From NCBI GenBank assembly GCA_010093605.1, contig MU004183.1, positions 1,364,001 to 1,428,000 of the forward strand: a DNA stretch of 64,000 bases, written 5' to 3'. How positions within the stretch are numbered: the first letter of the stretch is position 1; each line of letters opens with the position of its first letter. Shown piece after piece: positions 1 through 64,000 of the stretch. The stretch is from Lophium mytilinum (lineage: Eukaryota). The position numbers and the translations under genes were made by a program. Below the pieces are notes generated by a model. It searched no databases. It saw nothing but the letters and a program-made list of their open reading frames with translations, and had not been told where the DNA came from.

Positions 1-1435
1 TGTTGCCAGTCAATAAGGCCCGCAATCTCGAGGGATTTTGATACTCGAATGTTGCTCATAGATAGATCTGGATGTCGGAGGACGGGTCGGTTAAGATAGT
101 TTTCCTCAGGGTAGCCCAACCACTTCGCCATTTCCAGATACTTATGAAGGGCTTCTATGTGCGGCTTATACGGTAATTTGTCGTATCCATGGACCTGTCG
201 ATAGAGAGGCTCATAATGGCGACGTGGTTTAGCGAACCGCTCAGTCCATGCAAGTTCTTTCTTGCCAACCGCATGGAAAGCTTGGGTAGAGGAGGTCCCT
301 ACAAAGGTCAGAAGAGATCATAATTTCGAAGATTGGACGCCTTGTATCAGCTCTGTACACTCTTGTCTGTTGCGGTTTCAAGTGTCTTGATGCGTGTCAC
401 AGACTTGAGCATTATCGCTTGGAACAGTCAGCAAACTTGCCGAGCCGCCACAGACAGTGGCTGGTAGGCGGCATTCGGAGATGCGGTCTGTCGCTCAGGA
501 TTTCTGTCAATGCGTTGAGGCACCTCAAGGAGTTGCAGAATGGCGTGCACGGGCCTACAGCGAGGTATTGTGAAACAGACTTACATGGACCTCGATCGAG
601 GAGAGCTAGAGAGCTTCGCTGGTCATCCCACCAGCTGTAATGAGCCATGGGGCCCATACAAAAGGCTTTATCGCCATGGCCAGGAAGCGCTACAGCCTTG
701 GCCTTTTCTTCCGAGCTCAAATCATCTGGAAAGTAGATGCTACCGCTCGCTGGGAGTTGGATAGAGAACAAGTTCTTCTCCAAGTGCACGACCTGCTTGA
801 TGATTTGACCCTGCTGCTTGAGATCCAAAGTAGGCCAGATCTCGGCAAGAGAGTCACCATCAATTTTCTCCATGACGATATATTCGGCGCCCACAGCGTT
901 GTCAGCAGTCGAAGACCACCCATACACCCGTGGGACGGGGATGTTGTGAAGGCGTAGAAACTCCATTGTAGCCACTTCGCTTGCGGTTCCGTAATGGTTG
1001 GGAACGGTGGATGGATATGGCAGCCGTGCTAGAACGCGATGGCCATCGCTGAGCGTAGCTTCGAACACCCTGTTGAAACCTCCTTCGGCAAGTTTGATGA
1101 ACGAAGTCACGTTGGAAGCGCTCTGGCCGATTGACGATGCCATGACAGATTTCAGTGCTGGGATATTGAACTTCAAATAACGTTCCTTCATCCTCAATGG
1201 CTCATTGTAGCTACTAACATCAGCAATTTGATTAACTACTATGTACGGAAGCGGAATATACTCACATCCATCTGCCAGAAGTGTACGCATACATAGACTC
1301 ATCTCCTGCTGCCAAGATAGGGGATCCGGCGACTGGCGTGGAAAAGCTTCCGAACCATCGCGGCTTGACGTTGAGGACTGTTTTGAAGTTAGTCGGATTG
1401 GGGAGGTGCTTGAGGGGGCCAAAAGATATGGCCAT
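1..1435 (-). CDS. Aminoglycoside-phosphotransferase-like (APH/Aim9-like) kinase-fold protein, 3' end runs off the window
   Basis: Exons 1435-1266, 1210-585 and 298-<1, joined by GT-AG introns 1265-1211 and 584-299. Motifs YTSGRW, KLAEGGFNRVF, ARLPYP, SEVATM, GAEYIVME, RGPW and HPDLSMSNI..IDWQ. An alternative in-frame ATG lies at 1459. Confidence 0.85.
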
Positions 1436-1777
1436 GGTAAGTAGCTTGAAGAGCTCCATGTTGAGGAAGAAAGTTAGCAGTGATGTTAGCGCATTGCCAG
1501 GTAGTGGCTGGAAGTTACTCTGGCATAGACCCAAATGCAACTCTACAAGGGCTGTTAAACTGCCACCAGACTTCAGATTGAGGCACAGCAGCTTGCATGC
1601 GGCGCACTGGTTGACGCTCAGGAGACGCACTGAAGCGGCGGGATATGGAGTAGTCAGTTAGCGCGTGACGGTTTAGGCCCCGCTTAAATAAATTATTCGG
1701 TATCAGCCTTACATTCAACACCACCTCTACTTTTTTTCAAAACAGAATCCTCACTCAGGCAAGACAACAACAGCATC

Positions 1778-3495
1778 ATGGACAATGGCATACCCAAGAA
1801 GAGGAAGCTCAACAACGGCTCTTCCTTCGCGGGAGTAGCACCTAAAAAATCGAGCTTCAAAAGCGGCCCGCCGAAATCTTCAAAGTTCTCGAACCCCTCC
1901 AAATTTTCCAAACCACATACGAAGGATAGCAAGGGCAAACGTATCAAACCATCAACTGCCACAGCTAAGCCTTCGTCCTCCACCCCGAAGCCGAAGCCTA
2001 CGAGAGCAGTCGAACTCGAAACTTCGGACTCCCCCGAGTCTGAAGCCGACGAGGATGACGCTACCGACGAAGACGAAGCAGCGGTTGCAGAGCCAACACC
2101 CGAAACCACACCTACTAGTGATAAAGAAGAGGTAGTGCGAAAGTCATTCGCGGAACTAGGCATAATAGAGAGTCTTTGTGAGGCTTGTGTGAACTTAGGC
2201 TACAAGTTCCCAACACCTGTACAGGCAGAAGCTATACCGCTCGCGATCGAAGGCCGAGACTTGATCGGTCTGGCAGAAACGGGCTCTGGTAAAACTGCTG
2301 CATTCGCATTGCCGATATTGCAGGCACTCATGGATAAGCCGCAGCCTTTGTTCGGCTTGGTGCTGGCCCCGACAAGAGAACTGGCGTATCAGATTTCACA
2401 GCAATTTGAGGCGTTGGGGTCTCTGATCAATGTGCGATGCGCGGTTCTTGTTGGTGGTATGGATATGGTGCCACAAGCTATTCAGCTGGGAAAGAAGCCT
2501 CACATCGTTGTTGCGACACCTGGAAGACTGTTGGATCACTTGGAGAATACGAAAGGCTTCTCTCTGCGTAACCTGAAGTATCTCGTAATGGACGAAGCAG
2601 ACCGACTCCTCGACCTCGACTTCGGACCCGTCCTGGACAAAATCCTCAAGGTTCTCCCGCGGGAAGGACGACACACCTATCTCTTCTCCGCTACCAGTAA
2701 GCCCTCCTACTATCTCTATCAATCCAGCCATTAACACAAACCACAGTGTCTTCCAAAATCGAATCCCTCCAACGCGCCTCCCTCCACAACCCCGCCCGCG
2801 TCAGCATCAGCAGCTCCTCGCACCAAACCGTCTCCACGCTCCTCCAATCCTTCAACTTCATCCCCCACAAGTACAAAGACCTCTACCTGATCCACCTACT
2901 CAACGACAACCTCGGCCACCCCGCCATCGTCTTCACCCGCACCGTCAACGAAACCCAGCGCCTTGCCATCGCACTGCGCACCCTCGGCTTCGGCGCCATC
3001 CCGCTGCACGGGCAGCTCTCGCAGTCCGCGCGGCTTGGATCGCTCGCCAAGTTCCGCTCCCGCAGCCGGGATATTCTCGTAGCGACGGACGTGGCGGCTC
3101 GTGGACTGGATATCCCAAGTGTGGATCTGGTGGTTAATTTTGATCTGCCGCCGGATTCGAAGACGTATGTGCACCGGGTGGGACGCACGGCAAGAGCGGG
3201 GAAGTCGGGGAAGGCGGTTAGCTTCGTTACGCAGTATGATTTGGAGCTCTGGTTGAGAATTGAGAACGCGTTGGGAAAGAAGTTGGACGAGGAGAAGGTC
3301 GAGAAAGACGAGGTGATGGTGTTGGCGGAGAGGGTAGGGGATGCGCAGAGGGAGGCTGTGAAGCAGATGAAGCTGCTGCATGAAGGTAGGGGAAAGAGGG
3401 GCGCGGTGCTCAAGGGGCGGAGAAGAGAGGGAGGTGGAGGTGGAGGTGGAGGTGGGAAGAGGGGTAGAGATGATATGGATAGGGAGGAGGGTTAG
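1778..3495 (+). CDS. RRP3: DEAD-box rRNA helicase Rrp3 (DDX47)
   Basis: Q motif, [31 protein letters not shown] and HRVGRTAR. One intron 2697-2746 (GTAAGC..TTAAC..CAG) joins ORFs 1778 and 2746. Confidence 0.93.
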
Positions 3496-3812
3496 GTTAG
3501 GTATCAGGTAGGTGATGATTACTTGCGATTGGAGAGTACGATGTTTCTTGCATATGCTTCATCAAAAGTGTCGATTATTATCGAAGACGCATAATATCAT
3601 GAGCTACCTTGTTCGATTTCGCTACGTTGTCAGACTGTGATATAGCTGCCAACTTAGCGTATATGCGTGTACGAAAGCTGTACCTACGTAGAGAAAGCGT
3701 ACTCACCCGTGCCACCATGGATCAACCATCCGCAATCCCACGAACCGCATCCATGCAGCAGATCAGGAACCTTCGCAAACCCTTAGGGTGGGGTCTTCGA
3801 ATTCCATCACCG

Positions 3813-3820
3813 TGACGTCA
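3813..3820. promoter_or_regulatory. Perfect CRE/ATF palindrome TGACGTCA
   Basis: Lies about 190 bp upstream of the small gene at 4005, with a TATA-like TATTTAAA at about 3868. Confidence 0.45.
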
Positions 3821-4004
3821 AAACCCCACAACTCACGAGAAATGTGTCTTCGCCACGGTGCGAACGGTATTTAAATCAATGAATCCAAACAGCATCGAAG
3901 CAGCTTCACATACATACTACCTACTCAACCGCTTTCCAATCCCTCAAATCTCCAACATCAAAAACCAACTCTCCAAACCCTCAAACCGCTAACCGCCATT
4001 CAAC

Positions 4005-4311
4005 ATGCCTCGCGACGGCACCGGCGCCTCCGACAACGCTGTCGAGAACACTAACAACATCATCCACGGTGCTAGCGGCGACGTGCGTTTACCCTTCCAT
4101 CATTCCCTTGTTCTCCCTTGAAGAAATTCAACTAACTCGTATCATACAGACATCACTCAACCGCGCCTCGAAAGTCGCACCTCTCCCCGAAGCGGAGAAG
4201 GGCGCGGCGTTGGAAGGCTTGAACGCGAGTGGAGGGGGAAGTGCGGGGACGAACCAGGGCAAGGGGAATGATTCGAATAAGGAGCCGCTGGTGGATCAGG
4301 TGACGAAGTAG
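4005..4311 (+). CDS. Small (79 aa) hydrophilic Gly/Asn/Ala-rich protein of unknown function
   Basis: ATG in CAACATG context. Exon 4005-4082, phase-0 intron 4083-4149 (GTGCGT..CTAAC..CAG), exon 4150-4311. Protein MPRDGTGASDNAVENTNNIIHGASGD-TSLNRASKVAPLPE...VDQVTK. Confidence 0.8.
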
Positions 4312-5395
4312 GTGTTTTGAGAAAGAGAAATGATGATGTGAGAGGGAGAGGAATTGGTGAGAACAGCTAGGGATATTACTAGTCTTTTCACCGTTATTCT
4401 TGTGGAAAGGGGCTTAGCAGAGGAGAGATGAGATCAGAGAACTGTGACAAGATGGGACTCAGATTGAAGGATAAAGGGACCATTATTGTGTGTATTCAGA
4501 AAGCATGCATTACCATCACACATTGGAATCGAGCTTTGAGAGTGTGCCATTCGCTATTCGTCGGAACATTTTGCAGTAGTACCTGCGTGGCGTACCTCTC
4601 CTTCCACCGCACTTCGCATGACCGTGCATGACATGACATCGGACTTACATGTACATACATATGCAGACGCAGCACGAAAATGCCTCACCTGAGAGCTCGC
4701 TTAGGGAATTGTTATCTTCCATACCTTTTAGACGTTACAGGTCAATGAGCTGAGGTCGGCGCGGCTTGGAGGTGGAGCTTGGAGCGTGGCGGAAGAGCGG
4801 TCTGCAAAGCGGCCTACCATTCGGAGCGTCTCTCAAGTCGACGCTTTCTAGCCTCTACAGTCTCACAGCGTGGACGGATGCTCTAGAGGTGTCGGCGTTC
4901 CCGATACCTGACGAGTGCGGTTTTGTTTAGTGCAAGGTAGGTCTAGGAACCAATGCAAAGTAGTGAGTGGGAGAGAGACACAAGAACCAATCACAAATCA
5001 ACAAAGCAGTATACGAGTATGTTTGAGAGGGGCTTGATTCATTGCTTAATGTTTCAATCTCTCTGAGGCCATTGCGCTCCTGCTGTCCAGTCAGGAACGC
5101 AACGAGCGTGATGGCCAGAACGCTTCCCGCTATTCCGAACATCGTAAACCTTCATGACAGTCCCATTTTCTAAACGCCAAAACGCCCTCATACGCCTTTG
5201 CAACTCCGCCGCCGCCTTGCATGCCTAACCCGAGAGCCTCTACGCAGATCCGCACACGTCCCTTTAATGCCCTGCTCTGAATCTCTCGGACGAAAATTTC
5301 GAGTCCGTATAAGTCCTCCCACACGCTTCCCTACTCGGTCGCTGTCAAGCACCGGTCCACCAACCAATCCCCGGGAGGCGGCGGCACTTGAGACA

Positions 5396-6471
5396 CTAAA
5401 CGACTTCGGCTGCAAGGCAAGTCTCGTCGCTAACACGCGGGGATGCCGGTGCTGCGCCAGAGTCTGCTCGCAAATCAAAGTGTTTAGCATCAAAAGGGCT
5501 ATCGAATCCATAGGGGTCGGCCGACGAGTCCGGTGCGACGAATGAGGAGTTGAAAAAGCCTTGGGTGGACTCGGCCGAGTCATCGAATCTGTCCAGGTCG
5601 AGAAAATCCTCCATATTGTCGTTGAGGAAAGGGGAAGGCTCAAGAGGATGAGAAAGGAGGTCAAAAGCTGAAAGGCCGGCCGGGGTTTTGTCATAGTCGA
5701 GAGCGCCAGGGAGTCCGACTGACACTGCAGGTCGCACAATATCTCAGCAGGATATCGTGTCGTGTCGGACTCAAAGACGGTGATTTCGCTATATGAAGGC
5801 GTGGCGGGCTGGCTGTAGGTGTCGTGGGGCGTGTCCATGCTGTCCATAGACTCGGGGCTAGGGAAGGATGTCTGGCGAGGGCAGACGGTGTTTGAGAACA
5901 GCGACTCGATCGAGGAGTCGGTCGACTCGGGAATCTGGATGCCCGACTCGACTCTTGTCTTGAGTTCGGGAGCGGCTGTTCGGTAGCCGTTGAGAAGGGC
6001 GTCCTTGAGTTTGTTTTCCCGTGTGGCTCGGGCAAGCTCTTCCTCCATTTTGTCCATCCTGGACTGCATCAGGTCTTTCTCGCCTTGTAGCTGCTCGACC
6101 TCGGCCCGTTTCCGTTCGCGAGAGTTGTGGGCAGCTAGGCGGTTGCGCTTGACACGCTCGATGCGGCGCTGCTCCTTTTCATCTTCTGTCTTGGCGCGCT
6201 TTCGTGGCGGTAGCTGGGTCTTTGGTTCAGGGAGGACTTGGCCCCACGACTTCCGCTTTTTGGCAGGCTTAGCCGAGCCGTCCGGCATCGGCGAGGAGGT
6301 CTCGGGGGAGGGTGAACCCTGGTACTGTGTCTGAAGGTCCTCCATCTTGATGCCGGTGTTGTCGAAGGGGGAGGGCGAGGCTGACTGGAAAGAAAGGCTG
6401 TCGTGATTCATCATGTCGGTGTTGGATGTGATTGGTGTGTAATGCGGCGTAGTGATCTGGTCGGTGCCCAT
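5396..6471 (-). CDS. hac1: UPR bZIP transcription factor Hac1/HacA (Ire1-spliced form stops at 5396; unspliced frame stops at 5188)
   Basis: KKRKSWGQVLPEPKTQLPPRKRAKTEDEKEQRRIERVKRNRLAAHNSRERK bZIP signature, plus YPAEILCDLQCQ at the unconventional intron. The start could alternatively be the ATG at 6414. Confidence 0.95.
5728..5747 (-). other. 20-nt unconventional Ire1-cleaved intron of hac1
   Basis: Minus strand reads TATCCTG|CTGAGATATTGTGCGACCTG|CAGTGTC, i.e. two CNG|CNG sites 20 nt apart. Removal shifts into the acidic frame (..TRYPAVSVGLPG..) of ORF 5396-5737. Confidence 0.93.
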
Positions 6472-8312
6472 AAAAATGGTTGACTGCAACCTTGGATATG
6501 CTGCATTTGGATGGGCGATGGTGGACAGATATCAGCATCAGCTTGAGGACACGGTGGCCCTTTATGTGCCAGGCAGCGGCCAAGGGGGCGGCGGCGAGTC
6601 GAGCCTAGCCGAGCTGGGATGGTGCTCGGGGCTTGTGAGTCTACTTTTAGTGCCACAGTGCCGTGGAAGGCGCCCCCTGGCGACCCCCTGGTCCCACTGC
6701 TCCTTCCACACAGGTCCTGCGTCCCTCCACCCCGAACACCCACAACAGGCCCGTCGATGCATCTCGACGCTGATAGTTTCACCATCCGCCGCGGCTGCGT
6801 CCTCGAGATCCGCTTCTGCTGTCTATATCTGCATGGCCGCGGCCAGCGTGGGGAATATGGAGCTAGGAGGCGCGTCCGACGGACGATCCACTCAGGAATC
6901 GCTGACCTTCTCCTTGCTTCTGCAGCTGCCTGCCCATCCAACACACGGCCTGCTGTTTCACCGTCCGACGCAGCGTCACTGGCCTCAGGGGGGCGACTCG
7001 GGCGTCTCGGGTGCGCCAATTGCGTTGCCTAGCCCGCAGCTCCCTTCTCCAATTATGGATGCCTTCAAAGAATTCGTCAGCGCTGTCGTGATGCAGCCGC
7101 ACACATCAGCGTCGTCCTTTTTTCAGCCCATCATCGCCGCTGCTACATTATTAGCACGCCGTGTTGGCGTCAGACAAAGACCGTATCGCCGGCTCGTCTA
7201 TTAGGCCCACGTTCGTCTCACATCAGGCTTCTGCTTTGTGTGAGCAGATTAGGCATGTGCCTGCAATTAATTTAGGTGACAGCATTAACGAGCCATGGCT
7301 GCTGTTATCATCGCTGTCCGAATTGCACCACGTCCTTCCTGCTTTGTGTCCAGCAATAGACAATCAATCTGCAACATCGTCCAGACTGGCCTGCCTTCCA
7401 GCCTTCAGTGCATACGACGTCCTTTGTGGTGCGTAGCACTACTATACGCGTCTCCCGCCGTCCCGGCGTACCGCGGGCGGTCCCTGCAGAACCTTGAGTA
7501 ATTACGCATCCGTTCCTCGCGTGACTCCACGATGATAGCAATTTGGGGTTAATTGAACCCGGAGACTTTGTTCACAATAGGTACCGATGTCCATATCTGG
7601 TTGCAACGCTAGCATTTTGTGGAGTTGCAATCTGGGGACTGTTTCCAGAATATTCTTTGACTTCCGCACTCTATTCAGTACCTAATTCGTCTTAATCAAT
7701 TCCCTCACTTTATGTCACGTTTTTCCGTGATCCACGTCACGAGTTACCTGTGTGACACCTCTTCTTCCCTAGTCATTTGATTTTCTGCGAACATTTGCAA
7801 ATCCTTGATGCACAGGAACTGGTGGTATTCAGACTCCGTGTGATCCTGCTGTTGTTTCATCTTCCGCTGTCTCATTTGCCGACGCCCAACACCAACTGTG
7901 AACCCATCCTCCCGCGTCCCGCAGACCTCACGACCTCGCCGCATCCATCACTCCTCCCGCTGCAAACTCCTGCCGACATGCCATGCAACCCACGGTCCGG
8001 ACCGTTCTCCCCTTCGCGCCTGTTCCTGCGCCTGCGGTGCGGCACCTGAAACCACAGCTCCTGCAACCGCAGTTCAAGTGCCGAATGGTTGCCAAGGTGC
8101 ATGAGCCTTGCCGCACTCGCCCCTTACATGTAGGCCTAGACGGACTCTTACAACTCCCTCGACGACCAAGTCCAAGATATGCAACACCACTGTCGAATAG
8201 AACCCCAAGCCCCCCACTATACCAACGGTCGCTGCCCCTCATCCCACTTGACCCCTCTATCACTATCGCCAATGTGGGATCGAAGCGGCACATAAAACAC
8301 CAACTTCTCAGG

Positions 8313-8603
8313 ATGTCTAGACCAGCTCTTACCATGCTTCCGACAACCGGCCACCATCGGGACAAAGGCATTGGTAACCAACAAGCGGCGTAGCGCAAGC
8401 TTCGGCCCAAAATCATTTGATAATCAGTGAGCGGCACAGAGTGACGAACAAGCAAGCTAGACCTCACCAGCCTCCTTTTCGGTCCCCCGACCGTAGGCCG
8501 CAGACCCAGACCTCGGCGTGAGAATATCACCATGACGACTATCCCACATATAGCCAACCTCCGCCCGCTGCGCCCTCAGAGTTTCATGGGACGAGGAGGA
8601 TGA
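8313..8603 (+). CDS. Possible small spliced ORF (67 aa; 177 aa if started at the in-frame ATG at 7983), unknown function
   Basis: Frame-preserving GT-AG intron 8374-8460 with a weak branch site, followed by a G/T-rich 3'UTR-like tract. No family recognised. Confidence 0.25.
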
Positions 8604-9654
8604 GATGGCGATGCGATGAGGTGAAAATAGGTGGCTAAGGTAAGACATTTGAGCCTTGGTTGGAGATGAGTCAAACGTGGATGGATGGGCGAGGTGGCTA
8701 TGTATATGAGGTCAAGTGGGGGGTTTGGGTGGTGTTTTTGCGGGGTGGTTTGAAGTCGGGTTTGCTTCGGCTAGGCCTCGAGCTTGTTGGGGATTGTACC
8801 AGAGTTTGACGCGAAGAGTAATGTTTTTAAAAAGGGAAGTGGTGGTGGATGTGGGCTTTCTGGGTTGTGGAGAGGTGAGTCCATGGAGGTTATAGACGTG
8901 GGGAAGGTAAGTATTTCTGGAGCGTTCCTTTTAGAGTCGTTTGTTTTAGAGTCGTTCATATTAGAAGCGTCGCAGGTTCTTATTTCGTATCTCATTCTAC
9001 TCTCGTTATTCTGGAATAGGGCAGTGCATTGAGGTACCTCAAGAGGCTGTAGACCGTTCCAGCCTCAACGTCGATGCTCATCATACGAAAATCGGCGATT
9101 TTACATATCTTTTGTACCGCCAAAAAATGCAGTTGTTGGAACACCTCAAACACTGTAGCGGCTTTCAGATCCTCGTCGTCGACGATTTGATATCCGATGT
9201 CATTCCCTTTACATCACACACCCGAAATCCTCAGTGTATTAAGGCACCTCGAACGCCGTCAAAACTTCCAGCTCTTCAAATGTCAAGAGCCCGATTTGCG
9301 CCCTCGGTCAAAATAATTCGCCGATAGGACCTGATTGCATGGTAGCGAATTCGGTTCCCATCAAATCTAGCGAACAAAAGCGACCCTTCGAAGTCGCCAT
9401 AAGCACGCAATCTGTCCTCTGTGCTCTACGCTTTTCGAAGCGAGAGATTGCTGGTTTGGGTAAAGCATTTCTTGGCATCACTTTGAAGGACGTCATGATC
9501 ACATGGGGACAAGGAAAACTGAGCAAGGAGATAGTCTATTATCGGGTATCCTCTAGAGAGAGCTCTAGGGTCGCGCCTTAATAGAACTCACTTGGTATGT
9601 AAGTGTGGATGAAAGGAAAATCGGAGGGGTATCTTGTGATCTTTGGAGGGTTAG

Positions 9655-10080
9655 TTAGTGAGTTGGAGGCACCCCGACGTCGCCATCCCTGAGGTAAGTG
9701 CTGTAGGTAAGTTGGGTATAACAGAGCTTCTTCTCAGCCTGCTCTAGCATATCCTTGCAGACTCTCTCCACCTCCGCTTCGAGATCCTCCGCCTTCGTAT
9801 CGAACTTGCCAACGGCTAAGTCGCCATGAGTGCCGTACTTCTTGATGAACTTCAGGAGCACAGATGCCGTGGCTTGCCTGTTGGCTTGCAACTTAATTAT
9901 GAGATACCTGCCATCAATCTTCTCTCCCACATCGAGCCTCACTTGGCTGTTTTCATCGCTCACCTTGTTCTGTGGAGGGACGATGCGTCTTCCGGGGACA
10001 CTAGCTCCTAAGAACCTCTGGACCAGATTGTATGAGCTTGCTAAGCCATCCATCGCCTTCTTGACTGTCCAGCGGGCCAT
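9655..10080 (-). CDS. Small fungal hypothetical protein (about 141 aa)
   Basis: Uninterrupted ORF with protein-like composition (RRIVPPQ, VRLDVGE, LQANRQA, GTHGDLA). Divergent from the APH gene at 10628. Confidence 0.65.
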   Translation of the reverse strand: MARWTVKKAMDGLASSYNLVQRFLGASVPGRRIVPPQNKVSDENSQVRLDVGEKIDGRYLIIKLQANRQATASVLLKFIKKYGTHGDLAVGKFDTKAEDLEAEVERVCKDMLEQAEKKLCYTQLTYSTYLRDGDVGVPPTH

Positions 10081-10627
10081 GTTATCAGAGTAGCTTGATG
10101 ATGACACCCAATATCTTGTTGTTTTCGAAGTAGGTTCGTGTGCTGAGGCACCTCGGGCCGCTGTGAAGGATCGATGTAGCTACTTCTAGCCGCTCAGAAT
10201 CTGGCTGGGAAGTTGAAAAGACTGGAGAGCACCCTTCAGATCTGTTAGCAACAAAAGAGACCATGGAGGCATAACCCCTACCTCTGAAGGCCTTACGCAA
10301 GGCGGAAAGTGTGAACTATTGGCTGCTCGATGCTGTTTCGACACCGAAGACCAAGATTAGTGATGCTCCGAATGCCAGATCTTTGTATCTGTGTCAGTAT
10401 ATTTGAAAGACAACTATAGATATAGAAGCTCCTCAACTTGCACCGTGAAGTGTTCTGTGTTAGCTGCCGTTGCTGGCCGCTCAATGCCCTGGCCAATGAT
10501 ACGTCGCATGACCATCCACTGGACCGTGCGTCACTATTCCGGGCTCATCTACTTCTCTTCGAACATTCATCACCAACCATGACATTTCTTTCCTCAACTC
10601 TTTCACATAGTTTCCCTTGCCGCTGCG

Positions 10628-12504
10628 ATGTTGGGGTGGATTCGTCGGTGCTGGCAATCTGGGTCGAGGAGGAAGACACAGGCTACTCCTCCCGTCAGTG
10701 CGCGTGGTGGCATCAAGAGCAATGGAAGCATTAGCCGCAAGCTTACAATCGTTCAGAACTCGTCTTCGCTGGACAAAACCGATGATAATGCCAAACGTGA
10801 GCACCACGAAGACCCCTGGTGCGAAACAGAGCTCACAATGAAGCAGGTGATCCATACCAGTACACCGCTGGCCATTGGCTCAGCCGGGATGAAGTGCAAC
10901 ACCAGGCGCGTCTTATTAACTTCGACTTTCCGAAACTATGCGAGATGGCCGTAGCTTCATGTCCTGGTGCCAGCAAGGTAGTCCAGTGGGAAAAAGCGGA
11001 GGGCCTCTTCAACAGGGCCTTCATCATGCACCTCGACAACGACAAGAAAGTTGTCGCTCGTATACCTTTCCGCGTTGTCGGTCCAAAACGATTGACAACT
11101 AATTCAGAAGTTGCGACGATACGTTATAGTGAGTATCATGCTGCTGCTGTGTTAATCGTAGCTAACAACGCTTGTAGTTCAGGCTTCTACAAAGATCCCT
11201 ATCCCCAAGATCCTCGATTGGAGCGATGACGACAGCAATCCCACTGGCACTGAGTACATCATTATGGAACATGCCCCGGGCGTTCCATTGATCAAGAAAT
11301 GGCCATTCATGAGTCCTCACCAGCACGCGTCCTGCGTCAAAAACCTCGCACAGATGATAGTCGACATGGCGAGGCTGCAGTTCCCCTCATTCGGGAGCCT
11401 GTACTTCTCAGATGCTCCAATTGATCACCAGCATAGGATCAAGTTAAGAGATGGCTTCTGTATAGGCCCCCACTGCGGTCGGAGCTATTGGGATTGCAAT
11501 GTTGGAGAAGAGAGGTTCTATGAGGAGAGGCCTGCCAATCGAGGGCCATGTAAGTACCACGCAGCAACGCGCTTGGAAATACTGACGTTCTCGCAGGGGC
11601 TGATCTGGACGCTTTTTCCACTGGTCTGATCGATGCAGGGTTTTCCCGAATTCCAAAAGCTGATCCAAACGGAGCCGCCCTTCCGTATCGCGGCTCCGTG
11701 CAAGAGCATCTGCGCCTACTGGGCCTCAGTGAAGAGGTTCTAAAGGTACTGATTAAAACAACAACCATTCAAGATGTAGCGGCACCAACCCTGATCCATC
11801 CAGACTTCCACAGCAGGAACGTGTTTGTTTCAGATGAAGACCCGACCTCGATCACCGCCATCATCGACTGGCAATCCGCGAGCATCGAACCCAATTTCGT
11901 CTACGCCGACCAGAGACCGGATTTTGCTTATCGCCCAGCTGCTCTCTTGAAAAAAGACGATACATTTCAGGGCGTTGAAGAAGATATCCTCGAGAACACC
12001 GCAGACGAGGTCGCCCGAGAAATGGTCGAGAAGGACGTCTCGAGATGCATTAAGATCTTCGAGGTGATGTTGGTCAAAGTCCCGAAAGTCCATGCGTCGC
12101 GCGTGATGGATGAGGCCCTTCTCCGGGTCTTTCGATACTGCGACGGGGGATGGGTGTATAGCGCAGCGGCTTTGCGACAGGAACTCATCGAGCTCTCCAA
12201 GCGCTGGAAAGAGCTCGGGCTACCGAACGAGTGTCCGTATCAGCCTACTCCCGAGGAGCTCGCTGAGCATGAGAAGGAGTATGAGGATTTTGAATCGCGG
12301 CAAAGCCTCGTAACGGCGTGTGAGAGTTATTTGGCGGCGACCCATGATGGCTGGGTTTCTGCTCAGGATTGGGAGATGGCGGAAGGTAGGCACAAGGAGA
12401 TGTATGAGATGTGGATTGAGGGGAGTAAGGGGAATGCTGAGGACGAGGAGAAAGCCAGATTGCTGTGGCCGTTCCCTCCTGATGCTGAGCGGAACGGAAG
12501 TTAA
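10628..12504 (+). CDS. Second APH/Aim9-like phosphotransferase
   Basis: Introns 10797-10846, 11129-11177 and 11550-11596 join YTAGHWL, EGLFNRAF, VVARIP, NSEVAT, GTEYIIME, NRGPW and LIHPDFHSRNVFV..IIDWQ in one frame. Confidence 0.88.
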
Positions 12505-12670
12505 CAGTGTTGCACTAATACCTCTTATGATTGTTGGGAACAATCCTATATAACTTATCAGTAGGACGTAAGACAAAGCCCACTCAGCAAAACTAGACAC
12601 CTCTACTGTAAATGTTTCGCAGGCTAGGAAACTATACTTCTACACACAAGACTCATCAGGTTGTCCGTAT

Positions 12671-13944
12671 CTACAATTTACTCTGCGCCCCCTTCCCACT
12701 CACATTCCTCACAATCGCCCTCCCATTACTCAAACACACCTTCCCGCCCTCCACCCGCGTCACAAACCGAACCTCCTTCCACCCCCTCTCCCCCTCGCCC
12801 TCACCCACCACATTGCTCTCCCCAACCGCATCCCCAATCACCCACATCTCCACCACCAGCTTATCCCCCGGCTTAACAGGGCTCGCGAAGCGCGCCTGGA
12901 ACTCGCGGATATTCGCCGGGTCGCTGCCGCCGAAGGCCTGCAGCACGGCGTGGGCGGTGACGTTCCAGGAGAAGAGGCCGTGGATGATTGGGCCGCCGAA
13001 GCCCATTTTGCGGCCGGGTTCCGGGGTCGCGTGGAGCGGGTTGTAGTCGCCGTTGAGGCGGTAGAGGAGGGCGGTTTCTTGCGTGGTTTGCGTGATGGAG
13101 GTGGCGTCGGGTTTCTTGCCCGCGGGGGGAGGGTAGCTGACGGTTTTGGGGCCTGGAGGGGGATGATCGGGTTAGCAGGATGTTTCTTGATGGATATAGG
13201 AGAGGCGTTGAGCTTTCCCCAGTCTTCTTTCTGGCGTTTTCTCCGTCTTTGTCTCGTTCTCTTTGTCTTTTCTCGATTTGGAATGGAGGAGGATATATTC
13301 TAATGAATAGGAGATGCCAAAACTCACCCTTCGGCCCACCCCACCCCCCTGCGCCCACGTAAAACCCGCTCCCCACGGCTCTTGAATACACCTCCCCGCT
13401 GTTTTTCTCTACAAGCAGCTGCTCCGTCTCCACTACCGTCCCCGGCTTGCCCTTGTCATATACACCTAGCACTTTACTCCGGATCTCGAACGTCTTCCCC
13501 TCGGAGCTCGCCGGCAGCGGCTTCAGGAACTGCATCTTGCGCTCGCCGTCGAGCACGTTGCGCGTGTCCAGCTTCGGGACGCCGGCGATGGGGACGGCGT
13601 TAGAGCGGGCGTAGAAGTCGATGACGTCGGCGTCGGTGTGCTTAAAGGGGAGGAGGATGGGGTAGGTTGGGAAGGGGGCGAAGGAGGGGTGGAGTTCCTG
13701 GGATGGATGTCAGTTAAGGGGGTTTTTGATTGCTGGTGCAAGACTTTGGGGTTTGGAGTAGAGAATGGAAGTGTTGGGATAAGAAAGATTGGGGAGGCTG
13801 AAGTAATAGCATGGACAAACGTACATATAGGAAGTGTAGTTCGTCGGCTGTACACCCAATGCTCGCTGCGAAAAGCAGCACGTCGCGCTTCAGCCATGTC
13901 ACCTCGAAGGTTGGGTACTCGAAACCGACGCCTGGACCGCTCAT
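12671..13944 (-). CDS. Peroxisomal MaoC-like dehydratase (enoyl-CoA hydratase 2)
   Basis: WLKRDVLLFA, ELHFLY, YDKGKPGTVVE and hydratase-2 motif (LYRLNGDYNPLH..GFGGPIIHGL). Two introns. C-terminal PTS1 SKL. Confidence 0.9.
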
Positions 13945-15376
13945 TTTTGCGACGAAGACACAATAAGACAAATCAAAGGGCTGAGCGTTGTAGATTTACA
14001 GTATACGAACTTCAAGAAGCGTGAGTAAAGGAGTAAATGTAGAGAGATTGAAGAAAGAAGCACGAATTGCGGGGAAACATGATCCGGGGGTGGGCTTGAA
14101 CGTAAGCTCTCAATCTTCGCCGAGGGATGCCTGTTGCCGAGGTCGCATCGTCGACGTCGTGATGGAGACCGCTGAGGACCGGCTGTTGTGTTAATGGGCC
14201 TAGGTAGAATATCAATTGCGTGCTTCGATTTCAGAGCTACTAAATGAGTATAGGGAGCAGCTGTAGTCGATCGAAAATGAGGAGCTGCCCAAGCTGTAGC
14301 TAGACACGTGCTGGAGTACAAGCTCAAGAGATCGGCTGTTCCGGATATGGAAATCCCGACTTCTTCTCCGCATCTTCGTATGATCTTGATGTCGAGACAT
14401 CACCCCATGGGTTGGATTTGAGAATACGATGGCATGAATCCGGTCACAGTCACAACTCTGACGCATATCAATCGTCATGATTGAATTCATTGTTGCACAA
14501 CTCCCCAAGTAATGGAGACGAACGTTCGTAAACTGGTGACCTGCAGCAACAAGCAAGACGCAGCAAAATATGGCGTTTCAAGACCGTATATACAGAGTCT
14601 CCTCCGCTAATTGAGGCCCCCACTATCCCCACCCCATTCGAAACTCCATTCAATTAAACGTAACGACATTCGTTCGGTTCGTTTCGTGATGTGTATATAG
14701 TAAATGCCAATGCAAGCCACCAGACCAAAAGAAAAGAGGGAAAAAGCAAGGCGCACCATGTTGGTTGGGAGCAAAAAGGAAATTGTCATGCATCCGACGA
14801 CCCGTCCACGCAATGCAAGTGCAAGCAAAGCAAGAAAGAGAGAAAGAAAGTGAAACCCAAGAACGCCATCACCACGGACCAGCGTACGATGACGTAGTCA
14901 ACCTTCACCGGAAACCCAAACTGGAAGTGTGCTGACTGATTCGTTTGTGCTCGCAGAAAACGATCTGAACAGCGAGTGGATGCTCGTGGATGCTCGTGGA
15001 TGCTCTCGTAATGCAACAGCGGAAGCCGTTCGACCACTTGGCAACAAACCGGGGGTCAAAATTTACACCCTTTTCGGTTCCGCAACATGGGGCTATCCGG
15101 TGTAGTAGCTTCGAAAGTAGATTGGAAGCTTTCCTATCATTATCGCCGCTCCCATTTCCTAGTTCCGAGAATGCTTCAATAGCTATGACCATGGGGTATC
15201 CAGGGAGAAAATTCAAACTTAATGAAAGCCCCTCGGTGTTGAGGAACGAATTTATTCGCGCCATCAAAACGAGTCAAATTCCCGGAAAACTTTTGTAGGC
15301 GTGATAACGCCGCTATTACGACGGAGGAAGCGAATGAAGCGCGTAAATAGCCACACAGAATACAAGTATGTACTCA

Positions 15377-18300
15377 TTAGACATCGAAATTTCCGTGATT
15401 GAAAATGGTTTCGTCATGATCGCTGCTTGGAATGATGCCGCTCATCCGGTCCCCTTTGCTGAACGACTTCTCCCAGTCAGCGTCCTCGTCATTTTCGTCT
15501 TCGTCCATGCGTTCGAGCTCGTGATCGCGGCTGCGGAACTGCTGATCCATAGTACTTTCATCGACAAATGTAAAGCCGGCAAAGTTGGCTTGCATTGTTG
15601 GCGAAAGAGGAGTGGAAGCGGGGTTGATTCCGGAGGCAAGTGCCGCAGCGCGGGCGTTTAGAGAGCCATTGCCGTTCAGAGCATTAGTAAACTCGGGGTC
15701 GAAGTTGGATACGTCAAGTTCCGATTTGAGTTTCGGCTTGAACGGGGGAACTACGTTCTTCTTGGTAAGCGCATCCCAGTCGATGTCGGCGAAAAACGGA
15801 TGCGCTTTGAGTTCCTCCGCATCACGAGTTGCGCCCAGCCGATGCTTCGGGTTGCGGTTGAGAAGACCCTTGACGAAGTTCCTGCCCTCGGTGCTGAGTG
15901 CGTCTCTTGGGAATCTAACTTTGCCAAAGGCGATGTTCTTGTACATCTGTTGCGTGTCTTCGGCGTAGAATGGGCTCCAGCCGCAGCACATCTCAAACAC
16001 CAACACGCCGAGAGACCAGAAATCGACCATTTTTGTGTATCCATGCTCATCGAGCAAGACCTCTGGGGCGAGGTATTCCGTAGTGCCACAGAAAGTGTTG
16101 GTAGTCGCATTTTCGCCGAGATTTGCTTTTGAGAGACCAAAGTCGCAGAGAGCGATATGGCCCTTGGCGTCTAATAGGATGTTCTCCGGTTTGAGATCGC
16201 GGTAAACGATGTTGTGATTGTGGAGATGCTGGAGAGCTAGAATGAGTTCTGCGATATAAAACTTGGCGCGCGCCTCGTGGAAACGTCCCTCTTTCTGGAG
16301 ATGCCAGAAGAGCTCGCCGCCTGACATGTAATCCGTCACAAGGTACAGATCCGTAGGTGTTTGGAAAGAGAACTTCAATCCTACGATGAACGGTGACTCG
16401 GTCATGGCGGTTCGGACCAGAATATTTCGTTCACCCAGAGTATGTGCGACCTCCTTCTTCTGCACGATGACCTTCTTGGAGAGAACCTTCATGGCATATA
16501 TGCGTCGTGTGTCCCGCTTTCGTACTTGGAAAACTTGGCCGAAAGTGCCCTTGCCGATCAGTTTGAGGATTTCGAAATCTTCTGGTCCGTAGTGCTTCTT
16601 GTCGGTCTTGTGGAAGTTGATTCGAAGGTGAATCTCGCCCGAGACATAGTCTTCTTCGCCTTCTCGTGGCTCAAGTGTGAACCATCCGTCGTACGGGTGC
16701 TCGTACTCCACTAGGTTTGGGCAGAACCTAATGTGACCAAGGAAAGCTTCTCCGTTACTGCGGTCGTAGACAGATATGTCAATCTCAGAGTGATCACCAA
16801 CAACATCGCTGTTATAATTAGTATCCGTTAGCTGAATGTTCCAAGGCGAACTTACAATATTGTGTCATGCTCCCACTTTGGATCAGTGGTCTCCTGAAGC
16901 CCGCCGTTTTCCTTTGGATCGGAGCTGGTTCCGCTATTGCTGCTCTGCCTGCTCCTCATAGGTATCGCCATGGGCCTACCCATGTCACTGTCGGTACGCT
17001 TAATGGCAACTCCACCTAGTGTATTATTCTTCTTGGATGGCCCATCTCTCCGCGGACCCTCCGATATATACTCGGCCCACTGGAACTGACACACGACATA
17101 AGGATCCACGCTAGGTCGCAAGCCTCGCCCTTCAGAAATCGAGACGGAAAGCTTTCCTTTTGGCGGCCCGACAGCTGCAGCGTTCCGTTCCTTCGGTTTG
17201 GCCTTGGCCTTGGCTGCCGATTGCGGAGGTTGGGACAGGCTTGAAGGAGTAGAGACCTTTCCTTCTTGCGAACGTGTTCTCGGGGTTTGTGGAGGGGTAG
17301 CCTGATTGCGCCGCGGCGAATCCTCGCCATCAGTTAGCTTCGTGACTCTTCCATTCGGCTTTGAAACCGACGAACGCCGTGAAGCGGGACGCGATGCAGA
17401 AAGTGAAGCAACGATGGGGCTGGAGGGGGTGGTCGAGGGCAAGCAGCAGGCAGGGTTCGAAATGTGTGCAGTAGGAAGAGGCAGTGTCGTGACGATGGTT
17501 GAGAGGGGGCTGGCAACTGCAAAGGTATGTCTGCGGGATCTGGGGAGGGGGGAGTCTGTGCCAGTCGAGCTCTGTGTCGAAGACACAACAGCAGGAGAGG
17601 CAGCGACAGAGGAGAGAGGGTGCTCGTCTTTGCTGCCTTTGCGCATTGAAGACGAAGAGGAGGTCGGAGGGGTCGGGTAGGAGAAGGAGATGTGGTGGCT
17701 GGAGGGCTGCTGCGGGAGGGCGTTGTCCAAGCGCTCGTGAGGAAGCAGTGGCGGAGATTCGTCATCGCCGCTCAGAGCTCCCGACGGCGAACATGGCGCC
17801 GTCGGCAGGGCATTACTCCCTCCAGTACGGTCCTCCTGATGCTCCTGCCGGGTGGCACCAGCTTGTGCTCCCTCTGGACGGGGGGTGGGCAGTGCGGGGG
17901 AGGGGCTGTCGACAGATTGCACACGGGGACGTAGAGAATCACGAACCTGACCAAAGTAACTGTGAAGTATGCCTGGCAGTCGTTTGTCGGTCAAGTCCGG
18001 GCGCGGTGTAGCTGCACCAGGGGGTGTTGAGCCGTTGGAGCCGATCTGGTCGTTCGGTTCATCGTCGTTCGCTCTACGCGGGGCCAGGAAGTTAGCAAAA
18101 ACCATGTCGAGGAAGAGCGCGAGAGGAGAGGCGCATGAGGCTGCGGGCGAGGGAGAGGCGGCCAGGGCATCTATTTCAAGCCGTGTGTAACGGTAGAATC
18201 GGATGACCCTCGTAAGTGCAGACTGCGATTGAGATTTCGGCGAGTCGGCCACAAGCGAACATGGTGGGCAGTCTCTGCAGCTGGATCCCCTCTCACCTCT

Positions 18301-18408
18301 CTCCGCGCCTTGCAGCCGGAAGGGAGCATAGGAAAAGAAGACGCAGGCTTACCGGGAGGACAGGTGCTGGCGCAGCAGGTCGCTGGGAGGCCCGCCGTGA
18401 GCCGTCAT
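15377..18408 (-). CDS. SCH9: AGC kinase Sch9/SchA with C2 domain
   Basis: C2 domain (GKLSVSISEGRGLR..DPYVVC), kinase GKGTFG/YRDLKPEN/DFG/TFCGTTEY, and hydrophobic motif FAGFTFV. Introns 18352-18074 and 16855-16809. Confidence 0.93.
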
Positions 18409-19948
18409 GGCGAAGGAGGCACCAAGCCAGTACGTGGGCAGCAGGCGAGGAGCTGCAGCGGCGGCAAAGTGCGCGGAATTGGTCGACGAGACGCAGGTGT
18501 TGGTGGTCGTGGTGCTGCGCAGGCGGATGAGCGAGGGCCGTCCGTCGCGCGCAAGAGTGAAGCTGGGGCGCGCGCGGTGGGTGGAGTCGAGGGTCGAGGT
18601 CGAGGTGTTGGTGGAGGAAATGGCGGGCATAGAGCCTGGTGGTATCGTCATGCTCGCTCAGGGCTCGGCTTGCCAGGCTTGCCTCCCCAAGGGCCGATTA
18701 TGCTGCCGACTATGCTCAACGCTGGCCGCTCGATTGGCTGCGGGCTGCGCGCAGTTAGTGCAGAGTTTGATGCGCCCGCAGAGGATTCAGTCCGGGCTCC
18801 TGGGCGACACAATCGGCTACCGCGATGCTTGAAACTGCCCGTTCTTCGGCGCCAGGGTGAGGTTGCAGGCAAACACCGGGGCGGAGGGCGCGTTCCCAGC
18901 TGGAGACAGCACCGTCGTGAGTCGTGAAATCAGGTAGGGCTGGGAGAGTGAGGCAGCAGACGTGCAGCAGGCGAGGCAAACTGACTGACAAGACGCAACT
19001 GAGGTCCGCCGGGTCTACGAAGGTATCATCTGCTCGCCGGCTTCACCGCTTCGCAACCGCTCGCTGCCTGACCATGATCTCCCGCTCAATTCCCGTCGAT
19101 GCCCTCCCTCTCACCCGTGGTCCAGCCTTGCTGCTGCGCTCTACGCGGCTGTCACGAGTGAGGCCCAGCCGTCTGCCCCAGGCTGTTCCCTTGGGCCGCC
19201 GCGGAGGTGTTTTAAGGGTCCTAGGCTGTTTCCCGCCGCCCTTATACCTTGATATTGGTGTGATCCCAACTCCATCACCATGCCGCCATTTAGAGAGCCG
19301 GTTCGGCAGCCGTCATGCTGCGAGTGCTCCGGCCGTCATCGGCCAACTCGCTCTGCTGATCCGTGATGCAGAGCTGAGTGAGCCTTGGTCGCACAGAGCG
19401 GTATATAGGGCGCTCTGGGTGAATGCTCTGGCCAACGGGGCACTCGCGACCGTCACGGCGGTGCATCGAGATCGATCCAGGCTGCTGGGAGGGCATGAAG
19501 ACGACATGGCTAGGCCCCAAACGAGGCAGAGCATCGCCAGACCAATCTGCATTCCGCCGCTTCGAGGCTGACAGCTGACAAGCAGTGCAACATCAAGAGT
19601 GCCGTCGATTCTATTCCTGCTCCGTGCCAATAGTGAATACACATCGGAGTCGTGTGCTCAACACTTGCCTGCCTGGGTAAGCCGTACTCTGCTGACATGT
19701 GACAGATGCACAGTACTGTGTATAGTGCGCCACGTGACAGCGACTGCTCCGTATCGACTCATTCCTTCTGCATTCGGCCTAGCTATCTACGAAGCTGCCT
19801 TTTTAGCCAGGCCCGGATGACTAAGCAAGGCGCCGCCTAAACCGCGGCTACATCGCTCCAACTTCACCTCTGTGCCCTGCGCGTTCTTGAGCTCAACCGC
19901 GTGTGTCAAAAGATCAAACGAAACCCTCCATCATCCCCACCACGCACC

Positions 19949-21591
19949 ATGGCACCCCGCGGCCGCCCTCGCATCCGCCGCAGCACCCCCGTGCGCACCC
20001 CGACCCCCGCGCAACAGACCGACGATGAGGAGATGGCCGACGCCGCCGAATCGCGCGCCGAAACTCCTGCGCAACCAGACGAGGGCGACAACTCCGCACA
20101 GGACTCCGATGCAGCTCCCGCCGCGTCAGAACCCTCTTCACCTCCAGTTGTGCAACAATTCCCGCGCAAACGCCGCCTAGGCCGTCCGCCCAAGAACAAG
20201 CCCCCCGGATGGGATCTTGGCCTGGAAGATGCCAATGACCAAGGCTCCGAGGGCGGCACACCCCAGAAGCGGCGGCGTGGTCGCCCCTCCACCGGTGGAT
20301 TCAGAGGCAGGCCCAGAGGAGGCCCGTCGCACACTACGCGCGTGCCAATTGACAAGGAGGGAAATATGATGGACGTTGTCGACGATGAGGTTTCGCTACC
20401 TGAAGATGCTGAGGGAGAGGCCAAGGTCGACAAGATGGGAAACCTGCAAGGAGGCCGTGACTACCGCGTCCGAGTATTCACCATCACCGGCCGAGGGGAT
20501 CGTCTGTACATGCTGTCAACCGAACCAGCGCGATGTACCGGTTTCCGGGACAGCTATCTCTTCTTCACCAAACACATGCAGCTCTACAAGATTATAATAG
20601 ACGAGGCGGAGAAGCACGATCTGATAGCCCGCGAGATTATTCCACATTCTTACAAAGGTCGCGCCATTGGTGTTGTCACGGCTCGCTCCGTCTTTAGAGA
20701 GTTTGGCGCGCGCATCATCATTGGCGGCAAGAGAATCACAGACGACTACTATGTCACCGCTGCTCGGACCAGAGGGGATGTTGAGGGAGAGCTCGCAGAC
20801 CCAAACGATGTGCTGCCAGCCCCTGGTGAGCCTTACAACAAGAACCAATATGTTGCATGGCATGGCGCAAGTAGCGTTTACCACACCGGAGTCCCTAGTG
20901 TGCCCACAGCAATGGGGAAAGTCGTCCCTGGAAAGCGCAAGGTTAACATAACGTCGGCTAATTGGCAGTTCGAACATGCACGCTCTTCTAGGTAGGTAGT
21001 ATGCGATCGTTTGGCACCCTTGCATGCTAACATAACAACAGTCGCTTCAACTCTACACTCGCCGCCGCCAGACGCACAAACGTAGACGGTGTGTACGATG
21101 CTCACACGAATGCCATGTTCTATCCCGGCATCACACAACCAACTCATGCGAAATGGGAGGAGATCACAGCAACGCCATCAGCAGCATCTGAGCAGCATCT
21201 GAATGGCCATCTCACCAACGGAGTGGCAGAGCTCACAAACGGCGTTCACGAAGTCAGCCTGGAGAAGTCCCTCGAGACGAAGAGCGGTACCATTTTCACT
21301 TCTGTGCCACCTATTGTATCACGCAACTACCTAGTTGTAGATACATATCTTACTTCGGCTCCTGTGACCGGCTTGGGTATTCCTGGACCAGATGGCGCCT
21401 ACTACGACACCGGCGTCAATGGCTTGCCCGACGTCAGCGAAGATATGCTGGCCGAATTGCCCCCGGAATGCCGACAGGCCCTTGCGGTGGCGCATCGAAG
21501 CGAGAAGGAGTGGAAGAGCCAGTTCAATACTGAGGTACTCGATGGCCACAGGGCAAAGTTGAAGATTGGCTTTACTGGAGTTCCAGTTTGA
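19949..21591 (+). CDS. RSC7: Chromatin-remodelling complex subunit, Rsc7/Npl6-Swp82 family
   Basis: AT-hook-like RGRP repeats and GEAKVDKMGNLQGGRDYR..YMLSTEPARCTGFRDSYLFF..VTARSVFREFGA domain. Intron 20992-21041. Confidence 0.85.
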
Positions 21592-22390
21592 ACAGCATTT
21601 TCAAACATTCTTAATCACTATCAAATGCTTGCTACCCAAAGGAGTTTTCGGAAGCTTATCCCCCTTGGCGTTTATGGCTATGGATCAACGATTGCCGACC
21701 TCTTTAGATAGGTACCCGGACGGTGGCGATGCTTCAAAGATCGACATGTAACATCATGGAGGCAAGGTTTTGGCATCGAAATTACGCGCGATTCGAATTA
21801 TTCAGCTCATTCGGCAGCATTTCGATGATCAAGTCGGCTTCGAGTCTCAAATGAGATAATCAAAATTCGACACTGACCTCAAAGTTTGCAAGCGTGATCA
21901 TTCATTACTAGATAAGATAACAGCACAGTTAGAAGACATCTTGCTACCTTTGATATTGCCGAGACCGCTAGCTTCTTTGTTCCTTATTGGCGGGTAGCTT
22001 TGTAAAGGTACAGCCTACAAAGGGATTTTCTTTCTTTTATCCGATTCGCGAAGCCGTAAATTTCTGATGACATGCTTTGTGGCGTCTTCCACTACCCTTC
22101 TAGAAGTTTGCATGATGCCTCGTGGCTGGATTCCTCAAGTGCGGCTCATGGAGCACAAAGGAAACGTGCGGGTGGCTGGCGGCGCATCACGTTGTGTTGG
22201 CCACCAATCTTAGTTGATCGCTCACAGCTATGAACAAAGGAAAATATCCACTACGAGATTTGGCAATTGTCCAGGTCAGTTGTGAAGCAACCAGTAAAAC
22301 TACCCGGTATTCTGGGAAGGTTTCGCAACCGCTCCGACTCCTCCAATACGGTTGAAACTTCAAGTTACCGAAAACGACAACATCGTCAAC

Positions 22391-24614
22391 ATGTCCTTGA
22401 CGGGTAATGGCACTGACATATTTGCTCCTCCAAAGTGCCCTACTCCATTGCTAGAGGAATCTAAGTATTCAAACTCTTCGGGATGTGAGTTAAACCTCCT
22501 GAACGTTCACTCGGGAAGCAAAGTTAATACTGCATCAGATATTCCTGGTCGATACTGTGGAGTTGGGGCGAACGAAGATGGCACAGTGTGCTGCTTTCCC
22601 TGTCCTATTCAAGAATGGGTATACCCTGCAGGTAGGGTCTGTCCTGGCTATGGAATTTGACAGTGACTGACCGTGTTTACAGACTGGAAGACCCAGCTGA
22701 AGGTTCCAAATTACCTTAGCATTCTCTCTCTCCTTTTATGCCTCTTCCTGCTCCTGTCTTTCGCACTGTTACCACCAGAAAAGACCCAAAGACATTATCT
22801 CAGCGTCGGACTTCTGTTTCCGGTACTGTTCATATCTGTACGATGAATCATACCCCATGTAGGAAGTGAGCTATATTAACGTGTTGAACTAGCTATCCTT
22901 TGTGATTCCAGCTGGACACGATCCGCCTTTATGTTACGACGACATTACCCCCAACGACATGCACTCAAGTCTTTCTTGTGCCTGGACTGGAGCCTTTGTA
23001 GCCATTGGAGGTCTTGGATCGGTGGTATGGGGTGAATGCTATTCTAATACTTCGCAATCATCTGCACGATACTGACTTTCGGTCTAGTCTTCCTCCGCAG
23101 TCTCTGGCTGCACATCCGTATATTTTGGGACCGAGACCCCGGCCAGAAATTCAAATGGGGCTCTATTGCAGCCGGCACCGTCCTTCCCGCCATCTTCTTA
23201 ACTGCTCTCTTGGCCGCAACAGGCGTAAGCTATCGCATGGGTTTAACCTGCCTCCCCAACCACCCAAATGCTATCGCTAGCTTCTGGATCTGGCTCGTAG
23301 GCTTCGCTATAGCAGGCTTCATCCTGCAGGCCCTCACTACGGGCTATTGCATCTGGGTCTTCGTTCGAGCTAGGAAGCGTGAGCGCGAGAGAATCTCCCA
23401 AGGCTCTCTGGGCCGCAACAGCGCGAACGAGAAGGTGGAGACATGGCGACATGTTAAGAGACTGTTCTTGCTGCAGTGGCGCAACATCCTCGTCAGCGTC
23501 TTCGTCATCATCGGCTCTATCTCTTTCTTCATCGTTTTCTGGAGCCAGGACAGGAAGCTTGGGGCAGTGTTCAACGACCCGAAAAACATCATGCCTGTCA
23601 GGATCTGGATCACCTGCCTGATACTGAGCGAAGGAGACAAAGAGCAATGTCTTGAATATGTGCATGGCTTTACAGTCAATCGACAAACGGTGCTTGCGTC
23701 TTTGATCTTAGCTTCCGTAAGTACAAAAAAGCCTTCCGCCTCCTCCCTACTCATCTCTACACGTCTCGCAAAAGAAACCCAAAGTAACCCTAACCTAGCT
23801 CGTCGGCATCGAAATCTTCATCCTCCTCGCCCGCGTCTCCATGTTCAGCGCCTGGCGCGACCTCCTCGCGCGCCCCTTCCCCTCCCTCCGCCGCCGCCCC
23901 GGCTCCCCCCTCCTCACCTCCCTCGAAGGCCAACCGCACACGTCCCAGCCCCTGAAAGCCTCCCCCCTGGCCTCCACCTTCCTGGACTCCGACTCCTCCC
24001 CAGCTCGCGCCTCCACACCCATCAACCGCACCGACTCCAATAAATCCCGCTTCCACCTCGGAATCCTCAGACCCAACCGCCACCGCAAGACGCCGGATGT
24101 TCGAGCCCACGCGCCGCCAGAGATCCTACCAAGCCCCCCCACGACTCCCTCCGCGCCTCCCACGAGCCCCAGCTATATCCCCACGCGCCCGCCGAACCCC
24201 CCGCCGCCTCCAGGGTCAGCGTACACGACGCACAACCGCGTAGCTACGCCTGTCGACCGCGCCATCACCGCTTCGCCGTCGTCGGCGTACTCGAACCTTC
24301 CGAACCAACCGGTGGCGGCAAGAGATGGGGGGTTGCAGATCTCGGCGCCGGTGCCGGGGAGTTTCGCGCATGTAGCGACGGGGTTCCCGCCGCAGAGAAT
24401 TGAGGCGGTGGAGTGCGTGACGCCGCCGAGTCCGACGCGGTTGGGGAGGGGGAGGAGTGTGAGGAATGCGGGGGATTTGCCGGGGTGGGCGAGGGAGAGG
24501 GAGGAGAGGAGGGTTAGGGAGGGGAGGGAGAGTAGGGTGGAGGTAGATGGGGAGGGGGAAGGAGGAGGGAGGATTGTGGGGAGGGGTGGGTTGGGGATGA
24601 ATCCGCTGTGGTAG
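22391..24614 (+). CDS. Fungal 7-TM GPCR-like receptor (GprM-type, family-2/Frizzled-like) with Pro-rich tail
   Basis: Five introns (22485-22538, 22632-22682, 22838-22892, 23032-23087, 23717-23798) give a Cys-rich N-terminus (GRYC..CCFPCP), KTQRHYLS, CYDDITPNDMHSSLSCAWTG, about seven hydrophobic segments and LQWR. Confidence 0.8.
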
Positions 24615-24705
24615 ATGAGTAGGGTAGGGATGCTTTTCTTGTATGCTGGTGGTTTCCTAGGCGGAAGACCCGTTGGACTCTTACTTGCACGCGGAGGTCT
24701 GTTTT

Positions 24706-25406
24706 ATTGCAAGGTCTTACAAATCTAACCGTGTTGAAAGATTTTTGATAGACGCAGCGTGGCGCTTCGTGTAGTCTTTTATTACTTACCTCTTTATCTA
24801 ATCTTTTTACAAGTTTATACACATCTAACCGCGTATTATCAATTTTGTTAGATGTGATGTGGACACTTCGTGGCACGTGTTGTAATTAAATTCAGGTACC
24901 TCTTTGCCTCCTTTAGCTGCAAGTATCTTCTAACCTAACTGCGTGGAAAGTTTTTCGATGGACATGTCATAGACGTTGCCTCTTTGGTCTCTCTAGCTGC
25001 ATTGTTTCTCCAGTCGAACCGCGTGGAAACATTTGGATAGACACGTCGTAAACGATGCGTAGCACATATCGCAATCTACTTAGGGGGACCTCTTTGCCTC
25101 GGTTAGTTGCAAACTATCTCCAATCTAACCGCGGAGATGATGTTTTCACAGATAGGTCGTGGACGTAGCGTGGCACATATCGCAATCGACTTAGGGGGAC
25201 CTCTTTGGCCTCTTTAGTTGCAAGTTTTCTTCAGCCCGACCGCGTGGAAAACGATTCAACGGACAGGTCCCGGACGGCCTATACCACTTGTCATAACAGA
25301 ATTGCGTACCTCTTCGCCCTCTTTAGTTGCAACTTCTCTCCAATCTAACCGTGTGGAAAGTGTTTTGATGGTGGCGTCGCAGACGCTACGTGGCACTTGT
25401 CGTAGT
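24706..25406. repeat. Degenerate tandem array A: 7 units of about 110 bp
   Basis: Recurring acctctttg..ttagttgcaa..caatctaaccgcgtggaaa. Anchors end at 24730, 24830, 24940, 25020, 25130, 25241 and 25350. Confidence 0.85.
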
Positions 25407-25545
25407 GAACTTTCATTACACAAACAACATACCTATATTCACTTTTCACACCAAAATAAATCACAAAGACCAACAATCGTATTCGTTTTGAACGATGTCT
25501 AAGTTGCAAATCCTGAAGCAAGATCTCCTACTCATGACAGATAAG

Positions 25546-27393
25546 CTATTCCACGGTTTCCACCTCAGTCCTTTCCACCGTTGGCTTTGAGTCGTCGAGC
25601 ATATCATCAAGCTGGATATCGCGCAACGTCATTTCCACGCTATCACCAAACTTGACGTTCACCTCTGTCATTGCAATATTAGCAGATGATTTGCCGTGGA
25701 AATTGAGGGGGGTTATCTTACCTTCGAGGGACAACCCTTTAGTCTCGGGGAACGTAAATAGTATAAGGGTTGCAGTGACGAACGTGACGCAGATGAACAC
25801 CAGATAGTACTTCCACCCGATACTCTTGAACGCCTGCGCAGCCGGACCGCTGTACGCAATGCCAAAGAGAAAGTAGGAACCGACTCCAAAAGTAACACCT
25901 TTACTCCGCAGATGCGTTGGCCAGATCTCTGCGTTGTAGACGTAGACTACGCAATCGCAGCAAGTGCTGTAGAAGAGAATAAAAATGAAGAAGAAAGCTA
26001 CACTGGCGTTGATTCCTGGCTTGTATGTTGAGTGGAGATACGTTTTCTGCAAGGCACATTGGATGGCCATGTTAATAGTTAGAAGGTATCCACCAGTAAC
26101 CAGAAGCTTCACTCGTCCGACGCGGTCCGCAAGGAATGCATTTGTAGCTGCTCCGATTGCTCCAATCGTGACCCAAACAGTAGAAAGACCAAGTTGTTGA
26201 ACGTTGTTGAAGCCGAGGTTACCAAAAAGGATTGGCGTGACTAGATGTGGTAGTACATATGTTAGCGGGGTTTCAGGAAGAAGGGGGAGCGGATCAGGTC
26301 AATGAATCCAGAGGACTACGGCGCCTATGTTTACTAGGATCTTACGTACGGTTGAAAATGACCACCAAACCAGTAGACTGCACCATGGCGAACGTTATGA
26401 TCGAGCAGTAAGCTCGTTTCCGGAGATGTGCATTACTTAGAATGTACCAATAACTGTGGGGTAGATCCCTTTCAAAATCAACTTGTGCTTGAATCTGTAC
26501 AATCTCTACGCGAGCTAGGATCGCCGTTGGATCGGCCTTGGTTCGATGTAGCTTTTCCATGATGTTCCTAGCTTCATCGACCCTATCTTGCTCCACGAGC
26601 CATCTTGGAGATTCAGGGATGAAGAGGACGGAGACCGCAAAGATCAGAGAGAAGATTGTCAGCATTATGAACTGAAGACGCCACTGAATATCGGAGGTAA
26701 CGAAGTTAAAGGCAACCGCAAGAACAGCCGAGAGGACATATCCAGAGAGTACGGTAGTCGCGTGCATTCCAACCAGGAGGCCTCGTATATGCGCTGGCGC
26801 AATCTCACTCATATACACCGGTGTGTTGGCTAGGATAATGCCTCCAGATATGCCTCCAATGCCACGGGCGACGATGAACATAGCCGGATTAACGCTCGCA
26901 GCGCTGAGGACGCCAGATATCACCATAAGAATGGCTGCCATTTCTGTACAGAAGCGACGCCCGAGTTTATCAGAGACGAAGCTCTGCAAGATGGTTCCTA
27001 TGAATCCGCCGGCAAGAAAGCTGGGATGTGTCAGTGATCCATTGTTGTACAAGCTCTACAAGATTGGCTCAACATACATGGCATTCATCGCGTCGATGAG
27101 TGCATCGGCGTTAGATCCACTTAGGAATTTCCTAACGAATGTTTCCTGTGCATAGCATCCTCCGCCGGCATTGTTGCCATAGCCGAAACAGAAGCTGGAT
27201 ATCGCCGACACAAGGATAATCTAGCCAACCAGAACAGTCAGAGATGAAGGAATGGGGATAGGCTGCAGCTTACCATGAAGTTGCGACGACTTGGCCTCTT
27301 GGAGTGGAGGAGAGCGTCCCCTGCTTCGGAAACCTCACTGCGCGCATCGTGATTTGCCGCTTGACCTCGAGGACTTTCCTCAGAGTGTCCCAT
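25546..27393 (-). CDS. MFS sugar-porter family transporter
   Basis: SDKLGRR, PVYMSEIAPAHIRG, PESPRWL, AEIWPTHLRSKG and PETKGLSLE motifs. Four GT-AG introns. Start MGHSEESP at 27393. Confidence 0.9.
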
Positions 27394-28344
27394 CGTGAGA
27401 AATGTCCCAAGGGGAACGGAGAATTACGCTCTAAATGCGTTGATGCAACAGGAAGAACAATCGAATCTCAAATCTTCAGCCTATACTCGCGGTAAGATAT
27501 GGTATGGTGTGGTGTTTCGTGTGTGTATTCATGATGTGGTCTGTCCCCAATCTATAACCTCGTTCGGTGTAACCTAGTGCTGTGCGAAGAGAAAGCTGGG
27601 GGAGGGAGACACGCGGGGAAATAGGAACGAGGGGGGGCCGAGAAGAAGAGATGAGCACCAATTATATTGAGACAAAAAGAGGCAAAAGTACGCCAAAGAA
27701 AGATACGAGCCCCACACCAGGGACTTGGGACTGGGGAAGTTGCTTGTCTATCGCACATGAATCGCTAGCTTTTTCGTGCAGGCCAATAGGGGATGTGAAG
27801 AATCCGCGGACGGACAAACTTCGTGTGGATTCCTAAGACTACAAGGGTAAGTCAACGAGTAAGAAGATATAATCCCCCTCACTTCAGCTGGAGGGTTGAT
27901 TTTTGCATTCGCCAACCATTACCAAAGGTATTCGGAGATAACGGCGAGGGGGGAGAGCGGGCATTCGATTGCACGCCGCAGAAAGCGGGCGCAAAACGCT
28001 GGAGCTAGGTATAAAAAGCACGCTACGTACGCTCGAAAGCTGCCTCATCGTGCGGAATGTGAGGAAGTACTGTCCAGATCATCTGCCGATTTTGACGGTT
28101 ATCAGAGTAGAGAGGTGAGCGCTGAGGGACAACTGTAGGTTGAGATTGAAGTTGCGGCTAATTAAGGGGAGTAATGTGCTTTAGCATGCTCGGCAATGTT
28201 GCGAAAATCCTATAGACGTTCCCTCCTTTCTATACATCCCAACTATCCTAAAAGCATCGACCAGATTCAAGGCCCTCGGAGAGTAGCTAAATAGCACCAC
28301 ACCACTAACTCTTTGTGTAGGCCTCTGTCTTTATGAGAATTTCG

Positions 28345-28692
28345 ATCTCTACGGTTCATTCTGTGAAATCTTGCAACTAGCTTATCCTATTTTAGCACCC
28401 CGCCCTAAAAGCAAATTTTGGGAACCCGACTGGTTGCTTTAGTGAAAAGAAGCAACTACGCTGTGTAACCTACCGCATCTATTAGTTTTCATTTACGTGG
28501 TTGATTTAGTAGGAACTTGCAACTAGTTCCACTGGTCTTGTTATAAGGTACTTCAGTACCTTTTCTTATAGTAGATTTTAGGGACCTAATCTGGGATCTC
28601 TTACTTTAGTGTCAACTAGGGACTACGCGGTGTACCCCACCGCGTCTATCAGATGTTGTTTATGCGGTCGATTTGGTAAGAACTTGTAACCG
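28345..28692. repeat. Degenerate array B: 3 units, same core as arrays A (inverted) and C
   Basis: actacgc..gc(a/g)tctat..(c/t)ggt(t/c)gattt.gta.gaacttg(c/t)aac, with anchors at 28352, 28498 and 28665. Confidence 0.7.
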
Positions 28693-29662
28693 GTTTTGCA
28701 GTCGGTGAGTGGAAATGTTTGATATGGGAGTGGATGGGCATGCTTTAAGGCTAAGGAATTTCCTTTTAAAAGCGATCGTTGTCGACTAGATAGCGATTTA
28801 GACCTTGGCTTTCAACTCATAAACCCAATACTGCAACTCAAGTTTCAAAACAGTAACCCAAATCCTACTGAAAGATGGGCTCCTGAGATGCCTCGGGCAC
28901 TGAATGAGTAAACATGTTACAAGAACTTACAAAGCTAACCGCAGAAGACGTTTCTTCTCAGACGCGACGTGCACAATATAGCTCGCACCGATGTAGTCAC
29001 TTCTTGCCCTACAACTAACCAGTTTAATGGGTTCGACAATGAACAACTTAAGCAAAATTCGTCAAGTACCCTCCATAACCAAATGGTTGAACATGTTATG
29101 AAGTCTTACAGAATCGACCCCGTGGAGATCTTTCGTGAGGCGTGGCGTCCACGCAGAGGGTAATGTAAAGACTTCATATTCAAGCTTCTGTTGATCCCGC
29201 ATCGAGGGAATCTGCTCTCGAATCGCGATCAAAAGGATCGGAGGAGGATGCTAAGGCACCTCTAGGAAGTGATTGGTAAGAAATGGTAGAAGATTTCACA
29301 GATTCAACCGTGTGAAGTTCGGTTTTCCCAGACATAGCATGCGCTCCGCGTTTCTTCATTATAATCGGAGGGTAATCCGGAGACAACGTGGCGTAGATAT
29401 TGAGCTTTTCTAAAGACACCGCTTCGAGGTCAGGCGCAGGGCGCGAGGAGGGCGAAGATGAACACCCAATGTGGTACCCCCCCATGTCCACTCTGGGGAC
29501 AATTTGTTGCAAATTTGGACCAGATTGGCCGGGTGGACTTGATTTGTTGAACACGCCATATGCACTGTGGAGGCGGCGTGCTGATAAATCCGAAACCTTG
29601 AGCTGCCAGCAGATAACTAGCATCGAATCCTCGTTTGGGTGCTCTGGAATGCCCTCCGATAC

Positions 29663-30589
29663 TTATTCAAGGTGATGTTTCCCGTCTCGTATATTCCCAT
29701 GCTGCTTTAGATGCTCGTTGAACGAGGCTGCACTGAATTTCCGTCTCCAATTCAGCGGCCCATCTGTACCGTTATTCTTGCATCCAATGCAATGAAAGCC
29801 CCAGTGCAGCTCCTGGGAGGCCCTGTCTAACCATGGCGTGTGAATGATTGCTACGAAACGCAGCGCGTTCAGACTACTATGATGAGGTTGGCGTGGGTGA
29901 CGTGACGTGTACTGTTCCATAGCGCTGGCAGACCCGTGAAGGGCGATCCCTGCGTTATATGCAGATTCTGGATCTACCAAGGCGAGTATCTTGGGGCTCT
30001 TCGTGTGGTGTGGCGAGTATGTGCCTGGTAGACTCCTCATATAAGGCAAAGTGTCGAGGATCTGATCATTAATTCCGAATTTTTGAATCGCATGGCTACG
30101 CAGCAGTGGCCGAAAGCGGTCGTCCAACGAAAGGCAGCGAAAGCAAACACGTTTGCAAGTAAAAATATAGAGGTAGCTTCCGAAATCACCACACTGCTCA
30201 CATTCAGCGGTGCAAAGTTTCTCATAGAGAGCTTCACAGGTAATCCAGGGGCCACTTTCGATTGCTAAGATACCACGGAGTAGACTAGGGGCGTTTGTTG
30301 CTGCCGCTTTGTACTGAGGAATGGATCCTACAACCTCCGTGGCCCTTCGATTAACGTATCCAAAGTCCGTAAGTGTGCGTAGGTCGAGTTGGCAGAGCAA
30401 TGCTTGAAGGAGTTCAAGAGGAAGTACATCCAAGACGCCTAGGTCTACGGCGCGTTGTTTTCGAGCCTGACCATCATTGGGCATAGCCATTAGGACTGGG
30501 AGGTTGTCGTCCAGGGTGTAGTCCTTGATCGTGGGACACGCGTAGGTGATTTCTCCAAGCTGAGACGCGCGGACTGGCTGTTCTTCCAT
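29663..30589 (-). CDS. F-box domain protein with Cys-rich region
   Basis: LGVLDVLPLELLQALLCQLDLRTL F-box, CEQCGDFG..CKRVCFRC and WGFHCIGC. Single exon. Confidence 0.85.
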   Translation of the reverse strand: MEEQPVRASQLGEITYACPTIKDYTLDDNLPVLMAMPNDGQARKQRAVDLGVLDVLPLELLQALLCQLDLRTLTDFGYVNRRATEVVGSIPQYKAAATNAPSLLRGILAIESGPWITCEALYEKLCTAECEQCGDFGSYLYIFTCKRVCFRCLSLDDRFRPLLRSHAIQKFGINDQILDTLPYMRSLPGTYSPHHTKSPKILALVDPESAYNAGIALHGSASAMEQYTSRHPRQPHHSSLNALRFVAIIHTPWLDRASQELHWGFHCIGCKNNGTDGPLNWRRKFSAASFNEHLKQHGNIRDGKHHLE

Positions 30590-30989
30590 GTTGACGATAA
30601 GGGTGGGTTTGCGAAAATTTGGTGAACGTCTGTGTTGAAGACGGGCTTCTCGGGCGGCTGTTGGTACTAGGTACGGTTATGGGAGGGCGTGGGGTTATTT
30701 ACGTGAGCACGCGTTGCCCGAAATTGTTGCAACTTCTTGTAGTTCTCACCGAGTTGGCTAATGGAATGAAAAATCAGCGGTAAGAGTTTGCAGATCTGTC
30801 CTATTCACGAGAGCAAGTTGCAGTGCGATGAGGAGTTGTTGATATGCCAAAGTGGCGGTAAGCCTGTCTCGGTAGAGTGATCTTATTTTACCTACGGCCA
30901 AGAACACCGGCGCGGGCCACTTGCAAGGGGGGCCTAACAGCGCATAAATCTATGCAGAGTTATTTCATGCATCACAACCTGCGCGTTGT

Positions 30990-31340
30990 TTCCAACAAGG
31001 ACGCGTCTCTATAGTAAGAGCTAAGGTTTAGAGTGTTATCTACCGCCTTAAAATATTACCACCACCACTACCACCGCGGTAGAGGTTCTTCACGGCGTTA
31101 TCTGCCCCCTAGATTAAAACAACTGCAAGCTTGCCGTTAAATCTATCTAGTTAGCATATTCTATACTAAGGTGCCTGCCATATTCCTATAGCCGCATCTT
31201 ATCTACGGCAGTATACTATATTCTAAAGCTATAATAGATCTTAGCACGCTCCCTACTCTTAAGAGAGTATAAAGGCCTACTTAAAGCTGACTCTCTACTA
31301 CCTAGCTATATGTTAGAGTGCTTAGAAGATAATAGCCACC
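30990..31340. other. Probable RIP-degraded repeat relic
   Basis: Local excess of TA/TAG/CTA and no ORF, unlike the flanking DNA (judged by eye, not computed). Confidence 0.4.
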
Positions 31341-31567
31341 TGTCTTGGAGCGCCCTCCAATTGTTTTCCTAAGAAATTTGTGCAAGTCGGAGCAACATCG
31401 GACGCTGAGATGCCGCATGGGGGGCCCGGCTTAGCGTGTCTTGGCCGTAGGTAAAATAAGATCACTCGTCTCGGTATCGCGTATAATTGCTACGTAGCTT
31501 CATCTCGAATTCCCACCGCTAACTTCAAGCAACAGCTCCACCACCCAGACTTCCACCTCGATCCACC

Positions 31568-33445
31568 ATGGGGAAGCACCAGCTCGAGGCAATTGCACTC
31601 CTCTGCTCCCTCCTCGCCGTCCCCGCCCTTGCCGCCTCCGAGCCAGCTCGACCTCGCGGCGTAGGTCCCGAATGCAAGTCCCCCCAAAATCTCACTCCCA
31701 TTGCCAATCCCCATTCCCAATGCCCATTTCCCAATTCCTAACCGCCCCTTTCAAATACCACAAGCTCCAAACTAACCCCCTCCCCCCCACAGTCGCCAAA
31801 TTCTACAAATCCCCCTCAACCTTCACCTGCATCTCCAACCCCTCCCTCACCCTCCCCCTCACCCACCTCAACGACGACTACTGCGACTGCCCCGACGGCT
31901 CCGACGAGCCCGGCACCGCCGCCTGCGCCCACCTCTCCCCACTCTCCCCCCCCTCCCCGGCCCAGCACCAAAACCCCGCCGCGCGCTTCAACGAAACCCT
32001 CGCGCTGCCCGGCTTCTACTGCAAGAACAAGGGCCACATCCCGCTGTACATCCCCTTCAGCAACGTCAATGACGGCATCTGCGATTACGAGGTGTGCTGC
32101 GATGGCAGCGACGAGTGGGCGGGCGTCGGCGGCGTGAAATGCGAAGACCGCTGTGCGAAGATCGGGAAGGAGTGGCGGAAGCAGGATGAGGAGCGGAAGA
32201 AGAGTCTGGGGGCGGCGAATAAGCGGCGGCGGGAGCTGATGGAGGTGGCGGGGCGGTTGAGGAGGGAGGTGGAGGATCGGATTAAGACGCTCGGGGCGCA
32301 GATTCAGGGGCAGGAGGTTAAGGTGGCGAGTCTAGAGACGGAGCTTGCGGGGGTGGAGAGGAGCGAGCGGGGGAGGGTGGTGAAGGGGCCTGGGAAGGGG
32401 GGCAAAGTGGCAGTGTTGGCGAGTTTGGCGAAGGGGAGGGTTGGGGAGTTGGCCGAGAGTCTCGGGAGGGTCAGGGGGGAGAGGGAGGCGGCGAGGGAGA
32501 GGGTGAGGGAGTTGGAGCAGATTTTGGCAACGTTCAAGGAGGAGCGGAATCCGAACTTCAATGATGAGGGAGTTAAGAGGGCGGTGAAGGCGTGGGAGGA
32601 TTATGCGGCGAGGGATAAAGGGCCGGACTCGGATCCGGCTCTGGATAGAGATTTGGATGAGATCTTAAAGTCGGATGCGGAGAATGGGCTCAACTGGGAA
32701 GATTTTGAGACTACTGAGGAGAGCGATGTTGAAGTTTGTAAGTCATATCATTGTCACTTGAATTCAATTGCAACTGAACTAACTCTCTATAGTATACAAG
32801 TTCGAAGAGTATCTCCCCAAGCCAGTGAGAGACTGGGTTGACCAGAAGCTCCGCGACCTCCGCGTCACCTTGATTGAGAACGGCGTCCTCGCAGCACCTC
32901 ACTCCGACGCAGGAGAATCAAAAGCAGTACAAGATGCTCGTCAACAGCTAGAATCTGCCAAAAAGGACCTCGAAAATGACCGCAAGGAACTCACTTCACA
33001 CCAAGAAGACTTGCAGAAGGAGTACGGACCCGACAACATCTTCAGAGCACTGAAGGACCAGTGCATCGATAAGGACTCGGGCGAGTACACGTACTCGTTC
33101 TGCTGGCTAGGCCAGACGACGCAGAAGTCCAAGAAGGGTGGAGGACACACCAACATGGGCAACTTTGTGCGCATCGAGAAGGTCACAGTCGATGAGGATG
33201 TTCCTCCCGATGGCAAAGGTCTCGGATCAGGCGAGCGTTACTCACTGGTGTACGAGAACGGGCAGCACTGCTGGAATGGGCCGAACCGGAGCACCCGACT
33301 CATCCTGGCGTGTGCAGAGAAGGACGAGATCTGGAAGATTGTCGAGCAAGAGAAGTGCGTGTACAGAATGGAGGTGGGCACGCCGGCTGTGTGCGAGTCG
33401 GCAGCAGCTAGCAGTAAGGCTCCAGCCGCGAAGGATGAATTGTAA
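31568..33445 (+). CDS. GTB1: Glucosidase II beta subunit (Gtb1/PRKCSH)
   Basis: Signal peptide, NDDYCDCPDGSDEPGTAAC, MRH domain (YENGQHCWNGPNRS) and C-terminal KDEL. GC-AG intron 31674-31792 and GT-AG intron 32738-32792. Confidence 0.93.
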
Positions 33446-35164
33446 AAATAGAAGATAGACTTAGTAAGGGTGGGCAACGTGGGAGGGTGAGGCGATCGCG
33501 ATCCTCGATGGCAGCTGGCTTGCCGTTTGAATGAAATCGAACCTAGCGTTTCCCACGCTGTGGTTCACGGTTCACAGCACGGTTCAGGAGGTTGGACACG
33601 CGGCACGGGGGCGTCTGTGATGCGTGACGTGTGGGGTAACTGACGACACTGGCAGTCAGCAGAAGTCCTTCATTTTACGCGCTTAGCAGAAGTCTGAAAG
33701 AGCCGGGTGAACGGCAGCCAAAAGAAGAATCCTACATACCTTTTAGGTCGAGGGGCGCGCTCTATGTAAGCTGAGAACACCCGTCACTTATACTAGTCCT
33801 TACCACCTTCTTGTATATCTGCCGAACCCGGAAAATGGGTGTACATAAGTATAGTCAGCCTGGTACCGGGACAAAATCATAGTAAGCGTATTGTCGTCTT
33901 CTTCGACCTGAAACCACCGAATGCTTTCGACCACGAGCATCCCGTATCCCACAGAAGCACATCGCGTCGAACCCAAGTACCAGACTCCGTCAAACTTGCA
34001 CAGCATCGACCGGAAGGGCCCGTTCGCGATGGTGGTCAAACAAAAACACGATGCCGACGCGTCGATGGCACGGTGGGACGGCTGTGGCGCCAGGCCTCAG
34101 AGAGGCAGGTTGAGACGGCGATCCTGAAGCAATCTTATATTTCGCCCGATTGAAGATCGTCGCCGGCCCAAAGTGACGGGCCTAGGGCGTCCGCCCTGTC
34201 TCTTACGGAAGCGCTCCCTATCCCGCCGGCCAGACTATCGAAAGACAGGCGCAACGGCGCGCACTTTGGCGTCAAATTCCGGTGTCGCGTTGTGAGAATC
34301 CCATGACTTTTCCCTCTCGACGTTCCATCCATGATAGGCAGGAGGAATCTGCGGATAGCAGTAGACGATGAGTTCAAGGTTCTCGGATTCATGCCGTCGT
34401 GCCAGGGCCATGCTGTCGCGATGGCTCCTGGATCCATGCAGTCGACAGGGCTTTAAAAGGCGGTACCTGATGGAGGTGACCGGATGTGCGAAGAGCCTTC
34501 CTCTGCAGCATCGAAGTAAGCCCAGGCCAGGCACAGGAGATCGGTCCTCTCTTCAGCGCAGCGTCTTGTTTCATTTTCCGCAGTTCGGGTTTCCGCTGCA
34601 GTGTGCAAGTGCATCACAGCGAGGTTTGTTTGGCTGGGCCGCACATCTGGAGCAGCAGCTGCGATCTCCCGCGCCTCACCCATGCTCGCCATGCTCCACG
34701 ACGGCTGTGCTGTGATCGGCGTGCAGACTCGCCCGGGATTAGCGTGGCGGTGTCTTGCGGTGCAGGCAGATTGATGATGCGTGTGCACGGCGGCTTGACG
34801 ACATGCTGCACCATCCCATCGTTCTCTGTCTTGAAGGCACATGGAAGCCCCAGGCTGGTCAGGCCGTCGCGGTTGCGGACGCGATCAGAGCTTGGGTCGA
34901 CAGCGTGGCGGCGACGTGGGGTCCCAGTTTCAGAGGGCCACAGGGCGTGACAAGGGCTTGGCGGTGGTGAAGAAGTCGGCCAGGGGCTCCCATCACAGCG
35001 GGCGTGGCGGGACGGGCGTGATTGGCTTCGTTTGGGGAAGATGCTGGCGCTCCCGCTGCAGGCTGTTGGGTTTCAGCAAGCCGTTTGGAGCCACTGCATG
35101 CGCCAAAGTCCCAGAGGCCCCCTATCCGTCAACGGCCGGCACACCACTCCGCCCATCTCTAATC

Positions 35165-35186
35165 GCTGCTGCTGCTGCTGCTGCTG
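35165..35186. repeat. (GCT)7 microsatellite
   Basis: Read directly from the sequence; intergenic. Confidence 0.9.
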
Positions 35187-36869
35187 GCCGCCGTTGTGGT
35201 CGCTGTAGTGTCGTCGAGGCTGCGGTCCGAGTGCTGGATATTGCTTGGATATTGCAGACTCGCGCCATGACGATGACTTCAGCCGTGAGGTCGCACTGCA
35301 GACGGGCCGAGACGAGAGGAGGCAAGCTGCAAGGCGATCTCTGGGCCGACCGGCTGAGGCGCCCAGGTGCCGAAGCCTCCACGATTTCTCCCCTCCCCTA
35401 TATTGGCCACGTTGGGCAACAGGCCCCTGGGCGCTTGTGTGGCGCGAGGCCCACGAACAGGAGAAGCAGTTGCCGTGATCCGTCGCATCTTCGTGTAGGT
35501 AGGTCGGTATGAAGATGCGTCTCAGGGGGAAACGGGTGAGTCGTGGCAACGGGCGACTCGAAGCGCAGCAGCCCTGCAGTAGTTTTGCCGTTCGCTGTCA
35601 CTGTGAGGGCGGGACCTTGCATGCATAAAAGCTCGCTAGAGTCTAAAAAAGTCCGGCGCACCAGTGGCCAGGCACTCCCGCAGCGTCGCCGATGCGCATT
35701 CGCCTTCACCAACAGACGCGCCAGGAGGTGGATAGGTTGGTTCCAGACGCGGTTAGAAGTAGCAAAATGTAGACGGGAAACAGGCTGTGAAGCCGGCCCG
35801 TTGGCTCAGCTGGCCGCGCTTCAGGTCTCGCAGCAGCCATGAGCTCTAATTTCCGGCTCGTGGAGATTGCTGGCCATGCTGCCCTGACCCTGTCGCTGCT
35901 CTCTGGCCGCCTTGGGCTGGAGCGCTTTCACTCGTCCAGTGGTCCAGCATCAGGAGCATCGACCCCCTCGGCGCCTCAGTCCGGCCTGCGAGTGGCATCC
36001 CTCACGTGTGGCTCTCCCGCTCCCAGGCTTCCGGCCAATCTTCCTGCCAGCCCAGCGTCTTCGTTCTTCCATTCACTGCTCATCGCGCGCGGGCGTCACA
36101 TCTGCTCTCCACACGCTTCCCCAGCTCCCCACGCTCCTTCCCATTCGTCTCCCTTTCCTCCAGTAGAGAACCACCGTCTCTCCAGCACTTCTCGACAGGA
36201 TCGCCCGCGCTGGGACTCGCCTTGGCCCGATTTCCTTCAACCCTCTATTCATCGCTGCACGCCAGCGTCCACTCATTCAATCCCCATTCCTCACCCGCGA
36301 CCACCACAAACACCGCGCCACTCCTTCAACCGCCCCTCTATTCCCTCCGTCCCAACTGCGATTGCATGTAGACTGCATCCTCCGCCCACAATCCCGCGTC
36401 GCAGCTTTTGCTCCCACCTTCACTGTCTCGGACTACCTCCGCCAAGCTGCCGCCAAACGTCGTGTCAGTTGCGTAGGTCCCTCCTTACCTTGTCCTCCTG
36501 GAGGCTGGCAACGCTGGTGTGGAGAGTAACGCAGCTAGCCGCACATTGACCATGGCACTAACACACTGTCTCTTTCTAGTGGACCACCGTTACGCACATA
36601 TCCTTCCTACATTGCTTCGACAACGCACACAGAGCTGGCTATTAATTCCCAGAGTACGAATTCCACAAAGAGGCGGTGGAGGCTCTGTGGGACGAGCGTT
36701 TGCTCTCACGACCGCTGCCCTGACATATTTCCCTCTCGTCCGAATCACAACCTGTAAGCTCTTTTACTTTCAGCACAGCATGGGCGACGCTTCTCCAGCA
36801 TTGCGCCGGCAATCTCTGCGCATGCGGCTTTTCGACTATGTAATTGTCGCTAACTCGGCCAAGGCCAAA

Positions 36870-39800
36870 ATGAATCGATTTTTCGGGCGTAAGAAAGAGG
36901 AAACTGTCGAGGATGCGTCTGTTAGTAATGTTGCCCCGTCTGGCACAAAGAAGGCGAAGAAATGGAAGAAGGGACAGCCTGAGCCGAAACCCGAACTCGA
37001 CTTGTCCATTGCCCTACCATCAAATGACAACTTCCGCACGAGCTTGCTGATGCCGAATTTATCGGCCCGATTCAGCATGTTGAGAGAACAAGACGATCCA
37101 AACTCGAAACTCGGCAAAGCAAGTGACGACAGTGTGTTACATCCGAAGCGTCAGTCTCGTCTCCACGACTTTGGTTTTGTTCCAGGTGGTCTCTCCGATA
37201 TAGCTGAAACATCATCAATCAACAGTTCCATCCGACCTCCATTTGCCTACGGAAGGCAGGACTCCATCGACGGATATGGCACTGATGACGACTCGCAATC
37301 TGGAAGTGTGATGACGAGGTCGCGCCCGGGCGAAGGTAATGTTCTATTCGGTGGCCGCCAGAAGGTCTACAAGATTGCCAATTCAGGCAATGGATCATCG
37401 AAGAGCCTGGGCAGAGCACTCTACGAAGATGATGTCAGCATGTCTACATTCCAGAAGATCCGTCAACAAGAGCGCGCCGACAAGGAACGGGAAGCTACCG
37501 AGCTAGAGAATGAAGAGAGGCTGTTCGACAGCAGGCAGTCTGAGCCTGAACCAGAACCATCAAGTCCACTCAAAGAGTTCTATTCGCCATCACTTTCTGG
37601 ATACAGTGGCCGACGAGGGACGAACTCATCCGCTGGATCTGGACAGGCACGATCATCTACTGCTGCTACCTCCATCGCTTCGCAAGGTGCCAATTCCGTT
37701 CCCGCTTCATCACCTGCAGTTCCAAATGCACCGTCACTACCCCTAGCGAGTGATCTGAACCGCACTATGACTAAGGGACGGAATCGTTTGTATGATCAAG
37801 GTTTGGATCAGCATATTCACGACCAACAATCATCTGCTATGAGTCGATTGAATTCAATCCAAAAGGAACGTGGACTCGCTACTGGACGCTCAACCCCACC
37901 ATTCCTTTCGCAGGCCAGAAGTGCGAATAATCTGAGCGATCGGTTTGCTCGTCCGGGAGCTCGCGCTGGTAGCCCTACCCAAGCTGGTGCTCTACCTACC
38001 ATCGCATCAGGCGAGCCTGTCCACCCTCCATCGTCCAACTCAAGCCCCGTAATATCCCAACCTCAGTCACCACCAATGAGCCCTTTGGGAAGCGACGAAG
38101 AATTGAATGCGCTGCACTCTGCACTCCAACCGAATGATCGCGGCAAGGCAACTGCTATGGGCGCCTTCAACAAGCCCAAGCAACAGTTTGATGAGCAGCA
38201 ATATGCCCAGCGCCTGAAACAGATGCAGCAGGGCAAGGAAACACCAGCGCCAACGCCAAGGAACGACAGGCCAGGGAAACCATCTCTGCGAGAGCGCGCC
38301 GAGATAGAAGCGCGTAAGAGAGCCGAGGCTGGTGTTTCGGATCGCTCGCGATCAGATTCAGCTGTAAAGAGAGAAGCACCCTCGCCATTAAATGACGACG
38401 TTTCGGAGCGCCTGGGGTCAGATTCGAACGTTAAAAAAGAGGCACCATCGCCCTTCTCAGTGTTCCAGAAAGCTGCCAACCAGATGAGGGTTGCACCTTC
38501 ACCAGCCTCTCCACAGCGGCCGGCGCCACAGCCGCCAGCTTCGGAGCCACACACCACTTTCTTCGCCTCTCCTGGTGACAGTAGCGACGAAGACCTTCCT
38601 AAAGCTCGTCCTGTGAAGTCGTCAGATCTCGATCGACGGCTCGAAGGCCTTCAGCGACCTTCACCAGTTGCCAGCCGAACCGCTCCACCCATTCTTGAAC
38701 ATCCTGCTCTCCGATCACGCAACAACTCGAGACCAGAGAAGCCACAACTCGAGCAACGCCCCGATGAGCGACGCATTAACGATTCGAGTCGTCAAGTCGA
38801 CAACGCTGCAAAACGCACATCTGCCGGTACCATTGTCAAAGGTGACAACGAAATTGACTCCCCGACTCTCGGTGACGATAACACAGGCCTGAGCGGACTT
38901 GTCAGGCAGCATCTCCGAAAGCCTAGCTCAGTCTCCTCAGTATATGGAGATGATAAGCCACCAGCACCAGAGCCTCTGTCTCTGCGCACTCAAGACGGAG
39001 CTATCCGGCGTGGACACCCTCCGTCCGAATCTGATACCCCTGCGCATTCCAGCTACAGCCACTCCAACCCTTGGGATTTGGAAGACCTAGACCGGAGCTC
39101 GCACTACGGTGAGGGTGATAGTATCAGCTCCACTAGTCCAGTCGATCCTTATCGGCCAAAGGTTCAGCCAGCGTACGGTGGATCTCAGCCGGCCAATGGC
39201 AACTTGCGTGACCGAAGTGGCTCCCAGGATACCGATACTCCTCAGTGGGAACAAGAACTAAGGAAGACGCATGCACGTGGAGGCAGTACCGAGACTCAGC
39301 ATGAACGGGAAGCATTCCAGAACGAACTGGCGCAGCGTCAGCGGGCGATCCAAGAGAGGCTTCGTAACGGAGTAAGCTCGAATGACAGAAGCCGATCCCA
39401 GAGCCCTGCTGCAAGTGGTCTGAAGAACGCTCTGGGGATGCTTCGTTCCAAGACCAGCCGCGACTCCATGGCAGTCAACAACAACAATCCGCCGAAGCCT
39501 GAGCCTACGCAGACAAAGGCCATGAGGATGCTGGGAATCGGTGCCTCGTCAGCCAGCGCCAGCAGTACATCTTTAGCCGGATCCGAGAACAAGTTCTATG
39601 GAAGCGACCATTGGAGATCTGAAGACAGTCAAGTCGGTCACCAGGGAGCGCGGCCGAAGCCATCACGGATTCCACAGCAGAGCGAGCAGGACGCTCGGCG
39701 AGAATTGGAACAACGACTCCAACGTGGCGCCAGTGAGGACAATAGTCGTGATCCCAGATCCACCAAGGGTCGCTCACCGCCAGCATCGAGCAGGAGCTCT

Positions 39801-40757
39801 ACGCGGAACCGGTCAAGCTCGGAGCTTTCGCAAGGCCGATCAAGGAGTCGAACTGGACGGTACCGGGATGACCTCGACAAGGCCATGGCTGAAGGCACTG
39901 GTAATGCCAATGGCTATCCTGGCGTGTCCCCATCCATTCCCCAGCACGTTCAGGGGAGCTCGTCACGTCAGCACTCACCTGAGACTCCACCAGAGGTTGT
40001 TGCACAAGGAAGGATGCGAAGCAACAGCAGAACCGCAGCTGCTGCTTACTTTGACCAGAAGTCTCTGCATCCCATTCACACCGCTCACAGTCCAATGATG
40101 GGATCGTCCCCTCGCCTTTCTCCGGCAGCCAATAGCCCGGCCATGGGAGTGTCCCCTGGATTGCCGTTGTCTCCTCGCCCCTCTCCAGGAATCAGCCCGG
40201 GGATTGCTTCGATTCGTCCTAACCCTTTACCGGTTGCCCCGTTCTCGGCCAATTCAACACCTCCAATCTCGGCGGCGACGACCCCTGTGGCTTCGTCTTT
40301 TAGCTCAAATATCGCCACTAGCAGAGGTACGATGCGTAAGAAGTCAATCAACAAGTCGGACATCTCGGAGCCAGTGTTCATTTCTGCTACGTCGGTCATG
40401 GATACAGTCGATCTTCCTGCTGGAGCTTCCCTCAGGAATGGCGTTGAGTCTCCCCCACCTGTTCCTCCAATCAATCCTCGACGCCGATTCGGTTTTGGCC
40501 GTACCGGTACCAGCGAGAGCAGCGATGGGGCGGTGCAGCCTCCACGTGCTCCTTTCGCAGAGCCGATGCGGACCAACTCTGCCGACGAGCTTGACCAGCA
40601 GGCGCGACCCAAGGGCCACAGGCTGCGCAAGTCATCAAGCGAAGGCCGCAGTCTCTACACGAAGACCCAAGCACCTCCAGTTGCCAGCCCGGCATTCCCG
40701 CCAGCTGGACTCAACGGATCGCCACCACGTCCTATCGCAGATGGTTCGATGTTCTAA
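36870..40757 (+). CDS. Large (about 1295 aa) Ser/Pro/Arg-rich, largely disordered fungal protein
   Basis: Long open frame. Likely start AAAATG at 36870, after 5'UTR introns 36473-36579 and 36754-36863. Conserved-looking block ALPSNDNFRTSLLMPNLSARFSMLREQDDPNSKLGKASDDSV and CRIB-like DISEPVFIS. Confidence 0.85.
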   Translation: MNRFFGRKKEETVEDASVSNVAPSGTKKAKKWKKGQPEPKPELDLSIALPSNDNFRTSLLMPNLSARFSMLREQDDPNSKLGKASDDSVLHPKRQSRLHDFGFVPGGLSDIAETSSINSSIRPPFAYGRQDSIDGYGTDDDSQSGSVMTRSRPGEGNVLFGGRQKVYKIANSGNGSSKSLGRALYEDDVSMSTFQKIRQQERADKEREATELENEERLFDSRQSEPEPEPSSPLKEFYSPSLSGYSGRRGTNSSAGSGQARSSTAATSIASQGANSVPASSPAVPNAPSLPLASDLNRTMTKGRNRLYDQGLDQHIHDQQSSAMSRLNSIQKERGLATGRSTPPFLSQARSANNLSDRFARPGARAGSPTQAGALPTIASGEPVHPPSSNSSPVISQPQSPPMSPLGSDEELNALHSALQPNDRGKATAMGAFNKPKQQFDEQQYAQRLKQMQQGKETPAPTPRNDRPGKPSLRERAEIEARKRAEAGVSDRSRSDSAVKREAPSPLNDDVSERLGSDSNVKKEAPSPFSVFQKAANQMRVAPSPASPQRPAPQPPASEPHTTFFASPGDSSDEDLPKARPVKSSDLDRRLEGLQRPSPVASRTAPPILEHPALRSRNNSRPEKPQLEQRPDERRINDSSRQVDNAAKRTSAGTIVKGDNEIDSPTLGDDNTGLSGLVRQHLRKPSSVSSVYGDDKPPAPEPLSLRTQDGAIRRGHPPSESDTPAHSSYSHSNPWDLEDLDRSSHYGEGDSISSTSPVDPYRPKVQPAYGGSQPANGNLRDRSGSQDTDTPQWEQELRKTHARGGSTETQHEREAFQNELAQRQRAIQERLRNGVSSNDRSRSQSPAASGLKNALGMLRSKTSRDSMAVNNNNPPKPEPTQTKAMRMLGIGASSASASSTSLAGSENKFYGSDHWRSEDSQVGHQGARPKPSRIPQQSEQDARRELEQRLQRGASEDNSRDPRSTKGRSPPASSRSSTRNRSSSELSQGRSRSRTGRYRDDLDKAMAEGTGNANGYPGVSPSIPQHVQGSSSRQHSPETPPEVVAQGRMRSNSRTAAAAYFDQKSLHPIHTAHSPMMGSSPRLSPAANSPAMGVSPGLPLSPRPSPGISPGIASIRPNPLPVAPFSANSTPPISAATTPVASSFSSNIATSRGTMRKKSINKSDISEPVFISATSVMDTVDLPAGASLRNGVESPPPVPPINPRRRFGFGRTGTSESSDGAVQPPRAPFAEPMRTNSADELDQQARPKGHRLRKSSSEGRSLYTKTQAPPVASPAFPPAGLNGSPPRPIADGSMF

Positions 40758-43067
40758 GATCAGCAACAAGCAGTTTTCTTTTAACATTCTCTTCCTGTTA
40801 CATATGTTAAGAGATTAAATCTTCCGTTTCTCCCCCAACAGACAGAGGACGGCACAAACACATACGTGTCACTTTCTTAGTGGGACCGGGAATTTTAGTT
40901 TCAGTTTTTCGGAATCCGGATTTGTCTGGCGCAGTGTGCGGGCAAAAAAGCGACTTATACAAGCTCTGCACGATTTCAGTTCTTCTTCTTCTCTTTCTTC
41001 ACGGCTTGTGTGATTCAGCAATTTTCTTTCTTCTCTCGGCCTCTGCATACTGCACGATACCTAGTCAGATTCGAGTATTGCGTTATGTGTTTCTCTTTCT
41101 TTCTTTTTTCTTTCTCAACGGCAGCATACCCGGTAGCTGGGACGTATACTCGACAGCAGAATTGCAGTCTACGTAACACTACCCTTTTCTTCTTTTCGAC
41201 AATTACAACTAGGGCAAACGGGCAACTTTTTTCACCAAGAAACGGAGCAAGGCGGGCGGGTAAGGGACTCCCTTTTTTTCCACACTTTTTCTTTCCTCTT
41301 GGGCAACGGGCCGACAAAATGGCTGGGCGATTTTGGGGCGGCTGGCTACGGGAATGGCGGTTGGTAGACACACAATTGGCGCACGCACCTGGCATATAGC
41401 GGGTTCTGTATGTTAAACGCAGATGCTGGAATATTTTGGGAACGCCGGCCCGGGGTTATGGAGGAGAGAGATGGGGTCTGGCTAGAGAGAATGATGGATG
41501 GCTGTACTATGGTAAAGCTAGTCTGTAAATCGTAACTTGTAAAACGAGCATGAGATTGTCTTTCTCTTTTGCCGAAACCATGTGAATTGATGAGCGTGAA
41601 TTAGACGTTTACGGTGAGATTTCATTTTCATGCGTCTTGTCTCTGAAGCTGGGGTGAAATATCGATAAATAGGCTTCGGTGGTGAGACGGCTGCGCAGTG
41701 ACGAGTCGGTTTTGGTGGGAAGGTGATACATTTTCTTTTCTGCCCTCGACTCCACTGGGATGGATAATGCAGGTGATAAGTCACATGTCTCTCCCCCGTC
41801 TCTTCAGCTCCGCAGCCCATCTTGCACTCCCAGCTTGACCCCTGCGGGCTCTCTCACGCTTTCTTCCACCACGAATACCACCACGCTTCCCACCGCACGC
41901 GCGCGTCACGCGCCGTGCTACCACCACGACCCTCCGAAGCGTCCCCCTCACAGCCGTAGGCTAGGCAGAGCTCAACACCCAACATGCACTTTCCTCACCA
42001 GCACAGACCACCCGCCGCAACGCCCTCGGTACCGCCTTCTCGTGCGCTCGTAAAGCGCAAGCCATCGGAGGAAAAGCGTGCATGCAGCCCCTGATCGACG
42101 GCCGCATCGCAGCGAATCGAGGCCCCGGGGCGCGGGGCCCGCCTTTTCCGCTTTCGGGGGGTGGGGGCCGTGCGCTATGCCTGGGCTGAGCCGGGGGATG
42201 TGCACCCACCCCATTTGAGATCGTGATTGGTGGGTGCGCGGTGAATTGACGACCGGGCTTGTGGAGGCGTCGTCGAGTAGGAGGAGGGAGTGGAGGAGGT
42301 TTGTGATTTCATTTTCTTTGTTACGGGTCGTGGTTTTTGGTGGGAAGGCCCCTGGGATCGGGAGTATATACTTGGGATGGCCCTGCTGGAGGGTTGGAAT
42401 CTATTTCCGAAACTACCTATATTTACGACGTTTGTATCTACAGTACCCTCTTTTTGATATCTGTTGCGATTGTTGCGAGAAGTGCTGCTTTATGTATGTG
42501 TTTATTTACTACTTTACTCTTCTCTGGTTCTTGGGGTGAAGGATGGAGGGTTCGTTTGGATCGTAACTTTGTCTTCCTCGTTCCGCTTCATGCATCTCAG
42601 CCAACCGCTCTGTGCACCTCCATATGCACGTCGGCACGCCTTTTCTCTTCCCATGCACCCCATACCCACCTGCCACGGCTTCCCAAGACGCGCTGCTGTC
42701 CACTCTCAGCCGGCAGCACCCCAGCTCCGCATCCCAATTGAACCAAATCAATTGCCGGTGATCGCGTCTGGGTTCAGCTGGAGCTGGCTATGCATTTCCC
42801 GCGTTCTTCTTTTTCTCTTCAGATCACATTTCAAAAAGCCGGTGGATCCTTCCTCCCTGCCGTGTCTTCTCGTTTTCGTCTCATCCTGCTTCTGTTTCTT
42901 TCCAGCTGCTCGGATACGTCGCGACACTGCATATAACAGAGAATCATCCCTTACATTTTGCGGAACACTTACTCTTTGATAGCTGTCTCTGCCATCTACC
43001 TCGACCTCGAATCTACGTCTCAATCTCTCTTTCTTGGATAAAAAGGATATATTTCAAACCCGCAAAA

Positions 43068-43799
43068 ATGAAGTTCACCACCATCCTCGCGCTCCTCGCT
43101 GCCACTACCTCTGTCGTTGCGGTCGACTACAGCGCCATCCCGAATTGCGCTGTGAGTAGTTCATCCCTCAAGTTTCAGGAATCAGAAATCGCTTCTACTC
43201 CTTGCTCCAATCAGCATCTTGCAGCTCTAATCCCTCAACTCATCCACTCCTCGAAACAAGACTAACGCCCAAACCAGCTCACCTGCATCGTCTCCGCCAT
43301 CTCAAAGGCCGGCTGCAGCACCACCGACTTCCAGTGCCAATGCGTCACCAAAACCAACGAGATCACGACCAACGCTTCCCCGTGTATTGCGGGGGCATGC
43401 AGCAAGGACGACCAGGCTAGTACGTGAACCTCTTTCCCCATCCTCATATACACTTGTTAAGCGAGCATTATTCCAAACGCTACACTAAACGTCCTCGCTA
43501 TCGCCGACGTCGCTGCCGAAGCAAAAGTTGCAAAATACACACTAACTTTTTCCACAGAGGTCCAACCTGCGGTTGCTGGTATCTGCGCCGCCGCGCTAAG
43601 CTCCTCTGTCTCCCTCCCCACTGCGTCCAGCTCCGCTGCGTCTGGGTCCGCGAAATCGGCTACCGTCACTTCTTCTCCTACGGGGTCCGCTTCGAAGAGC
43701 GCGTCTGCGGCTGCTGCGACGAGTACTGGCGCGGCTGCTGATGTGCGTGGGTATGGCGCGGCTGTGTTGGGGTTCGCTGCGTTTGCTATGGCGATTTAG
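43068..43799 (+). CDS. CFEM-domain GPI-anchored cell-surface protein
   Basis: Signal peptide. Eight-Cys pattern IPNCALTC..GCSTTDFQCQC..PCIAGACS..IC across introns 43152-43277 and 43420-43557. Ser/Thr/Ala stalk and hydrophobic GPI tail. Confidence 0.9.
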
Positions 43800-44126
43800 A
43801 GGGGTATTCGGTGAGGCGGTCTTGACGTCGCCTTCAAGTTGGACTGGCTATGAACGCAGCTTTTGGCGAGAAAAAAATTGACGTTTGGATAGAGCAGTTT
43901 CGTATAATTTTTGTAATCCAGCGTTTGAGGCGTTGATATTCCGTTCGAGTTGGAGTGTGGTGTTGGAAGGGATGTACGAACTTTGGTTTGGCGGGCCTTG
44001 GGCCGACTAGGTTGGATTCAAATGGATTCATTTGTCGTCCAGTTTACCAGAACGATTTGTGTAGCTGCTCTGGGCTCTTTCTGGTATTTCTTTCGCTCGC
44101 GACGGAGGGAGTTATTCGTTCATCCG

Positions 44127-45299
44127 TCACTCCACCCCCTCAAAATTTCCCCTCCACTTCCCTGCCCACGCGCTGAATTCGTCTTCCTTTCCGTCCCAAC
44201 TTTTCTCCACGATCTGTATCGCCTTGACGGCATCCCCGCACACCTTCTCCAGTAACTTCCCCGCCTCTTCAGCATCGAGATCGTAGAACGCAGAGGCAAG
44301 CTCATCCACAGTCTCCGGTATCCCCTTCAACAGCGCCATGAGCTGGTCCAGAGTTTGCATATTGCTCTTCTCCACCACCTCCACCTCCCCCTCTTTCGAT
44401 GCTTTTGAAGCCGACGTAGGCGCTGTCACCGGAAACGTCCTCAACCTCCTCTTAACAAGCGCCTGATACACCACCCCCACCATCCTCAACTTCTTCACAC
44501 TCCTCTCCAACAGCCTCCTCATCTCACTATCCCCCTTCCCAAGCTTATTTCCCGCACCGAAGAGATCGTCCTCGTCCCCATCGCTCCCTACCCCCTCCTC
44601 CTCCTCATCATCATCTTCTTCTTCACCCCACTCTTTCAGCTCATTCACAGCATCCACCAACACCCCCCTCCACTCCTGCGCCTTCCGCACCACCGTCCCC
44701 ACAACCCCATCCGCAACAACCACCTCAACCGCCTCGCAGCACTCCCACACCACCCCTGTCGCCGCGAGCACGGCCGCGCGATCCGCTTCCGCAACCCCCT
44801 TGTCTACTTTCCCGCTCTTCCGGTCGGTGGCGTCGGTGGTGCCGTGCTGCACGCGCTCCGCGACCCGTCCCACGAGCGCGAGCAGTTCGGACCATGCGTT
44901 TAGCACGCGCCGCACGGCGAGGCGGGCGGCGCTGTGGACGGTGTCGCCCAGTTCCTCGGTAGAGGTAGGTGTCGGGGTCAGGCAGGCGACCATGGTGAGG
45001 AGGATGTCGGTTGTGGTTGTGATTTTGGGGTAGAGGGCGGAGGGGGTGAGCGGGGGGGTGAGGAGGAGGAGGGATAGGGTTGTTGTGTTGGCGCGGAGGA
45101 GGGCGGTTGTGGATTTCAGGGTTTCTAGTATCGGTGGAGGGGTGGTTTCGGAGGTGGTGGCATCTTGGGACGGGGTGGTGGAGGTTGAGGTGGCGTTTGG
45201 GGTTGTGAGGGAGGATTGGAGATGCGTGAGGAGGGTGCGGGTTGTGTGGGTGAGGTCGATGAGGGAGGCGGCTGTTGTTGGGGTGGTTTTTGGTGGCAT
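44127..45299 (-). CDS. GCIP/CCNDBP1-like (Grap2 and cyclin-D-interacting) helical protein
   Basis: TTTLSLLLLTPP, ATGVVWECC, LVDAVNELKEW followed by an acidic tract, and VDELASAFY. Single exon. Confidence 0.75.
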   Translation of the reverse strand: MPPKTTPTTAASLIDLTHTTRTLLTHLQSSLTTPNATSTSTTPSQDATTSETTPPPILETLKSTTALLRANTTTLSLLLLTPPLTPSALYPKITTTTDILLTMVACLTPTPTSTEELGDTVHSAARLAVRRVLNAWSELLALVGRVAERVQHGTTDATDRKSGKVDKGVAEADRAAVLAATGVVWECCEAVEVVVADGVVGTVVRKAQEWRGVLVDAVNELKEWGEEEDDDEEEEGVGSDGDEDDLFGAGNKLGKGDSEMRRLLERSVKKLRMVGVVYQALVKRRLRTFPVTAPTSASKASKEGEVEVVEKSNMQTLDQLMALLKGIPETVDELASAFYDLDAEEAGKLLEKVCGDAVKAIQIVEKSWDGKEDEFSAWAGKWRGNFEGVE

Positions 45300-45674
45300 T
45301 GTTGCGGTTTTTGGAGGGTTTTATGAGGTGGGTTTTGGGTTGGGAGGTTAGACAGGTTTATAGAAGATGATGCCTTGTGTCGAGTCAGGACGAAAATATA
45401 TATTTTGTAACCCCGCGGTGGGGTTAAGCTATGCTGCTCTTGGACACTTGCGCCGGTTCCTACGTATATGTAGATTAATCAAGCATATAAAGATCTAGTA
45501 GAGCGTTCAGACGACGAGACAACTCCTATTCATCAAAGATTAGAAAGTATACTTTGAGTCCACTTCTATAAAGGCATTGACAGATCTAGGTCACGTGGAT
45601 CTCGTCTGCAATATTCTAACATCACTGTCTCAATCAATCTCTCCAACATCAAACACCTCCCCGACGCACAACTA

Positions 45675-47224
45675 ATGCCCCCAAAAGGCTGGCGCAAAGC
45701 CGCCCACGACCCCGTCGCTACCCAAACCCTCGTCCTCGACAACGGCGCCTGCACTCTCAAAGCCGGCTTCGCATCCGCCGCCGCTGCCCCTTCCTACGAC
45801 GACTGCAGGATAATCCCGAATTGCATCGCGAAAGGCCGCGACAAGCGCGTCTACATCGCGTCCGATCTCGAAAAATGCACAAACTTTGGCGAGATGGCGT
45901 TTCGGCGGCCAGTGGAGCGCGGATTCATTGTGAATTGGGAGGCGGAGAAAGCGATCTGGGAACATGAGTTTTTAGAGGGAAAGGGAGGCTTGGGGGTATG
46001 ATGATTCTACTCGGAATGGAAAGAATACGGGCTGATGGTCTGGCGTAGTGCGATCCGAAAGAAACGAATCTGGTGCTTGCAGAGGCGCCGAACTGCCCGG
46101 TGCAGCTACAGAAGAACTGCGATGAGATGGTTTTTGAGGAGTTTGAGTTTGCGACGTATTATAGGAGTATAGGTAGGGTACCCCCATCTGCAGAGGTATT
46201 CCGTCTTTGGGGTATTAGGAGACTAATAAGACTACAGGTCCAGCTTTAAACGCATACAACGACCTCCCCTTCTCCGCCTCGGATTCTCCAGAGACCTCCC
46301 TCCTACCCCCAGAATGTCTCCTCCTAATCGACACCTCCTACTCCCACACTACTATCACGCCCCTCTATAATGGCCGTCCCATCCACTCGGCCATCCGCCG
46401 CATGTCCGTCGGCGGGAAGCTTCTCACAAACTACCTCAAAGAACTCTCCTCTACCCGCCACATCAACATGCTCGATGAGACCTACCTCCTCAACGAGATC
46501 AAAGAAGCCGTCTCCTTCGTCTCGCCCTCTTTCAAGACGGACCTCGAGCGCACATGGAAAGGCGGGCTCTCAGACCGCCGCGAAGTTGATCCTTCAATCG
46601 TACTCGACTACGTCTTGCCGAACTATGAGCATAGCGCCCATGGCTTCGCAAGACCGCACGATCCGATCAAAGCGCGCCGCAAACTACTTCAGCCACTCGA
46701 TGGGCCCCGTGAGGATATCCTTCCCGTAGGCAACGAGCGCTTTGCGGTTCCGGAGCTGCTATTTACACCGACGGATATCGGCCTGCAGGAGGCTGGGTTG
46801 CCAGAAGCTATAATGCAGAGCTTATCAGTTCTCCCAGCTGCGCTACAGGCGGGGATGTTAGCGAATATGGTAGTTGTGGGGGGCAATTCGCTGATCAAAG
46901 GGTTTATGGAGAGGCTGTAAGTGCCCATTTCGGTTAACTTCAACTCCCTCTATGCTCCTGTTGCGCGGCGTTGGTGATTCTTCAGATGTTGAAAGGACTG
47001 ACGGGATGTTACTTAGTGAAACCGACCTCCGCCAACTCACCCCCTCCAACATCCCCCTCCGCATCGCCCGCGCCCCAGATCCTATCAAACACACCTGGCT
47101 CGGTGGCGCGCGGCTGGCCCACGACCGTGACATTCTCCGCAGTGTCGTCGTTACACGGGCGCAGTACCAGGAGCGTGGCTCGACATGGTTGGGGAAGTGG
47201 TTCGCCGGGGGCGACGCCAAGTGA
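45675..47224 (+). CDS. ARP6: Actin-related protein 6 (SWR1 complex)
   Basis: LVLDNGACTLKAG, FRRPVERGFIVNW, VGGKLLTNYLKE, ERFAVPELLFTP, TWLGGA and VTRAQYQERG. Three introns. Confidence 0.9.
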
Positions 47225-47387
47225 TTCCCACATTGGTAGGTTTGAATAGTTATATACCCCTTTCTGTCTCGAGGTCGATCATTGGCACGTTGTGATTTTC
47301 AATGTTATCAAGATTATGATGGCGTGGGCGTCTGAATTGGACAAGGGGCAAAAGGTGAGATTTTGAGGTTGTGAGATAGAGGTAATG

Positions 47388-47646
47388 ACAGTGTGTTGAG
47401 AAGCATAAACGGGAGGCAGTCCGTGCGATTTGAACTCGTTTTTGGTGTATTATTGCGCAACACCGTGAATCGGACCATGGGACGGACAATCTAAGTTAAG
47501 ATGGAGGAAAAAGGTAAATTACAGGGTGTTGAGAAGCATAAACGGGAGCCAGTCCGTGCGATCTGAAGTCGTTTTTGGTGTGCTATTGCGCAACACCGTG
47601 AAGCAGACCGTGTGGGACGGACACTGTAAATTGAGTTAGAGGAAAA
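47388..47646. repeat. Two-copy 133-bp tandem duplication with hairpin potential
   Basis: gtgttgagaagcataaacggga.cagtccgtgcgat..ttgcgcaacaccgtgaa..gggacggaca occurs at 47393 and 47526. Confidence 0.9.
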
Positions 47647-47954
47647 TGCATATCAATTGTCCCGCCCGGTGCGACGACAAAAAGGCTTTAGATCAGGAGT
47701 ATCAAGAGCTGGAGAAAGAGCTGTGGGACGCTTTGGGGAGAGGTGCAAATGGTGATGCCATGAGCTTCTTTGTAGTCGTTTTGGTAGAGGCTTCTGACAA
47801 AACACCCTACTCTCTCGGCGGAAGTGTCTCAGCAACATATTCCCATCCTCTTGACGGCGACGCCAATATCCACCCTCGTGTTTTTACTTGCAAGTTTAAC
47901 TACACTACATACACTCTATACATACCTTCATACTCCTCCACCCCCTCTGCACCC

Positions 47955-48552
47955 TGCGTCTACTGAGTCTACTGAGTTCTCTTCTACACGGTTGATTTTG
48001 TAAGAGCTTGTAACTGACAACTCCTATTTCATTACTAGGGCGCTTCCGCAGGTGTAAAGCTTCGTAAACTCTCTCTTATGTTTGACCTAATTTAGCCTAG
48101 TTAGTTCTATATTGATAAGTAACTACGCCACGTCTAGCAAGTTTTAGTTAACACGGTTGATCCTGTAAAGACTTGTAACCAGCAACCCTAATCAGCTCGT
48201 TGGAGCACTTTCTGCGGATGTAGAGCTTCGTAGCCTTCCTCTTGCCATCGACTTGATTTAGGCTGGATGGTTCTGTGGTGAGAAGTAACTACGTCGCCTA
48301 TCCTATGCGTGCACGCCGCGTCTTACGTTTTTCCTATCACGCGGTCAATTCTGTAAAAACCTATAACTGATAGTTTCTCTTTCTTTACCAGGGCGCTTCT
48401 ACGGTTTTGGAGCTTCGTAATCTTCCTTCTCCCGTTGGCTCAGTTTCGGCTGGTTGCTTCTGTAATAAAAAGTAACCACGCCGCCTACTCTCTGGGTGAA
48501 CGCCACGTCTAACATTTTCTTTTAGACGGTTGATTTTGTGATAACTTGTAAC
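47955..48552. repeat. Degenerate array C: 3+ units of about 165-188 bp, same family as arrays A and B
   Basis: Core acacggttgattttgtaagagcttgtaac, with anchors at 47989, 48154, 48342 and 48527. Units also share gggcgcttc, agcttcgta and aagtaactacg. Confidence 0.85.
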
Positions 48553-48892
48553 ATATCTGCCTAGCATGTGCACGGAGTTGCCTCAGCTTGTAGCTTAAGA
48601 ATTTTAGAAGCAGAGGGCAGATATAGGACCTGTTGCTTTCGTGACAAGAAGTGACTACGAGACGTGCATGTGATGTCGGTCCATGTCTAACAAGAATAGT
48701 TGCACGTAATTGGACCTATCAGACTTTATTGCAAAGGGGCCTCGTCTTCACCGTTTCATTACTCATAGAGGTACACGAGTACACCAGCATTATTACCTAC
48801 ATAATTGACCAACCGCTAGCCGTATTCATGATCATTCAATCCATAACCTCTACCGGCGGCCACTTCCCTCGTGCTGCTAGGACTCCCAAGTC

Positions 48893-51708
48893 CTAATACC
48901 GCTCGATAAGCCACACCCTCCTCTCCTTCTCCGGCATGTCCGCCAGCATCTTCTGCTCCACCTTCTTCATGGCCATGAAATCCCATACTAGGCCATTCGC
49001 CATGATCTCCTTTAGATCAGAGTCCTTGTCTAGCGCCTCGAGTGCTTCGTCGATAGTAGTAGGCATACGGCGATGGATGCCGTAATCAGTCTTCAGCTGT
49101 TCCGCCGACATACGGCTTGGATTATCTAGAAAGACAAATGGGGGTCAGCAAAGGCACTCTCCAGACCAAGAGCATACTCGAAAACAACTCACACGGACAA
49201 TCCTTCTCCATGAAAATCTCCGCTCCGCCCTCTTTCAGTCCTAGTAGTCCCGCACCTATCACGGCCGCCATGGCGAGATATATATTCGCCATCCCATCCA
49301 AACATCTGACCTCCCACCGCCCATCACTGACCTTCCGCAACGGCGTCTCACGGTTCTGCGTCCCCCACGCTACCCATGTTCCGCCCGTCCAATGGTCGTC
49401 AACCACGCGGCCGTAGCTCACAGCCTCGGGCATCGTGAAGGCGCAGACGGCTTCCAGGTGCTTGAGCACACCGCCAACGAAGAACGCGAGCTCCTTCTCT
49501 GGTGGGCTAACGGAGATATGAGCGTGAGCCGCAGTGCCGATGCCAGGGTAGGGCTGCGGGTGGAGTGTTGCGCGGAGGCCGTGCGTCGCTGCTATCTGAT
49601 AGATGACTTGACGGGCTTGGATTAGGGTGTCGATGGCAGCGAGGGCGGGAAGAGGTGGAAGCACGAATTCGTATTGCCCGGCCCCAGCCTCGGCGTGGAA
49701 TTGCTGGATAGAGATCCCGATTTCAGCCAGGCTGGTGGCGACTTCGGCGAGGAGGGGGAGTTGCTGCCATTGCTGGGGCGTTAAGGTGCCCCAGGCGTGA
49801 GCGGTTGTGAGAGGAGCGTAAGGGTCGTCTGCATTCTCCGGGTGGCGGGTGAGGAGAGTGACTTCGATTTCGAAGCCGACGAGAGTGGTGATGGAGTGCG
49901 TGGAGGAGAGGTCATCGAGGAGGGTATTAAGGCCTCCGCGGGGGCACTCTTTGATAGGACTTCCGTCTTCGTCTCGCCAAAAGCATAGCACGGTTGCGGA
50001 TGGTAGTGGGTCTTTCTTGTGGGTTCGTCGCAGGGTAGTCAAATCAGGCTCAAGATTTATCTGGCCTGTGGTGTTGACAGCAGGTGTTGAGACATCATTC
50101 TGTAGAGTGCCAGTATTGCCACGGGAGATACCAATTCGCCCGCCCGTCTTGACGAGGCGTTCAAATTCTGCGATTGGCACGATTCGGACTCGCATGGTGG
50201 CCATGTAATCGAGCCATTGAACGTATACAAATTGAATGGCCGAGTTGTCTTGCATGAAGTTTTCAAAAGCCTGGATGTCGTAAACTTTTGCCGGTAGAGG
50301 TGGCTTGGGATGCCACGCGATAGCTTTTTGGTTGGCCTCACCCGTTCCTTTCAAGTCCAAGACTGGAGATGGCTCCTTCAGCTCGTATAGGGCGTTCGCG
50401 TTGTTATAAAGTATATCTTTGGTCATTGAAATTGCTTGAGCAACGGTTAGGTCGTCTCTATTCACATACTCAGACAATACCTGTATATGATCGTCAGTAG
50501 AGTGGACAATGATTGCATATATTCACCATTGCGTTAGAAAGGGTTTTTAGACACGAGGGAATGGATACCTCGTATAGAGCTTCCCGGAACTGCTTATTTG
50601 CCAGCCAATACGTCTCTGGAAACCAGTGTCCGTCGGTTGAGTACAGTAGCTTGCCCCCGGGTACCAGCTCTAGGGATTGTCTTATTGCAGATATTTGGCC
50701 GTCTCTGCTCAACATTGGGAAGATCTCCCCAATATCAAGGAAGACATGACTGAAAACGGTAGCAAGATATCCTGCTTCTCTGGTATACGGATATGAAGAA
50801 TGGAGAAGAACGAAGGGCACAGCTGGGTAGTTTTCGATGAGCGGCTGAAGATAGGCGGGGTTGGACTGCAAGAGATTGATATCGTTGTCCCCAAGGCCAG
50901 TATGAAACTGCAAGGGCTTGGACAGATCCGCACCAGACGTGTGGTCGGAAAGAATCTCCAGAGTCTTCAACACAAGAAAATCATTCAACGCCTTTCTTTC
51001 AATCCTGTACTTCCGTTTTCTGACAGCTCGTTGAACATAGTGCTCGAACGGTTTCGACACTTGTAGCTCCAGGTTGTCATTGTAGTCGGGTTCGACATCC
51101 AGTCCGCTCCGGTAACAAACGACCGTTTTGAAGCCAGCAACGTCAGAATCTTTGATTGCGTCGACGATTGATCGCTCAAACTCTCCTGTAAAGAGGACCC
51201 ATATGTCGGTGAGATATCTTTCTTCTTCCAAATCTACTTCCGAGGCCTTCCGCAGAATGTTCTCCATGAGATACTCTGCAACTGTCTCGATCCTCACGAT
51301 GCGTTTCGTAACAGCTGGAGTGTATTGATCGTGCTCATCATAAGTAAGCACCTGCTCGGCTCCGCCCAATCCGTCATCCATGAGAATGCAGTGAGTTCCA
51401 TGCAAGCATTTTCGGATGAGAGCCTCCTGGTCGTTGTGGAGCCATTCAGCCCGTTTTTTAAGGATCTCATCCCAAGCAGCGTCCTTTGGGCATTCATATA
51501 GTTCTCTCAGCTGCCTCTCGGCTCGAAGGTGTGATAACGACTTGAATGTGTCTTGTAGGGCCCTTCCCTGTGCTTCCGAAGTGATGGATTCGAAGGGATG
51601 AGCTTCCACGTGAGCGGGTAATAGCAAGTTGTGCGCATGATTGTCGATGATAGGGCAACTCTCTACGGCAGCTTTGAGGGGCTCCAACGCCGTTCTGCCG
51701 TCAGCCAT
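48893..51708 (-). CDS. fluG: FluG-like amidohydrolase plus glutamine-synthetase-like fusion protein
   Basis: IIDNHAHNL, QFHTGLGDND and YSTDGHWFPE (amidohydrolase); GFEIE, FHAEAGAGQYEF and WGTQNRETPLR (GS-like). Introns 50568-50481 and 49192-49126. Confidence 0.92.
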
Positions 51709-52168
51709 GGTGAGGGTGAGGTGATGTTGTATGATGGAAACACACGCAGGCTAGGAAAGAGGCGATGAGACCGTGGAGAGCGCAGCTGTTCACATGACTC
51801 AACACGACCTTCGGTAGCCCTTTCGTAACTCTAATTCAAGGCTGATGTTGTTGACCGGTGTGCTTAGTAGAGTTTAGTGATGATGTAGCCTTCAAGCCTC
51901 AGATACCGCGGGGACAGCTCATGTGATCGGAAACGAAACATCCCGAATTTAATTCATGGCACGACGAATCAAAATAGTAGGATAGCAGTTCACTAAAGCA
52001 TTGCTGTCTTGCTTTCAAATACAACTACTACAGCCTGCTCAACATCATACTCTGTAACAGAATACCACTGGTGCATTCGGGCAGGTCTTCAAGTTCAAAA
52101 AAATTGGAGTAGTCCAGGGTGGCTCTCCACCAACCATACCCCCGCTCTCCACACCGTTAAGGCGCAAC

Positions 52169-52180
52169 AAAAAGCAAAAA
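52169..52180 (-). terminator. RNA polymerase III oligo-T terminator of the tRNA gene
   Basis: The minus strand reads TTTTTGCTTTTT starting 6 nt after the discriminator base. Confidence 0.75.
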
Positions 52181-52185
52181 GATAA

Positions 52186-52321
52186 TGGTCAATACGGGGG
52201 TCGAACCCGCGGCCTTGGCGTTAACATACGATATTAGCACCACGCTCTAACCTATGATGAGTTAGGATATGATCGAGATCAAGGTGTGTTGTGATGAGCT
52301 TACCAACTGAGCTAATCGACC
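52186..52321 (-). tRNA. tRNA-Ile(AAU) with two introns: 52-nt spliceosomal-type in the D-loop (52303-52252) and 10-nt canonical at 37/38 (52231-52222)
   Basis: Spliced sequence GGTCGATTAGCTCAGTTG|GTTAGAGCGTGGTGCTAATA|ACGCCAAGGCCGCGGGTTCGACCCCCGTATTGACCA. All four stems pair, the anticodon AAT is at 52235-52233, and the B box GGTTCGACCC is intact. Confidence 0.9.
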
Positions 52322-53263
52322 TGTTGATCTGTTTGATGGAAGACCAAGTAAAAATAACTACTATATAGAATGGGACATCTTCTAGACTTTGGCTATGGTG
52401 AAAGCCCTTCAGTGCAAATTTGCGCTTACCCCCTGGTGGATATTTGACCCACTTCCCCTCCCGAAGCTCGGCCCGCAACTTCTTTGCAGGCGCCTTCGCC
52501 AAACCACCATCATGAAGTACAGCTATTCATCTAGCAGAGACATTGTGGGCTGTCCTGCTGGCTGACTTACAGGGGCGAGCCAGTCTGCGGAGTTGTGTCC
52601 ATCCCAAGTGGCAAAACTCGTGATCAAGAATGACTCTGCACACGACTGAGTCTGCAATACGAAGCTCGCTGGGTATAGATCTGCAGCCAAGCTGAGGGGC
52701 GCAGTAGCATTGCATCTTTCTCTTTGAATACAGCCACACTTCACATGATCTTTTCGTCTTGTGATTTGCCTGATCAAAACGAACTCTATGCCAAGCTCCA
52801 AAGGTAGATGTTCAAGATTCTAAGTCAAGCTCGTATCTCTATTATCAGTACGAAACACCATGGTCAATCTTCCGACAAGAGGTGTAAGCGTACAGATGAC
52901 GAAGTTTTGGTCATCCACCCCTTCCCCAATCTCTGGATCTCCTCTCCGCCATTCCCCCGGATCGTCCAGTAAGCTGCGGCACCGGGACGCGCCGGGGCGA
53001 CTCCGTGGCGCTCAGGAGACAATCCGTAGTCACGCTTTTGACAACGCAGCTCAGCAACTCCGTGCCAGGTATGCCAGCATGCAGCTGGAAAAACATCGTA
53101 CGATAATAATATGCAACTCTTGAAATGGTAGAGTAGTATGTTATATGTATCTGCCCCACAGATTATTTTACTATCTTCAATCTAAATCACATCCTTATAT
53201 TCTTGCAATAATTATTGATTATTCGAACTGTCAATCTCCAAATACCATCGATCACATACCATC

Positions 53264-54121
53264 ATGAGAAACGTTCTTATTGTTGGCGCGACACGAGGCC
53301 TCGGGCACTCTCTGGCAGCCCAATATGCGAAGAAAGGCATGACAGTCTATGCAACTGCCCGTTACTCCATTCCTCAGACGCCAGCACATGGCATCCATTG
53401 GATTGCAAATGTCGATGTAGCCCACGAGGGAGCTGGTCGCAGAATAACTGCTCAATGGCAGGAAGAAACCAAGATCGATGTTCTCATCATTTGTGCTGGT
53501 TACTTTGCTATGGAAACTCTCGAAGAGCCTCATTGGGACAAGGAAGTCACCATGTACAAGACTTGTGCGATCGGGCCCGTGTTTCTCGTCCATCATCTTC
53601 TCCACGCAGGGCTCCTAAAGAGGAATAGTAGAGTGATCCTTGTTGGATCTGAAAGCGGAAGCGTGACGCTGCGCCATGAGAGTCAAGGCGGAGGTAACTA
53701 CGGAGGGCATGGAAGTAAAGCTGCTCTCAATATGGTTGGGAAGCTCTTGAGCATAGACTTAAAGCCGAAGGGTATCGCTGTTGCCATCGTCCATACAGGC
53801 TATCTGAGGAAAGAGAACAAGGAGGGCTATTTTGAGCCTGGTTCAAAAGGAGGTAAGTCCTGCTGCATTCCTACTACACATACGGTTCTTGACTATTTTC
53901 CTAGCTGTCAAGCCAGGTGAAGCTGCCACTGGACTAGTCGAGTGGATTGAATCCTTTGATATGTCTAAGACTGGGGAGCTTTGGGCGCCAAGGGGAGCTG
54001 GGTACGTTCTTCTTTACAGATTTATGGTTTGAAACTTACGAAACATAGCGACATCAATTCCGCTGAGGTTGTGCTTGGTCCACTAGATACGCTGCCAGTG
54101 CCGCTTCAGCTACCGTGGTAG
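53264..54121 (+). CDS. Short-chain dehydrogenase/reductase, CsgA (C-factor)-like
   Basis: VLIVGATRGLG, SESGSV, YGGHGSKAALNM and VHTG. Two 3' introns. Ends LQLPW*. Confidence 0.88.
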
Positions 54122-54822
54122 TCTAGCGGTCAAACTTTTCTCGCTAGTCTGTTCGTAGCATACTTTTCCTACGTTGGTCTCCAATATCGTGGTGACAAGA
54201 CTAAGGTCTTCTCGCCTCATAATAAGCGCCCTTATCATTATTATCATCTGGACAAGGAATAGTCGGGAGACATTCTCGGTAGTCTTCAATTCGGCATGCA
54301 TCGGCATGGAGGTTGCAAAGCGCTCGAAGGGCGTGAAATCAAGAGAATGACATGAGAATTATTTAGTATGTGGAGAGTCAAGTCAAAATTGAATTACCTA
54401 GATGAACATATCTATATATTGATATCCTTGAAAGTGAACGTAATATCAACTTATAGACGAGTTCTCATACTCTCCCTTGGAAGTGTCGCAAAGTCGAGAG
54501 TCACTAGCGCGCAAGGCTCCCCGCACTACTTTCGCCTTATCAACGCACTGCACTCCTCAGTACGTTGTACTCCTCAGAACGTTGTCAGTTTTCCATAAAG
54601 TAAGTCCACCGTTCAGCCTTGCCAGGTCCGTATTATGCGTGCCCGATGTCCACAGCACCGGTCACTCTTTCTGCAGTCATTAAGATGCAGTCTGCAACCG
54701 ACACTAGCTTTCACTGGCCCATTGGCTTTATCCATTGGCGATCCTCTCGACTTGCTGGACTGGCGACTTGATGCTAACAGCACTTCCTAGACATAGTCGC
54801 GCGAAGCGCACTGTAGCTTATC

Positions 54823-56337
54823 ATGCCTGCGATGCTGGATGATCCGACTGCTGCCATCATCTACCGTACTTCTGGCGAAATGCCATACCCTACCGCGGGG
54901 ACGCCGCTTCCTCTGGACATTATACCCCGCCAGGTCATCCTCAGAGACAGAGTCACAACGGCTACCTTGTTACCTTTCTCTTCGCCGGATCAGGTGCCTG
55001 TGTCGTTGGTAGCATACCTGTCGGACCAACTCAATCGCGAAATCGAAAAGGGCGACACTTATCCCATGATCACCCCGCTACCTCTCGAATCCTTCGGCCC
55101 ATACTGGTTTGGTGTATTCGGTGCTGTTATGCTTCTGGGGGATATACAAAGCCCTGCGCAGCTTCTCGATATGGAGAGACAGGGACGAGACTGGGATAAA
55201 GAATGTCTGGGGAGTTTCTACATCAAGCCAAATTACCCCGGCCGGTCTAGCCACGTCTGCAATGCTGGCTTCATAGTCACAGATGGTGCGCGAAATCGAG
55301 GTGTGGGTAGACTGATGGGAGAATGCTACCTAGATTGGGCTCCGAAACTTGTTGGTAGCCCTCGAAAGTCGTGCAGAACATGATCGCTGATTGATTAGGG
55401 CTACACTTATTCTGTGTTCAACCTTGTCTACGAGACCAACGTTGCATCCTGCCGTATTTGGGACGCTCTTGGCTTCAAGCGTATTGGAAGAGTCAAAGGA
55501 GCTGGAAACCTCAAATCATACCCCGACGAGCCCGTCGATGCGATAATCTACGGTCGAAGTCTTGGAGGTGACGATGATTTTGTTTCTGAGGAGCGATTCG
55601 ACAAAATAAGGTACTATCTCAAATACGACAAATACCCCGATGGCGCCGATCGAGCGGAAAAGAGCCGGCTAAGGAGCGCTTCACTACACTACAGCCTCAT
55701 CCCGGCCTCGGGCGACGAGCCGGAAAAACTGATGCTAAAGGGAAAAGAGGTGATTCCGGACCCTCAAAAGCAGTACGAAATTGCTCGAACCTTTCACTTA
55801 GACAGACACGGGGGAATCAACAAGACTACGGCTGCGATCGCCGAGAAATACCATTGGGTGAGGATCAAGGAGACTGTTAGCCAGGTCATTCGCCATTGTT
55901 CAGAATGCGGCGAACCAAGTAAAGCGGAACCTCCACGACCAGCTGCTTCGGCGCGACCCCAAACTTCGAGACAAGATTCAGCCCCTTCGAAAGCGCAATC
56001 ACCGTCTCCGAGTCAACAGCTTCAGCAGGAGGCTTCCGGGGCAAGCCTCCCAGAGATTGAGCAACAGCTTGAAGCTTACGGGAGTTCTACTTATCAAGTA
56101 CCAGAGCCGGTGTATTATCGAGACGGCGACATGCCGGTTGACCCTCAGCTTATGAACCCTCCTCTCGACCATCCGCCGTCACCCTTCCTTTCGGCGACTC
56201 TGTCAACGCCTGCTGATGGAAGCTCCGCGCAGGACACACCGATGACAGGAACTGGTGAATCTAAGCCTACAATGTCGCATTTGACACAGCAGATGGCCCA
56301 TACTACCACATATAACCCAACGGCAAGAAGGCAATGA
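54823..56337 (+). CDS. SPT10: Spt10-like GNAT acetyltransferase with H2C2 zinc-binding domain
   Basis: GSFYIKPNYPGRSSHVCNAGF, FNLVYETNVAS and H..HGGINKT..YHW..CSEC. Intron 55351-55398. Confidence 0.88.
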
Positions 56338-57042
56338 GCATCACCAGGATGATATAGATCAATCTCACGTCTGCCACAACGTGGCTCTGGATTCTGACGT
56401 TGATAGAGGTGGTTGTAGTAGTGCTTTTATGTCCTTTTATACGTTGCTGTGGGCTTCGGCCTCAACACAAGAAGGTAAAGATGTCTTAGGTAGTAGAAAT
56501 AGACTACTTATGAATATAAAGACTGGCACCATATTAGCACCTTGATGCCAATGCCGTTATACCTCGTATCTGCGCACCACCTAATCAACAACAACGCAAA
56601 TTGCAGTAGAGAGCGAAATTCTTGTTCAATCGTCCGTTTCGTTTCTCGACGTATAGTCTGCATGTTGTTGGAGGTGAAGCATTTTAGCTCTAACGCTCTA
56701 CATAGTTTAGTCTAAAGTAATTCACATCTGCTATGGTGGAGTTCAAAACTTCGTGATCGCCGTTGACATCCCTGAGGCGATGACGCACGCCAGTCGCGGG
56801 CGATCCAAACAGCACCCCTCCATCAGCCACAGCCATATGCCAGAGATCGTCATAGGGCAGCCATGCCAACTTAATAGAGCGCAAACTCTCCTGATGCCTA
56901 CACTCACATATTGCCATTATTGAAACACCCTGGTGTCTAGCACAAAGACTCTACGACCTGCCACCCTCTCAACTCTATCTCGAACCCCGCTACAACTACG
57001 ACACTCGAACCCCTCCACCTAAAACAACCCCACCACGCCACC

Positions 57043-58434
57043 ATGGTCCTCGAATACTTCACCAAGCACACCAACAAGCACCAGCATGCCGAAAACGGGG
57101 AGCACAACGCCCAAACACCCGTTCTGAATGACGAGGACGAGTTGTTCCTCCAGCGCATCACATCCGAGGGCACGCCACCACCGCTGCCTGAGAGACCCGT
57201 CGTCATACTCGATAATGGCACGAAGCTGCAGGGCAAGGATGCGCAGACTGCGCTGATGAATGGCGCAGAGAAGGTTCCACTTCCTACATCTCCGCCTGTG
57301 GATAGCGAAGGCAAAGAACTCATTGACGATGTGCAGAAGACGACGGGTGAAACAAGTGAGAAGAAGAGCAGGAAATTCTTGTCGTATTTGCCGGCGATTC
57401 CTGGGCGTGGAAAGGTATGATGACTTTCTTCACAACCGTACAACCTCGTACTAACGTTTTGTGTAGGGCAAAGCCAAAGAAGCCGCCGCCGCAGACCTCC
57501 ACGCCATCGCCGCGTCCTCCAAACCTGGCGCCCCGTCCTTAGCCACCGCCGAAGAAGAAAAGGAGCAGCAAGACCTTACTGCTATCCTCGACGATCTCAA
57601 CCTCTCCGCCGTCAACAACCGCGTCTTCAGCTTCTCAAAGGAATCCCAAGAACTCCTCGATAAATTCAAGCTCGTGCTCAAGGATATCATCAATGGCGTC
57701 CCCACCGCCTACGACGATCTCGAGAAACTGCTCACAGGCTCAGAAGCCCAGCTAAAGAAGCTATTCGGCGCTCTGCCGCCCTTCCTACAAACCCTCGTCA
57801 AGAGCCTCCCCGCAAAGATGACCGCAACACTAGGACCAGAATTCCTGGCTGCGGCATCCGAAAAGCCCGGCTTCGACGCGATGAGCGCGAGCGGCAGCAA
57901 ACCCTCAAGACGCCCCAAGATCCCCAGCCTGAAATCCCTAGTTGCATCTCAAGGCGCAGTGGCGACGATGTTGAAGAGCATCCTCAACTTCCTCAAACTC
58001 CGCTTCCCGGCTTTCGTCACCGGGACCAACGTTCTAATGTCCTTAGCCGTGTTCCGTAAGCTACACCCCGATCGATACTACCCTTATTAAATGCTAATGA
58101 TACTGTGATCGCAGTCCTCCTCTTCGTCTTCTGGTACTGCCACAAACGCGGCCGCGAAACCCGCCTCGAGCGCGAACGCGTTGACGCCGAGGGCAACCCC
58201 ATCGGCGGCGAGTCCGACGTCTCCGACCTCGAGGATAGCACCGTGCTCGAGAAGCCTAGAGACACGGATGTGCAGCCGCCTCTGATCATCCACCCTGACA
58301 GCGGCGCGCCGGATAAGCCTAGTGCAACGGTGTCTGATATGCCTTCCGTGCTTGACCTGCCGGAGCCGGCGACGGTCCCACTACCTGAGGGAACGACGCC
58401 GTTGAAGGAGGAGCCGATTGAGGTGAAGAGGTAG
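57043..58434 (+). CDS. Conserved fungal hypothetical protein with a C-terminal TM segment
   Basis: Three exons in frame: PVLNDEDELFLQRIT, LNLSAVNNRVFSFS, LKDIINGVPTAYDDLE and VLLFVFWYCHKRGRE. Confidence 0.8.
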
Positions 58435-58869
58435 AAGGGAAAAGGATGGGAGGACGGCAGGTGATGGGTTTTGGTGATTGGACTTAGAATGATATGATAT
58501 CCCTGATGCGCGGCTGTGGAGTTCTGGTTATGGTTGTTTTACTAGTACGGTACGATCTTTAATACACGAAATCACGATTCGATTGAGACCCGTTGGCATA
58601 TTGCAAGACTCCAAACAATGAGATATGATTAGCTATGAGTCTTAAGCTGCAAGACAAAACCGCAGTGAAAGAACACAGCAAGCGTCTATAAACTATATGA
58701 GATCGAAGGAAGCCGTCTGAAAGATAAGATAAGGAAGAGGACTAAACCCATTCGCTTTTGTCCCATGCCCTAAATAATGCAGCCAATAATGCACCATATC
58801 CTCTACCCAATGGACCAGCGCGTGTCCAAAACCCACATCAGCACACCTGATGAGTGAACAGCTTGGGTG

Positions 58870-60687
58870 TCAATACACTCCCCAGTCCCCTCCATCCAAC
58901 AAGCTCTGACTCGCCACAAAGCTGAACCCTCCGAACGGATTCTGCTCCGCACTCGTAACATCGTACTCCGAGAACGTACTTTTGCGACTCGACACAGGAC
59001 TCAACGCCAAATCCGTAAATTCATTCGCGAAGTTCTCCGCGAGCTCGGGATCCGTAATCAGCGGCTGGATCGGGGGCGTCAACTCCCTCTTCTCCAAGAG
59101 ATTCCAGTCAAGCTTCTTAAAGAAGCGATGCTCTTTAAGGATTTTGAGGTCCTTGGGCATATTCCCGCCTAGCCGCTTCTTAGGCTCCTTGCGCAGTAAG
59201 CGGGTTAAGAGGTCCTTGGCGTCGGGTCCCAGGTAGTAGGGCAACACGAGCTTCTGCTTCAGGATCTTCTCCTGGATCTTCGCGTGATTGTTGCCGGCGA
59301 AAGGGGGTGCGCCGGTGAGGAGGTCGAAGCCGAGCGCGCCAAAGGACCACCAGTCGACCGCCATGCCGTACTTGACGCCTGCGATGACTTCGGGCGCCAT
59401 GTACTCGATCGTGCCGAGGAAGGAGTTGCAGTTGGTCTCGCCGTCGCACGCGACCTTGCTGAGGCCGAAGTCGGTCAGCAAGAGATGGCCTTCGGAATCT
59501 AGGAGGCAGTTTTCAGGCTTGAGATCGCGGTAGATGACTCCGACGGTGCGGTGGAGGTGGTCGAGGGCGAGGACCATCTCGGCCATGTAGAAGGCGACGG
59601 TTTCTTCTGGGAACATGCGCTCAGCGGCGAGGTGGTGGAAGAGCTCGCCGCCTTGGGCGTATTCGAGGATCAGGTAGAGCTTCTCGTGGTCTTGGAAGGC
59701 GTAGTACAGCTTTACGACGAAGGCGTGGCGGTTGACACTTTCGAGGATGGCGCGTTCGGTTTTGGTCTGCTCGATCAGCTTCTTGTGGACGGTCATGGAG
59801 GCCTTCCGGAATTGCTTCTGTGCGTAAAGACGGCCGGTCTCGCGTTGCTTGACTAGGAGCACGGTTCCGTAGCTACCCTTACCGAGGCAAGTGAGAGGTT
59901 CAAAGTCCCCTGCAGTCATTTTGCGCATGGTGGATGTGCCGCGTACTTCGCCGTCATCCTGCACCTCATCGGTCTTAGCTGGCGCACTGGAGCTAACAAA
60001 ATCGGTTTCGAAGTTGACTTCATAGCTCTCCATCTCAGTCCTGTCGCTATCGCTGTCTAGCCCAGAAACGCTGGCATTGCTGGAGATGCCGGACCTCAAC
60101 ATTCCTGTCAAGTTACTCCTCGTAGGCGTGGTTGTCCCGGAGTTGATGCTAAGAGCCTCGAGCTTCTGCTTCAAGGAACTAATACCTCCAGCGGCAGAGA
60201 TTGGCCTTAGAGAGGGACTGCTTGTGACGCTCCCGAAGTCGGGTATAGTGGGACCAAGTCTCGGAGTGTTGATAGCTGAGTAGTCCGATTCCTCTCCTCC
60301 AGATGTAACCGGGGTGTGAAAGCCGCGAATGGTCGTCATCGCTGGAGCGCCAGGCTTCATACTCTTCTTCTTTTTCTTGTTCTTCTTGGCCTTCTTTAGA
60401 ACAACATCGAAGTCCAGCTTCTCGGTGGGAGGAATAGATCTAAGCGCTTTGGTAGATTCGACTGGGCGCATTGCAGGGGAAGAAATATTAATGGGAGGAG
60501 TTCCAGTGTGAGGTCTAGCACTGATAGCGGGACGATCAATATCCATGGCTCCCGCGCCCACTGCAAAGACATCATCCTCATCAGGGTCCAAAGCGCGCAT
60601 GTGTCCGGGGAGCGTTCTGGAAACATTTTGCGGAAGTCCTGCCGGCGACAGGTGCCGGTCAACCTGGTCGAATGCGAACATGGTCAT
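58870..60687 (-). CDS. psk1: AGC kinase, Psk1/Ypk3 (S6K-like)
   Basis: GKGSYGTV, LYAQKQFRKAS, YRDLKPEN, SFLGTIEYMAPE, and C-terminal PPIQPLITDPELAENF..FGGFSFVA. Confidence 0.85.
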   Translation of the reverse strand: MTMFAFDQVDRHLSPAGLPQNVSRTLPGHMRALDPDEDDVFAVGAGAMDIDRPAISARPHTGTPPINISSPAMRPVESTKALRSIPPTEKLDFDVVLKKAKKNKKKKKSMKPGAPAMTTIRGFHTPVTSGGEESDYSAINTPRLGPTIPDFGSVTSSPSLRPISAAGGISSLKQKLEALSINSGTTTPTRSNLTGMLRSGISSNASVSGLDSDSDRTEMESYEVNFETDFVSSSAPAKTDEVQDDGEVRGTSTMRKMTAGDFEPLTCLGKGSYGTVLLVKQRETGRLYAQKQFRKASMTVHKKLIEQTKTERAILESVNRHAFVVKLYYAFQDHEKLYLILEYAQGGELFHHLAAERMFPEETVAFYMAEMVLALDHLHRTVGVIYRDLKPENCLLDSEGHLLLTDFGLSKVACDGETNCNSFLGTIEYMAPEVIAGVKYGMAVDWWSFGALGFDLLTGAPPFAGNNHAKIQEKILKQKLVLPYYLGPDAKDLLTRLLRKEPKKRLGGNMPKDLKILKEHRFFKKLDWNLLEKRELTPPIQPLITDPELAENFANEFTDLALSPVSSRKSTFSEYDVTSAEQNPFGGFSFVASQSLLDGGDWGVY

Positions 60688-63427
60688 TATGCCAGTCTAA
60701 ATAACTCGAGAATAATATCGCTATCCAATTTCGATCCACGCTCCCTTGCGGAAAGCTATCATACGTGCTGTTAGCACAACGACTCGGCGACAAAGAGCGC
60801 GCGCAGGCAACCAACTTTCAAACAATCTGAAGTATCCCAAAGTTTACCGTCCGCCCGATCAAGGCGGACCGCCCGCCAGTAGCCACAGCAGTGCGGCGAA
60901 GCTGGCGTCCGTCTTGCAGAGTCCGAAAATCAGGGTCGGATTTGGGATTGGGGTCGAAGCCGAAGCGCAGACGCGGTGGAGGGAAGGAGCGGTAGTTGTG
61001 GATGCGGAGATGGAGCCCATGAATGGTCGTATTGGTGTTTCTGGTGGTCGAATAGATGTCGCCAGGTTAGGTGACCCGGGCGAAGTGCTGCGATGGTGAA
61101 GGTGAGTTAATCCTGCCGGGAAGAGTGAAGTGCAGGAAGGCTCAAAGTTGCTGGAATAATCTCACCTGTCCCGGAGGCTTGGCGCCCATCGCCGAAGGCA
61201 CGTGAAACCTTGGAACCTTCTGCCAACACCAACTTTGGAACCACCATCATACGGCGTCATCACCCACTGCCACATCACAGCCTTTGTTGTTCCTGGTTAG
61301 CATCTATCATCTTCCTCGTTTCTGCCATGGGTCCGATTCTACGTTCGTGCCACGGGTTGTGCCCCAACGGCATCGTGCCGTGTTGCAGCTGCAACGCCGG
61401 TGGGCTTATTGTTGGCTGAGCATCAGCAAGAAATGGTTCTGGTCATGGTTCCATAGGAGCAGCTGTTATCTAGTCACAGTCTGGAGGTGTCTCTGTACAT
61501 ATATGGATATATTTAGAGCTAATTCGGGGCTTATCTTTCCATCGTCTATTTCTAACTCTTCAACTCACTCAAGCCCTCGCCCAACACCAACGGAGCCCCT
61601 GTGGCACGGCTCGGCCCTCACACTCGGCCACTGTTGTAACCTGTGGTAGAAGCCTAGTCGGTCGTCTGTCGATGCCCAGACCTTGCGCGGGTTTGCCTCC
61701 TTTTCATGAAACATAGGTCAACATGGGTTATCGCATGAAGCGGACGGCTTCTTTCCTCGCCGGGCCTCTCGACACGGGCTACCACGCTGAATGGACTCTG
61801 ATCTCGTATCCCTGTCTCGTCTCGTTCTAGCTTGTAAGTTGCTGAAACAGGAGCACAACAACGAAGAAGCGTTCTGTATTCGACCGGAGGCCTCGGATGG
61901 TCCACATTCACTACTACATAAGGTGCTTGTCCGGTTTCTACCCGCTTGAGCATGTTTCTCCAAAGTTGAGTATGAATCATGCCATATCCTGGCGACTTCA
62001 CTATAGCTGTGGGGCGATGGGTTCACCGGCTGCTCGACCCGAGGGCATAGGCACCATCTCGGGGTCTTTGTGAAGTTTATCGTGGAGGCAGGGATATGCT
62101 TCGTGGGCATGATGGCCGAATGTGTCTATATGCGAGTGAATATCAACAAGGTTTGTCACCGATTTGGGCCCCTTGGGCGGAGATGGTTCCTCATTCACTG
62201 CTCAAACGCGTGACACTCGCTTCACAGCACTGCCACCTCCTCGCGTTGCGAAACGAGCCCTGCCTTGCTGGTATAGATCCGGGGCTTGTCCTCGTCCAGC
62301 ACACCTACTTCATCAATGTGAAAAGCCCGAGCGGGCCTCAGGACGTCTGGCTAAAGCCGAATTCGAAGCGACCTGGCGGCTTGCTCAGGGGCGGTCGAGC
62401 GCCGGGAGAGCTGCGAACATGCAACCATCACCCGCGATCATGCAACCGTCACCCGCCGCATGCATGTTGAGTCGCCTCATGGGGCACAGGTCGATGCCGC
62501 AGGGTCGATTCGTGGAGAGGACACAGGCACGCTCTCCAGCGAGACCCACGCGAAGGACGAGAGACAACGAGAACGAGCCGACTGCACGATTGGTCCCCTA
62601 TCCAATTCTTTGACTAAACACTGCCAACGCTTGCTGGCAAAGGCCGCCGCCGTGCATCGTGTTCCCGTGGCCTCCTCCTTCCGAGTGGACTCCTGGCAGT
62701 GGGCTTGAAACACCAGCTTGCCTTGTCGCCGGTGGGCATTTTTAGATACGGCGCTGCTGGCGGTCTCAGACCCCTCGCTAGGATCCTGTCAGGTACCCGC
62801 GCACGGCTGATGCTCAGCCAAAGCGTCACATCCATGCGGCGGCATCGCTCAATGGGTAACATCAAGGCCCAAAGCGACGGCGTTGCGAGCAGAACAGGAG
62901 AGGTGCGAGGGTCACCCAGGGCGGCACCGACGCGCTGGCCCTGGCAGCGGCAAGCAAAGACCCACGCCGAATGGCCAGTCGTGGCGTCGCGCCAGGATGC
63001 GGCTCGGTGGTGAGACAGAGGGGGCCGCCGCACGTGCCCTCCACACCAAGCCGACTGCGTCTTTCACGCCCGACAGCTACTCGCCGTGCCTAACAATGGA
63101 ACCCCATCGCGCGCGACAACGGCATGGCCAGTCACGCCGTGGGACCTCCGTGCTGTGCGGCCAAGCGAGTGGGGACCTTCACCATGTTTCGCCGCCGCTC
63201 GTTTCAAGAGGGGACGTCTGTATGTATAAGTGTGGCCCTGCCGGTGCTGTAGAACCATCATCTCCTCCATCACCGAGTTGTTTTCCTATTAAAAGCTTTG
63301 CAAGAGTCAGGTTCATTCGCTTGTCTGCTCTTGTTTTCATATTGTTTCTTTTCCACAGTCGCTAAAGCACTGCGTCCTTCGCTCTCTTCCTACTATCGTT
63401 CATTGATACCATCTATTCTCCGCCGCC

Positions 63428-64000
63428 ATGAGGCTCTCTACTTCTACTCTTTTGATCTCTGGCCTGGCTGCCCAGCAGGTCACTGCTACCTGGGACCGCT
63501 ATGCTTCCGTCTTCAAGAACCCCACGAACTGCAACAACGAGTGCACGGACAAACAGAAGTCGGGCTATGGCTGGGGCGATCTCCCCACCGGCAAGTTCGA
63601 TTCTTATGACGACTTCAACTTCAGTGGAGGGTGGACTTGCGCCAACAGCTTCGGCAAGCGTGATGCCCTGACCAAGAGGACCTTCAACAGCAAGTGTGCT
63701 AAGACCTCGGTCTCCAAGACTGCTCCCGCGTCCTTCTCCTGCAGCAAGTCTTCCGGCTTCTCTGTGGACGAGCTGCAAGTGTCCGTCGAATTCAACTGCA
63801 ACCTCGAGTTCCACTACGGTATGGAGGATGGTTCCACCTGTAAGCAGGTGTCGCCCTGCCAAACGGAGGGCACCATCGTCAAGAACACCCAGTGTGGCGG
63901 CGCCAAAACCGTCCAAGTCTACCTCGGCGACCATGGCGAGCAGGGCAAGGACAGCTGCGAGATTGGTCTTCATCACATCGGCTTCAACTGCGACTCTCAC
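63428..64000 (+). CDS. Secreted/cell-wall adhesin, Mad1-like N-terminal domain (partial)
   Basis: GCCGCCATG start and signal peptide, then NNECTDKQKSGYGWGDL..FGKRDALTKR..FHYGMEDGSTCKQ..NTQCGGAK..CEIG. Open to the window end and absent from the ORF track. Confidence 0.75.
   Translation, partial: MRLSTSTLLISGLAAQQVTATWDRYASVFKNPTNCNNECTDKQKSGYGWGDLPTGKFDSYDDFNFSGGWTCANSFGKRDALTKRTFNSKCAKTSVSKTAPASFSCSKSSGFSVDELQVSVEFNCNLEFHYGMEDGSTCKQVSPCQTEGTIVKNTQCGGAKTVQVYLGDHGEQGKDSCEIGLHHIGFNCDSH

Follow-up and report, generated by a model that had tools for sequence, protein, structure and literature searches.

A tRNA-Ile(AAU) gene of 136 nt on the minus strand (52321->52186) of the window, i.e. the whole 64,000-nt stretch of DNA analysed here, is interrupted by two inserts, one of which, 52 nt long and located in the D-loop, carries the signals of a spliceosomal intron. 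The locus is probably a functional nuclear gene for tRNA-Ile(AAU) in a fungus resembling filamentous ascomycetes, whose precursor would contain two kinds of intron and mature by the pathway proposed below (probability about 0.68). Comparison with related sequences shows that the exons of the gene are under selection and that its inserts behave like orthologous spliceosomal introns, and maturation of the tRNA therein encoded probably requires the machinery that splices mRNA.

The features of the gene are listed in Table 1. The earlier note on this DNA had described a 52-nt D-loop insert after nucleotide 18 with a GTAAGC donor, a CCTAAC branch and a TAG acceptor, together with a separate 10-nt intron at 37/38, and both were found as described (52303-52252 and 52231-52222, respectively). 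Its further statement that excision restores a tRNA-Ile(AAU) was confirmed: with both inserts deleted by script, ARAGORN calls tRNA-Ile(aat), and the minimum-energy fold of the spliced form is an exact cloverleaf (-23.6 kcal/mol). When the 52 nt alone are deleted, ARAGORN reports a tRNA with the 10-nt intron put at 34/35 and the label Asn(gtt), and the canonical 37/38 placement of the intron reads Ile(AAU). The GTTA of the 10-nt intron is able to pair with the TAAT of the anticodon loop (4/4 bp possible). The 52-nt insert at 18/19 lies outside the canonical 37/38 site, which is occupied by the separate 10-nt insert. Because the 52 extra bases between G18 and G19 block the tRNA core, this insert must be removed.

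Table 1 Features of the split tRNA-Ile(AAU) gene and two mRNA introns of the neighbouring gene in the window
Feature	Position	Strand	Remarks
TATATAG (TATA-like)	52361..52367	-	40-46 nt 5' of tRNA position 1; putative function
Exon 1, 18 nt	52304..52321	-	tRNA positions 1-18; ends ..CAGTTG; acceptor 5' strand, D-stem 5' strand, D-loop start
A box TAGCTCAGTTGG	52314-52303	-	Exon 1 plus first G of 52-nt insert
D-loop insert, 52 nt	52252..52303	-	Between G18 and G19; spliceosomal-type signals
Donor GTAAGC of 52-nt insert	52303-52298	-	
Branch CTAAC of 52-nt insert	52265-52261	-	Branch A 10 nt before insert end
Acceptor TAG of 52-nt insert	52254-52252	-	
Exon 2, 20 nt	52232..52251	-	G19 to A37; remaining D-arm, anticodon stem 5' strand, anticodon AAT
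10-nt intron TCGTATGTTA	52222..52231	-	Canonical 37/38 site
Exon 3, 36 nt	52186..52221	-	From A38 to A73 (discriminator); 3' strand of the anticodon stem, variable loop, T-arm with the B box, acceptor 3' strand
B box GGTTCGACCCC	52207-52197	-	Sole match in 64 kb
T5 runs (two), Pol III terminator-like	52180-52176, 52173-52169	-	Start 6 nt past tRNA end
Neighbouring-gene mRNA intron	49126-49192		67 nt, GTGAGT..CTGAC..TAG; reading frame verified
Neighbouring-gene mRNA intron	50481-50568		88 nt, GTATCC..CTGAC..CAG; reading frame verified

The intact gene is not recognised by tRNA search programs. ARAGORN found 0 tRNA genes in the window and Rfam 0 matches at gathering score, the Rfam tRNA model reaching 13.8 bits on the intact gene against a cut-off of 29, in agreement with the expectation that scanners would miss it. 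The features of a Pol III type-2 gene are nevertheless present at the sequence level, including an A box, a B box and an oligo-T terminator, and the A box survives the insertion through the first G of the intron, as had been proposed. The gene is located in a 1.5-kb spacer between two protein genes, of which the downstream neighbour on the same strand encodes amidohydrolase and glutamine-synthetase catalytic domains and the neighbour on the other side, read from the plus strand, encodes a short-chain dehydrogenase. Elsewhere in the window, an open frame of 312 aa (55399-56337, plus strand) encodes an H2C2 zinc finger and an integrase zinc-binding domain (PF09337, PF17921), with no other retroelement domains in the frame; it is possibly what remains of a retrotransposon, or else a domesticated fragment.

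To judge the splice signals against chance, all 127,896 52-mers on both strands of the window were scored for GTAAGY, CTAAC at 6-25 nt from the end and a terminal YAG. Only one 52-mer passed, and it is the 52-nt insert. A looser version of the test was passed by three 52-mers of the window and by random 52-mers at a rate of 1.15e-5. In a free scan of the window, the loose splice-signal pattern is not enriched (36 matches versus a shuffle mean of 45), so that the significance of the signals rests on their presence at exactly the boundaries that restore the tRNA, together with their recurrence in relatives. The earlier note had also likened the insert to the mRNA introns of the window in size and signals, and in a comparison with two introns, a small set, this likeness held: the insert measures 52 nt versus 67 and 88 nt for the two verified introns, whose donors, branches and acceptors are given in Table 1, and unverified candidate introns in the window span 43-100 nt. 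An introner or transposon-derived intron would typically recur in many near-identical copies across a genome and have terminal repeats or target duplications; within the 64-kb window, no second copy of the 52-nt insert is present.

Some further properties of the insert were observed. The heptamer CTCATCA occurs in it twice (52292-52298 and 52255-52261, minus strand), one copy right after the donor and the other overlapping the last base of the branch motif, with neither at the insert borders. In addition, the first 10 nt of the insert, GTAAGCTCAT, are similar to exon-1 positions 7-15, TTAGCTCAG. Both resemblances could be due to chance or be the trace of a local duplication, and nothing like them is present in the corresponding insert of the relative L026 described below. 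In the predicted fold of the precursor, CUAACU of the branch region pairs with GGUUAG, the first six bases of exon 2 (52246-52266, minus strand), and the resulting hairpin encloses the 3' splice site. This hairpin is not conserved in L026. The folds of the two precursors, from the window and L026, are no more stable than those of shuffled sequences (z = -0.96 and +0.53), and stability therefore places no structural mark on the insert.

Three related sequences carry an insert at the same position, G18/G19, with a drifting interior. The first, X6, is a 269-nt contig of depth 2 from a public run labelled with another organism, and covers 52185-52321. It differs from the window by 16 substitutions and 7 indels, of which the 14 located substitutions and all 7 indels lie within the two inserts: 12 substitutions and 6 indels in the interior of the D-loop insert, and 2 substitutions and 1 insertion in the 10-nt intron. 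Exons 2 and 3 (56 nt) carry 0 changes, as against 14 substitutions in 49 insert nt (P = 7.4e-6). The remaining 2 of the 16 substitutions fall somewhere within 52291-52321, either in exon 1 or in the first 13 nt of the insert, so that constancy is claimed here for exons 2 and 3 of X6 and not for its exon 1 and donor. The insert still ends in ATAG, and its branch, equally far from the end, is CTAAT (derived by hand). The flanks of X6 are dissimilar to those of the window, and a T5 run is still present directly 3' of the gene.

The second relative was found by a pattern scan of metagenomes, which returned 34 loci: 28 with bacterial-type tRNAs, 5 without a tRNA and 1 relevant locus, L026, for which 868 nt were taken from a 251-kb metagenome contig. 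Compared part by part, its tRNA-Ile(AAU) is identical to that of the window at 71 of 74 nt. Two of the three differing bases, A6>G and T67>C, form a compensatory pair in the acceptor stem, and the third lies in the variable loop; exon 1 equals that of the window save for A6>G, for which T67>C in the opposite strand compensates. L026 has three inserts. The first, of 51 nt (L026 410-460; GTACGT..CTGAT..CAG), is located at G18/G19 as in the window; the second, of 57 nt (GTAAGT..CTAAT..CAG), lies between C25 and G26; the third is an 11-nt intron at 37/38, unrelated to the 10-nt intron of the window. No sequence similarity was found between the 52-nt insert of the window and the L026 gene, inserts included. 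TATATAA is present about 32-38 nt upstream of the L026 gene, and T5 and T7 runs follow it; the T5 runs begin 3-6 nt past the tRNA end in the window and L026.

The three GT-AG inserts, one from the window and two from L026, have a common set of signals, those expected of U2-type spliceosomal introns of the short fungal kind. The upstream boundary carries a 5' splice site of the form GTRNGY (GTAAGC in the window, GTACGT and GTAAGT in L026). A branch CTRAY is located near the 3' end (CTAAC in the window and CTAAT in X6; in L026, CTGAT at 14 nt and CTAAT at 13 nt), and the downstream boundary carries a YAG (TAG in the window, CAG twice in L026). Precise excision restores a sequence called tRNA-Ile(aat) by ARAGORN in the window, and the spliced product of L026 receives the same call, Ile(aat). 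T runs longer than 2 are absent from all three inserts, and T runs of 3-4 are present in both verified introns of the neighbouring gene.

The L026 gene is flanked by a 42-nt direct repeat (L026:1-42 and L026:789-830, 93% identical, 788 nt apart). The gene may therefore belong to a tandem unit of ~790 bp, in which case several copies of the three-insert gene would exist. The 28 bacterial-type loci of the same scan (L001, L003-L009, L011-L013, L015-L025, L028-L033) each carry an intact tRNA of bacterial type, with a GAA anticodon loop, many of them followed by a conserved downstream stretch with AGGTCAGAGC and, in repeated form, TTGCTAACA motifs. These loci have no relation to the gene described here and were caught by the pattern through a chance downstream match. 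For a stricter pattern, neither the prokaryote genome collection nor the viral contigs gave any match (0 in each).

The third relative, X4, is a single air-metagenome contig of 196 nt and depth 2, which is 95-99% alike to the window. Its D-loop insert is retained and departs from that of the window by 1 substitution and a deletion of 2 nt. X4 aligns to 52185-52241 and to 52239-52329, with about 50 unaligned letters between the two pieces; with the 3-nt overlap counted, about 53 letters are inserted at 52239-52241, in the anticodon stem 5' strand of exon 2. Our guess is that these letters are a further GT..AG insert between G28 and G29, at a third site in the tRNA, because the 3-nt overlap of the aligned pieces fits an insertion at G28/G29. 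Other contigs (X3), of putative RNA origin, are identical to the window but end at 51847 and resume at 52507, so that the tRNA is uncovered and they are uninformative on its expression.

Taken together, the frozen exons, the compensated stem change and the drift of inserts and flanks argue for a working gene and make a dead copy unlikely. The functional tRNA-Ile with a spliceosomal-type D-loop intron proposed in the earlier note is thus supported by the comparison with X6 and L026, as far as sequences can speak to function, and the comparison of orthologues yielded an insert site kept in two other organisms with stable exons, the opposite of pseudogene decay.

Four other explanations of the locus were weighed against these data. 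The main variant beside Pol III transcription is a Pol II host, i.e. spliceosomal removal from a longer non-coding or upstream transcript, from which RNase P and RNase Z would free the tRNA. Such a host would dispense with the recruitment of the spliceosome to a Pol III transcript, and it fits the TATA-like element upstream as well as the position of the gene in the 1.5-kb spacer, in the orientation of the downstream amidohydrolase/glutamine-synthetase-like gene. We consider it unlikely, since a Pol III unit is indicated by the T5 runs close to the tRNA end in the window, L026 and X6 and by the A and B boxes, which are intact in all of them, and since the lack of T runs in the GT-AG inserts would be relevant for Pol III only. 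It is also quite improbable that removal is a protein-only process, in which the tRNA endonuclease acts on a bulge-helix-bulge-like fold, or another endonuclease acts with a ligase, and the GT..AG signals are incidental. Introns in the D-arm, the anticodon arm and the T-arm of nuclear tRNA genes are described for Cyanidioschyzon merolae in excerpts of PMC3728597, PMC9602550 and PMC3978253, and the insert of the window reaches 3/4 of the central-helix pairs. However, in a simple test of low power, a full bulge-helix-bulge could not be drawn at the D-loop insert of either the window or L026 (the latter with 2/4 pairs), whereas the 37/38 introns used as controls reached 4/4 and 3/4, and the minimum-energy folds of both precursors are without this motif. 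Moreover, the conserved feature of the inserts in the window, X6 and L026 is the set of signals at fungal spacing and not a fold, and such signals would arise by chance at about 1e-5 per insert.

The rejection of the gene by scanners would be expected of a dead tRNA copy with a 52-bp intron-like insertion, the work being done by intact Ile(AAU) copies elsewhere. This explanation is very unlikely in view of the unchanged exons 2 and 3 of X6 amid diverged inserts and flanks (P as given above), and of L026, in which 71/74 exon bases and a compensated stem are found beside inserts that cannot be aligned to that of the window. The terminator and the upstream TATA-like element are kept as well, as are the branch and acceptor in the window, X6 and L026 and the donor in the window and L026. 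Neither exon decay nor a lost cloverleaf, as expected of a tRNA pseudogene or tRNA-derived repeat, is seen in exons 2 and 3 of X6 or in L026. We regard as least probable of all that no tRNA is made, the locus being a chromatin boundary bound by TFIIIC or Pol III between two divergent genes, or the source of an unspliced tRNA-like RNA. The A and B boxes alone would suffice for a boundary, and the locus does lie between two protein genes, but conservation extends beyond the boxes to all stems and the anticodon, the compensatory change in the acceptor stem makes sense only for a folded tRNA, and neither X6 nor L026 has kept the flanking genes.

Under the preferred reading, a working tRNA-Ile(AAU) gene with two kinds of intron, maturation would proceed in four steps. 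The gene would be transcribed by Pol III, as suggested by the A box, the B box, the upstream TATA-like element and the T5 terminators; the absence of T runs inside the inserts also fits such transcription. The 52-nt insert would then be recognised as a short fungal GT-AG intron and removed by the spliceosome in the nucleus. Only after this removal would the D-loop/T-loop core form, the ends be trimmed and the tRNA be exported, and the 10-nt intron at 37/38 would finally be cut by the tRNA splicing endonuclease and sealed by the tRNA ligase. In yeast, the tRNA splicing endonuclease is located on the mitochondrial surface, and with the same location here the order of the steps, which we infer, would be fixed. 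A counterpoint to this pathway is that the spliceosome is ordinarily recruited in connection with Pol II and the cap, and that a very short first exon, of 18 nt plus leader, on a Pol III transcript would be an unusual substrate for it. The D-loop intron is most likely a tolerated passenger and would have no function of its own.

The related sequences further suggest that the intron is old enough to be common, by position, to other species, and that additional introns of this type arose in the tRNA-Ile gene of relatives. It appears reasonably likely that, in an ascomycete lineage, spliceosomal introns have repeatedly colonised tRNA-Ile(AAU), with sites at G18/G19 and C25/G26 and a probable further one in the anticodon stem, and that the Pol III pre-tRNA passes the spliceosome first. 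Three insertion sites in a 74-nt RNA, with downstream exons starting with GT, suggest reverse splicing into abundant RNAs, and the 52-nt insert would have originated in this way.

Textbooks and recent reviews assign spliceosomal introns to Pol II transcripts and tRNA introns to removal by proteins only; excerpts of two texts from 2025 and 2026 describe tRNA splicing as independent of the spliceosome (PMC12530127, PMC13149111). A conserved spliceosomal-type intron in a tRNA gene under selection would break this separation of Pol II and tRNA intron classes. tRNA is the most abundant product of Pol III. If the preferred reading is true, this tRNA would be the first to rely on two unrelated systems of intron removal, and a class of tRNA genes would exist that current annotation does not see. 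The pre-tRNA would also offer a natural substrate on which to study spliceosome recruitment in the absence of Pol II and a cap. If the locus is the main source of Ile(AAU), the available amount of a major tRNA would depend on the capacity of the spliceosome. In addition, tRNA scanners can silently drop real fungal genes, leading to false gaps in decoding sets.

The earlier note knew of no characterised example of such a gene, and a literature search of incomplete coverage, in which subscription journals were thinly represented, likewise found no tRNA gene with a spliceosomal intron. Among known tRNA introns, the canonical eukaryotic 37/38 introns resemble the 10-nt insert, which is short and can pair with the anticodon loop. 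Unlike them, the 52-nt insert lies at 18/19, a long way from the region in which the eukaryotic endonuclease measures off its cutting positions. Non-canonical tRNA introns of archaea and red algae depend on bulge-helix-bulge folds according to an excerpt of PMC3978253, which also mentions upstream TATA elements of fungal tRNA genes. Examples given in parts of PMC3978253, PMC3728597 and PMC9602550 include nuclear genes of C. merolae, among them a tRNA-Ile(UAU) with three introns, and genes of nucleomorphs. Like these introns, the inserts described here occupy sites outside 37/38 including the D-arm, occur more than once per gene and are missed by scanners. Those introns, however, are recognised by their fold and cleaved by the tRNA endonuclease, whereas the inserts carry GT, CTRAY and YAG at fungal spacing.

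The closest precedents are the introns of lichen rDNA and of U6 snRNA. Spliceosomal introns are present in lichen rDNA, and yeast removes such an intron from Pol I transcripts, as described in a part of PMC8527467; for such introns in the nuclear rDNA of ascomycetes, lichen-forming species among them, Bhattacharya et al. 2000 is cited in PMC8527467 and PMC5855946. Both cases concern fungal introns of spliceosomal type at conserved sites of a structured RNA that is not, or for the tRNA probably not, made by Pol II. The lichen rDNA introns are removed by the host machinery, whereas removal of the tRNA-Ile insert is predicted. The precursors also differ, those of Pol I rRNA being long and slow to assemble and the pre-tRNA measuring about 140 nt with an 18-nt first exon.

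For U6, excerpts of PMC5855946 describe an mRNA-type intron in the Pol III-transcribed gene of S. pombe and up to four introns in fungal U6 genes, cite Tani and Ohshima 1989 and 1991 and Canzler et al. 2016 for work on these introns, and give reverse splicing as their proposed origin. Splicing of the S. pombe U6 intron has been shown experimentally, whereas that of the tRNA-Ile D-loop insert is deduced from its signals. Unlike U6, the tRNA has internal promoters that constrain the insert, and tRNAs are already served by a separate, protein-only splicing system; unlike the tRNA, U6 sits in the catalytic centre of the spliceosome, which would explain its possible capture of introns. As in fungal U6, however, a short GT..branch..AG intron lies within the tRNA-Ile gene, whose non-coding RNA is likewise small, strongly conserved and, in the tRNA case probably, transcribed by Pol III, and in both the intron sequence is otherwise unconserved and the gene family has several independent insertion sites.
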